This document shows, one piece after another, positions 1-64,000 of a stretch of DNA of 64,000 nt (its first letter is position 1; every line of letters begins with the position of its first letter). The position numbers were made by a program, and so were the translations under genes. The notes beneath the pieces were generated by a model, which saw nothing but the letters and a program-made list of their open reading frames with translations, had not been told where the DNA came from and did no database searches. Source of the stretch: Malacoraja senta (taxonomy: Eukaryota); assembly GCA_038087875.1 (NCBI GenBank), contig CM075990.1, positions 248,001 to 312,000 on the forward strand. The letters run 5' to 3'.

Positions 1-752
1 TGTCATCATTTGACACCATTTTGAGTGTACATTGATGACACAAAAGTAGAGATTGTTGAAAGCTTTAAGTTCCCAGGAGTAAGTATCACCAGAAATTTGC
101 ACCAACCCATATTGGAGCAACGACCAAGAAAGCACACCAATGGCTCTACTTCCTTAGAAGGCTGAGGAAGTTTGGCATGTCCCCAACAACTGCCACCAAC
201 TTTTACAGATGCTCCATATAAAGCATTTTATCAGGGTACGTCACAGCTTGTTTTGGGAGCAACTCCATCCAAGACCGCAAGAAATTGCAGAGAACTGTGG
301 ACGCAGCCCAGACCATCACACAAACCAACCTCCCTTCCATTAACTACATTTACACTTCACGCTGCCTCGGCAAGGCCAGCAGCACAATTAAAGACGAGTC
401 TCACTCCCTCTTCTCCCCTCTGCCATCAGGCAAGTGGTACAGAAGTGTGAAAACGCACACCTCCAGATTCAGGGACTTTCACCCCAACTGTTATCAGGCA
501 ACTGAAACATCCAAGCAACAACAAGAGAGAGACGTCCTGGGCTACCATCTACCGCACTGGAGACTCTTGGACTATCTTTAATCAGACTTTACTGGACTTT
601 ATCTTGCACTAAATGTTATTCCCTTTATCATGTATCTGTACACTGTGGATGGCTCAATTGTAATCATGTATCATCTTTCTGCTGACTGGTTAGCATGCAA
701 CAAATGCTCTTCACTGCACCTTTGCACATGTGACAATAAACTAAACTAATCT
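1..752 (+). mobile_element. Rex1/Babar-like non-LTR retrotransposon, degraded 3' fragment
   Basis: Broken frames give RT C-terminal motifs (KKAHQWLYFLRRLRKFG; LPSGKWYRSVKTHTSRF). The 3' end has GTGACAATAAA and a (CTAAA)n tail. Confidence 0.75.
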
Positions 753-981
753 AAAATAGTAAGATTGAAAGAGAACTTGCCAGTTTGAAGTTTGATCTAT
801 ATTTTATGAGGAGTTACGATGAGCGATTACGTGAAGAAGAAGGCCGTCAGCACACATGCGCGTCAATCTTCAAAGCAGTGGTGTGAAATCACAGATAACA
901 GTTGTTGAACTAACATAGTAAGATTAGAGATGACTAGAACTACCAGATAATCTTTATGATACGAGGGTTGGAAGCGGTGGG

Positions 982-1095
982 CACGTAATCGCTCATCGTA
1001 ACTCCTCATAAAATAAAGATCAAACTTCAAACTGGCAAGTTCTCGTTTAATCTTACTATTTTACTTCGGAGTCACGTGAGTGACTAAGTGAAGAT
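982..1095. repeat. DIRS internal complementary region (ICR), copy 1
   Basis: 982-1062 is the reverse complement of 753-833, and 1059-1095 is the reverse complement of about 5603-5638. The two halves join at TTTT. Confidence 0.92.
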
Positions 1096-1278
1096 TTTGA
1101 AGCTCTGTGATTTCATGCCGTGGATATGAGTCCGTGCGTCACACACTGCATCAGTTGACCAGGATGAGTGAAAATAATTAATGCATTCAGACATGACATA
1201 GACAAAAAATGCTGATGCTTTAATAATCAAAGAAAATAATAGTGACCTCTCCCCCAGGGGGAAACTATAAAACAGAAC

Positions 1279-2189
1279 TTAAAATAGAATTAGCAAAAGC
1301 CCCGGTCTGGCGATAGGTTTGTTATAAAAGCTTTGGTACGTCAGTTCATTAGACCATCCTGCAGCCACTAGAATGTGGTCGAGAGGGACGTCCATATCCC
1401 TCGCTGCTGACGTAGATGCAGCCCTGGTGGAATGAGGTTTAAAAGTGTCAGTGTCCACTCCTGCACATGCCAGAACCTGTTTTATCCATCTTGAAATGGT
1501 CTGTACTGTAACCTTCCTATGAGGTTTTGTGTAGATGATGAATAAAGATAATTCCGAGCCTCTGAGGCTCTCAGTGACCTTAATGTATTGTAGTATTGTG
1601 TAACTACACACAACCGTAGGTCTAAGGGGTATGCCATAAAAAATAATTTGAGCCCCGACACCCCTGGTCTGCTCTGCTTAATTAAATCATAAACAAAAAA
1701 GGTAATATTGTCAAAAGATGTAACCATGCTGTCCAGTCTTAGTTTATTTAACGTCTGGACCAGTTACGCTGAAACCAGCGCCATGAGCATGACTACCTTA
1801 AGAGTGAGATGAGGCAGAGATAGCGATGAAGCTGGAGCCCACTGGCGAAGCAGCGTGAGAACCACGCTCACATCACATATCTGCGAATATCGGGGCCTAG
1901 GGGGAGTGGAGTTAAAAATGCCCTTCATAAATCTTGTTATTAAGGGGTGAGATCCGACAGTGTGGTTCCCTGACCCCAGCCATAAGTAAGATGATAAAGC
2001 GCTCCTAGCACTATTAATGGCACTATAACTGAGTTTCTGGTCGTAGAACAGTGTAGAAAGGAAGTCCAAAACATCCGTAATGGAAGCCGTGTCATACGAA
2101 ATTTTCAAGAGAGAGCAGTACATCTCCCATTTCCTTATATGAGTGATGTACTGTTTCTGGGTACTCTTCCTCCAGGCCGCAGTGATCAC
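1279..2189 (-). pseudogene. DIRS tyrosine recombinase (frameshifted, split over ORFs 1764-2189, 1482-1727, 1279-1611)
   Basis: N-terminal integrase core-binding region (LSYSAINSARSALS, HPLITRFMKG). Catalytic-type motifs FKPHSTRAAS (HxxR) and AAGWS...FY. Confidence 0.93.
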
Positions 2190-2233
2190 ATCTACCGTAC
2201 GATCTGAAAGTCCGAGCCCCAGGAACGGTCTCC

Positions 2234-2644
2234 TCAGAACATGGAAACCAATAAATTGATTCGGTCATGTAGAGGATGGTTTTCCCCTGTCACAGGATGA
2301 ACCAGCAGATTCCTGCTATTGGGGACAGCCATAAAAGGCTGTGTAATCATACCTAGGATGAGTGGGAACCAATGCTGTGTAGGCCAGTCTGGTATTACCA
2401 ATATGCCAGAAGCAGAGTCTTGCTTGATCTTGGCCAAGCACCGACTTATGAGGCAAAATGGGGGAAAGGCATACAAGAACTTTCCACCCCAGTGTAGTGA
2501 GAAAGCATCTACTGCCACTGCCCCTGGGTCTGGTTCCCATGAAACGTAATTAGGTAACTGGTGATTTAGTCTAGATGCAAACAAGTCGATATCCGTTATG
2601 CCATACCGAGCGACAATGTCGTTAAACACTTCATGGTTCAACAT
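2234..2644 (-). pseudogene. DIRS methyltransferase-like (N6-adenine MTase-like) domain
   Basis: DIDLFASRLN...DAFSLHW...YAFPPF...VIPDWPTQHWF, directly downstream of RNase H as known for DIRS1-group elements. Confidence 0.85.
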
Positions 2645-2647
2645 CCA

Positions 2648-4237
2648 TTATTTGTTGTCATTGAATTCCCGTGACCTGGTGTCCACCACTGTGTTATATT
2701 TACCTGGTAAGTAGATAGCTGAAACCCAGATGTTTCTCGTAATACACCAGTGCCAAATAAGGTTAGACAATTTAACACAGGATACAGACTTAATTCCACC
2801 CATGTGATTAATGTATGCCACCGCTGTAGTTTTGTCAATCTGAAGTTGAACATGCACATGTTGCATATTGCTACAATAACCTTTAGCCCATAGAGTGCTC
2901 CCAACAACTATAAGTAGTTAATACCATGTGGCTGAAGAATTAATGATTCCTGCATATTCCATCTGCCACCGCAGCTTGAAACGGTATTGGTAGCACCCCA
3001 TCCTAGAGCACTAGCATCAGTTTGTAGGATAACTGATGGTGTATCAACTAAAATTGTATTGGAGCAATGCCGAACATTGGTCACCCACCATTGTAACTCA
3101 GCAATGGCTTCAGCTGGCAACCGCATAGGTCTACCGAAGTGACCTTTATGAAGTTTGAATGCCTGCTCCTTTGCACGTTTTAAGTTTTGGTAGTGCAAAG
3201 GCCCGAACCGAGCAGCTGGGAAAGCAGCCACTAATTTGCCAATTATACTAGCCGCATGTCTAATAGAAGGTTGGTCCTTAACAATGAGATTGTCACAGGC
3301 TTCAATTAATTCTAATTGCTTGCCCCTAGGCTGAGTCACAGACATGTGAATAGAATTAATGGTGAATCCCAAATAATCAATTACTCTAGATGGTACCAAT
3401 TTGGATTTAACTGGATGGATGAGGAACCCCAATCTCTCAAACATGAGTTTGGTAGCTGACACAGATAATTCAGCTAATTTCATAGTTTTCCCTATGATAA
3501 GGATGTCATCCAAGTATGCCATGACAATATGATTCTGTGCCCCGAGTAGCCCCAGGACTGGTTTTTAGCAATTTAGTGAATAATCTGGGGGCTGAGGTTA
3601 CCCATTAGGCAATGCTTTAAACTGCCACAATTGCCCCATCCAGCTAAACTTCAAATATCTCCAGTGATCACCATGAATGGCCACTGAAAAAGTATGCATC
3701 TTTGAGGTAGATGCATGCCATATAACATCCTTTGGAAACCAGTTGTTTGGCAGTAACAAAGTTTTCCATTTTGAAGTGTTTATACTGCACAAAGGTGTTA
3801 AGCTCAGTCAAGTCAAGGATGATTCGGCATCCTCCATCCTTCTTTTGCTTAGTAAATATATTGGACACAAATTGGTGAGGCTCATGACACGACATCTCAA
3901 TTACCCCTTTTTTGTGTAAAGATTCAAATTCAGCTTGCGCATCCGCACACTCCTGTTGTGAAAGAACAAATGTGCGGTTTGGTGTATGCTGTGTGGCTGG
4001 AGGCGAATTGAGAAGGAACTCAATTTAGAAACCTTGTATATTGTGCAGTATAAACGGATCTGAAGTTATCCAATGCCATTCATTCAAGAAAAATTGTAAT
4101 CTCCCCGCAACTTGTAACTGATCCATAGACAATGTGTTCCGCAAACAACCAGACTCACTTACCTCAATGGTTATTGGCGGTATGGTGTTAGTTTCTGCCC
4201 CCGAGGTCTGGGGGGTAGGACTGTTGGAGGGTGCCAT
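2648..4237 (-). pseudogene. DIRS reverse transcriptase and RNase H (several frameshifts)
   Basis: KKDGGCRIILDL, FKME, LKDAY, ALPNG, AYLDDILI, YLGF; RNase H motifs TDASALGWGA and IDKTTAVAYINHMGG. Confidence 0.93.
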
Positions 4238-4356
4238 CCGCGCATCTTGAACGTGGGCCGGCTTGGGCCTAGCCCTAAAAAAGGCCTCTGTGCCTGTTGT
4301 TCGGACTTCCCACCATATTCGGCGGGCCGTCTGGTGTTGAGAGGAGCATAGGGGTG

Positions 4357-5417
4357 CTACCGCCGGAAAGATGAGGTTTTGAAAGATGTTGGGACCTTCA
4401 TAAGCCCGAATGCTTTAGCCTCATCATCCAGCTCCTTGACCTGCTTTGGCAGGTCTTCCCTGAACAGGAGGTTTGGTGGTTGGATGTTCCCGGCCTTGCA
4501 CAATGCTGCAAATTTGGGGTTCAGAGCAGGACGGATGGCATTCTTTTGCAGACAATTGATCTCAAAATGTGCATTGCACATTAATGCAATGGCGTCCTGC
4601 TAAAAATCTGAGAGTGGCCCCCCATCCACCGACTTGATGGATGGGGGGCCATCCGACCGACCAAGGCCGTGATGCCTGAGGCGAGCAATCTTAATATTGT
4701 TTGTAATTTTACCTCCTGGGCTCCAATGTAACCCCAGATGGAGTGATTTACCGCCGGGACATTCAATGAGGCACAGTTTGCAGGGGTATGGTATTTGGTG
4801 GTGGTTTCCTCCATGGCCTGATCTTGGAGCTGGTGAGAGGTCAGGTAATTATTGCTCTTGGCAAGATCCTCTCCCAGCGGTTCCCCTGTTAGGGACGGTA
4901 TAGCAAATTTGGATGCCATAGGGGGCACTTCTGAATCTTACCCTTCATGCCTGGAAGCATGCTCCCCAGCTGTGCCTCCGAACTCTGAGTCAGTGTAGAA
5001 CTGACCTCGTATACTCCCCTCCTCAGAGTGGGAGATATTGTGCAGCCCTGAGACAGGTACCGCTGCCGCGGGTTCTCCAGAATACCCGGGCTCAGATAGC
5101 TCCCTCCTTTGGAGCATATCACTTTGGAGCAACCTCTCCATTAGGTGCTCCATGTTGGTCAGTCACCCATAGATGCTGCCCATTGAAGGAGGAGAACCCT
5201 CCTGGCCCGACTCGTCCGAGTCCACAGGCCTGACAGCCTTCTTGGTGGCTTTCCTCCCCAACGGGGTAGCCAAGGTGCTTTCTATCGGCATCAAGTCTGT
5301 AGCCGCTGGCTCCACTGCCAGCGACCAGGAAGGCAAAATCGGCGGCCGCCCGCTACCCGCAGTCCTGCGGTCTTCAGTAGCCGGTTTCCCCGCGGCCTGC
5401 CTCTTCACCTTAGACAT
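4357..5417 (-). pseudogene. DIRS gag-like ORF1 (fragmented)
   Basis: Lies upstream of RT. Fragments such as PANCASLNVPAVN and RPALNPKFAALC are homologous to copy 2 (PGNCVLLKVPAVN, RPTINPKFAALC). Confidence 0.7.
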
Positions 5418-5645
5418 GATCTCCGCAAAGTTCGAATACTTTCTGTAACAGAGTAAATAAACCGGGAGCAACGACCTCAGAGAGAGTATAAGCACTTACC
5501 TGAGGGTTTTAAACTTACCGCTGGAAGGAGCGACGCGCCCGCCAGTCAGTCGTTGCGCAATGCGTTAGACATAATGACGCGCATGCGGGCTGACGGCCTT
5601 CTTCTTCACATAGTCAATCATGTGACTCCGAAGTAAAATATTAAG

Positions 5646-7973
5646 TAGAAACATAGAAACATAGAAAATAGGTGCAGGAGTAGGCCATTCGGCCCTTCGA
5701 GCCTGCACCGCCATTCAATATGATCATGGCTGATCATCCAACTCAGTATCCCGTACCTGCCTTCTCTCCATACCCCCTGATCCCTTTAGCCACAAGGGCC
5801 ACATCTAACTCCCTCTTAAATATAGCCAATGAACTGGCGAGTTCCAGAGATTCACCACTCTCTGTGTGAAAAAGTTTTTCCTCATCTCGGTCTTAAAGGA
5901 TTTCCCCCTTATCCTTAAGCTGTGACCCTTTGTCCTGGACTTCCCCAACATCGGGAACAATCTTCCTGCATCTAGCCTGTCCAACCCCATAAGAATTTTC
6001 TACGTTTCTATAAGATCCCCTCTCAATCTCCTAAATTCTAGCGAGTATAAGCCAAGTCTATCCAGTCTTTCTTCATATGAAAGTCGTGACATCCCAGGAA
6101 TCAGTCTAGTGAACCTTCTTTGCACTCCCTCTATGGCTATAATGTCCTTCCTCAGATTTGGAGACCAAAACTGTACGCAATACTCCAGGTGTGGTCTCAC
6201 CAAGACCCTGTACAACTGCAGTAGAACCTCCCTGCTCCTATACTCAAATCCTCTTGCTATGAAGGCCAACATACCATTCGCTTTCTTCACTGCCTGCTGC
6301 ACCTGCATGCCTACTTTCAATGACTGGTGTACCATGACACCCAGGTCTCGCTGCATCTCCCCATTTCCTAATCGGCCACCATGTAGATAATAGTCTGCTT
6401 TCCTGTTTTTGCCACAAAAGTGGATAACCTCACATTTATCCACATTATACTGCATCTGCCAAACATTTGCCCACTCACCCAGCCTATCCAAGTCACCTTG
6501 CAGTCTCCTAGCATCCTCCTCACAGCTAACACTGCCCCCCAGCTTAGTGTCATCTGCAAACTTGGAGATGTTGCCTTCAATTCCCTCATCCAGGTGATTA
6601 ATATAAATTGTAAATAGCTGGGGTCCCAGCACTGAGCCTTGCGGTACCCCACTAGTCACTGCCTGCCATTGTGAAAAGGACCCGTTTACTCCTACTCTTT
6701 GCTTCCTGTTTGCCAGCCAGTTCTCTATCCACATCAATACTGAACCACCAATACCGTGTGCTTTAAGTTTGTATACTAATCTCTTATGTGGTACCTTGTC
6801 GAAAGCCTTCTGAAAGTCCAGATACAACACATCCACTGGTTCTCCCCTATCCACTCTACTAGTTACTTCCTCGAAAAATTCTATAAGATTCGTCAGACAT
6901 GATTTACCTTTCGTAAATCCATGCTGACTTTGCCCAATGATTTCACCACTTTCCAAATGTGCTGCTATCCCATCTTTAATAACTGACTCTAGCAGTTTCA
7001 CCACTACCGATGTTAGACTAACTGGTCTGTAATTCCCCGTTTTCTCTCTCCCTCCCTTCTTAAAAAGTGGGGTTACGTTTGCTACCCTCCAATCCTCAGG
7101 AACTACTCCAGAATCTAAAGAGTTTTGAAAAATTATCAATAATGCATCCACTATTTCTGGAGCTACTTCCTTAAGTACTCTGGGATGCAGCCTATCTGGC
7201 CCTGGTGATTTATCGGCCTTTAATCCATTCAATTTACCCAACACCACTTCCCGACTAACCTGGATTTCACTCAGTTCCTCCATCTCCTTTGACTCCCCCT
7301 GCTATTTCCGGCAGATTATTTATATCTTCCTCAGTGAAGACGGAACCAAAGTAGTTATTCAATTGGTCCGCCATATCCTTGTTCCCCATGATCAATTCAC
7401 CTGTTTCTGACTGCAAGTGACCTACATTTGTTTTAACTAATCTCTTTCTCTTCACATATCTATAAAAACTTTTGCAGTCAGTTTTTATGTTCCCTGCCAG
7501 TTTCCTTTCATAATCTATTTTCACTTTCCTAATTAAGCCCTTTGTCCTCCTCTGCTGGTCTCTGAATTTCTCCCAGTCCTCTGGTAGGCTGCTTTTTCTG
7601 GCTAATTTGTACGCATCATCTTTTGCTTTGATATTATCCCTGATTTCCCTTGTTATCCACGGATGCACTACCTTCCCTGATTTATTCTTTTGCCAAACTG
7701 GGATGAACAATTTTTGTAGTTCATCCATGCAGTCTTTAAATGCCTTCCATTGCATATCCACCGTCAACCCTTTTAGAACTAATTGCCAGTCAATCTTGGC
7801 CAATTCACGTCTCATACCCTCAAAGTTACCTTTCTTTAAGTTCAGAACCATTGTTTCTGAATTAACAATGTCACTCTCCATCCTAATGAAGAACTCAACC
7901 ATATTATGGTCACTCTTGCCCAGGGGGGCACGCACAACAAGACTGCTAACTAACCCTTCCTCATTACTCAATA
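5646..7973 (-). mobile_element. CR1-clade LINE, 5'-truncated young copy
   Basis: ORF2 endonuclease tail (GKSDHNMV) plus RT. CR1-type 3' UTR with a (CTATGTTT)n tail at 5646-5670. Confidence 0.95.
6000..7283 (-). CDS. CR1 ORF2 reverse transcriptase domain (427-aa open segment)
   Basis: KSPGPD, NYRPVSLTS, QHGF, YLDFQKAFDKV, GVPQGSVLGP, KFADDTKL motifs are all intact. Confidence 0.93.
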   Translation of the reverse strand: MEELSEIQVSREVVLGKLNGLKADKSPGPDRLHPRVLKEVAPEIVDALLIIFQNSLDSGVVPEDWRVANVTPLFKKGGREKTGNYRPVSLTSVVVKLLESVIKDGIAAHLESGEIIGQSQHGFTKGKSCLTNLIEFFEEVTSRVDRGEPVDVLYLDFQKAFDKVPHKRLVYKLKAHGIGGSVLMWIENWLANRKQRVGVNGSFSQWQAVTSGVPQGSVLGPQLFTIYINHLDEGIEGNISKFADDTKLGGSVSCEEDARRLQGDLDRLGEWANVWQMQYNVDKCEVIHFCGKNRKADYYLHGGRLGNGEMQRDLGVMVHQSLKVGMQVQQAVKKANGMLAFIARGFEYRSREVLLQLYRVLVRPHLEYCVQFWSPNLRKDIIAIEGVQRRFTRLIPGMSRLSYEERLDRLGLYSLEFRRLRGDLIET

Positions 7974-8384
7974 ATTGCCTCAAGTAAAAGGCAAACTGTT
8001 GGAAGAACTCAAAGGGTCAGGTAGTATCTGTGGAGGGAAATAGACAGACGATGTTTCAGATCCAAACAACTTCCTCACACTCTTGTGTCTCCAGTTTATT
8101 GCTCTGCAGTCTCTTGCTTCTGCAATCTAAACTAATCCAATTTATCACCACTTAGCCCTTAGTTGACTATGCCTTGACAGTATGGGTGCTTGGTTTAAGA
8201 ATGTTTTCATTACACAATGCATTCAGCTCTGTTAGACTGGAGCAAGAAAAGCCAAAATACTGTAGATGCTGGAAATGTGAAATAAAAATAGAAAATACCA
8301 GAAACACTCAGCAGGTCAGACAACATCGGTGGAATGAGAAACAATTAGAGGTCAAAGACCATTTAACAGGTATTGATGACAGGT

Positions 8385-9351
8385 ATTGCATACCCAAGAT
8401 ATGCAAATAGTCGCCCACAAAGTTACATAGTACCCCGTGCAAGGTCCAACTTTGTTCTTCCCCCCCTCTCCTCCCTCATGGCAGTCCCTCAAAGCTGGGT
8501 CCTCCTTTGTTCCTTCCCCCGGAAGCGGCATCCTCACTTCCACGTGTCTGTCCTCGTCTGTCCGTCGGCCCCACCATCGACCGCCACACCGACCTCCACT
8601 ATAGCTGCCGGGTCCTCTCCGGACACCTCCATGGCACCGACCCAGGCCCCAGCCGCGGGCTCCACAGACCCAGGGGCCGTTGGTTACAGGCTTCGTCGAC
8701 CTGCGAAGCTCCACCTCCAACCCGCGAAGCCCCGATTTCTGCTTTCCAGCGGAACCGACGGGCTGAGCGGCCAGAAGGCTTCATGATGGGCCGCGACTGT
8801 GGTCTGGGAATGCGGCCGGAGGCCTTAATCGAGGCGCCGCTGTCTCGATGCCTCGCGGATCGCCAGGGCGAAGCGGCTGACGGAGCCCACGGCTGGGACC
8901 CGGGTCGGCTCCACGAAGGGGTGAAGTGAGGTCTCGGTGGCAGTGTAGCAGCAGCAGCGGTGAAGCCTCGCAACGATGGGGCCTCGGTGGTGGTGAAACC
9001 ACGCGGCGGCGGAGATGCCTCGCGGGTTGACCCGTGGTCGACAGTCGATTAGAGCGTGGAGATCCGCCGTGAGGGAGGAGGGGAAGAACAATGGAGGACC
9101 CGGCATGGGGGGGCCGCCGTGTTGGAGGTGGAGGGAGAACAATGGACAATAGGGCAGGAGGGGACAAAGGACAATGGGGACCAGGCGTGGGGGAATCGCT
9201 GTGGGGGGTGGGGTACAAAAGGGGGACCTGGCGTGTTTTGTAACTTTGTCAGCGCTCTAGGTGGCTGCTATTTGTATACATTGTGTGTGCAAGCAAAGAA
9301 TCTCACGGTGCCTAGTCACATGTGACAATAAAGTATTCCTATTCCTATTCC
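8385..9351 (+). mobile_element. GC-rich non-autonomous element with a LINE-like GTGACAATAAA 3' tail and an inverted partial left arm
   Basis: About 8385-8480 is an imperfect inverted copy of about 9220-9290. Tail is (CCTATT)n. A related copy lies at 12410-12720 (-). Confidence 0.55.
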
Positions 9352-9467
9352 ACCTCCGGAAGGCGATACTGACTGACCTGTGGAGTGCTTTCAGCATTGG
9401 CTGTTTTGATTCTTCACATCGGTATCACAAGCATGCACCAATCTCCTCAGTTAAATTCCCTCTCTTA

Positions 9468-9776
9468 AAACCCTGTCCCACGGTACGAGTTCATTCCAAG
9501 AGGTCTCCCGATTCGAACTCGGAGATTTAAGGTAATGGCCACTCATCGGTACTCGGGGCTCTCGTGGACATTTTTCATCATGTTGAAAAATCTTCACGAG
9601 TCTTCCCGTGTTTACCTGCCATTAGCGAGTCTTCCCGAGCACCTGCCGTTAGCGCTAAGAGATGTCCCCGAGCTCCGACGTACCCGCTACGTTAATTCTC
9701 CATGCTTACCACGAGTTTGATTTTTTTTAAACTCGGGATTGCTCTTGGAATTAACTCGTACCGTGGGACAGGGCTA
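9468..9776. mobile_element. PIF/Harbinger-like MITE
   Basis: TIR CCCTGTCCCACGGTACGAGTT at both ends; TTA TSD at 9465-9467 and 9777-9779. Confidence 0.8.
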
Positions 9777-10518
9777 TTAGTCTTCTGGCTGAGATTTGAG
9801 CGTTCTGACACAGAGCCAAGTCTGACAGCAGGTAATAAGCAACATATACAGCAATTTTAAAGTGTGTTGTCAGTACACAGACAGATGGCTTGTTATGGCC
9901 CAAGGTTTTAGTTGAGACAAATGCTTTCTCTGCAAAGGGAACTTGATTTAATCGTTCAGATCATTGAGATTTTGCTACAACTGTTACTGCTCACTGCTAC
10001 TTCAGCTCATTATGTCTCATGTTAATCCTACTGTCCACCCATAACATCAAGAGAGTTACCATTAGGGCACAAGCTCAACCACTAGAGCAATAGCATTGGG
10101 TTAGCAACACTTAACAATGACAGAAAAAAACAGAATCATTTAGTTGAACCACTTGAGATTTTATAACATATGACAGCTTCATTATTAATAAGTTTGAATT
10201 GGGCATAGGGAATATAGTTTAGATGTTTATGGGCAATAACAAAAATTGACAATGGTCTACTGAATGGTGAACATGATTGTAGCAGGTGGGCATGTACAAA
10301 TGAAGTGGCTTAATGTGGAAATGCAAAGTGATGCTCTTTGAGAGATCTTGTTGGACAGGAAGATTGACTTTGAGGGTTTAAAGAGCTAGCACTTCCTATG
10401 AATGCAAAGTTGCAAATCGTTGAATGTGGCAGGGCCAATTGATGAACTAATTAGATTATGCGCAGGATATGTGTGGGCAACAAACACAAAGCAAGGGAGT
10501 ACATTAACTGTTTTAGTT

Positions 10519-10821
10519 GAGTTTCGTTTAGAGACACAGAAACGGGCCCTTCAGCCCAGTGAGTCTACACCGACCAGCGATCCCCGCACATTAACACTAC
10601 CCTACACACACTAGGGACAATTTTACAATTACACCAAGCCAATTAAACTACAAACCTGGACGTCTATGGAGTGTGGGAGGAAACTGAAGAACTCGGAGAA
10701 AACTCACGCGGGTTACCAGGAGAATGTACAAACTCAGTACAGACAGCACCCATAGTCAGGATCGAACCCAGGTCTCTGGTGCTGTAAGGCAGCAATTCTA
10801 CCGCTGTGCCATCGTGCCGCC
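10519..10821 (-). mobile_element. tRNA-derived V-SINE (HE1-like)
   Basis: Pol III A/B-box head (GGCACAGCGG...GGTTCGATCC), V-domain-like core (GGTTTCCTCCCACACTCC) and a LINE-like tail. Confidence 0.8.
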
Positions 10822-11119
10822 CTCAAAGTGATGTTGAAGCGATGGGAGCAAGATGCAAAGGTTATTGGTCACTGTTCTTGCAGCTGACCCACCAACCACT
10901 GGGACCTAAAGGTCATCAGTTTCCTATACATTCCCTGGCTGGTACTCATCTCCTACCGGCAGCTCCTTCATATTGTCCATTCCCAAAGACCAAGGTGGAC
11001 ATCCTGCTGTGTGCCCGCGTGTGGAACCATCAGAATCATTTCACTGTGGCTCCATCTTGCTTCCCATCCTTGTCAATTTTGACCATGTTGGACAACTGTG
11101 ATCTGCTTAATCAGCACTT

Positions 11120-11560
11120 GTACATAGAACATAGAACAGAGCCATAACAGCACAGCAACAGGCCCTTCGACCACAAATCTGTGCCGAACATAATGCCAAG
11201 ACCAGTTCTTCCCTGCCTGCTCATTATCCATACCCTCCATTCCCTGCACATCCACATCTCTATCCAAAAGTCTCTTAAATGGACTTTTGCATCTGCCTCC
11301 CCACTACCTCGGCAGTATGTTCCAAGCACCCATCATCCTCTGTGTAAAAATCTTGCCCTGCACATCTCCATTAAACTTTACCCCTCTCACCTTAAAGTTA
11401 TGCCCTCTAATGTATGATATTTCTATCCAGAGAAAAAGGTTCTGACTGCCTGCACTATCTGTGCCTCTCATAATTGTATATACTTTTATCAGATCTCCCC
11501 TCAACTTCCAACGTTCCAGAGAAAACTGTTCCAATTTGATCAGACATAGCTTCTGCAAGC
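11120..11560 (-). mobile_element. CR1 3' fragment (old)
   Basis: Translates to SLERWKLRGDLIKVY; CR1 3' UTR and tail. Confidence 0.75.
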
Positions 11561-12974
11561 TACTCATTACCTCGCCTGAACCTGAACCAAGTTTTTTTGT
11601 TCAGTCTGCAAGGCAACAATAACATCTTCTTGATTTTGTGGCCACCTGTGATACCTTACAACATCTTATTCCCCACAGATAGCCTTATCCCCATGTGAAC
11701 CAAGGTAGTGCCACACAGCACAGCCGAGCCATGGGAACACGTAGGAAGGAAGTGCAGATCGTGTTTTAAATCAAATATAGACACAAAACGCTGGAGTAAC
11801 TCAGCGGTTCAGACAGCATCTCTGGTGCAAAGGAATAATTGTCATTGCGGGTTGAGACCCTTCTTCAGACCTTCTTCAGTTCTTCCGACTTCTTCAGGGA
11901 TTCTGATCTGTGCAATGGTCAGGGCTGTGTCCACAACTCACTGCAATTTCTTGTGATCTTAAGCTGCGCAGTTGTCAAATATGATGCATTTGAATAGGAT
12001 GCTTTCTATTGATGGAATTCTATTTCACATTCTCCTGACTTATCTCTGTACTGGTGATGTCACTGTTTCTTCAGAAGGTAAGTTTGGTGTATAAAATGGA
12101 TTGTTATCAGGTTGTGACCAGGAGGGTATGACGGGACGTAGTGCGCTTCAAAATCTATATCAATGTATTGGCTAGGGAGTCCAAATGTCATCTTTAAATG
12201 ACGCAACATGCTAGATTCAGTGAGAATCTATCGCAAGGCAGCAGTCCAGTAGGTGAGTTCACAGGCTCCATGAAAGGTGTAGGCCATTTATGCCTGAAAT
12301 GAGAAAAAATACCTTCATGCACAGAGTGATGAGTGTTTAGCATTTCTATCTCTACTACCTGTGAGCATTGCCTTGCATTGAGTGCTAATACTAGCCCAGA
12401 ACCTGGACAATGGAACAAAATACTTTATGTGACATGTGACAAGGCGCAGTGAAATTCTTTGCTTGCAAACCCAAGGTATGCAAATAGTCGCCACATAAAG
12501 GGCACTGACAAAGTTACAAAGTATCCGTGCCAGGTTGCCCATTGTTCTCCACCCACCCCCCCCACCCCCTACGGCAGCACCCCCATGCCTGGTCCTCCCG
12601 CACCCTCATCAACCGCAGCACCACCAACTGCGGGTCGACCCATGAGGCTCCGTCGACCCGCGAGGCTGCACCGCCACCACTGAGGCTCCACCACTGTCAC
12701 CAGGCTCCACGACCCAGATAGGATTCGCCGTCCGGCTTCTCCCCGGCCTCCCGGGATTTGCCTTCATTTGCCTTCAAGGACATTCCATGCATTCCAGTTC
12801 CTAAGTCCCTGGTGTGTGCAGCATATATGCACTTTTCCAATGCCCTTACTTGTCCTGCTAGCACCATCCAGCAGTGATATTCCCAACACACACCAATGAA
12901 GTGTCTGGAGAATTCTTTATGTTCATGGAGGCATTGAAAATTAAGCAAAGGTCGAATTATAATGGAACAATCTT

Positions 12975-14410
12975 AGAGTTATAGAGTCATACAGCTTGGA
13001 AACTTGCCCTTGCCAACTAAGATGTCCCATCTGCTCTAGTCCAACCTGCCCGCATTTGGCCAATATCCCTCTAAACCTCTCCTATCCATGCACCTATCCA
13101 AATGTTGTTTAAATGAGGTTGTAGTACCTGCCGTAAGTACCTCCTATGGCAGCTCATAATATCCACCACCCTCTGCGGAAAGGTTGCCCCTCAGGAACCT
13201 ATTAAATCTTGCCCCTCTTACCTTAAACCTCTGTTCTTGATTACCTTACACTGTACATGCAGGTAAAGTACACTCTGTGTATTCACCTTATCTATTCCCC
13301 TCTTGATCTTATACACTTCTATAGGATCACCCATCATATCCTGCAATTACAACATAACATAACATAACATTCCCACTTCTGCAATTAATACCCTGACAGA
13401 TGAAGGCCAAAATACCAAAAGCCTTCTTGACCACTGTAACTACCTATGATGCCACTTTCAATGAACCATGTATCAGCACTCCTAGGACCCTCTGCTCCAT
13501 AACACTCCTCAGGGCTCTGCTTTCCACTTTGAAGTTCTTGCCCAAGTTTGACATCCAAAATGGAACACCTCGCACTTAGGCAGTCACGGTGGCACAGCAG
13601 TAGAGTTGCTGCCTTACAGCAACTCTACAGCAACTCTGGCAGCGCCAGAGACCCGGGTTCGATCCCGACTACGGGCGCTGTCTGTATGCAGTTTGTATGT
13701 TCTCCCCGTGATCTGCGTGGGTTTTCTCCTAGAACTTTGGTTTCCTCCCACACTCCAAAGACGTACAGGTTTGTAGATTAATTGGCTTGTTTAATTCGCT
13801 TGATAAAATGTTAAATTGTCCAAGTTGGTGATATGCAGAGTACTGCCCTGCCGAATACAAAATTCAGAAGGTTCAGAAGGTATCTGCAATATTCTCCATT
13901 AACCATTCCTCGGCCCACTTGCACAACTTATCAAGATTGTACTGTAATTTTTGATAACCATCTTCGCTATCTACGAGACCACCCACGTTACTGTCATCTG
14001 CAAACTTGCTAATCATGCCTTTTACATTCTCTTCCAAATCATTAATATAAACCAGAAATCGCAATGGGCACAGCACCAAGCCCCGAGGTGTACCACTAGT
14101 CACATACTTCCAGTCCGAGAAATTACATTCCACCATCACCCTCTGTTTCCTTCCATGAAGATGACTCTCTATCTAGTCAGCTAGCTCTCCCTGGATTCCG
14201 TGATCTAACCTTCCAAATCAGCCGACCATGCAGAACATTATCAATGCCTTGCTGTAGTCCATATACACAACTCTAATGGAGTTGTGCTCCAACCTAATTA
14301 ACCTTTTTGGTTACTTCTTCAAAAAACTCAGTCAGATTTGTAATAAACTGCCTCCCACGTACAAAACCATGCTGAATATCCCTAATCACGTCGTTCAATC
14401 CAAATGCATA
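12975..14410 (-). mobile_element. Degraded CR1 fragments interrupted by a V-SINE
   Basis: ORF 13873-14139 has VTSGTPRG..ISKFADD; CR1 3' UTR near 12980. Confidence 0.7.
13579..13821 (+). mobile_element. tRNA-derived V-SINE (HE1-like)
   Basis: GGTGGCACAGCAGTAGAG...GGTTCGATCCC head with the same core as 10519, 17236 and 51209. Confidence 0.82.
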
Positions 14411-14451
14411 TGCAACATAGAACATAGAACAAAGAACATACACATCTTATC

Positions 14452-14644
14452 GAAGGTAGACCCAAAATGCTGGAGTAACTCAGCGTGGCAGGCAGCATCT
14501 CTGGAGAGACGGAATAACTGATGTTTTGGGTCGAGACCAGTCTGAAGAAGGGTCCCGACCAGAAACGTCACCCATTCCTTCTCTCTAGAGATGCTGTCTG
14601 TCCCGCTGAGTTACTCCAGCACTTTGTGTCTACCTTTGATTTAA
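14452..14644. mobile_element. Penelope-derived foldback element with a hammerhead-like core (continues at 15397-15430)
   Basis: Two inverted arms of the GCTGGAGTAACTCAGC repeat around CTGAAGAAGGGTCCCGACCAGAAACGTC (14542-14569). Confidence 0.75.
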
Positions 14645-15396
14645 TGATAATGATAACGATAACGACAAATCTTTATTCATCCCCGGAGGGAACTTGGTCT
14701 GCCGACAGTCACAACACACAAGGTACACAAAAAGTTGAAATTAAAAGTGAAAACAAAAAGAAAAAGACAAGCGACTGTTGTCTGGCTGCCATTTGCTTAG
14801 TGCCTTCCCCGGAACAAATGAACAAACAGACAAACACAGACTTATCCACTGGGCAGAGGATTCTAAAACTAGAGTGCCCCCCCTCCCCCATACCAGGTCC
14901 CCCTTTGTTCTCCCACCGTCCCCATTGTTCTTCATGACGATCCCCCCATGTTGGGTCCCCCCACATCAGGTCCCCATTGTCTTCCCCATCCCCCCTCACG
15001 CCCACTGCTGCCGAGGCCCACCCTGCCACCGCAGAGGCCCCACCCTGCCACCGCAGAGGCCCCATTGCCGCCGAGGCTCACACTGCCACCAAGGCTCACA
15101 CTGCCACCAAGGCTCACACTGCCACCACAGAGGCCCCACTGCCGGCGAGTCTCCCGTGGCCACCGAGGCACCGGCTGCCACCATCGAGTCTCCTGCTGCT
15201 GCCACCGAGGCCACTTAGGGCCCAGACAGGTCTCACCGCACGGCTTCACCATAGTCCCCTAGAAGGCTTGTGGGCAAGTCGGACCCACCGTTCCAGTCTT
15301 CGGTCGTCATTCTGGTCAGCGACGGTGCGGTTGTTTGACGGGTGGATCGTGCCCACACTCCCGCCGTGCGTTCCGGCTCCCCGGGAGTGTCCCTGG
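14645..15396 (-). mobile_element. GC-rich non-autonomous retroposon with internal 18-bp repeats
   Basis: Flanked by a GATTTAA duplication (14638-14644, 15397-15403). The minus-strand 3' end has AATAAA and a (TTATCR)n tail. Internal CACTGCCACCAAGGCTCA repeats. Confidence 0.6.
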
Positions 15397-16469
15397 GATT
15401 TAAACCAGCATCTGCAGCTCTTTCCTACATATATATATATCTTATCCCTCAGAATGTTCTCCATTAACTCATCTTCCACAGATATAAGGGTCAAGGTCTA
15501 TAGTTCCAAGGCTTTCCCATGCAGCTCTTCTTAAATAGAGGGACAACATTAGCTACCCCTTAGTCTTCCGGCACCTCACCCATGTCAAAAAATGATTCAT
15601 ATATCTCAACTAGGGGACCTGCAATTTCATCTCTAGCTTCTCACAGTGCCTTCGGATACATCTGATCAGGCTCGGGAGATTTATATACCTTCATAGGCCT
15701 TTCTTTTTTGAAGTGAGCTACTCTCATGTAAGTGGCCATATATGTGGGACAAACATGACTCAATGGGTCACCACATGACACATATGTCTTAAGAGTTCAA
15801 TTGCAGTAGATGCACATCAGGAACAGCAACTAATGTTTTCACACTGATCTGCTGTTTTATTTCTCCCTGCAGATATCCAGCATTTTTTTTCCAACCTTTA
15901 ACTTCATGCGATGTCTTCTAAATTGCTGTCTTTAAGGAAATTAGATTTGCCTTTCCTAACAATCATGATTTGTGTTATTATTGAGTAGTTTGGATTGTTA
16001 GTAATGGTTAATTTCCCAAGGTGGTTTGTTAGTGGTCAGAAATTCAGTCTGAATAAAGAGCCAGCTGAAACAGTTTCAAGCAGAATAATTAAGAACCAAT
16101 TATCTCATGTGAGGAATCGTGGTCTGCGGCAGTGTTTCTCTGACAAATTCCATCTATTGGTACTTAATTTGTTGCTATATGTTGCCTCTAGACAAATATT
16201 AATGCGTTCTTGAAAGCATCTTTTGGTGTTTTTGAAAGGCTTGTTCCAAGAGTTGATAACTTGAACTCTGGCAGTCAAAACCCATGATTGATTTTAGGTT
16301 TGATGACTGGTATTATTTTTGGATAGATTGATTGATTTTGCACTTAAATGGTACATTTCAAAATTATTTGCAGTCTATGAAGTACGTTTGAAGTCTACTC
16401 CTGTACTGAAAGAAATTCAGCAGTCAATTGCCCAGAGGTGGCTTCCACAAATAACAATAAAACGAATGA

Positions 16470-17032
16470 CGTGCAGGGAGGAACTGCAGATGCTGGTTTA
16501 TGCTGAAGAGAGACACAAAATGCTGGCGTAACTCAGCGGGCAGGTAGCATCTCTAGATAGAAGGAATGGGTGACGTTTCGGGTTGAGACCATTCTTCAGA
16601 CTGAGAATCAGGTATCAGGGAGACAAAGAGATCAGGAAGAGTAAGGTGTGAGAACAAGACATCAAAGGGTGATGGAGATCAAGGAAAAGGTAGAACAAAT
16701 CATTGTGAGCTAGGAGAAGGTGACAACGAAGCATACAGAGATAAAATTGATTCGAGGGGACAGTCATACTGGTTGGAGAACTAGCAAAGGGATGGAGAAA
16801 GAGGGAAAGCCAGGATTATTTGAAGTTAGAGAAGTCAATGTTCATACCGCTGGGGTGTAAGCTACCCAAGCAAAATATAAGGTGATGTTCCTCCAATTTG
16901 TGCTAGGCCTCACTCTGACAGTGGAGGAGGCCCAGGACAGAAAGGTCAGTCTGGGAATGAGAGGGGGGATAAAGTGTTTAGCAACCAGGAGATCAGGTAG
17001 ATTTAGGCGGACTGAGCGGATGTGTTCAGCAG
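16470..17032 (-). mobile_element. Penelope-like element 3' fragment (GIY-YIG C-terminus, 3' UTR, hammerhead motif)
   Basis: AEHIRSVRLNLPDLLVAKHF. The reverse-complement hammerhead core lies at 16572-16599. Confidence 0.8.
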
Positions 17033-17235
17033 ATGATATGTTCATTCACTTGACAGTGAAGGGCGGATACATGCTTCCCAAGACAGTGGCAGGTACTCCC
17101 CATTCTTTCTGAAGCACAACAATGGAAACCTTTACATTCTCCAGTGTTATTCATTCAGCAGTGCAATGCAGATGTTGTTGACAAGACCAATGTTTATTGT
17201 TCACATCTATCTCCCCCTCAGCAAGTTTGATGACT

Positions 17236-17540
17236 TGTTTAGTTCAGAGATACAGCACAGAAACAGGCCCATTGGCCCACTGAGTCCGCACCAACCAGCG
17301 AACCCCGCACATTAACACTATCCTATATACTCGGGACAATTTTACAGTTTACACCAAGCCAATTCACCTACAAACCTGTACATCTTTGGAGTGTGGGAGG
17401 AAACCAGAGATCTCGGAGAAAACCCATGCAGGTCATGGGGAGAACGTACAAACACTGTACAGACAGCACCCAGAGTCACATATGAACCCGGGTCTCTGTC
17501 TCTGTAAGGCGGCAACTTTACCCCTGCGCCACTGTGCCGC
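17236..17540 (-). mobile_element. tRNA-derived V-SINE (HE1-like)
   Basis: Same family as 10519-10821. Confidence 0.8.
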
Positions 17541-17687
17541 AATCTTTTTGAACTTTCATTGACCTTCTGATTGAGGTACTCCCATAAAATGATCAAGTAG
17601 ACAGTTCCAGCCTTTAGAGCCAGCGACAACGAAGATATGTTTCCTTACTGGAACAGTGTGTGAACAGTAAAAACAAGTACTATCACA

Positions 17688-18140
17688 GAAGATGGACACA
17701 AAATTCTGCAGTAACTCAGCAGGACAGACAGCATCTCTCAAGACCCTTCTTTGGACTAGTCAGGGGAAAAGGAAACAAGAGATATTGACAGTAATGTAGA
17801 GAAATATAGAACACATGAATGAAAGATATGTTAAAAAGTAATGATGATAAAGGAAACGCCATTATTAGCAGCTTGCTAGGTGAGAACGAGAACCTGGTTC
17901 GACTTGGGTGGGGAAGGGATGGAGAGAGAGGGTGTGCAGGGGTTATTTGAAGTTACAGAAATCAATATTCATACCACTGGGTTGTAAGCTGCCCAAGCAA
18001 AGTATGAGATGCTGTTCCTCCAATTTGCATTTAGCCTCACTCTGACAATGGAGGAGGCCCAGGACGGAAAGTTCAGTGTGGGAATGGGAGGGGGAATCAA
18101 AGGGTTTGGCAACCGGGAGATCAGGAAGGTCCAGGCTTGG
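17688..18140 (-). mobile_element. Penelope-like element 3' fragment
   Basis: DLPVAKPFDSPSHSHTELSVLGLLHCQSEAKCKLEEQHLILCLGSLQPSGMN, a PLE GIY-YIG C-terminus ending in P-x-G-M-N. Confidence 0.8.
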
Positions 18141-18993
18141 CAAATTACAACAGGTTATGTTGTAGGTGATATAGACAGGGAGTTGATGATATGTCGGATG
18201 GTGATTTGCTTTCTATCTTTCGATACCAATCTTCTTGACTATTGATGGGGAGACATGTGGTAAGACCAAGCAAATCTGTCCAGGACTAATTTGTGGAAAA
18301 TAACATTTGCATCACACAAGGACGGTGAATAAATGCACCTTCCCTTGATGTTCCATAATGTCACAATTGCTAAATTTCCCAACATTAACAGCTTGGGGTA
18401 ACTTTGACCATGTAGACATGAGAGAGCTTTGACTGAAAGGTAAAGGAAAATTTACCAGTCAAGAGTCAAGAGTATTTTATTGTCATATGTCTCAGTTAGA
18501 ACCATGAATTTCTTACTTGCAGGAGCACAACAGAATATGTAAAGAGTCATATTGTTTTTCCTCCAGCTCTGCTGGTTCAGCTCCTGCAACCCCCTTCCTG
18601 ATAGCACAGTGAGAATACTCTCACACAGTTCACAAGTTCACAAGTTATAGGAGCAGAATTAGGCCTTTCGGCCCTACGTGTCTATCCTGCAATTCAACCA
18701 TGATCTCTGCATCCTAATCCCATATTCCTGCCTTCTCCCCATAACCATTGACACCCGTTCTAATCAAGAATTTGTCTATCTCTGCCTGAAAAATATCCAC
18801 AGACTTGGTCTCCACATCCCTCTGTGGCAACGAGTTCCTCATATTAACTACCCTCTGACTAAAGAAGTTGACTCTCCCACCAGTGGAAACATCTCCACTC
18901 AATATGATCATTGCTGATCATCTAAAATCAGTACCCCATTCCTGCTCTTTCCCCATATCCCTTGATTACTTTAGTCCTAAGAGCTGACGCTTA

Positions 18994-19733
18994 TGGGCCT
19001 GTCCCACTTAGGCAATTTTTCAGCAGACTGCCGGCGCCTGAAAAACCAGGAACTGGAACGGCGACTGTCAGAGTGGAACACACACAAACACATCGCTTCC
19101 TTCATCAGCCCGTGTGAATTTTTTAGACAGCGCTCCCCCGCTTGCCCACACGGTGTAAAGCCAAGGTGATACAGACGCACACCGCAATGAACAGGAAGGT
19201 TGACGCTGTAAAAAGACAGCTAAACCACAGTGCACGGTAAGTCCTTTAAAAGGGGGGGGGGAGAGGGGGGGAAGGAGTGGAGACAACTTTTAAGAAACCA
19301 AAGATGCATGGCTGTGAAGCTCGGCGGACATTTAACATTACCGGTCGGTTATCCTTGGTTCTGAAAACTACTGCTTACTTTTTTCCCCAATGAGCCAATG
19401 AAATTCACCAGTCAGCACGGGCTCCAACCTATGAGAACCTCCGAGAACCTTTGACCTCCTGGGAACCAACTAGGACCTCATGGCGACCCACCTATTGCAC
19501 GAGAATTCTCGCTGCTCTCCATGGCGGCTTCATTCTAGTCACCGCTAATTTTTCAACGTGTTGAAAAATTCACGGTGACCATAATGAGGCCGCGACCAGT
19601 TCCCAGAATGCGGGAACTCCTCACGACCATGAAGGCGACTGCCCGGCAACCACCCGCGAACATGTGGCGACCATGTGGCGACTGCATAGTCTCCTGCAGT
19701 CGCCTAAAAAGTCGCCTAAGTGGGATAGGCCCA
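18994..19733. mobile_element. PIF/Harbinger-like MITE inserted in a CR1 3' fragment
   Basis: TIR TGGGCCTGTCCCACTTAGGC with TTA/TAA flanks. CR1 3' UTR resumes on both sides. Confidence 0.82.
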
Positions 19734-20302
19734 TAACTCTCTCTTGAAAACATCTAGTGAATTGGCCTCCATTGCCTTATGGGGCAGAGAATTCCACAGA
19801 TTCACAACTCCTTGGGTGAAAACATTTCTCCTCATCTCAGTCTTAAATGGCCTACCCCTTATTCTTAAACTGTGACCCTGGTTCTGGACTCCCCCAATAT
19901 GGGGAACATTTTTCCTGCATCTAGCCTGTTCAGTCCTTTATGTTTCTATAAGATACCCTCTCATCCTAAATTCCAGTCAATGCAAGCACAGTCGACCCAT
20001 TCTTTCTTACAAGAAGTTAAGTGAACAGTTTCATTTTCTGCTCGCAGCGGCGAACCTGTCCTTTTGCCGCACCTGGCAGCAGGCGGCCCCACCTTTCTCG
20101 ATGGCCCCTCCACCCCCTGTTGGATCCCCCCTTTGTTCCCGCTGCCCCCCAATGCTGGCCCCCCTCATCGTTCTCGGCGCCCCTCCCTTTATCAGGATGA
20201 TGAAGCTTCAAAGGAAAGCTCGAAGCAACTCCCACTGCTAGTTATTTGTGTAAAAGTGTATTCATCTCCTTTCGGATCAAAGCTTCTGGATTATTTCTGA
20301 TT

Positions 20303-20438
20303 CTTCTTCTTTCGTGTGGCGAGCTCAGCCTAAAGTTGTTGGACAACTTGTTCTATTTGATCTTCCGTTTGTGCACGTCGAGTTGATTGCATTAGTCGAA
20401 ACAGGGCGGACCACGTGAAGGTTGCAATCTTCCACCCC
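20303..20438 (-). mobile_element. 136-bp SINE-like retroposon headed by an HDV-like ribozyme
   Basis: Perfect 14-bp TSD GATTATTTCTGATT (20289-20302, 20439-20452). The minus-strand 3' end is ...AAAGAAGAAG. Confidence 0.88.
20385..20438 (-). ncRNA. Minimal HDV-like self-cleaving ribozyme (54 nt, predicted)
   Basis: GGGGUGG(P1) AA GAUUGCA(P2) ACC(P3) UUCACGU(L3) GGU(P3') CCGCCCU(P1') G UUUCGA C UAA UGCAAUC(P2'). Nested double pseudoknot with a G1-U wobble and a C in J4/2. Confidence 0.85.
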
Positions 20439-20889
20439 GATTATTTCTGATTGACTCTGCTGAAGAAATTTGACAAGTCATTTAAAATCACACAAAATTC
20501 CCTCCTTTGGAAGCAACTGTTTATCAGCTGGTCAGGAAAGTATCCGCGTTCTGAAGGCGGTGTAGAATTCCTTACTGGTGCAGAGACAAGCCGCTTGTTG
20601 TTGCTTTGCCATTAGTTCATGACAGCAACATGACAATTATTTCAAAATATATGCACTTTTCCCTTCCAAAATGCCCACGGGAAAATATTATTTGCTGTAT
20701 GTGCTATGCTAATAAAACAGTCACATTTTTGTCCCATTGCTTCACGTTAGGTAACTGAAATGGATGAAAGAATTCAGAGTTTGCCTTGATGGTGGGAAGG
20801 CCAGAGAGATGAAAAGCAGAGCAAATATAAAGTATCTAACCATTAAAAATGAGGAAACCCAATGAGATATAGTTCCCAATGAACATTGT

Positions 20890-21142
20890 GTCAGAAAGGA
20901 ATGAAGATGCTGGTTTAAATCGAAGGTAGACACAAAATGCTGGAGTAACTCAACGAGACTGGCAGCATCTCTGGAGAGAAGGAATGGGTGACATTTCGGG
21001 TCGAGATCATTCTTCAGACTGGTCTGGACCTGAAACGTCACCCATTCCTTCTCTCCCAGAGATGCCTCCTGTCCCACTGAGTTACTCCAGCATTTTGTGT
21101 CTATCTTCGATTTAAACCAGCATCTGCAGTTCCTTCCTACAC
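20890..21142. mobile_element. Penelope-derived foldback element
   Basis: About 110-bp inverted arms with degenerate hammerhead cores in the centre. Confidence 0.75.
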
Positions 21143-21469
21143 ATGAATTTACCATCATCCTGATAAGCAGGTGAACTCATTTGGATTGTTAATTCAGTTA
21201 TGCTGCCCAGGTGTGTGGGAGAGCTCACAGTGAGGGGTAGCAAGCATCTCTGCTGGGGACATGTCACGCTCCTTTGTGGGTAGTTCATTGTAATGAAATA
21301 TATGCAGAATTCATGGAACTGGATCTATGAATGGAGGAAGCACATGGTGAAGGGCACAAATAACTATTTATTGAAGCGAAATACAAGTAAAACACAAAAA
21401 TGACCAACTATCAATAATGTAACAATATAAAATACTCACTCTCTCTCTCGCCCCCCCCCCACCTCTTTT

Positions 21470-21985
21470 TTGAGGAAGGACATTCTTGCTATTGAGGGCG
21501 TGCAGCGTAGGTTTACAAGGTTAATTCCCGGGATGGCGGGACTCTCATATGCTGAGTGAATGGAGCAGCTGGGCTTGTACACTCTGGAGTTTAGAAGGAT
21601 GAGAGGGCATCTCATTGAAACATATAAGATTGTTAAGGGCTTGGACACGCTAGAGGCAGGAAACATGTTCCCGATGTTGGGGAGTCCTGAACCAGGGGCC
21701 ACAATTTAAGAATAAGGAGTAAGCCATTTAGAACGGAGATGAGGAAACACTTTTTCTCACAGAGAGTGGTGAGTCTGTGGAATTCTCTGCCTCAGAGGGC
21801 AGTGGAGGCAGGTTCTCTGGATGCTTTCAAGAGAGAGCTAGTGGAGTCAGGGGATATGGGGAGAAAGCAGGAACGGGGTACTGATTGTGATGATCAGCCA
21901 TGATCACATTGAATGGCGGTGCTGGCTCGAAGGGCCAAATGGCCTACTCCTGCACCTATTGTCTATTGTCTATTGTCTATTGTCT
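21470..21985 (+). mobile_element. CR1 3' fragment
   Basis: Encodes RKDILAIEGVQRRFTRLIPGM; CR1 3' UTR with a (CTATTGT)n tail. Confidence 0.85.
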
Positions 21986-22581
21986 ACTTTTAATAATTTC
22001 TATCTCTAAGAAGAACAGGTGATTATGTGTCAAACTAGCCATCCTCCTTGGTACCATAATGGCGTGAGTTATGTATCCTATCAGACACCGAGCTAGTCTC
22101 GGATGTCTATGGCAAAGCAAATCTTATCTCACTGACCTTGCAGGTGTCTTCGTGATATACTGGTCCCTATAAATTATCCCAAGCATTCATCAAAAACATC
22201 TACTTGTTTTCCTAAGTAGGGCTTGAAATGTGGTGCTGCTAATTCAGCTGATAACTCCGTATTAGATCACATAGCCTGTTTAACCCTTACATCACTTCAC
22301 ATTTTTGTCCCATTCCTTCACATTAGGTAACTTTGAAATGAATGAAAGAATTCAGAGGTTGCCGTGATGGTGGGAAGGCCGGAGAGATGAAAAGCTGAGC
22401 AAATGTAAACTTGCTAACTGTTATAAAAACCCAACTAGATATAGTTCCCAATGTATATAGTTCCCAAAGTTACCATCATCTTCATAAGCAAGTGAACTCT
22501 TCGGCAGTTGTTAATTCAGTTATGACTTCTGGAGAATAGAATAGAATAGAATGCCATTTTATTGTCACCATACACATGTAC

Positions 22582-23617
22582 TAGCAATGTTACAAAATTT
22601 TGAGATTTAAAAATTAAAGTCTGCAATTTATCCCATCAGATAAAGCGTAAAAAGAAGTTTAATTTGACACCTAATTCACTTTCATATCTTCAGTATTAAA
22701 GAAGTTATGGCCATTTTCATACTCGGAAATTAGCATCTTGTTCCCTATTGCTTTTCCATTGACTTAACACAAAAGCTGTGATCGAGGACAGTTAAAAGCC
22801 CATAACTTTCTTAAAATTAAGATAACTGAAACAAATTTTCAGTTATTATAGATTGAAGCATTCTGAAACAAATATGAAACAATCTTACTTAGAAGACATG
22901 AAAGTAAAGCATATAATTAGTTAGTTACCTAATTGTAGCTAATTACAAAATTCAATTACTAGATCTAAACATCTATCAATTTCTTAAGAATAGATTAACA
23001 TTTTTAAATAGCCTGTGTCCAAATAACATTCACACAATAATTCACAATATAACATAATTTTTAAATCTCATTTTCATGAATTTACAGGCCAAATGAAGGA
23101 ATTGAATGTTTAATACCTGTAAATTAATGGGGATTTAAATCATCTTGTGAGTGAGGATTTCTGGAACGCGATCTTTTGGAACGTTCATTTGCGGTGAATT
23201 TAACCCGTATTGGCATGAAAAATACTGCCGTTAATTCGGGGAATAAAATCACCGTGTCGCATGAAAACATGTGAATTAAAGGCTTCTTAAGAAGCACTTT
23301 TATACATTTAAAGAAACCACTTTCGTTTACCTGTCCCGTGTGTGAAATCCGTCCCCGTTATCGGCGTTGATGCTTCAGGAGCTGATTTTAAAATTACTGT
23401 AGCGCTGACATTGACGATTTAATAAAAATAAAAAATACACAAATCGCCACTAGGAACGATTTTTCAGCCAACGCTTGTACTCCAACAAAATATTAACCAG
23501 GACAAGGGAGGAGAAACCCGCGTTTTAACCCCGCCCCCCCTTAAAGGCGCCAAAATCGCGCACACGGCCAGTGGCAGAATTACAGCGCGACTGAAGGTAA
23601 GTTTTGTAACATACCTA
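22582..23617. mobile_element. Non-autonomous DNA transposon with TAG..CTA ends and a 7-bp TSD (hAT-like, possibly hATw group)
   Basis: TIRs TAGCAATGTTACAAAA / TTTTGTAACATACCTA; TSD CATGTAC at 22575-22581 and 23618-23624. Homologous to 53061-55481. Confidence 0.75.
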
Positions 23618-23890
23618 CATGTACAATGAGATTAAAAGCAGCTCGTACTCAATGCAGACATGTAATTAGTTCAAAAAACAAAGAAACAAAACAAAACAAA
23701 AGGGGGGGGGGGCGATAAGGTGCACAGTTCTGCGGCGCTATATACATATCTATAAAAAGGCAATGGGTGAATAGAGTGAATAAATAGGATTCCTATATAC
23801 AGTATGGGTTATTGCACATATGAAAAATTACAGTTACAGTACAAATTACAGTAGGTGGATAGATGGAAGTCCGGGGGTTAAGCTGTGAAG

Positions 23891-24715
23891 TCAGTGCATG
23901 TGTGAGTTCAGAGAGGTTATGGCTTTTGGAAAGCAACTGTTCTTGAGTCTATTTGTCCTTGTTCTGATGCACCTATAGCGCCTCCCTGAGGGCAGCAGGT
24001 CAAACAGGCCAAATGCAGGATGGGAGCTGTCCTTAATGATGTTCTTCGCCCTGCTGAGGCAGCGGGAGGTGTAAATGTCCATCAGGGAGGGGAGAGGGCA
24101 GCCAATGATCTTCTGTGCTGCCCTAACTACCCTCTGGAGCCTCTCCTTGTCTGCCATGGTGCAGCTGCCGTACCATGCTGTAATGCAGTATGTAAGCAGG
24201 CTCTCAATGAACGAGCGGTAGAAGGTCAGCAGCAGGTTGGAGTCCAGGTTGTGCTTCCTGAGAACCCTCAGGAAGTGCAGCCGCTGCTGAGCCTTCTTGA
24301 TGATCGCTGTGATGTTGTCTGTCCAGGAGATGTCAGCGGAGATGAGGACGGCGAGAAACCGGAAGGTGTAGACCCTCTCCACACACTCGCCGTTGATGTA
24401 TAGGGGGGCTAAGTCGGTGCTGTGCCTCCTGAAGTCGACAATGAGCTCTTTTGTTTTCTTGGTGTTCAGAGCCAAGTTGTTTTCTGAGCACCAGGCTGTC
24501 AACTTCAGGACTTCCCCTCTATAGGCTGCCTCGTCTCCCCTTGAGATAAGTCCGACTACTGTAGTGTCGTCAGCAAACTTGACGATGCGGTTGTTGTTGT
24601 GGGCCGGACTACAGTCGTGGGTGTAGAGACAGTATAGGAGGGGGCTTAGCACACAGCCCTGTGGGGAGCCGGTACTCAACATGCGAGTGGAGGAGAGGTG
24701 GGGGCCAAGTCTCAC
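23891..24715 (-). CDS. Rex1/Babar reverse transcriptase C-terminal half
   Basis: [44 protein letters not shown]. Confidence 0.88.
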
Positions 24716-24832
24716 TGTCTGGGGCCGGTTGGTGAGGAAGTCCTTTATCCAGGCACATGTGAGAGTGGGGAGGCCGAGAGTGACCAGTTTATCGATGAGA
24801 ATGTCCGGAATGATAGTATTGAAAGCTGAGCT

Positions 24833-26591
24833 TTTGGTGTATCGGAGTGTTCAACCATGAATAGGGTAGAGATGACTGGAGAGACAGTGGACAGCTCGGA
24901 AAGACGGCAACCGGGGTGGGGCGGGTTGGCAGCCCAAATCGCATCCTCTGAGAGGAGGAGACCCAAATCACGCTACAGAAAAAGACATGGAAAAATACCC
25001 CCGGGGTGCCCGAGATGGGGGGGGAGGATGAGCACCCCAATTTGACGGATCAAAGGTTAATGACTAATGGAAATGGACAACCAACTATGAGTATCAAATG
25101 CAGATGTGGAAAGGTCTGAAAGAACAGCCGAGGCCTGAAGATTCACCAGCCCCGGATGAAGTGTTTGGAGGGAGAGGGTGTTTCACATCGCACAGGTATT
25201 TTACCTGGTGAGACGCAGGAGGAGCCGGGCCCGGAATCACCCCATAGAGCCCGAAGCCTCCAAGTGGCGCAACTAGTCGCTCAGAACAGTTCTCCGGGGA
25301 AAGGTTCGAGTCAAATGGCCACAGGCCTGCAAGACGGCAGTCTGGCATCAGTTCGACGAGGACGTCGACAAGGTGCTAGAAGCAACTACTAAGGGAGACG
25401 TGGACCGAAGGCTGCGGACGATGATAACAACCATCATCAGCCTAGCTGTGGAAAGGTTTGGAGCAGTGGAGAAGATGCCAGCCAGAACACCTTTCACCAT
25501 GAACCAACGAGCAACAAAGATCCACAAGATCCGGCAGGAGCTGAAGTCCCTCAAGAAGCAGTATAAAGAGGCCAGCGAAGTGCAATGTCCCCCCTTGGCT
25601 GAGCTGCAAACCATCCTGAGGAAGAAGCTGATGACCCTTCATAGAGCTGAGTGGCACCGAAGACGCCGGAAGGAAAGAGCCAGGAAGCGAGCATCCTTCA
25701 TAGCCAACCCTTTCGGCTTCACCAAACAACTGCTGGGGCAGAAGCGCAGTGGGAGTTTGGCTTGCTCTAAGGAGGAGATCGACCAGCACATCCAGACGAC
25801 CTACAGTGACCCCGTCAGGCAGCAGGAGCTGGGCCAGTGCAACATCCTGATAAAACCACCTCCACCCATCAAGGAGTTTGATAGTAGAGAGCCACTCCTG
25901 AAAGAGGTCCAGGACGTTGTGAAAAGAGCAAGATCTGGCTCAGCCCCTGGCCCAAGCAGAGTCCCCTACAGGGTCTACAAGAACTGCCCTTTGTTACTGA
26001 AACGGCTGTGGAAGATCCTGAAAGTCATCTGGAGGTGAGGGAAAGTGGCGCAGCAGTGGCGATTCGCTGAAGGAGTCTGGATCCCAAAGGAAGAAGATTC
26101 CAAGAAGATCGATCAGTTCAGGATCATCTCCTTGTTAAGCGTTGAAGACAAGATCTTCTTCAGCATAGTGGCGAGGCGGCTGACCAACTTCCTCTCCAGC
26201 AATGGCTACATCGACAGCTCAGTGCAAAAGGGAGGCTTGTCTGGAGTGCCGGGGTGTCTAGAGCACATGGGAGTGGTGACCCAGCTCATCAGAGAAGCCA
26301 GGGAGAACAAGGGAAACCTGACAGTGCTCTGGCTTGACCTGGCCAACGCCTACGGCTCCATCCCGCACAAGCTGATCCAGACAGTTATGGCCAAGCATCA
26401 TGTGCCGGGCCAAGTGGCAGATCTCATCCTGGACTATTACAACCAGTTCAGCATGAGTGTCTCATCAGGGTCAGTAACATCAGAGTGGCACAGACTGGAA
26501 GTTGGGATCATCACAGGCTGTACCCTCTCTGTGATCCTTTTTGCCTTGGCGATGAACATGATCGTCAAGTCTGCTGAGCCAGAGTGCCGGG
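24833..26591 (+). mobile_element. HERO-like (R2-group) non-LTR retrotransposon, 5' part, pseudogenised
   Basis: N-terminal zinc finger CRCGKV*KNSRGLKIHQPRMKC (about 25098-25165). RT motifs SAPGPS, WIPKE, FRIISLLSVE, QKGG..GCLEH, WLDLANAYGSIPH, GIITGCTLS. The element ends before the YxDD motif. Confidence 0.85.
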
Positions 26592-26656
26592 GCAGTCTCG
26601 ACCCGAAACGGCACCTACTCCTTTTCTCCCAAGATGCTGTCTGACCCGCTGAGTTA

Positions 26657-26970
26657 TGGGCCTGTCCCACTTGGCGATTTTTTTAGGCAACTGCCTGCGA
26701 TCGTCATAGTCGTAGCAGGTCGCCGAAAAAACGGTGACAACCTATGTCATCCTGTTGACAACCTATGACAGCACCTACATCAGGAGAAGGCAAGCTACGC
26801 TCAATGGCATCAAACCTGCTGTGGGCCGAAATGTTTTCAACATGTTGAAAATTTAGCAGCGATCAGAAAGATGCTACGACTTTTTGTGCGACTGAGGAAA
26901 CTACTCCTGGCGACCACTGGCGAACTAGTCGCCTGTAGTTGCCTAAAAAATCGCCTGTGGGACAGGCCCA
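26657..26970. mobile_element. PIF/Harbinger-like MITE
   Basis: TIR TGGGCCTGTCCCAC. It duplicates TTA inside the GCTGAG-TTA-CTCCAGC repeat. Confidence 0.82.
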
Positions 26971-27384
26971 TTTACTCCAGCTTTATGTGTCAATGCACAG
27001 AAAATAAGGACCTATTCTCAAGAATTGACTGAGATTTACAAAGATTACTAATTTAAATAAATGATGTGAAGCCTGCATGAGGTAAAAAGCCATCATTTAT
27101 AAATGGCAGGAAGTTTAAAGTGACAATGTGAGATAAACACTCCACTGAGTTGATGTTATATTCCACTGACACATATATTGTGGGTCAAAGAACCAAACTG
27201 CTGCTCCAATTTACTAAACTGCTTTACCACAATCTCAGATATATGTATGGACAACACTGTTCAGAGCACAGAAAAAGTGCAAACTTTCCTCTCCTGACTC
27301 CAGCACACTCCACTGAATAAGACTGAGATACTTAAAGTTCTGGCTAGAACCTCCTCATGGAAATTGTACAGAAGGTGGCAACAT

Positions 27385-27755
27385 AGTGAAAGGCCTGCAT
27401 AGAGTGGATGTGGAGAGGATGTTTCCACTAGTGCGAGAGGCCAGGACCAGAGGCCATAGCCTCAGAATTAAAGGGGGTTCCTTCAGGAAGGAGATGAGGT
27501 GGAATTTCTTTAGTCAGAGGGCGGTGAATCTGTGGAATTTTTTGCCACAGAAGGCTGTGGAGGCCGTCAGTGGATATGTTTAAGGCAAAGATAGATAGAT
27601 TCTTGATTAGTACAGGTGTCAGGGGTTATGGGGAGAAGGTAGGAGAATAGGGTTAAGAGGGAGAGATAGATCAGCCATGATTGAATGGCAGAGTAGACTT
27701 GATGGGCTGAATGGCCTAATTCTGATCCTATCACTTATGAACTTGTGAACCTATG
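27385..27755 (+). mobile_element. CR1 3' fragment
   Basis: RTRGHSLRIKG...FFSQRAVNLWN followed by CR1 3' UTR. Confidence 0.8.
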
Positions 27756-27879
27756 AGCATTAAGGCCATGACTATCTGCTACAATTAAAAAATAGAAAAT
27801 TCTCAGTGGCTCAGTGTGCATCTGTGGGAAGAGAAATAGAATTAACATTGAACGTAGAATACTGAACAGTGTAACAGTG

Positions 27880-28555
27880 ACCCCGACAGTCTTATCAGGT
27901 GAGGTGGACGTTCACTTGCACCTCCTCCAACCTCATCTATTGCATTTATTGTTCTCGGTGTGGACTTCTGTATATCGGCAAGACCAGGCGTAGACTGGCC
28001 AACATTTTTGCTGAACACCTTCGTTCAGTCCGCCTTGGCCTATGCGATCTCTCGGTTTCTAAACACTTTAACTCCCCTTCCCATACTGACCTTTCTGCCC
28101 TGGGCCTCCTCCACTGTTGGAGTGAGGCCCAACACACATTGGAGGATCGGCATCTCATACAGTATTTCACTTGGGCAGCTTACAACCCAGTGGGATCAGT
28201 TTTGATTTCTCTCATTTTAAGCAACCCTTGCATTCTCTCTCTCTCCACACCTCCCCCAACCTAGTCGGCCTGCCAGTTCCACTGTTCTCATCCATGTCTC
28301 CATTTGGTATCACCTCTTCCCCAGCCAACAACATTATGGGCTCCATCTTTCCTTTGTCATCGGTGCCGACTCTGATTTGTTTGGAACATTTTAATTGCTC
28401 TTGTTTCCCTTTCCCCTGACTCTCAGTCTAAAGATGGGTCTCGACCCGAAACGTCATCCATTCCTTCTCTCCAGAGCTGCTGCTTGTCACGCTGAGTTAC
28501 TCCAGCATTTTGTGTCTACCTTTGATTTAAACCAGTATTTACTGTTCTTTCCTAC
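27880..28555 (+). mobile_element. Penelope-like element 3' fragment with GIY-YIG endonuclease remnant
   Basis: FTCTSSNLIYCIYCSRCGLLYIGKTRRRL...EHLRSV (LIY..CxxC..YIG), followed by a degenerate hammerhead core at about 28427-28454. Confidence 0.88.
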
Positions 28556-28752
28556 ACACACACACATATATATACACACACACACACATACGTATACACA
28601 TACACACATATATGTGTATATATATAATATATCAATCATATATATATAATATATATATATATATAATATATAAATCATATATATATTATATATATATATA
28701 TATAATATATATAAATCATATATATATTATATATATATATAATATATAAATC

Positions 28753-28789
<37 letters not shown>

Positions 28790-28835
28790 TATGTATATAT
28801 ATGTGCATATGTTTATAGACACGCATGTGTGTATA
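28553..28835. repeat. Compound (AC)n/(AT)n microsatellite
   Basis: Directly visible dinucleotide runs. Confidence 0.95.
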
Positions 28836-28844
28836 TGAAAGTAG

Positions 28845-29960
28845 CAATGACTAGAGGGCATACTGTACTTTTATGATCCGAGGGGCAAGGTTTAAAGGAG
28901 ATGCGCAGGGCAATTTTTTTTCAAAGCGCTTGGTCCTGGAATGTGCTGCCAAGAGTGGTGGTGGAGGCAGATATGCTTGAGGTAGAAAATAGGCTTTTGA
29001 ATAGGAACATGGAAATGCAGGGAATAACGAATAAGAATCATATGCAGGCAGAAGAGATTAGTTCAACTTGACATCATGTTTGGTGTGGACATTGTGCGCC
29101 AGTGGGCCTGTTCCTGTGCTGTACTAAATTATGTCAGGCGGGCTTGAGTTATAAGGAGCAGTTGGATAAGCAGGCCCCATTTTCTTGGAGCATTTGAGTC
29201 TGAGAAGTGACCATAAGTTGATTTATAAAATCATGAGGAAAAAGATAAGGTGAATGCTGACAGATCTTTTGCCACAGTATACAGAAGCCTAAAAGTAGAG
29301 GGCATAGATTTAAGATGAGAGGGCAAAGGGACTTGAAAAATGGGAATGTGGATACAGAGGGTGACGGGTACGTGGAACGGACTTCCAGAGGAAGCTGAGA
29401 GGAGGGTACAATTACAATGTTTTCAAGGCACATTTACCTACTGTAGGTGCATGGATAGGAAAGGATCAGAGGATTTCTTGGAGCGCAGGAGGATAAGAGG
29501 TAATGTTATAGAGGTGTATAAGATTATGGGAATAGGCAGGGTGAATATACAGTTATTTACCCATAGTAGATGAATCAATAACCAGGGATATTGGTTTAGG
29601 GTGAGACAGGAAAGATTTAATAGGAACCTGTGGGGTAACATTTTCACACAGAGGGTGGTGAGTATATGGAACGAGCTGCCAGAGGAGATAATTGAGGTAG
29701 GTACTGTGGCAACATATAAAAGGCATTTGAATTAGTACATGGATAGGAAAGGTTTATAGGGACATGTGCCTTAACTCAGGCAGGTGGGACTGGTGTGGAT
29801 GGGGCATCTTAGTCGGTATGTGCAAGTTGGTCTGAAGGGCCTGTTTACATGCTGTACGACCCTATGAATCTCTAAGGCTCTATGATATCAGCCAAGCAGA
29901 GGGTAATGGGACTCACTCAACTTGGGCAGCATGAACAGCTTGGGCGAAGAGACTGTTTCC
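28845..29960 (+). mobile_element. Cluster of old CR1 3' fragments
   Basis: Repeated RGH/FFTQRVV-type coding remnants and CR1 3' UTRs. Confidence 0.65.
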
Positions 29961-30330
29961 GTCTAACTCCGTGACACTACATTTTGTTTTGTATCTGATA
30001 ATCAATGACCACTACATGCTTGAATGTCATTCTAATGCCATGTGTTCTATTTTATTCAGGAACCCCCTGTGTGGGATCTGAATGCACCACCTCATCTATT
30101 CCACCAGATGTGTGTATTACCCCCTTCAAACCTGCACAATCCTTTAATTCGATCATAGTTGATTCTATCTCAATGCCACAATCTTTCTTTCTCCCATTTC
30201 TGTACTCCTCATATAGGGGAGACCTCCTCACTGAATCTAGTCAGAACAGGATCCTGCATATTTCAATGAGTCTCCTCTCATTGTCCTGAAGTCTTGTCAA
30301 TATAAACGTGGGTAATCCGATCTGCACTTA

Positions 30331-30764
30331 AGGGCCTGTCCCACTTAGGCTATATTTAGGCGACTGTCATAGTCGTAGCAGGTTGCCTAAAAAACGGCGA
30401 CTGGACTCCCCTTCGACATAAAATTTGAAATAGAATCATTACTTTAACAACAACAAAAACAAAGTCAGTACCGGCGACAACCTACGTCACCTGGTGACAA
30501 CCTACGTTAACCTGGCGACAACTACCACAGCACTTACGTCAGGAAAAGTGAAGCTATGCTCTTTGGCGTCAAACCCCCTGTCACTGACTGTCTCCGAAAA
30601 CGTTTCAACATGTTGAAAATCCAGCGGCGACCAGAAAGACCCTACGACTCTTTGGGCGACTGAGGAGACTACTCACGACCATACAGGCGACACCCTGGCG
30701 ACCATGTGGCAACAGCCTAGTCGCCTGTAGTTACCAAAAAAATCGCCTAAGTGGGTCAGGCCCT
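30331..30764. mobile_element. PIF/Harbinger-like MITE
   Basis: TIR AGGGCCTGTCCCACTTAGGC / GCCTAAGTGGGTCAGGCCCT with TTA on both sides. Same family as 26657. Confidence 0.82.
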
Positions 30765-30857
30765 TTACTTTAACAAGTGCATGTGTAGGAAAAATGTTGA
30801 GGATTTATGGGGCAAACACTGGCAAATGGGACTAGTTCACATCGATAACTTGAACAG

Positions 30858-31069
30858 TGTAGGATGGAACTGCAGATGCTGCTTTAAACTGAAGATAGAC
30901 ACAAAAAGCTGGAGTAACTCAGCAGGACAGGCAGCATCTCTGCAGAGAAGGAATGGGTGATGTTTTGGGTCGAGATTTCAGAAGGGTTTCGATCTGAAAC
31001 GTCACCCATTCCTTCCCTCCAGTGATGCTGCCTGTCCCACTGAGTTACTCCAGCTTTTTGTGTCTATTT
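30858..31069. mobile_element. Penelope-derived foldback element
   Basis: Inverted arms flanked by the 15-bp direct repeat CGATAACTTGAACAG (30843-30857, 31070-31084). Confidence 0.78.
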
Positions 31070-31954
31070 CGATAACTTGAACAGCATGGATGAGTTTGGC
31101 CAAGGAGCCAACAATCTGTGTTATACCACTCCATGACCTCATTGTAAAACTTTATGACTATGCTAAGGTGCATTGAAAAGATAAAAAGCATTCTCTTTTC
31201 TAACTTTTCCCCTGGCATTCACATGGCATGTACAGTTATGGACCTAACTCTGTGAGATTAATGCACCCAAGGATTCTGCTCTAGCAAATCCTTTTGCCTA
31301 ACTCTCTACTGCTTAAGCTACATCCTTTGTGAACTTCTGTCTAACTTCCCCATTACACTCCATGCCCTGCTTGTTCCTCTAGGCTGTTCCACAGTTGCGC
31401 TTGTAATTCATTGTCTCTTAAGCCATGTTTGATCTGCAGCTTTTATCCGAAGGCAAGCAGAAATAATGTCTTCTTATTAGTTGTTCTTGCCAACCTGATG
31501 AAAAAGCTTTAGCTAATTATAGCTGTCAAGTGAACACAGAAGCAATTCTTCCCAAGTCCATGACTGATTGTCTACTTTCAGAAGTTAGCACAGTAAGTGG
31601 AGAGTCACACTGTGCTCGGAGGTATTATCTTACAAAAGAACCTAACTCATGAAAAGAAAGAAGAAAATAACATTTATATGTTTTCATTTTTAATGTTAGG
31701 ACAATGTAAAAGACTTTAAAGGCAACGATCCACTTCTGACATGCAGTCACTATTACAATATGCATGCAAATTACTCACATTCCCAGATGCAACAACATGA
31801 TGATACTTCTGTATTCATGAGAAAGAGAATGCTGGAAATACTCAGGTAGACAGTAGGCAGGTAGAAAGGTCAAAACCAACACAAGAAGTTTGGGACAAAA
31901 ATTAAATAATATTCATTTGTGACCCTCAGACTATCTTTGATCAGACTTCCTGGG

Positions 31955-32215
31955 GGCATGAACATTGAATTCTCCCTATTTTTTTAGCCCCTGCCGTCTC
32001 CTCCCTTTCCTATCCCTCCCTCAGCTCTCGGGCTCCTCCTCCTCCTTTTTCCTTTTTTCTCCCCGCCCACCCCCCACCCCCAACCCCTATCAGTCTGAAG
32101 AAGGGTTTCATCCCGAAACGTTGCCTATTTCCTTCGCTCCATAGATGCTGCTGCACCCGCTGAGTTTCTCCAGCATTTTTGTGTACCTTCGATTTTCCAG
32201 CATCTGCAGTTCCTT
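31955..32215 (+). mobile_element. Penelope-like 3' end, second subfamily
   Basis: GGCATGAACATTGAATTCTCC end of ORF; core CTGAAGAAGGGTTTCATCCCGAAACGTT at 32095-32122. Confidence 0.7.
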
Positions 32216-33055
32216 TGATCGGACTTTGCTGGCTTTACCATGCACAAAACGTTCATCCCTTATCATGGACTTGATAAGTTGTAAATAGCTCGATTGGAAT
32301 AATGTAATGTCTTTCCGCTGACTGGATAGCACACAACAAAAGCTTTTCACTGTACATTGGTACACATAACAATAAACTAAACTAAACTAAACTAAGTTCA
32401 TCAACTTCATGACTAATTTCTATCCTGAACTCAAATTCACTTGGACCATCTCCGACAACTGCCTACTGTTTCTGGACCTCACCTGTCCCGCTGAGTTACT
32501 CCAGCATTTTGTGTCTATTTCCAAGTCTTTTCAACCATTCCCTACAGCTAACACCCCCCAATCCAGGCATAATTCTGATAAACCTCCTCTGCATCCTATC
32601 CAGACCTTCCACATCCTTCATGTAATGGGGTGACTAGAGCTGCGTGCAATATATAAAATGCGGCCTTACCAAAGTCTTATAAAGCTGCACCATGAGATGC
32701 AAAGGACTTGGTTAGAAAGTTTGTGGTGAATGTACTGAGGGAAAAGTGAAGAGAAAGAAAATAGAGTGGAGAGGCTGTGACAGGTGCAGATACAATGAGG
32801 GAAGGATGAGGTGGGGTTAGTGACTGAGGCAAAGTGAGAGAACAGTGAAAATACATTCATGTAGTGAAGGGTAGAAGGTAATAGCCAGAGTTCCGTTAGA
32901 GTTCAGAGGAGATATTGGGAAAGTAGGAACTGGATAGGGCAAAATGATAGGAGTGCCCTGGGTAGAAATATAATTGGATTTACTAACTGAGTTAGTAATT
33001 TTGTGCATTTTCCAGCATTTTGTGTCTACTAAACTAAGATGGCTGGGCAAGCTAT

Positions 33056-36000
33056 ATAATAGTTAGATTAAATGAGAACTTACCAGATTGAAGTTTGATC
33101 TTTTTTTTATGAGGAGTTACGTTGGTGATAACGTGACGAAGTCCCGTCAGAGCGCATGCGCGTCAATCTTCAAAGCAGCGGTATGAAATCACAGATAACA
33201 GAATATTTGAAGTAACATAGTAAGATCAGCAACATGAGAACTACCATATGGCCTTTATGAGAGAGATGGTTGGGCATGGTGGCACGTAATCACCAACGTA
33301 ACTCCTCATAAAATAAAGATCAAACTGGTAAGTACTCGTTTAATCTTACTATTTTACTTCGGAGTCACGTGAGTGATTCCGTGAAGAGTTCAAAGCTCTG
33401 TGATTTTATGCCGCAGATTCAAATCCCGGCTTCTCACTGCATTGATTGCGTTAAACATGAAATTGAATATCATGCAGTAACAATTGATTTAAATAATCAA
33501 AACAATAACCCCTCTACCCCAGAGGAAACTTAAACAGAACTTAATACTGAATTTGCAAAAAGCCCTCAATCGGCAATCGGCCGATGGTAAAAATTGTTGA
33601 AAAAACAATTCATTTGACCACCTGTAAGAATATGGTCGATGGGAACATCCATCGCCCTGGCCACCGACGTTGCTGCTGCACAAGTGAAAATGAGATGTAT
33701 ACACGTCAGTGTTAATACCTGCCTGAATCAACACTTGGTTTAACCACCTTGACATAGTCTGCACTGACACTCTCTTGTGTGGTTTCTTGTAACTGATAAA
33801 CAATCCTGTATCCACATGTCTTAAGGTCCTTGTAGCTTCAATATAATGTAATACATGTGTCCTTACACATCAACATGGATCAGTAGGTTATGCTGAAAAC
33901 ACAATTTTAAAACCTGTGACACCTGGCCTGCTCTGCTTGAGCAGGTCGTAAATATATAACATAACATTCTCTTCAGCCACCTCCATCCTGTCTAGCTGAA
34001 GCTTTTGCAAAATCTGCACTCGCTATGCTGAACCAATGCCATGAGCATGACCACCTTCATGGTGAGTTTGGCCAATTCAGAGACGTGACAGGAACCCACT
34101 GTCAAAGCATCTTGAGGACCACACTTACATCCCAGATCGCCATATACCTGGGTTTGGGAGGTTTGGAGTTGAAATTCCTTTCATCAATCGAGCTATGAGA
34201 GGATGAAAATCCAATAGGATCTTTTCCTGACCCCATCAAAACACGAGGACAAAGCACTTAAAGCTGTATTAATGGCGCTATAACTGAGCCCCTCGTCATA
34301 GTAGAGTGTCGACAGGAACTCTAAAACATCCACAATACCTGCAGTACTATAGTCAATATTATTTTGTACACAATATTGCTCCCATTTTTTTATATAAGTA
34401 ATATACTGCTTTTGAGTACTCTTTCTCCAGGCTGCAGCGAGCATGTCCACCGTTCGGCCAGACAGTCCTCGCCCCAGGTATGGCCTTCTTAAAACCTGCA
34501 AATTAACAAGTCAATACGGTCACATAACGGATGACTTTCCCGTGTTAGCGGATGCTCCAGTAAATTCCTATGCTTGGGAACCACCAAAGGAGGTTGGATC
34601 GCTAACTGTAACATCAAAGGAAACCATGCTTGAGTCGACCAATTAGGTATTACAAGCACCCCCGAAGTGGCATCCTGCTTGATTTTTTCCAGACTCCGAC
34701 CTATGAGGCAGAATGGTTTGAAAATATATTAAAAAACATACCACCCCAATGTAGCGAGAAAGCGCCAATTGCAACTGCCCCCTGGTCTGGTTCCCATGAA
34801 ACATATTTAGGCAGCTGGTGGTTAAGCCTTGATGCAAAACAAATCAATATCTGGCATTCATATATAAGTACTTTATTATTGAACACCTCGTGGTTCAACA
34901 TCCAATCTGTGTTGTCATGGAACTTTCGTGACCTGGCATCTGCTACTATGTTGAATCTACCTGGTAGATAAATAGCTGGAAACCAAATATCATTATCAAT
35001 ACACCAGGCCCAAATTTGATTAGCCAATCTGTCACAAGATGCTGACTTGATTCCACCCATGTGATTAATATATATGCCACTGCCGTATTATTGTCAATCT
35101 GAAACTGAACATGCAGGTTACCTTTGTTAGAGCAATAAGCCTTATCCATAAAAAGCTCCTAAACACTCTAAATAGTTAATTCCCCAAGTCTGCAGAAGCA
35201 ATGCCTCTTGCTCAGTCCATCTGCCTCCACAGCTGAAACTCGTATCCGTGGCACTCCACCCGAGTGCACTGACATTCATCTGCAAAATCATGGAAGGCTG
35301 CTCAAGCACTATCTTGCTCGAACTACTGGACAAATGCTGAAGCCACCATTGCAAATCAGAAACAGCCTCTGCTGATAACTGCATGGGTCTATTATAATGA
35401 CCCGAATGTATCCTTAGTGCCTCCATTAGCTTGATACAGCTGTCAATTAGCTCTACCCTTTCTCCCTGGGCAGAGTCACTACCATGTTAATTGAATCAAT
35501 TGTGACCCAAATAGTCAGGTGTTCATTTGGATTTCTCTGGATGTATAATGCCCAATCTTTTAAAAGTGGATTTAACAACTACCACCGGTTACTTCAGCTG
35601 TTTGTCTTGGATACCCCTGTAATGAAGATATAATCGAGATATGCCATGAGCACATGACCCTGGCCTCTCAAAATGCCTAGTATATGTTTTACAAATGTTG
35701 TGCCATTGTTGATCCATCCAGGTGAATTTCAAATGTCTTCTATCCTGCAAATGAACAGACACTGAGTAATACGCATCTTAAGCTCTATAGTCGCCATATA
35801 GCATCCTCTGGACCCAGTTGCTTGGCAGTGAAAATGTTTCCATCTTAAAATGTCTATACTGCATCCCCCATCCTTTTTTGACCTGGGAAAAAATATTAGA
35901 CACAAATTGATGGAGGTGGTGAACCGACTTTCCAATTACACCTTTATCGCATAAGCTTTCAAGCGCAGCCTGAACCTCCATCTGTTCTGTTAATGAAAAC

Positions 36001-37728
36001 TGAAAAATTCTCCCAGGAAACATGCTTAATGTGCAAATCACAATTTGGATTGAACTACATTCAAAACCCTTGAATAAAACTCAGTATAAACAGATCTGAG
36101 GTGATTTGCTTCCATTCATCCCGAAACAGATGTAATGTACCCCCAGATTTTAGTTGTGTCACATTTGATATGTGCACCTGAGAACCAGGCCCACCTACCT
36201 CATTGGTACCTGGTGGATCCCGTTGTCCCCGGGCCCTGGCGGGAAGCCCCACGTTTGACCGTGTTCCCGCTGCAGAATGCCACCTGCGCATCTGCATTAC
36301 CGGCCGACTTGTTCCTGGTCCACACCAATCTGTCCCTCATTTGTAGTGGTACTTTTTTTTTTGGAAACTTGCCGACCGCCGGTGGCTTGATCAAGCCCAC
36401 CGTCTTTGCCTCATCATCCATCTCCTTGACACGCTTGGCGAGGTCCTCTCCGAAGAGTAGGTTGGCCGGCTGTATGTTGCTGGACTGGCAGAGTGCTGCA
36501 AACTTGGGATTAATGGTGGGCCGAATGGCACTTTCCCTGAGACAATTTATCTCAGAATGGGCACTACAAAGCAACCCTAGTACCTCTTGCTGCGTCTCCG
36601 ACAGATGCCCTCCATCCACCGTTCTAGCGAACGCCGTGATTCCTGAGTCAAGTAGTTTCAGGAATCTCTGCAGCTTCATCTCCTGGGCACGCATGCCCAT
36701 GCCCATCTGGCTCCTTATCACCCGGTTCACTGCTGGCACCTTCAGCAACACGCAGTTCCCCGGGTCTCCTGTTTCTTGGCGGTCCAGACTCTGACGGGAC
36801 AGCGAATCGTGCTGCCAGAGATAAGACCTCTGACAACGGCTGTCTTCGCTTGGCTCCAACTCACCGTCAGAGTCGGGGTCAGAACTCAGCTGACCCTCTG
36901 CAGTCGCCTTTTCAATGAAGGTGCTAACAAGCAGCCCTCTATATTATGGAGGCCAGCTCATCTCCCAGTGGCTCTCCATTCTCTGACGGGACAGCGAATA
37001 GTGCTGCCTGAGATGGGACCTCTGACAACGGCCGTCTTCGCTAGGATCGAAGTCACCATCAGAGTCGGGGTCAGAACTCAGCTGACCCTCTGCACTCGCC
37101 TCTCCAATGAGGGTGCTATCAAGCAGCCCTCTACCAGGTACTGCCGGGGCGGCCTCTTCTGCAGCCTGCCGCCCACACGACTCCTCCCCCCGGAGGGTGT
37201 GTTGCTGGAGCAACCCCTGTATGAGGTGCTCCATTTGGAATAACCATTCAAAAACGGTATCCAGCCCCGTACGGGACTCGTCGCGGCCCGACTCAGTTGA
37301 GTCCGAGGGCCTCGCAGACTTTTCCATGGCCTTAAGCCCGACTGGCGTTGGCTCTGTGCTTTGCAGCATCAAGTCTGCAGTCTCCCCGCTCCCGGTCGGC
37401 GACTGTGCAGGGGTACCAGGCAGCCACTCACAGACCGCACTCCCGCGGCTCTCTTTTGCTTTACCTGCGGCTCCCCTCCCCCTGGTCGTCTTGTCCATGG
37501 TGCTTCCTGAAAAAACCCCAACAGAGCACGGCACCACAGCAAAACAACTTCTCACTCCAGCTAAGTTTTCCCACTTAGCTGGAGTTTTTAAAAGTAATTT
37601 AAAACTACTTACCACAGGAGGAGCTCTGTCCTCCCGCTGGTCCGTGCGCCAATGCGTCAGACGTAATGACGCGCATGCACTCTGGCGGGACTTCTTCACG
37701 GAATCACTCACGTGACTCCGAAGTAAAA
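33056..37728 (-). mobile_element. DIRS1-like retrotransposon, second subfamily, more degraded
   Basis: YR, MT, RNase H/RT and gag remnants are collinear with copy 1. ICR at 33283-33387 is complementary to both termini. Confidence 0.93.
36788..37135. repeat. Internal direct duplication (about 155-bp units, about 193 bp apart) in DIRS gag
   Basis: CTCTGACGGGACAGCGAAT...AAGCAGCCCTCTA at about 36789-36941 and 36981-37133. Confidence 0.85.
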
Positions 37729-38160
37729 TCATAGATTCATACAGCATGGAGCCAGGCCCCTCGGCCAACACATCCATGCCGACCAAGCTAGTTCCACTTG
37801 CCCGCAAGGCAAATGCGTTGTACGGCAGCAAATCTACCGCGGCATGGTGGATGCCGTCGGCACTCGTGGATAATCTTCATGCCAAATTACGCCACTACAA
37901 CCTCCCGGCTCAGTCTTCCGCAGCTAGAAATAATGGTGACGTATCGTGCCGTCTTCATGGCGGATCTAGTCCATCGTGGAGAGCTGTCAGAGGAGGTCAA
38001 CAGCCTGATTTTCTGGGCAGGAATTGGAATAAGAGCATGCCGCTGGTGCTCTCCAACATCAGGTGGAAAGCCGGCATTGGCCGCGGTATTGTAAAACCAC
38101 CAGCATTCATTCCGAGCTGACACTTCATGTCCATGTTTTACAAGTCCCATCTGGTGCCTT

Positions 38161-38941
38161 TGTTAATTCTGGCCAGATTGGAGAGGCTAGGACTTTAAAA
38201 TGGGGTAAAAGCATCAGGGCTGCTAGGAGATTTGGTCAAGTTGGAAGTGCTCTCTGCAGAACTGGGACAAGCTGCAGAGTGGTGCCAGTTTGTCTAGGGC
38301 CCAGATCCAAGCTGCAGGAAAAGAATAAGAACATCTGCAGACCCTGTCAATTAGGTGCAAATTCCATAGAATGGATTGGATGACTGCAAACCAGACCTAC
38401 ATCTTGTAAATAATTGTAAATAATGTTGCAGAGTTCTACTTTGCCGAATATTGATAGGATGAGGTATTGAGCCTTGTCTGGTTTTCTTGCAGATCAGGGT
38501 AAATGTTGTAATGTTTGCTTCCTTGAGAAGCCCTGTTTGAATACAATGTATTAGCTGAAGTATTATTGGTTTAGGGAAATATCTGTTATGTATGGGGTTA
38601 ATCGATATCTGTAATTGGATTGTAAAGAGACCCCCCCCCATGTGGTTCGGCCGCTCAAGGTCCCAGGACCTATAATATTCCGCTGCCACGAGGTCCCGCA
38701 TCAATCTTCTAGGAGAGCGCTTAGGACTGCATGACCTTCTGGAGTGTCTCTGTTTGAGTGAGGCCTAGAGGGCTTGAACATGCAGATACGAGGATCGAAT
38801 CCACGGTGGGATAGGTACAGTGGTGGGAAATGTAATTGTGTTTTGTTAAAATAAAGATTAGTTGATCAAGTGCTTGATTCAGTGGTTTTTGACTGAAACT
38901 AGACGGGGGGGGGGGGGGAAGCTTTGAATGAGCAATTTACA
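38161..38941 (+). mobile_element. Solo LTR
   Basis: TGTTAATT...AATTTACA ends; CCTT TSD at 38157-38160 and 38942-38945; TATAAT near 38671 and AATAAA near 38850. It splits Gypsy V-P-Y codons. Confidence 0.82.
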
Positions 38942-39311
38942 CCTTATGGGCCTGAAGCTCAAAGAACAACTCGATCACCTGCAAATTGCCGGTGATACAA
39001 TGCATGTAGTACTCTGAATGGGCAGCTCCGATTGTAGCCATCCTGAAGTCTGAAGGATCCATTCGCATCTGCGGAGACTACAAACTGACTGCTAACCTTC
39101 CTAGAATACTGAACACATATCCACTGCCACAGTTAGAGGACCTGGACGGCAAAGGTAGATAGATTCTTGATTAGTGTAGGTGTCAAGGGTTATGGGGAGA
39201 AGGCAGGAGAATGGGGTTAGGAGGTAGAGATAGATCAGCCACGATTGAATGGCGGAATAGACTTGATGGTCCGATTGGCCTAATTTTACTCCTATCACTT
39301 GTGAACTATCC

Positions 39312-40152
39312 GTGATATCTGGGACATCCGGTGGCACTGTCATGGCTGCCTCCGCCTTCAGTCCGGTATCTTTTTTGTTTTTTGTTATGTTTGAAGTGCG
39401 TTTTGGTTTTTTTTTTTGTCGTTTATGTGGAGGGAAGAGGGTACGGTACGGGGGATACCGTCCTTCAGTCGCTTCCTGGAGAGGATGCGACTATTGTTCG
39501 AGGCGCGTCCTCCCCCCCCCCCGGGATTGGCGCGGCCTTTCCTGCCGGGACCGAATAGAGCTCCAGCAGCGGCAGCGCAGCACTGGATACATTGCGGGGC
39601 GGGCGAAACCTTACCGGGGATCACCGTTTGGAGCTCCGGAGTGTTGGGCCTGCTGCATCGGCATCACGGAGCTGTGGTTCGCAGAGCTCCCAACGCAGGC
39701 GGCGCTGACCAACATCGCGGAGTCCTGCGACCCTTTGTCGGGGTTGCCAGCATGGTTCTCCGCCCAGCTCGGCCTGTGGACTTCAGGAGCTGCGGACCCC
39801 GGTGGGAGGTGGCTGATTTGGAGGTCCGGGCCGCTGAGGATGTTCTCCGTCGGGATTCGACGTCGGGGTTCCATCATTCCCGGCGAGAGGGCCTGAACAT
39901 CGGGCCACCCGTGGCGGTGACTACGGGGTGCTCGGGAGGCCCTGACCACGGGTGAACATCTGGGAAGATCAGCGAGGAGGCTGACTGGACTTTGGTTCCT
40001 TCCCTCACAGTGCGGAACTTTGGTGCCGCTGTGGGGATGTTGTGTCGTGGACTTCTGTGTGCTTTAAAAAAAAAAATTATGACTGTAAGGAGAATCCATT
40101 TGGTTGTCTCTTATGAGACAATGACAATAAATTGAATCCAATCCAATCCAAT
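39312..40152 (+). mobile_element. GC-rich non-autonomous retroposon with a TGACAATAAA + (AATCC)n tail
   Basis: Head and tail resemble 54530-55121 (-). It interrupts the Gypsy RT. Confidence 0.6.
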
Positions 40153-40667
40153 AGGAGGCCGGCAATTTTTGACAATAGACCTGAAACACACTTCCCACCA
40201 GGACAGACTGGATGAAGACCCCTGCGATGTTACAGCAATCAACACATCCTAGGACTGTTTTAATACATGCTGCTACCATTCAGAGTGAGCTCTGCCTCGA
40301 GTATATTTCACAGCCTGATTAATAACTTAGTTAAAGAGATTCCTTATCTCTGTGCATACCTTGATGATATCTTATTATGTCAGAGTCACATCATCTTGAA
40401 ATGCTAAACCAAGTACTTTCTCGCCTAGGAGAAGACGGCTTTACACTCTAGAAGGAAAAGCATTTGCCTTTGGCCACCTCAGTCGATTATCTTGACTTTG
40501 AAGCTGATAGAACAGGCCTCCACCCACAAGGGGAAAAAAAGCGAAAGTCTTAAAGGATGCCCAGTTTCTGCAGAATGTTATACAATCAGGCTTATTCCTA
40601 GAACTAGTCACGCATTAAAACTGGTTCATAAATCAGTCGTCTACAGTGTTAAAGCCTTGATACTGTT

Positions 40668-41037
40668 TGGATTGTCACCTTGTCTTGGTGGAAAAGCTTG
40701 TGTGGTCCTGAGATCCTGAGAGCGATGCCGTCTGGAGCTATGCTCCTGGTAGGGCCACCCATGGCAGTAAGGTCGAGGGGGAGGTCCCTTACAAAGTGCA
40801 ATCCAACCAAGACCTCAACGGTGGAACGGGCGGAGGATGATGGCTGACTTTAGTGGAGCATCACAATGGCTGCGAAGGCAGATGAAGGCTGCGGCAGAAA
40901 ATGGTCCCTAGATCTGTCATGGGCCATGTGGTGGCTATCTGTGCACCAGTCTCCCCACGTTATACAAAGTCATGCAAGGTGTCCTCCATATGAGTACAGT
41001 CATACTCGTTTCGAGTTACCACCGATGATGATGATGA
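40668..41037 (+). mobile_element. RTE-derived short bipartite element
   Basis: The 5' end (CACCTTGTC.TGGTGG...GGTAGGGCCACCCATGGC) resembles RTE/Rex3/BovB 5' UTRs as I recall them. (GAT)n tail; inserted in the Gypsy pol. Confidence 0.6.
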
Positions 41038-41356
41038 ATGTTAACTGCAGAAGAACCAACTCTGGGTGTGGTCAAGAACTGAGAAGAAGGCATTTGAACA
41101 AATAAAAGCCGTCTTGCTGGAGCATTATGTGGCGAAGAAGCCGAGAGTTATGAAGTGTGGTGCCTCGCTATAGGGGGTAAGGGCAATCCTTCCACATCGA
41201 AGGTCTTGTGGAACAGAGATGTCCGATGCTTCTACGTCAAGAACATTGCCGCAGGCAGAGACAAATTGCACACAGCTCAGCAGAGGGAACCCTTGCTGTG
41301 ATGTTTGGCATCAAGCATTTTCACATATATATTTGGATGCCATTTCAAAATCTACA

Positions 41357-41606
41357 CATAGAAACATAGAAACATAGAAAATAGGTGCAGGAGTAGGTCA
41401 TTCGGCCCTTCGAGCCAGCACCGCCATTCAATATGTTCATAGCTGAACATCAAAAATTCAGTACCCCGTTCCTGCTTTTTCCCTATATCCCTTAATTCCG
41501 CTAGCCTTAAATCTAACTCCATCTTGAATACATCCAGTGAATTGGCCTTCACTGCCTTCTGTGGCTGAGAATTCCACAGATTCACAACTCTCTGGGTGAA
41601 AAAGTT
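41357..41606 (-). mobile_element. CR1 3' fragment
   Basis: (CTATGTTT)n tail and FFTQRVVNLWN. Confidence 0.85.
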
Positions 41607-41734
41607 GTGCAAGGACCACAAGCCCATACTGGGTCAGTTGAGAGAAACACGAGGTATCCAGTTAATGGCATCACTGAGAATGCAACAGTGGTCTTTAGCC
41701 TAAGAGGGACACAAAATGCTGGAATAACTCAGAA

Positions 41735-42232
41735 CTAGACAGGATTGTGAAGACCGCCAGCAGGTTTATTGGTGCTCCACTCCCTTTCCTGCTGGACATA
41801 TACAGGAAGAGATGTATCAGTAGAGCCATCTCCATCATCAAAGACCCCTACCACCCATCACATCACATATTCTCCATCCTGCCATCTGGGAAGAGGTACC
41901 GGAGCATTAGGTGCAAAACCAGCAGGATGCTCCTCAGCTTCTCCCCGCAGGTTATAAGACTGATAAACGGACTTTGTCCCCTGCCAAAGTATCGTGCACC
42001 AACCACCAACCTGGACACACTGCAGCAGAGCCACTGTCGTGCCACTGCCGATCGGAACGCCTGTTGATGCTTAGTAGAGTAGAGTGTTAATTTGTTCATG
42101 ATATATGTATTTTTACTTCTATTTATTTTTTACTGCACACTGAAATGGACTCTGGTTGAGGAACATTTTTTTGTTTCCTCTGGGTATGCGAATACTCAGG
42201 AAATGACAATAAAGATATACAATACAATACAA
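41735..42232 (+). mobile_element. Rex1/Babar 3' fragment inside a Penelope foldback
   Basis: IIKDPYHPSH..LPSGKRYRS; TGACAATAAA with a (TACAA)n tail. Confidence 0.8.
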
Positions 42233-42360
42233 CTCAGCGGAACAGGCAGCATCTTTGGAGAGAAGGAATGGGTGATGTTTCAGGTCGAGACCATTCTTCA
42301 GACCCGACCCGAAATATCACCCATTCCTTCTAACCAGAGATGTACCTGTCCCGCTGAGTT

Positions 42361-43031
42361 TGTTGTGGTTCAATTTCTCGTAACAGACAAAAACACAAAG
42401 AAAATCAGTAACCAAGCAGTAAAACCTTTATTTCGTCAGGCGGGTGTGGTAGTGACTCTTACAGTATGTAATATACAGACTATAGGTTCACTCTATCCCC
42501 ACACTAAGGGGCAGTGATTAAGGACATGTATTTATACTCCAATAATCAGCGATTTAGCAATACCTTATCTACAGAGCATTGTACAGCCTCTTGCTTCTTA
42601 AGATTGACAGCTTCTCAAGATTGACAGCTTCTTAAGATTGACAGCTTCTTAAGATTGACAGGTTCTTCCGAGAGAGAGGAAGGGTTAGCCATATATGGTT
42701 ATGATGAGAAAGCTATTTTTCTGCAGAACAAGCATTTTGTTTTTTTCACTAATGACGCACATTATAATCTTATAGAGCAAGGGTAGGAGCCAAGAGTCTG
42801 AATATCCTCTTAATGTATATATTATAGAGATATTCATGAAGTTGTGCTTGTTATCTTGCTTGTGTTTATGGGGAAAAGAACATAAACATTTTTGTTAGCC
42901 TTGTTAGTGTAATAGGAGCAAGGGTAAGCAGTTTCTGCTGGCTTTGCCAATTAATAAGAGAAAGGTAACAGCCTGTCCTTAGTTTCAGCTGATTCCATTT
43001 TTGTAATTTTTAAATCTTTTAAACTTCCTCA
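42361..43031 (-). repeat. ERV 3' LTR
   Basis: Homologous to 47465-48133. Minus-strand TATAAA near 42533 then AATAAA near 42430. PPT AAAGAGGAAGGAA at about 43032-43044. Confidence 0.93.
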
Positions 43032-43094
43032 TTCCTTCCTCTTTATCAGTTTATGATAACACTCACAATCCCCGATCGCAATGGTTCATAATGG

Positions 43095-43350
43095 TCACAA
43101 ACAGTTAACAATAAAAATTAGAGCGATGATTAATAAAATGATAGAGCCATAGTGTAATATAATATTCCAAAGTACATCAAGCCAACTGAATGGCCAGCAT
43201 CTCCCATTTACTTCATTGTACCCTTGCATGTCACTGTCAACCTTATGGATTTTCTCAATTTCTTGGGAAATGTGTGTAGCAAAGTCATTTGTATTAGAGG
43301 ATTCATCAGGGATCTAGGCACAACACTCTTCTTATTATAATACAGGTCCC
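43095..43350 (-). pseudogene. Retroviral env TM remnant
   Basis: Manual translation: GTCIII(frameshift)ECCA*IPDESS...WPFSWLDVLWNIILHYGSIILLIIALIFIVNCL. This gives a CX6CC-like motif and a transmembrane anchor next to the PPT. Confidence 0.78.
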
Positions 43351-44533
43351 TCTTTGTTGATCTTTATGATCAATACTTATTTCATAGTAAGAAAGCTTTT
43401 TAATATACAATAGTTGTAAAACAGTTGACACGATTACGTACAAAGATTATCAAGAATTGAGAATGGCGCTGTCAACTATCTTTATGCAGAGCTTATAAAA
43501 AAATGAAGAGTAATATTTAGAATTCATATGTTTCAGTCTGTTACCATTAACTCTTATACAAATTCCCCCATTAATTGCTTCATGCCATTTATCCATGACT
43601 GTGCGACCTGTAGATTAGTTTTTGGCTTCTTTAAGAGATTAACATTCATAAGTTCAAATGCTACAAGATACCATGAACTAGAAGCATTATGTGTCTGATT
43701 GTAATTTCGTTTTGAATCTGTCCTTGAACTCGTAAGGGGTTATGGCATATACCCAAAATCCTAATCAGATAAAGAAGCTTGTTTACCTTTCAGCAGCTAG
43801 TTCACTGCTTAACACTTCTATAATTGTAGCCCTTCGCCGTTACAGCAGGTAAGCAGGCTGGCATGTTATTCCACCACTGCTGGCAAAGCCACGGAACAAT
43901 GGGCTTTCGGTCTTTATGCAGGGATATGGGGGGAAAAGGCTGAATATAGGTCAATTACTGTAAATATTATTCTGTCGTTATAGATGACAGAATAATATTG
44001 GTATCAGGTACTAGAGGACTATTTTAAATAGCTCTCAGGTCTTAGACAAAACACCATTCATTATGTCTTCCCACTTTAGGGATCGATTACACAGACTTTG
44101 CATTTTCACTAATAGTACTCGTTGCAATAAAGATAATCATGTCAATCATAAAGACGAGAGCTATCCCTTCTTCAGCCTCTGGAGCCAGTCAATATTGTTT
44201 TAATTCATGGCAAGGCAGCTTCCCTTTTTTTATAGTCAGGTTATGTTCAGGGGGTGAATAGACTCATCCCCCTTTTCATAGTGTCCCATTCCTTTCTGAC
44301 CCATGTGATCTTTCCTTCTGTGTCATTTGCAACTTTAAAACATGAACTGTCTGTTTGTCTTTCAGCCATTTTATCATTTGTCCTATATCTTTCGCTGTTG
44401 CTGGAGGTCTAGTAGTTACGATTAAGTGTGACTCAGAAGTGTCTCCCAACTCAAATCGATCTCTTTGGTTTTATTCCTAATCCCAGGATCCTAAAGAACA
44501 AATAAGGGGTCACTGTTAATTGTTCAAGTTTAT

Positions 44534-44941
44534 TCAACCAGGGGGTGACTCGTTCCAAGTATCTGGGATTAAGGAGGCATGTATATAATTCAGTGCAGTG
44601 CGTTCGCTTATGTTCATGGCTGGTTTTAACAAGATACTGTAAATACTGGCCTTTTTTATTTTTGTGTATGGCTTCCTTTTACCTCCAGGAGGACATCCAA
44701 GTTCATACTTCCTCTTCCAGTTTCCAATTATTTTGCAATAAGTTAGGTGTATCCAACAAGGACTATTTTCGACCTTCATGGCTGTACGTGTAGTCAGTAG
44801 TACTGGGAAGGGCTCCTTCCACCGTTCTCCCAATTTCCTCCGATCCCAATTTCTTATCAGTATGTGATCTCCTGGTTGTAAGGATTCACCGTTATGGTCA
44901 GCTGCATTTCTCTGGTTCAGTGGTTTCTGTAAGACTAACAA
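44534..44941 (-). pseudogene. Retroviral integrase C-terminal domain remnant
   Basis: LQPGDHILIR...RWKEPFPVLLTTRTAMKV...WIHLTYCK, a gamma/epsilon-type IN C-terminal domain. Confidence 0.85.
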
Positions 44942-45938
44942 TTGGTCTGATCAATTGCTGTGCATATGTAATTAATTCACACTAAGGTCCTGTTCAGTCT
45001 CAGTCAAGGCTTTACTTAACTCTTTAACTACTTACAAGGCAGTCATTATAAAGAAAAAACAATTTAAAAATTATTCCCAAATCTCATCCGACACCTCAAT
45101 CTTAAATCCACATGGCCAGTGTGCAATTCAGATCTTTGAATTCAGTTCAAAAGGTAAGAAATAGGAATAAATCAAACTTAAAATACCGACAAGGTCACCA
45201 ATCCTATTGCCAGGCTATGCAGTGAACAGTCTCTTTGCTGAGCTACATCCACTGTTTAATAAAAGTTGAGAAGACAGAGAATACACTCTTGTGCTGTTGT
45301 GTTGCTAACCTTGACCAAGCTAGGTTTGCAGAATTATACAACAGAAGCCATATAGTTCTTAAATATAATTTAAGAAAAACAATAAGATAGCTGTCCTGTA
45401 GACAAGATTCATATATAGGCTGTATCAGAGGAAAATGTTATTTGTCAGCCAACCATTTTACATAACCTTGAGTTTATACCACGTGAGATACGGGATTTCA
45501 TTTCCTCATGTAATTACAAAATGTATTCAAACACAGCTAGAAAGATGCTTTGCTAGTGGAGGTCAGTGCTCCACTAACTTTACTGACTAAGACATTTAAA
45601 CAAATCATTCACCAAAAATGTTCATACTTTGTTCGAAGAACGGTTTCAACCCAAAACACACTTTGGACTCTCTCTCTCTCTCTTAGACACAGGTCATTTC
45701 ATTAAAAGCTTCAAAGTCTAAGCTACTTTTCACATTCTCTTCCCTCCTTATCAGCATGCATAAGGAAGTGTATATAGTGTATAAAAGAAAAAAAACACCA
45801 GGTACAAATTTAATATGAAAGTTGGAGGAAGGCATAATTATGTAATAACATTTCTCAGCGCATTGCACTTCATCCCCTTTATTATCCCTGCTAAAATAAA
45901 TTTCAATTGTCGCAAATGCATTTGTCTTGATTTACATT

Positions 45939-46229
45939 TTACACAGAAACCAAATTGAAGCACATTGTTGCTTCATTACAATGCTCAACAATCCTCACAA
46001 CAGAATTAATTAACTTTATATTACATTTTCTGAAAGAGCTATTATGTCTACTACAATCTTTGTTTCTGTGGGGACCAATGTGCAAAATTCGTAATCTGCT
46101 GTTGGGCAATAATATCAGCTGGGAAATTCCCCGGGAGACTTTGTTGTGGCCACTTGTATGGGCATTGCACTTAATAATGGCCAGTTGAACTGGGAGGGTT
46201 AAGGCATGCAGTAGCTGGTGCAGTAGCAA
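45939..46229 (-). pseudogene. Retroviral RNase H C-terminal remnant
   Basis: LLHALTLPVQLAIIKCNAHT...VSRG. Confidence 0.7.
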
Positions 46230-47445
46230 GCGCTGTTTTTAAGTTGCAAAGTCTTCTTCTTGTTGGAGTGAGAGAGTTAGAGAGAGAGTTGCTGCGGTTC
46301 CCTGGCAGAGCTACCAGCAATGTATCCACTGCCAGTAGACATTAACCAAGCCCATAAATGGGATTGGTGCGATTCCCTGTCATTCAGGGTCTTGCCACAC
46401 CTCACACTTGCCCAATTACTCACAGACTTTCCTCCTTCTCTCCACCAGGGAGACAAGCTCTGTTTTTCAAACAGGTCAGAGGAAAGGACGGGTCTTTTAT
46501 TTCAAGTTTGTTTTAAACTGTACCGACTGTTGTCTGCAAAATGTTAAAGTTCTCGGGGCAAAAGTGAGCAGCCTCGATTCTTGCGGGGTATTTAAGGTAC
46601 AGTGCCTCGAAAGCCACCAGCTCCACATCCTGCTTTATCTTTTGCTTCTCTTTCTCTGGTGCTCTGTGTTGTTTAACTCTCTCACTGCTGGATTCATTAC
46701 TGCTCTTCCTCTTCTGCCTTAAGTCCTCTCCCTTCTTCTTCCGCGTCTTCCTTATCAGTTCTTCCTTCTTCTGGGGTTGCCCTTCCCTCTAGGCATACTG
46801 GAGCTCCTTCCTCTTAACGGGATCTTAGTGTCGTAGCTCCTGCTGTTAGTGCCTGGTGGCCAGAGCATGGGGGAGGTGATCTACAGTATTCCCAATTATT
46901 TCTCTCCCCGAATTGGTCCCTCATCCCCCCTCTCTCTGCAAACAAGGTCGCCATGCAGACAAGGGGTCCCTGGGGATATTTTGCTTAGGTTTCCAATTTT
47001 ACATACCAATTGTTTAATATTATGTTGGCCAACCATATTCTCTCTTTTTTAAAATATATTCATTATGTAATCTTTACGTTTTCCTTGATCGAAATAACAC
47101 ATATGCTGTACCGAAGCTCCGACATACCGGAACACCCACATGTACAGAAGCTCCCACATTACTCTTATCCCGAGCCTATCCCATCACTCTGCTCAATATC
47201 GGCTTAATACTTCAGTCAGCCTACTTAGTCTGAGTCAACAATCCCCCAAATTGTCTTACCTTGCGCTGTCTGTTCTGAAAGATCTTGGCAAGGAACCAGA
47301 TCACTTCGGATGAAGGACCACAGTGTTCCCGGGTACTCTCAGTAGTTTGGACTCAAGGGGTCTGATAGTGCATTTTATTTCCCCCTTCGAGATCCCGGCC
47401 AAACTGTAGCCTCCTACCCAGCCTTCAGCGATTGTTTCCGGCAAG

Positions 47446-47463
47446 ACCTGCTCGACAACGCCA
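47446..47463 (-). promoter_or_regulatory. Primer-binding site (tRNA-Ser-like)
   Basis: TGGCGTTGTCGAGCAGGT lies one base inside the 5' LTR and resembles the complement of vertebrate tRNA-Ser 3' ends. Confidence 0.75.
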
Positions 47464-47464
47464 A

Positions 47465-48133
47465 TGTTGTGGTTCAATTTCTCTTAACAGACAAAAACGC
47501 AAATAAAATCAGTAAACAAGCAGTAAAATCTTTATTTCGCCAGGCAGGTGTGGTAGTGAGTCTTACAGTATTTAATATACAGACTATAGGTTCACTCTAT
47601 CCCCACACAAAGGGGCAGTGATTATGTACATATATTTATACTCCAATAATCAGCAATTCAGCAATACCTTAACTACAGAGCATAGTACAGCCTCTTGCTT
47701 CTTAAGATTGACAGCTTCTTCCGAGAGAGAGAGAGGAAGGGTTAGCCATATATGGTTATGATGAGAAGGCTATTTTTCTGTAGAACAAGCATTTCGTTTT
47801 TTAAAAATAATGACGCACATTATAATCTTATAGAGCAATCTTATAGAGCAGAGAGTCTGAATATCTTATAGAGTCTGAATCTTATAGAGCCGAGAGTCTG
47901 AATATCCTCTGAATGTTTATATTATAGAGGAGACATTCATGAAGTTGTGCTTGTTATCTCGCTTGTGTTTCTGGGAAAAAGAACATAAACAGCTTTGTTA
48001 GCCTTGTTAGTGTAATAGGAGCAAGGGTACGCAGTTTCTGCTGGCTTTGCAATTAATAAGAGAAAGGTAACAGCCTGTCTTTAGTTTCAGCTGAATCCAT
48101 TTTTGTAACTTTAAAATCTTTTAAACCTCCTCA
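47465..48133 (-). repeat. ERV 5' LTR
   Basis: TG..CA; 9 mismatches against the other LTR in the first 120 aligned nt. Confidence 0.93.
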
Positions 48134-49074
48134 AGTTACTCCAGCATTTTGTGTCTATCTTCGATTTAAACCAGCATCTGCAGTTCCTTCCTACACAGTG
48201 ATCTTTAACCTTATCCATTTACTCATAGTCAATGAGGTAAATGCTGGGAAAGGACAATGTTGTGGAGGATGCCCTAAGCAGGTTGATGATTGTCAATGGC
48301 ATAGCATCCGGCACACTTCCATTCATAGCTGTTCACCTGTTACAAAGCCTAGATAAAACTCCAATCAAAAGTAATCTCATTCGGCAGTGGACAGCTCGTG
48401 ATCCACTTCTAACGCAGGTAAAAAGAGCGCTACAAGTCCATAAGCCTGCCAGGCCTTCGCCTGAATTACCTCCTTTTACAAATCGTCCACTCCAAAGATG
48501 TACAGGTTTATAGGTTAATTGGCTTGGTATCAATGCAAAATTGTGTAGAATAGTGTTATTGTGTTAATGTGCGGGGATCGCTGGTCGGAGGAAACTCGGT
48601 GGGCCGAAGGGCCTGTTTCCGCACTGTATCTCTAAACTAAAAACTAAATTTGAACTGAGCCTACAGGACGGCTGCATATTATGGGGTAACCGACTAGTGG
48701 ATCCCCCTCAAAACCGTAAATGCATACTCCGCGATCTGTCTGATGCTCACCCAAGTGTAGTGAGAATGAACGAACTTGCAAAAAAGTACGTGCGGTGGCT
48801 TCAAACAGGCACCGATATTGAAAATATGCATGCATTTGCCCTATTTGTCAGAAGAAGCAAACGTTACCAACAAGGATCCCCCTTGAACCACAAGCTTGGC
48901 CTAATTCCCCATGGAAATGCATCCATATTGATTATTGCAGACCGTTTACGGACACATGTCTCTGTATGTTGGACTGCTACAACTATCGACTGCTACAACT
49001 ATTTACTTTTCACAATTATCTTTTGTAATGCATTGAAAGCATTCTGATTAGTGGGTAGGAGGTGAAGCAAATTT

Positions 49075-49280
49075 CTGTCAGCACCACGTCTGTCTGTCGG
49101 CACCACGTCTGTCTGTCGGCACCACGCCTGTCTGTCGGCACCACGTCTGTCTGTCGGCGCCACGCCTGTCTGTCGGCGCCACGTCTGTCTGTCGGCACCA
49201 CGTCTGTCTGTCGGCGCCACGCCTGTCTGTCGGCACCACGTCTGTCTGTCGGCGCCACGCCTGTCTGTCGGCGCCACGTC
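49075..49280. repeat. 19-bp minisatellite (CTGTCTGTCGGCRCCACGY), about 10.8 copies
   Basis: Head-to-tail units with no spacers. Confidence 0.95.
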
Positions 49281-49319
49281 CTGGTACCCATTTTGCCTGT
49301 GCTCTAGGTTAAAACGAGG

Positions 49320-49519
49320 TACAATGAGACTCAACAAGATGAGTTTGAAGCTGATACATCAAGGGTGGGGGAGGGATGGAGAGAGGGGAGGTGCAAGGGT
49401 TACTTGAGGTTAGAGAAATCAAATTCATACCACTGGGTTGTAAGCTGCTCAAGCAAAACATGAGATGCTGTTCCTCCAATTTGCGTTTCGCCACACTCTG
49501 ACAGTGGAGGAGCCCAGGA
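49320..49519 (-). mobile_element. Penelope-like 3' fragment
   Basis: LLHCQSVAKRKLEEQHLMFCLSSLQPSGMN. Confidence 0.78.
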
Positions 49520-50985
49520 CAAGGGCTGCGGAACCAGGGGGGCTGCAGCCCCCCCCCCCCCCCACCCACTTTTTTACCGATGATACCTCCGGGAGTTAGC
49601 GGCCAGCCCAGCGGATGTACTTTAGTGACCAACATGGATGGTTCAGTGTCTGCAGGAAGCACCAACCTCACCAGTAACACACCGGGAGTGGGGGAGGGGG
49701 TCAGCAACTCACCGCGTAGGGGCGGTATTGGTGGGCCAGTGAACATGAAGGGAGGGGACGGGGTAGAGGGAGGGAGAGTGAAGGCTTCCAACACTCACAC
49801 CCAGAGCCGTGTAGAAGCGAGCGACGGGAGGAGTGGCCCGGGGTCTAAGGGCAAGAGGTGAGGGCACGAGGTCAAGGGGTCGGATTAATGGAGAACGCTG
49901 CTGAACAACCCAACCTTTCTGCTCCTATTTATAGAGGAATCAGGGACAAAAACACAGAGAGCTGCCATGTCAAACACTGGCTAACCCCGGATAGAATCCA
50001 GGGTCAGCTCTGGTTTCACACCAGGTAGGATGTCAAGAGTTCGTAGGGAAGCCAGAATGGGTGAGCAAGGAAAGGTCTCAGTCATGTGTAGACTCTTGGG
50101 CTATTTACATTGCAGGGGAGGGGAGTAGAAGATTGAGAGCTTGTTCACAATCCTGTGGTGGAACGAACAAGGAGAAGTTGTTCCAAGAAACGTACAACAT
50201 GGACTTTGGGTGATCACACCAGAGGCAACGGCAGACGACAAACTCGGCAGAGAGTGGAGAAACCGCACTTCAGGAGACCCTTCACAATGACGGCTTGGCC
50301 TAGCACTGAAGGGGAAACCTTGTAAAAGTCTGGGAGGAAGGGCAAAGCAATAGGGGAGATAGAAACAAAATGCTGGAGTAACTCAGTTAGGCAGCATCTC
50401 TGGAGAAAATGAATGGGTGACGTATCGTTTCGGGTTGGGACCCTTCTTCAGAGATGCTGCCTGACACACTGAGTTACTCCAGCATTTTGTTTCTATTTGC
50501 AGTCCTTCCTACACAAGGTAAAAGGGGACCTAGAAGGGTGCTCGTTCAAAGAGACGGGCTAGGCTCAATAGGCCAAATGGCCGCCATCCACTACATCCCC
50601 CCACAACGGCGTACCCCACCCACCCAGGGCGCTCTGTACCATGTAAGGCACTGGCGTCGATCCCGGGGGTGGAGGGGTGGGGGGAATGGGGGATAAATCC
50701 CCCCACTTTTTGAGGTGGGGGATGGCCTGTATTATTATCCCCCAGTTTTTGGAGGTCGAGCAATAACAAAAATAATAATCACCTGCTCCTATCTTTCATG
50801 TAGGCCCTACATTATCTTAAAAATACTTCAAACAAAAAACATTGAAATCGTACTTCTACAATGACCTAAAAAATGATTTTTATACATCAGATTTCAAAAA
50901 GTCCCTCCCACACCCTCCCCCCGAGGCTGGTGATGATCAGCGATCGCTCAGCCCCCCCACTTTCAAAAATGCTCCGCGGCCCCTG
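49520..50985. mobile_element. Non-autonomous hAT-like element with a 5-bp TSD
   Basis: TIR CAAGGGCTGCGGAAC / GCTCCGCGGCCCCTG; CAGGA TSD at 49515-49519 and 50986-50990, inside Penelope sequence. Confidence 0.68.
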
Positions 50986-51208
50986 CAGGACAGGATTAAC
51001 ATTGCCAAAAAGCTTTGGGCACGAATCTAAACTTGGCGGGACCGTGGTTGAAATTTCTCTGTAGATCTGTACATTTCATGGATAGAAGAAGTACAGGGAT
51101 TTGGACAATCAGATGTGAACCAGCACAACCATTCCAACCTGTTTTTCTGGGGCAGTGTGGTCCATTCTGCTTGTGTCGTTGTTTGACTAGTTCCTTCTTT
51201 GTTTAATT

Positions 51209-51526
51209 ACAGCACGGTAGCGCAGAGGTAGTAGATCCACTGCCTTACAGCGCCAGAGACCTGGGATTCAATCCTGGCTACTGGTACTTGTCTGTACGGA
51301 GTTTGTACATTCTCCCTGTGACCCGTGTGGGTTTTCACTGAGATCTTCGGTTTCCTCCCACACTCCAAAGACGTACAGGTTTGTAGGTTAATTGGCTTGG
51401 TATAAATGTATAACATGTCAAATTATCCCTGGTGTGTGTAGGATAGGGGTAATGTGCAGGGATCGCTGGTCGCTGGTGGGCTTGGTGGGCCAAAGTGCCT
51501 GTTTCCATGCTGTATCTCTAAAGTAA
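51209..51526 (+). mobile_element. tRNA-derived V-SINE (HE1-like), near full length
   Basis: A/B-box head, V core and LINE-like tail. Confidence 0.83.
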
Positions 51527-51886
51527 AATATATTAACCCATTGTCAGTTTTAAAAGATCTGTAAAAAAAAAACCTCAGCTGTTTAAGCTGGGAAGCTGGG
51601 ATGTGAAGTTTGGTCATGTTTTCTCTGTGAAAACTAGTTGTCTTCCAGAACAGCTGCCTGACCTCTTTAATATTGGCATACTTTGAGCAGAATGTGGTCT
51701 CTGGGTTGGAAGCAAATGCATATGTAGAAGTATCCTGTTCTTTAAAGGGTCTCAATGCGAAACATCACTCATTTCTTCTCTCCAGAGATGCTGCCAATCC
51801 CGCTGAGTTACTCCAGCATTTTGTGTCCATCCTTGACAACTGCATTCAGATTTTTCCAACATCTGGATTGGTGCACATCTGTTAAC

Positions 51887-52340
51887 ACCATTTACGATGA
51901 TGATCCCAGGAATCAGTGGGTTAACAAATGATGAGTGTTTGACAGCACTGGGCCTCTATACTCAGTGGCATTTAGAAAGATGAGGGGGAACCTCATTGAA
52001 ACTTTCCAAATAGTGAAAGGCCTGGGTAGACTGGATGTGGAGAGGATGTTTCCATTAGTGGGAGAGTCCAGAGGACTGAGAATTAAAGGACATTCCTTTA
52101 GAAAGGAGAAGAAATTTCTTTAGTCGGTGTGGAATCTGTGAAATTCTTTGCCACAGAAGGCTGTGGAGGCCGTCAATTGATATTTTTATGGCAGAGGTAG
52201 ATAGATTCTTGATTAGTACAGGTGTCAGGGGATACGGGCAGAAGGCAGGAGAATGGGGTTAAGAGGGAAAGATAGATCAGCCATGATTGAGTAGACTTGA
52301 TGGGCCAAATGACCTAATTCTGCTCCTATCACTTATGAAC
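51887..52340 (+). mobile_element. CR1 3' fragment
   Basis: FRKMRGNLIETF..RMFPLVGES plus 3' UTR. Confidence 0.8.
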
Positions 52341-54107
52341 CATTGCTCCTTTGCTAAAACCTGTATTGGTGGTCAACCAACCAACCCCAAATCTCCTGTG
52401 ACTTTGCATGAGGCGGGGCCTGTCAGGATCATTTTCTAGTTGGAAATAGCTATATCAAAATGAGTTGACAAGGTGCATTTAGTTCCCATGACATCTACTT
52501 CAGAAATGCACTCCGATTTTTCTAGGTCCTCAATCTTTGCCTGTGCATCTCAGGCCCACATTATTGCCCCTTCACATGTCAACCTTCCATACCACTTCCC
52601 ACCTCATCTCGCACAGTGACATAAAACATAAACCCCCTTGAGATCCGTGTTTTCTCTGTACTAATTATTTTTGGGTCTGGGGTTTCATGGACAAGGCCAG
52701 CATTTCTTGCCCAGGAAATTAGTAATTTATTCAGGAATTCCACAGTGTACTTTAGGTTTAGGTTCAGGTTTATTATTGTCATGCACCATGGTCATATAAA
52801 AAGCTTTGTTTTGCATGCTATGCAAACAGATCAGATATACTACCATAAATACAATAAGACTAATTCAAGTACAATAGATGGAGCAAAGGGGATGAGGCAG
52901 TGGAGAATAATGTTCTTGTTCATCTTTCTTGTAATGGGGCAACCAGAACTGCACACAACACTCCAAATGTGGCCTCACCAAAGTCCTACAGAACTGCATC
53001 AATGCCCCAAGCAATGAAGGGAAGCATACCATACGCCTTTTTTACCATACTATCTCCTTGTAGCGTTGTTACAAAACTGCCTGTGCGTGCCACTGCCTGT
53101 GCGTGCGTGCGATTCTGGAGGCTTTGGTGGTGGGGGGGCGGGATTAAAATGAAGGTTTGTATTGGTTGTCGGAGAGGGGTTTCCTTGGGCTGCTAGCTGA
53201 GGAAGAAAAATCGTTCGCGCTTTCATTCCCGTTATTTAAATTTAATTTGCTGGACGAATGCATCACTGGATTGAAGTTAAAGGCGACTTCTAATGCCTTC
53301 AATGCCTTCAACATCACGGATCGCAATATCAGGACAAAACAATTAGTATGTTGTGTATTTAACATATTATCTTGCTTTTTGGTGTGGCTTCATTTTAATC
53401 ACATGATTCAAAAAATGTTATTTAGCTCCCCCTCCCCCCCCCCCCCCATACAAATCAGACATGCTGATATGGGCTTAAAATTTATGGCAACTGCAACATT
53501 CCAATCGATCACATTCCAGAAAAATCCACTCTTAAGACAATCAAATTCATTATTTTTTTGCACACTCATGTCATAAGAACATCTAAATCATCTATATTTT
53601 GTGTTATTGTCTATCCATGATCAATAATTTCATACTAAATCTCCACAGTACAGTTTTAGTCAGATGTATTGTGCAAAAAATAATAATTTTGATTATCTTG
53701 AAAGTGGATGTTTCTGGATTAATTTATGGGAATTAAACATTAAATTCCTTCAATTTGACATAAATTCATTGACAAAGTGAGATTTAAAAATCATGTTATA
53801 TTGTGAATTCTTGTGTGAATGGGATCAGTTTGTTATTTGTTATTTAGATACTTAGACTATTTAAAAATGTTAGCCTTTTCTTAAGAAATAGATAGATGTT
53901 TCGATCTTGTAATTTAATTTAGATGAATTTAATGGATTAGCTGAATTGATTTGATGAAACTGATGAAAATAATTTTTTTGTTGGGTATTTACTATTTGTT
54001 TTAGCGGTTAACTTTATCGTTTCTACCTTTTTTTCTAAAACTGCAAATAATAACTTGTTTTTGTTAATGCTGTTCAGTGGGTTGCTTTTTCTTTACATTT
54101 TAAACAG

Positions 54108-54436
54108 ATGTCTCCGTAGAAGAAATGCAAAATTGTCAATCCAAATGCCCAGCAAAAGAGACTGATTTAGACAGCATTCACAGAGATTATCCGAATTTGG
54201 ACTACTCCGAATGTGATGATCTACAGGACATTTTTAATGGGAAAGTAGTGGGCAGAAAGGCATGTCATTGTAAACTTGTAGTTTACAATGCCAAAATTGA
54301 AAAGTTGAGGAAAAACAAACTGTACAGAGTTGCTTATCGGTTACAATCTGAGGAGTATGATGATGCTACTGATTATGATATCCAAATGTACCAGCTAGCA
54401 ACTGATCTTCTCCATAAAGACTTGGTCTTTTGCTAG
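54108..54436 (+). CDS. Putative terminal exon of a transposon-encoded protein (Tudor/Spindlin-like appearance)
   Basis: Acceptor TTTTTCTTTACATTTTAAACAG at about 54086-54107. The frame is open to the stop and reads VVGRKACH..VYNAKIEKL..YRVAY..D.Y..YQLATDLLHKDL. Confidence 0.5.
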
Positions 54437-54529
54437 AAATTGTAACTTTCTGTTATGGACTTACAGCATATAATACAATAATATTAAAGTTCTGATCTTG
54501 AGAATATCAAATTTTTTAATTTTCAAGGC

Positions 54530-55121
54530 AGTCTCAAGAGATTCAAGATTCAAGATTTCCTTTATTGTCATTCAGACCTGAACGAAATTGTGATGCCTGC
54601 AGTCATACACAGAACCAATAATAACAAAACATACAATAAACACAAATTAAACATCCACCACAGTGAGTTCACCAAGCACATCCTCACTGTGATGGAGGCA
54701 AAGTCTTAGTCTCCGTCTCTCCCCTCCTTGTTCTCCCTCTGCGCTGAGGCGATCGATCCAGGCCGAAGATGCCGCTCTCCAGTCCAGCAGACCTCCGTGG
54801 AGATGTCGCCGCCGCCGAAAGCCAGAACGCCGTCTCCGCGCCGAGACGGCCCGCCACAGCATCAGCCTCGGGGTCGGTCGCAGGATGGAGGCCGCCAGCC
54901 CCGCCATTAGGCCTCACCGCAGACGGAGGCAGGGAAGGGGGATATGACACAAAAAAGTCGCATTCCCCCGAAGGAAGAGACAGAGAACATGTTTCACCCC
55001 CCCTAACACAACCCAACAAAGTAAAACTTAACCAAAACAAGACAAAAAAAATAATAATAAATAAAAGTTAAAACAGACGGACTGCAGGCGAGCCGCAGCT
55101 GTTAACAGCCCCGCCACTCGG
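54530..55121 (-). mobile_element. GC-rich non-autonomous retroposon
   Basis: Minus-strand TGACAATAAA with a (TCTTGAA)n tail; similar to 39312-40152. Confidence 0.6.
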
Positions 55122-55918
55122 TGTTTATTATTAATTAGGTAACTAATTATATGCTTTAATTTCAGGTTATCCAAGTAAGATGTTTCATATTTGTTTCAGA
55201 ATCCTTCAATCTATAATAACGGAAATTTTCATTCATTTCTCTTAATTTTTTAGAAAATTATGGGCTTTTGACTGTCCTTGGTCACAGCTTTTGTGTAAAG
55301 ACAATGGAAAAGCAATAGGGAACAAGATACTAATTTCCGAGTATCAAAATTACCATAACTTTTTTAATACTGAAGATATGAAAGTGAATTAGGTATCACA
55401 TTAAAGTAAATTTTATGCTTTATCTGATGGCATAAATTACAGGCTTGATTTTTAACATCTCAACATTTTGTAACATTCCTCCTACTTGTGCTGCCACCTT
55501 TATTGAACTATGTACTAGGAATCTGAGATCCGTTTGTACATTAATTGTGTTATGGGTCTTGCCTATAGGTCTCACCTTGTATTGAAACTCCCTAAGTGCA
55601 ACATCTCACACGTGCTCACGTTAAACTCCATCAGCCATTTCTCTGCCCAAATCTGCAGCCAGGTTCTAGGAAAATGTCGGAATAATCCATTTGTCCAGTT
55701 GCAGCCTTCATGACAACAGTTTATCAACCTTATCTTCATGTAATTTGGTTCCAACTACAGTAGCTCTTGAAGTCTTCTCTTCGCCATCTCAGTTCCAGGT
55801 GTTTAGTACAATGCGAAGCCTGAAAGAATAGCAACCCCAAGAAGCAAATCATCGTACTTCTACTATTAAGTAACACGTTTGGAAAATAATCCCAATTTCA
55901 AATCTGTTTAGGGACTGA

Positions 55919-58900
55919 TGGGCCTGTCCCTCTTAGGCTATTTTTCAGCGGACTGCCGGCGACTGTCAAGTTACCGGCAGTCACCTGAAAAACCGGCAAC
56001 TGGAACGGTGACTGTCAGAGTGGAACACAGACACACACAAACACATCGCTTCCTTTACCAGCCCGTTATGAAGGCAGGGGACAGGGCAAGTGAACCTGAG
56101 GGGGACCAATATCCTGGCGGGGAGATTTGCAAAGGCTACTGGGGAGACTTTAAACTAGAATGGTTGGGGGGAGGGACTCAAATAGAGAAAGCTATTAGAC
56201 AGTGTGTGAGGCAGGAGGCAGAGAAGGAAAGCACTCAGACCCAACATGTAGGGGGGAAAGAAGTAAACAATATTAAACAGAGAATAAGAGGTGGTGGGGT
56301 TCTTAAATGGGTGAGCAGAGATACAGAGGGATGTAAAATGCGGGCGGAAGCAATAGGTAGCAAGGTGAAAAGTAAAAGTGGCAGGACGACAAATCCAGGG
56401 CAAAAATCAAAAAGGACCAAGGCTGGGAGCTGAACATCCAGGGATATTCAATATTCAGGAGGGATAGAGAGAAAGGAAAAGGAGGTGGGGTAGCGTTGCT
56501 GGTTAGAGAGGAGATTAACGCAGTGGAAAGGAAGGACATTAGCTTGGAGGATGTGGAATCGGTATGGGTAGAGCTGCGAAACACTAAGGGGCAGAAAACG
56601 CTGGTGGGTGTTGTGTACAGGCCACCTAGCAGTAGTAGTGAAGTTGGGGATGGCATCAAACAGGAAATTAGAAATGCGTGCAACAAAGGCAAAACAGTTA
56701 TAATGGGTGACTTCAATCTACATATAGATTGGGTGAATCAAATTGGCAGGGGTGCTGAGGAAGAGGATTTCTTGGAATGTATGCGGGATAGTTATCTAAA
56801 CCAACATGTAGAGGAACCAACGAGAGAGCAGGCTATTCTAGACTGGGTATTGAGTAATGAGGAAGGGGTAGTTAGCAGTCTTGTTGTGCATGCCCCCTTG
56901 GGCAAGAGTGACCATAATATGGTTGAGTTCTTCATTAGAATGGAGAGTGACATTGTTAATTCAGAAACAATGGTTCTGAACTTAAAGAAAGGTAACTTTG
57001 AGGGTATGAGACGTGAATTGGCCAAGATTGACTGGCAATTAGTTCTAAAAGGGTTGACGGTGGATATGCAATGGAAGGCATTTAAAGACTGATGGATGAA
57101 CTACAAAAATTGTTCATCCCAGTTTGGCAAAAGAATAAATCAGGGAAGGTAGTGCATCCGTGGATAACAAGGGAAATCAGGGATAGTATCAAAGCAAAAG
57201 ATGATGCATACAAATTAGCCAGAAAAAGTAGCATACCAGTGGACTGGGAGAAATTCAGAGACCAGCAGAGGAGGACAAAGGGCTTAATTAGGAAAGGGGA
57301 AAAAATATTATGAAAGAAAACTGGCAGGGAACATAAAAACTGACTGCAAAAGTTTTTATAGATATTTGAAGAGAAAGAGATTAGTTAAAACAAATGTAGG
57401 TCCCTTGCAGTCAGAAACAGGTGAATTGATCATGGGGAACAAGGATATGGTGGACCAATTGAATAACTACTTTGGTTCCGTCTTCACCAGGGAAGACATA
57501 AATAATCTGCCGGAAATAGCAGGGGACAAAGGAGATGGAGGAACTGAGTGAAATCCAGGTTAGTCGGGAAGTGGTGTTGGGTAAATTGAATGGATTAAAG
57601 GCCAATAAATCACCAGGGCCAGATAGGCTGCATCCCAGAGTACTTAAGGAAGTAGCTCCAGAAATAGTGGATGCATTAGTGATAATTTTTCAAAACTCTT
57701 TAGATTCTGGAGTAGTTCCTGAGGATTGGAGGGTAGCAAACGTAACCCCACTTTTTAAGAAGGGAGGGAGAGAGAAAACGGGGAATTACAGACCAGTTAG
57801 TCTAACATCGGTAGTGGGGAAACTGCTAGAGTCAGTTATTAAAGATGGGATAGCAGCACATTTGGAAAGTGGTGAAATGATTGGACAAAGTCAGCATGGA
57901 TTTACAAAAGGTATTGGGGGTTCAGTATTGATGTGGATAGAGAACTGGCTGGCAAACAGGAAGCAAAGAGTAGGAGTAAACGGGTCCTTTTCACAATGGC
58001 AGGCAGTGACTAGTGGGGTACCGCAAGGCTCAGTGCTGCGACCCCAGCTATTTACAATTTATATTAATGAACTGGATGAGGGAATTGAAGGCAACATCTC
58101 CAAGTTTGCGGATGACACTAAGCTGGGGGGCAGTGTTAGCTGTGAGCAGGATGCTAGGAGACAGCAAGGTGACTTGGATAGGCTGGGTGAGTGGGCAAAT
58201 GTTTGGCAGATGCAGTATAATGTGGATAAATGTGAGGTTATCCACTTTGGTGGCAAAAACAGGAAAGCAGACTATTATCTAAATGGTGGCCGATTAGGAA
58301 AAGGGGAGATGCAGCGAGACCTGGGTGTCATGGTACACCAGTCATTGAAAGTAGGCATGCAGGTGCAGCAGGCAGTGAAGAAAGCGAATGGTATGTTAGC
58401 TTTCATAGCAAAAGGATTTGAGTCTAGGAGCAGGGAGGTTCTACTGCAGTTGTACAGGGTCTTGGTGAGACCACACCTGGAGTATTGCGTACAAATCTGA
58501 GGAAGGACATTATAGCCATAGAGGGAGTGCAGAGAAGGTTCACCAGACTGATTCCTGGGATGTCAGGACTTTCATATGAAGAAAGACTGGATAGATTCGG
58601 CTTATACTCGTTAGAATTTAGGAGATTGAGAGGGGATCTTATAGAAACTTACAAAATTCTTATGGGGTTGGACAGGCTAGATGCAGGAAGATTGTTCCCG
58701 ATGTTGGGGAAGTCCAGGACAAGGGGTCACAGCTTAAGGATAAGGGGGAAATCCTTTAAGACCGAGATGAGAAAAAACTTTTTCACACAGAGTGGTGAAT
58801 CTCTGGAACTCTCTGCCACAGAGGGTAGTTGAGGCCAGTTCATTGGCTATATTTAAGAGGGAGTTAGATGTGGCCCTTGTGGCTAAAGGGATCAGGGGGT

Positions 58901-59740
58901 ATGGAGAGAAGGCAGGTACGGGATACTGAGTTGGATGGTCAGCCATGATCATATTGAATGGCGGTGCAGCCTCGAAGGGCCGAATGGCCTACTCCTGCAC
59001 CTATTTTCTATGAATCTATGTAAACGGGGGGAGCATTGTCTAAAAAATTCACACGGTGTAAAAGCCAAGGTGATGCAGACACACACCGCGATGAACAGGA
59101 AGGTTGGCGCTGTAATTAAGATGGGTAAAGCACAGTGTACGTTAAGTCCTTTAAAAGTGAGGGGGAGAGGGGGGGGGAGAGCGGGGGGAGAGGGGGAAGA
59201 GGGGGGGGAGAGGGGGGGAGGCTTGGGGGGTGGGTCGTCGGGGGGGGGGGGGGGGGGTCGTGGGGGGGGGGGGTAGAAAGGGGGAGAAAGAGTGCAGACA
59301 ACTTTTAAGAAGCCAGAGATACATGGCTGTGAAGCTCGGCGGACATTTAACATTACCGGTCGGTTATCCTTGGTTCTGAAAACTACTGCTTACCTTTTTG
59401 TTCCCCACTGAGCCAATGAAATTCACCGGTCAGCACCGGCTACAATCAATGAGAACCTACGAGAACCTTCAACCTCCTGGCAACCCATTAGGATCTCCTG
59501 CCGACCCACCTACGGCACGAGAATTTTCGCTGCTCTCCATGGCGGCTTAATTCTAGTCGCCGCTAATTTTTCAACATGTTGAAACATTTGCTGCGACCAT
59601 AATGAGGCCGCGACTAGTTCCCAGAATGCGGGAACTCCTCACGACCATGAAGGCGACTCCCTGGCAAATACCCGCGAACATGTGGCAACTGCATAGTCTC
59701 CTGCAGTCGCCTGAAAAATCGCCTAAGTGGGACAGGCCCA
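55919..59740. mobile_element. PIF/Harbinger-like MITE (same family as 18994) split by a CR1 insertion
   Basis: TIR TGGGCCTGTCCC; TGA TSD at 55916-55918 and 59741-59743. Both halves match 18994-19733. Confidence 0.82.
56091..59021 (+). mobile_element. CR1 LINE, young copy with internal deletions
   Basis: End of ORF1 (GTNILAGRF, esterase-type), APE endonuclease 56496-57092 (GGGV, VYRPP, MGDFN, SDHN), RT 57535-58500, and 3' tail. Nearly identical to 5646-7973. Confidence 0.95.
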
Positions 59741-60367
59741 TGAGTTACAGCTGGAGAGAGACACACACATACATACATCTCCCATCATCTGGCACAGTTT
59801 ATACAAAAATCAAGGTAAATAAAGATTGTGACAGTTCACTAGCTGTTCAAAATAATTCTTAATCTAAAACGATAAAGCATTGCCAATCTGTTTTGCAAAA
59901 GCTGTTGTGAATCTTTTAAACTTAATTTCTTCTAAATCTTGCCAATTTATTTTGAGATTTTGAAACTACTGAATAAAATTGGATACACTTTGCAATCATG
60001 AACATTGCTGTTGTATTTGGCACATTAGCAACATTCAGTAATTTAAACAAGCGTTTATAATGTGAAGCAATCTTGCAAGGTTTTGTAATTTGATTTTTTG
60101 TAAACAGTATGATTTGATCCATTGCTTTTGGGGATGTTTCTATTCCCATCGATTACTTGCTTACACAAGTGTTGACTTTGGCATCTGTTCCACTGTTAAA
60201 ACGCTGCAGCAAAGATTTGTGCCAAGAGTTTCGCTTCCCAGTAAATGGGGAGTTTAGAGGAATTATATGTTGGAAGGCATTCGAGGATGTGGATGGGAAG
60301 GGATTGGATAAGGGAGGGGACAAGAGAGGGTCGATGTATGGGGAGATGAATTCAGTATTCTGTGGAT

Positions 60368-62210
60368 ACATAGAAAACATCGAAAATAGGTGCAGGAGGA
60401 GGCCATTCGGCCCTTCGAGCCAGCGCCGCCATTCAATATTGTTATAGAAAATAGGTGCAGGAGGAGGCCATTCGGCCCTTCGAGCCAACAGATGTTATGG
60501 CTGATCATCCAAAATCAGTACCCTGTTCCGGCTTTTTCCTCACACCCCTTGATTCCCTCAGCCCTAAGAACTAAATCTAACTACAATACAATAGGTGGAT
60601 ACAACAGGTCAATAGGATATAATAGAGCAAACCTTTCAAACCCTGTTTATTAATTGTGGGTAGGTGATAGAAACAGGTTGTGCAGGATTGGGGAACTATC
60701 AGGTTGAAACTGGTCAGAACAGTACAGTACAGATCCTTTGGCACAAAATGCCTGTGCCAAACATGATGCCAAGAGCATCTTGTATATACCTGTACATAAT
60801 CCATATCACTCCATTCCCTGCATATCCATATGGTTATCCATAAAGCATTTAACTGCCACTATAACGTTTGCCTCAAACATCAACCCTGAACGCATGTTCC
60901 AGACACTCAACACCCTCTATTTTAAAAAGTCGCTCAGCACATCTACTTTAAAGTTTTCCCCTCTCATATTAAGTATTTTCCACTCTAGTATTTGACATTT
61001 CCATCATGGGGAAAAGGTTCTGACTGTCTACCCTATCTATGCCTCACATAAGTTAACATACTTCCATCCGGTCTCCCTGCAACCTCCAACATTCCAGAGA
61101 TGTAATGCTCAGGCTGGAGATGTACTGCTGAGGCTCTATAAGGTGCTGGTCAGGCCACATTTGGAGTACTGTGAGCAAATTTGGGTCCAATATCTGAGGA
61201 AGGATGTGCTGGCCCTGTAGAGGGTCCAGAGGAGGTTTACAAGAATGATTCCAGGAATGAGTGGGTTAGCATATGACAGCATTAGGCCTCTACTCACTGG
61301 AATTTTGAAGGTTGAGGGGGGACCTCATTGAAACTTACAGAATGATGAAAGGCATAGATAGAGTGGATGTAGAAAGTATGTTTCCACTGGTGGGAGAGTC
61401 CAGGACCAGAGGTCATAGTCTCAGAATTAAAGGGCGCTCTTTTAGAAAGGAGGTGAGGAGGAACTTCTTTAGTCAGAGGATAGTTAATCTGTGGAACTCA
61501 TTGCCACAGAGGTCTGTGGAGGCCAAGTCAGTGGATATTTTTAAGGCAGAGAGACAAATTCTTGGTTAGAACGGGTGTCAAAAGTTATGGGGAGAAGGCT
61601 GGAAATTGGGATTAGGAGGCAGAGATCAGCCATGATTGAATGGCAGAGTAGATGGGCCAAGTGGCCTAATTCTACTCCTATAACTTGTGAACGAGAACTT
61701 GTGAAAACAATCAACCTCAGAGTTTTAGCTATGCTCCCTGTAGCTAAAAGCCCCTAAACTAGGCATCATTCTGGTAAAACTCCTCTACATCAAAGCCTCC
61801 ACATCCTTCTTGTAACGGGCAACCAGAACTGCATGAAATATTCCAAATGCAGCCAAAACAATGTCCAATAAAGCTGCATCATGACTTCCTGACCATTATC
61901 CTCAATTCGCCGACCTATCAAATTAATCATATCATAATCATATGCATTCTTTACCACTCTACCTACTTGTGCTGCCACTTTCAGGGAGTTATGGAGCCCA
62001 AGAACCCCCTTTATATCATGCCAAATTAATTGTATATTTTTCCCTGACATTTGACCATCCAAAGTGCAACATCTCAGATTCAACTACATATGCCACTTCC
62101 CCACCCATTTTAGTAGCTGATCTATATCCCACTGTATACCTTAACAGCTTTCCTCGCAGTCTGTGATCCAGCGATCTTAGTATCATATGTAAACTTACTA
62201 ACCAAGCCAA
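60368..62210. mobile_element. Cluster of CR1 3' fragments in both orientations
   Basis: RGDLIETY..RTRGHSL (61312-61569, +) and RT remnants on the minus strand (61790-62210), with CR1 3' UTRs. Confidence 0.75.
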
Positions 62211-62308
62211 TACATATCAATAAAAAGAAGATAGACACAAAGAACTGGAGTCAAGCAGAGGGACTCACTGAGTTACTACAGCTTTTTGTGTCTATGGTTT
62301 AAACCAGC

Positions 62309-62401
62309 AAAAAAAAAAAAAAAAAAAAAAATACACACACACACACACGCACACACGCGCGCACGCGCGCGCGCACGCACGCACGCACGCACGCACGCGC
62401 G

Positions 62402-62441
<40 letters not shown>

Positions 62442-62443
62442 AA
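62309..62443. repeat. poly(A) plus (AC)n/(GCAC)n microsatellite
   Basis: Directly visible. Confidence 0.95.
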
Positions 62444-63152
62444 ATTCCTGTCATGTATAAAACCATGCTGATTGTCCTCTATTAACCCATTCTCTTCCAA
62501 AAGGGGGTAAATCCTACCCCATAGAATTCTCTTAATTTATCTCTCATCAAAACATTGGTACATGCCATTTTTGAACTTAGATCAACTGGTCTTTAAATGA
62601 CACCCACAATTCCGATGTGGACTTAATGGCACTGTCTCATGGTGCGAGTGCACCCACGAGTGATCCCGAATGAAAGTAAACATCAAACTCGTGGTTGTCT
62701 ATGAGGTTCCAAGTTTATGTTCACGAGATTAAACGAGTTCCCACATGTATGTCTAAGTTTGCCGTTTACTTCTCATTTCTGCGATGTACCAAGTTCCTCA
62801 CCCGAGTTACTCTTGAGCCAACAACGACTACCGACATGTGGAAAAATCATCACATGGTAAAAATGATGTCATGCAGTTGTTTTTTTTCACTTTAAAAAGA
62901 CCCAGCTTGAAGAACGATCTCGACCCGAAACATCACCTATTTCTTTTCTCCAGAGATGCTGCCTGACCAGCTGAGTTAGTCCATCATTTTGTGTCTATCT
63001 TTGATTTAAACTAGTATCTGCAATTCCTTCCTTCAAACTTTTAGAGCAGTTTGTTTCAAGAAACAATCCTTCCAAAATTGCATTCAAAAGCCCATTTTGA
63101 ACTGCATTTGTTCAAGGTCTGGCATCAATCATTGAAAGGCATAAGCTGTTTT

Positions 63153-63358
63153 GTGTCGGGAGGAACTGCAGATGCTGGTTTACACCGAAGATAGACACAA
63201 AATGCTGGAGTAACTCTGCGGTACAAGCAGCATTTCTGGAGAGAAGGAATGGGTGACGTTTCTGGTCGAGTCCCTTCTTCAGACTGAAGAAAACGTTTCG
63301 ACCCTTCTCTCCAGAGATGCTGCCGGCTTGGCTGAGTTACTCCAGCTTTTTGTGTCTA
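63153..63358. mobile_element. Penelope-derived foldback element
   Basis: Inverted arms; minus-strand hammerhead-like core at about 63255-63282. Confidence 0.75.
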
Positions 63359-64000
63359 GTAAGATGGTTTTATTCCCTTAATTTATCTCTCATCAAAACG
63401 TTGGTAAACTTCTAACAAAAAGATTAGGTAAATTGAACATTAACGTTATTTTTCCCCCCGACAGGAAGGTCCGTAGACCAGAGGGATAGCAGTGTGTCTC
63501 TCTACTCACCCAGTATGTCCGTCAGAGCAGCCGTCCCACCGTTGCGACTTAAACTGTATAAAAAGCAGCAGCTCAAAACATTGCTGATTGGGCAGATCTG
63601 CCCAGAAACCACCCCTTTCACACTCACCCCAGCCCTGGGAAACAGTTTTCAGAGCCCTACAGTCACCCCAGCCTGCCCGCGAACCTCTGAATGAAAGACA
63701 AAGCTCAGATGTTCTCTTCAGCAGTGGCGTCCCAGAGTTTCCCAGTGCCTGGCCCAAGTTTCAATTTAAACTCGGGTAAACTGAGTTTTTATTAAAAACC
63801 CGAATACAATTGGCCCTTAATTGTAAATATGAGAATGTTTTCCTATATTGTACGTTAGACTATCATCCGGTGTAGATACCATAATTTATTGGAAAAATAT
63901 GAACACACGAACACAGGGGTTAGTTAAAAATTGGAGTCATATCCCATCTACATCTCACACTCTCTTGCTGTGTTTCTAAGAAATGTCATTAAGGACTTAT

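What the first reader, a model, noticed from the sequence alone, without database searches (positions are those of the whole stretch)
20289..20452. Tiny retroposon whose 5' end is a complete minimal HDV-like ribozyme
Seen in sequence: a 136-bp insert (20303-20438) between perfect 14-bp direct repeats, ending in AAGAAGAAG on the minus strand. Its first 54 nt read GGGGUGG-AA-GAUUGCA-ACC-UUCACGU-GGU-CCGCCCU-G-UUUCGA-C-UAA-UGCAAUC. This gives a 7-bp P1 with G1-U wobble, a perfect 7-bp P2, a 3-bp P3, a 7-nt L3, a one-pair P1.1, a vestigial UUCG P4 and a J4/2 C (20395). The predicted cleavage site coincides exactly with the insertion boundary. Established knowledge: HDV-like ribozymes (HDV, CPEB3, R2 and RTE 5' ends) share this nested double pseudoknot, cut 5' of G1, and release retroelement RNAs from read-through transcripts. 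The L3 resembles that of CPEB3. Inference: this is a promoterless SINE-like family that cuts itself out of host transcripts and uses a LINE RT via its 3' ~80 nt (AAG tails suggest RTE). I see no tRNA, 7SL or 5S head. I cannot tell from here whether it has been described.
Basis: partly seen in the sequence, partly recalled or inferred. Interest (0 to 1): 0.9.

Follow-up and report, generated by a model that had tools for sequence, protein, structure and literature searches.

The report
Ribozyme-headed mini-retroposon from Vingi-like LINE
This 136-base jumping element is the two ends of a longer Vingi-type retrotransposon joined together, starting with an unusually small hepatitis-delta-type self-cutting RNA fold, so it is a new, very compact animal example of a known kind of parasite element.

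Summary
A 136-nt insert (20303-20438, minus strand) lies between perfect 14-bp repeats. Its first 54 nt parse as an HDV-like nested double pseudoknot with no real P4. It belongs to a family of at least about 1,400 genome candidates with two age classes; 90 of 99 distinct loci start exactly at the predicted cleavage G.

The partner is not RTE. It is a 2.8-3.1 kb single-ORF LINE that groups with RNase-H-less (Vingi-like) elements. That LINE shares the element's first ~75 nt (91-95%) and last 39 nt (39/39 with the older subfamily), and one copy carries both ends. The element is therefore an internally deleted non-autonomous LINE, the kind known as SIDE, NARTc or bipartite Vingi/RTE.

Two more headless ribozyme families share 3' ends with other Vingi-like LINEs here. 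Across nine related heads, 11 of 18 pairs covary. Cleavage and lack of a promoter are untested.

What looks new is a P4-less HDV-like fold on an animal LINE and its 136-nt parasite. Sister LINE heads score up to 64 bits on the mammalian CPEB3 ribozyme model. The scan noted ribozyme-headed retroposons before in fungal and diatom genomes, but not this sequence.

The parts
20303..20438 (-). 136-nt non-autonomous retroposon (family F1, younger subfamily)
   Evidence: 2 differences from the commonest copy type
20439..20452 (.). target-site duplication at the element's 5' side
20289..20302 (.). target-site duplication at the element's 3' side
20385..20438 (-). P4-less HDV-like ribozyme fold; predicted cut between 20439 and 20438
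20432..20438 (-). P1 5' strand (pairs with 20403-20409)
20423..20429 (-). P2 5' strand (pairs with 20385-20391)
20410..20422 (-). P3-L3-P3 hairpin; L3 C at 20417 pairs with G at 20402 (P1.1)
20396..20401 (-). 6-nt linker in place of P4
20392..20395 (-). J4/2 with the predicted catalytic C at 20395
   Evidence: C kept in 27 of 27 young and 21 of 26 old copies with a letter there
20367..20438 (-). part derived from the 5' end of the partner LINE V1 (ribozyme plus ~20 nt of 5' UTR)
   Evidence: 93-95% identity to LINE 5' ends L250 and L244
20340..20366 (-). short middle of uncertain origin, partly a duplication of the last 5'-UTR bases
   Evidence: no match longer than 9 nt in three V1 copies
20303..20339 (-). 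part derived from the 3' end of LINE V1 (last codons, stop, 3' UTR, AAG-repeat tail)
   Evidence: 33/37 for this copy and 39/39 for the older subfamily against L217 and L221

Best explanation
F1 arose by internal deletion of a Vingi-like LINE (V1), keeping only its first ~80 and last ~39 nt. Shown: shared ends, target-site duplications, a fixed 5' boundary at G1, and a covarying HDV-like fold. Inferred from the HDV-like class: a copy transcribed by Pol II, by read-through or from a weak internal start, folds the 54-nt ribozyme; C44 catalyses cleavage 5' of G1; this removes the host leader and leaves a 5'-OH RNA that begins at the element's first base. Inferred from LINE biology: a Vingi-like endonuclease/reverse transcriptase supplied in trans recognises the 3' ~39 nt and the AAG tail, primes reverse transcription at a nicked target, and leaves 8-15 bp duplications. 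Because the ribozyme lies downstream of the cut, each full-length copy inherits it.
For: Family: 1,419 first-look candidates, 40 scored, all full length at 99-100%; an older subfamily gives 1,371 candidates. Boundary: 90 of 99 distinct loci start at position 1; among 54 distinct loci picked by their 3' part alone, 45 start at position 1 and 53 within 10 nt. Contig loose ends pile up at 20438 in four runs from four coded organisms (160, 244, 423 and 7 records). TSDs were found for 74 of 90 full-length copies, median 12 bp. Partner 3' end: 7 of 19 regions fetched match F1's end, two at 39/39 (E=6e-16). Partner 5' end: 4 of 10 regions carry the head in forward orientation running into the 5' UTR and endonuclease ORF. 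L254 holds both ends on one 2.8-kb copy between 9-bp repeats. Clade: V1 groups with RNase-H-less proteins from Anolis, Branchiostoma and Strongylocentrotus at 99/100 support, apart from RNase-H-bearing, RTE, CR1 and Rex1 rows. Structure: over 9 related heads 93% of cells pair, 11 of 18 pairs change on both sides, covariation 0.617 against 0.179 shuffled (0 of 500) and 0.03-0.12 when slid. The two subfamilies differ in the 54-nt head only at linker positions 8 and 45. The LINE has U-A where F1 mostly has U.G in P1.
Against: No cleavage data, and contigs cannot show RNA ends. One contig in a run only guessed to be RNA carries a whole element inside 852 nt, which fits uncleaved read-through or DNA. 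The F1 and V1 heads do not reach any Rfam threshold. A sharp 5' end would also follow from an internal promoter, and short elements are rarely truncated. Only 13 of 27 young and 7 of 27 old copies keep all 18 pairs plus C44, so most copies have decayed. The U.G to U-A change among copies is no more frequent than other CpG decay (6 of 26 against 5 of 25). The covariation set holds related sequences aligned by MAFFT with two rows partly out of register, and the structure was derived from one of them. No named Vingi sequence was in the tree. All V1 copies seen are broken or truncated.
Confidence: 0.78

Rival explanations
1. Same origin from LINE V1, but the head works mainly as an internal Pol II promoter, like Pr77 in trypanosomes. 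The 5' end is then a transcription start, and the P4-less fold is slow or inactive.
For: In L1Tc/NARTc the same 77 nt are both promoter and ribozyme (PMC3383444, passages). F1 keeps about 75-80 nt of LINE 5' end, some 20 nt more than the ribozyme needs. F1's Rfam score is low.
Against: Compensatory changes in P1, P2 and P3 across sister families point to selection on RNA structure. Subfamily changes avoid paired positions. The two roles are not exclusive.
Confidence: 0.14
2. The younger subfamily, which includes this copy, switched to a different and more recently active Vingi-like LINE, so V1 explains the origin but not the latest mobilisation. This is compatible with the best explanation.
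For: Young copies differ from their majority at 27 of 1,426 head positions (1.9%), old copies at 80 of 1,363 (5.9%, including a polymorphic site). V1's end matches the old type (39/39). Two young-specific changes (positions 123 and 127) make the last 15 nt match the ends of other Vingi-like families (15/15 with L188). Two LINE A copies are 97.8% alike.
Against: Only two substitutions. V1 copies range from about 88 to 97% alike, so V1 activity may overlap the young subfamily. V1 heads share position 45 with the young type.
Confidence: 0.3
3. A conventional Pol III SINE with cryptic A and B boxes; the ribozyme-like fold is incidental.
For: Partial A-box and B-box matches at plausible spacing (12 of 16 specified bases) and no run of four T in F1.
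Against: The score is reached by 166 of 1,000 shuffles, and by 521 of 1,000 for the old type. Family F2 has an internal T run. No tRNA gene. The head is the 5' end of a LINE.
Confidence: 0.04
4. An RTE-mobilised element, as the first reader suggested from the AAG tail.
For: RTE LINEs exist here (PF20049, 772 candidates) and one family ends in AAG repeats.
Against: None of 8 regions fetched at PF20049 hits shares 3' sequence with F1. AAG tails are also on RNase-H-bearing LINEs and most Vingi-like families. A Vingi-like LINE shares both ends.
Confidence: 0.02

Closest known systems
Bipartite non-autonomous LINEs of the RTE, Ingi, Vingi and R2 clades (Kojima 2018, PMC5786205; section 23 read in full, passages, part of the supplement)
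   Same: Only the 5' and 3' ends of a LINE are kept, there is no ORF and no small-RNA head. The paper names Vingi as one of four clades that make such elements, cites Vingi-1_EE derivatives, and links their intact 5' ends to ribozymes.
   Different: Its list of six clades with shown 5' ribozymes (R1, R2, R4, RTE, Ingi, LOA) does not include Vingi. It does not describe a P4-less fold or this family in the text I saw.
NARTc/RIME with the Pr77-L1TcRz ribozyme of trypanosomes (PMC3383444, passages)
   Same: Short dispersed derivative sharing the first ~77 nt and last ~30 nt with an Ingi-clade LINE; HDV-like ribozyme cleaving at +1. The anatomy is nearly the same as F1's.
   Different: Protist host; L1TcRz has a P4 and shown promoter and cleavage activity; poly(A) tail. 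F1 is in an animal genome, P4-less and AAG-tailed.
R2 SIDEs and R2/R1 hybrid SIDEs of Drosophila (PMC3414825, passages)
   Same: Ribozyme at the 5' end plus a LINE 3' end, internally deleted, with cleavage shown in vitro.
   Different: Confined to 28S rDNA, longer (529 bp for R2Dwi_SIDE), low copy, R2/R1 partners. The authors call non-LTR SIDEs rare.
Minimal HDV-like (drz-Mtgn) and theta ribozymes (Kienbeck 2024, PMC10879173, passages)
   Same: Nested double pseudoknot lacking P4, with the catalytic C first in J4/2.
   Different: Reported as nearly 99% confined to Caudoviricetes phages and often next to tRNAs; no animal retroposon example in the passages seen.
Mammalian CPEB3 ribozyme (Rfam RF00622)
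   Same: Same 7-nt L3 and one-pair P1.1; sister Vingi-like heads in this genome score 51-64 bits.
   Different: F1 itself does not hit the model: its P3 and P2 differ and it has no P4. CPEB3 is a single intronic locus.

Membership tests
HDV-like ribozymes | nested double pseudoknot P1, P2, P3, P1.1 | tested here: met
   (11 of 18 pairs with two-sided change over 9 related heads)
HDV-like ribozymes | G.U (or purine-pyrimidine) pair at the cleavage site and C at the start of J4/2 | tested here: met
   G1.U36 and C44 in the window copy; C kept in 48 of 53 copies with a letter there
HDV-like ribozymes | Rfam family gathering score | tested here: not met
   16 bits against 44 for RF02682; no hit at E<=1 for L097, L244 or L250
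HDV-like ribozymes | Mg2+-dependent self-cleavage 5' of G1, lost with C-to-U | not testable with these tools
   needs an in vitro assay
Minimal (P4-less) HDV-like ribozymes | P4 absent | tested here: met
   6-nt linker in F1, V1 and F3; longer P4 regions in the other heads
Theta ribozymes | phage context, next to a tRNA | tested here: not met
   1.94-Gb eukaryotic genome, no tRNA
Bipartite non-autonomous LINE (SIDE/NARTc kind) | 5' end shared with an autonomous LINE's 5' end | tested here: met
Bipartite non-autonomous LINE (SIDE/NARTc kind) | 3' end shared with the same LINE's 3' end | tested here: met
   (both ends on L254)
Bipartite non-autonomous LINE (SIDE/NARTc kind) | marks of target-primed insertion (variable TSD, variable repeat tail), no ORF | tested here: met
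Bipartite non-autonomous LINE (SIDE/NARTc kind) | mobilisation in trans by the LINE protein | not testable with these tools
   inferred
Vingi clade (partner LINE V1) | compact single ORF, APE endonuclease plus RT, no RNase H (definition from PMC13708176, passages) | tested here: met
   Pfam on LINE A: PF03372/PF14529 + PF00078, no RNase H; V1 aligns to RNase-H-less relatives over its length in decayed pieces
Vingi clade (partner LINE V1) | groups with named Vingi elements in an RT tree | tested here: inconclusive
   starred RNase-H-less clade with an Anolis protein, but no row is labelled Vingi; 5' ends of named Vingi elements printed in the PMC5786205 supplement resemble the sister heads by eye
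tRNA/7SL/5S-headed SINE | small-RNA-derived head with Pol III boxes | tested here: not met
RTE-derived element | ends shared with an RTE LINE | tested here: not met
   (8 regions at PF20049 hits)

The most novel reading that the evidence does not exclude
Vingi-clade 5' ends are a reservoir of CPEB3-type ribozymes in vertebrates. In this genome they repeatedly spawned promoterless ribozyme-only retroposons (three families), including a 136-nt one with an active P4-less ribozyme, which places self-cleaving sites at very many loci. The same reservoir gave rise to the mammalian CPEB3 ribozyme as a domesticated 5' end of a Vingi-type element.
Probability: 0.35. Interest if true: 0.8.

Novelty: new variant of a known kind. 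Interest (0 to 1): 0.55.

Why it matters
It adds Vingi-like LINEs to the clades with 5' HDV-like ribozymes and shows three headless families in one animal genome that each share a 3' end with a Vingi-like LINE. That bears on Kojima's open question of why only ribozyme-bearing clades produce such derivatives. A P4-less HDV-like fold has so far been reported almost only from phages; here it sits on an animal LINE and on a parasite with well over a thousand candidate copies. F1 also marks natural minimal cis-signals (about 80 + 39 nt) for a Vingi-like RT, a clade now used for RNA-only gene insertion (PMC13708176, passages). The CPEB3-model matches give a testable lead on where that mammalian ribozyme came from.

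Tried and rejected
The whole genome was not available as a file, so copy numbers are lower bounds from first-look candidate counts. A 60-nt query of the head found 0 candidates, even itself, probably because its words are filtered as too common; I draw nothing from it.

RTE as partner: 8 regions at PF20049 hits, no shared end. RNase-H-bearing LINEs as partner: 20 ends, none shared. Vingi-like families near LINE A: 20 ends plus 3 whole elements share only the last 13-16 nt with F1. Loose ends in contigs did not reveal the LINE junction; 389 rows were hidden. Pol III boxes were not above shuffles.

No empty-site joint was seen in four runs. Two contigs of organism C run from the flanks 27-28 nt into the element, under the tool's 31-letter rule, so a shared insertion is suggested and not shown. 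Runs X18-X23 had small word shares and only X18 was laid; RNA status is a guess, so expression is not shown. Searches with P0146 and part of P0072 returned no answer. One script was killed without output. The L252 row was given on the wrong strand and is ignored. PDB has no close relative of LINE A; the best hit is LINE-1 ORF2p at E=8.5e-19.

Ruminski 2011 and Kojima 2011, the two papers most likely to anticipate this, are not held. Repbase and Dfam could not be searched.

Full report
Observation. The insert, its 14-bp repeats and the ribozyme parse are all as reported. A structural descriptor, written after seeing the element, finds only this site on both strands of the window and none in 12 shuffled 64-kb strands. 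Rfam's HDV-F-prausnitzii model marks the same 54 nt but at only 16 bits, E=4.4. The claimed UUCG P4 is better read as no P4 at all: a 6-nt linker.

It is a family. The window lies in a 1.94-Gb eukaryotic assembly whose window ORFs are mostly retroelement fragments; a vertebrate host is my inference from repeat content and was not tested. The 136-mer gives 1,419 first-look candidates, and all 40 scored are full length at 99-100%. A diverged copy found by chance in a flank defines an older 138-nt subfamily with 1,371 candidates. These counts are not copy numbers and may overlap. Of 99 distinct loci, 90 start at G1, and 74 of those 90 have a duplication of 8-15 bp, median 12. About half of those loci were picked with full-length queries. 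In the 54 distinct loci picked by their 3' part alone, 45 start at G1 and 53 within 10 nt; self hits and duplicated loci were left out. Head divergence is 1.9% in the window's subfamily and 5.9% in the older one. Words of the stretch occur in runs of seven coded organisms. In the four runs laid, loose ends pile up at 20438 and 20301-20302, so the boundaries hold beyond this genome.

The partner. Searching the genome with Rfam's CPEB3 ribozyme model gave 60 matches, 39 over the cut-off, and none over it in 14 control genomes. Of 20 matches fetched, four ran from the ribozyme into an endonuclease ORF. One such LINE (A) is 3.15 kb with a single ORF carrying APE endonuclease and RT domains and no RNase H. 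Its relatives are 46-63% identical proteins of about 950-1,000 aa, including ones from Anolis, Branchiostoma and Strongylocentrotus. This matches the description of Vingi in PMC13708176 (passages). A more distant relative as query led to LINE V1: 7 of 19 fetched regions match F1's end, two at 39 of 39 nt against the older subfamily and 33 of 37 against the window copy. Walking upstream, 4 of 10 5' regions carry F1's head in forward orientation and run on into the 5' UTR and ORF; one has it within a 5' inversion and five lack it. L254 holds both ends on one 2.8-kb copy between 9-bp repeats. In an RT tree of 28 rows, V1 falls in the RNase-H-less clade at 99/100; no row was a named Vingi, and the outgroup branches are long. 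RTE and RNase-H-bearing LINEs here also end in AAG repeats but share no sequence with F1.

The fold is under structural constraint. Copies decay neutrally: only 13 of 27 young and 7 of 27 old copies keep all 18 pairs and C44, and U.G to U-A in P1 is no commoner than other CpG decay. The evidence comes from master lineages. The two subfamilies differ in the head only at linker positions 8 and 45. The LINE has U-A where F1 mostly has U.G. Across nine heads from this genome (F1 twice, V1, families F2 and F3, LINEs A, B and J, one further head), 93% of cells pair, 11 of 18 pairs change on both sides, and the covariation score is 0.617 against 0.179 shuffled and at most 0.12 when slid. These rows are related and two are partly out of register, so the figures are not probabilities.

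Mechanism. Shown: bipartite origin, target-primed insertion marks, a fixed start at the predicted scissile bond, and a conserved fold. Inferred: cleavage trims the host leader from a Pol II transcript, and a Vingi-like protein copies the RNA from its 3' end. Not shown: catalytic activity, absence of a promoter, or expression. Pol III boxes are not above chance. The trypanosome Pr77 precedent (PMC3383444, passages) keeps a dual promoter-ribozyme role open.

Comparison and novelty. The kind is described: R2 SIDEs (PMC3414825, passages), NARTc (PMC3383444, passages), and bipartite derivatives of RTE, Ingi, Vingi and R2 (PMC5786205, section 23 in full, passages, part 1 of 15 of the supplement and term hits). 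PMC6765202 (passages) says some non-autonomous SINEs in metazoans use HDV-like ribozymes. What I did not find in print: a ribozyme assigned to Vingi, a P4-less fold on an animal retroelement (PMC10879173, passages, puts nearly 99% of minimal forms in phages), or this family. Ruminski 2011 and Kojima 2011 were not held, bioRxiv supplements were closed, and Repbase and Dfam were out of reach, so the family may already be catalogued. Earlier scan notes describe ribozyme-headed retroposons in fungal and diatom genomes and nothing with this sequence; I did not check them.

A wider lead. Heads of LINEs A and B score 64 and 60 bits on the mammalian CPEB3 model; LINE A shares an 18-nt identical run with the model consensus through P2, P3 and L3. 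Named Vingi 5' ends printed in the PMC5786205 supplement look similar by eye, and the human genome keeps a Vingi relic (PMC5753468, passages). No held paper contains both 'Vingi' and 'CPEB3', and PMC8233481 has no occurrence of 'transpos', 'retro' or 'origin' (term search only). Descent of the CPEB3 ribozyme from a Vingi-type 5' end is therefore a live hypothesis; convergence on a constrained core is the alternative.

Verdict. Real, well supported as a bipartite derivative of a Vingi-like LINE with an HDV-like head. New variant of a known kind; interest 0.55.

Noticed in passing
L061-L095 (for example L068:1498-1702): Family F2: a second headless element of about 200 nt with an HDV-like head with P4, an AAG tail and TSDs; 846 candidates. 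Its last 31 nt match Vingi-like LINE ends L223 and L228. The LINE's 5' end was not found.
   Followed up: partly
L160-L167, L169: Family F3: a third headless element of about 170 nt with a P4-less head that passes the CPEB3 Rfam cut-off (36.3 bits). Its last 70 aligned nt are 93% identical to LINE end L180. Copies seem to start one base inside a 7-bp P1, so the first pair may use a host base.
   Followed up: partly
L150-L159, L168, L170-L172: 5' ends of Vingi-like LINEs and related heads match the mammalian CPEB3 ribozyme model at up to 64 bits; 39 of 60 listed genome matches pass the cut-off. Possible origin of the CPEB3 ribozyme.
   Followed up: partly
L239:1108-1198, L242:981-1049, L243:419-486: In 3 of 7 LINE V1 copies only the ribozyme head (about positions 5-77) sits inverted at the 5' end, joined to the body at different points with hundreds of bases missing. 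This suggests second-strand priming on the RNA's 5' head.
   Followed up: partly
F1 loci genome-wide: The base before G1 is T in 51 of 90 full-length copies, suggesting a target or junction preference.
   Followed up: no
window 20303-20316 against LINE ends L178-L192: The younger F1 subfamily changed two of its last bases before the tail towards the end motif of other Vingi-like families; possible partner switch.
   Followed up: partly
L019, L145, L173-L192, L193-L212: AAG-repeat tails are shared by RTE, RNase-H-bearing and most Vingi-like LINE families in this genome; one Vingi-like family (L213-L216, L229-L231) lacks them.
   Followed up: no
G000 hits: Open frames of 1,008-1,014 aa (Vingi-like LINE A) and many of 1,277 aa (an RNase-H-bearing LINE) suggest recently active families.
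   Followed up: no
window 752-3564, 5651-8016, 23891-24850, 25277-26644, 33055-37876, 56376-59021: The long ORFs in the window look like retroelement fragments: two DIRS-like copies, two CR1-like, one Rex1-like and one Hero/R2-group-like. The labels are from recall of motifs.
   Followed up: no
window 20125-20329 and 20411-20620: Contigs of coded organism C run from both flanks 27-28 nt into the element, with flanks about 5% diverged, suggesting this insertion predates that split.
   Followed up: partly
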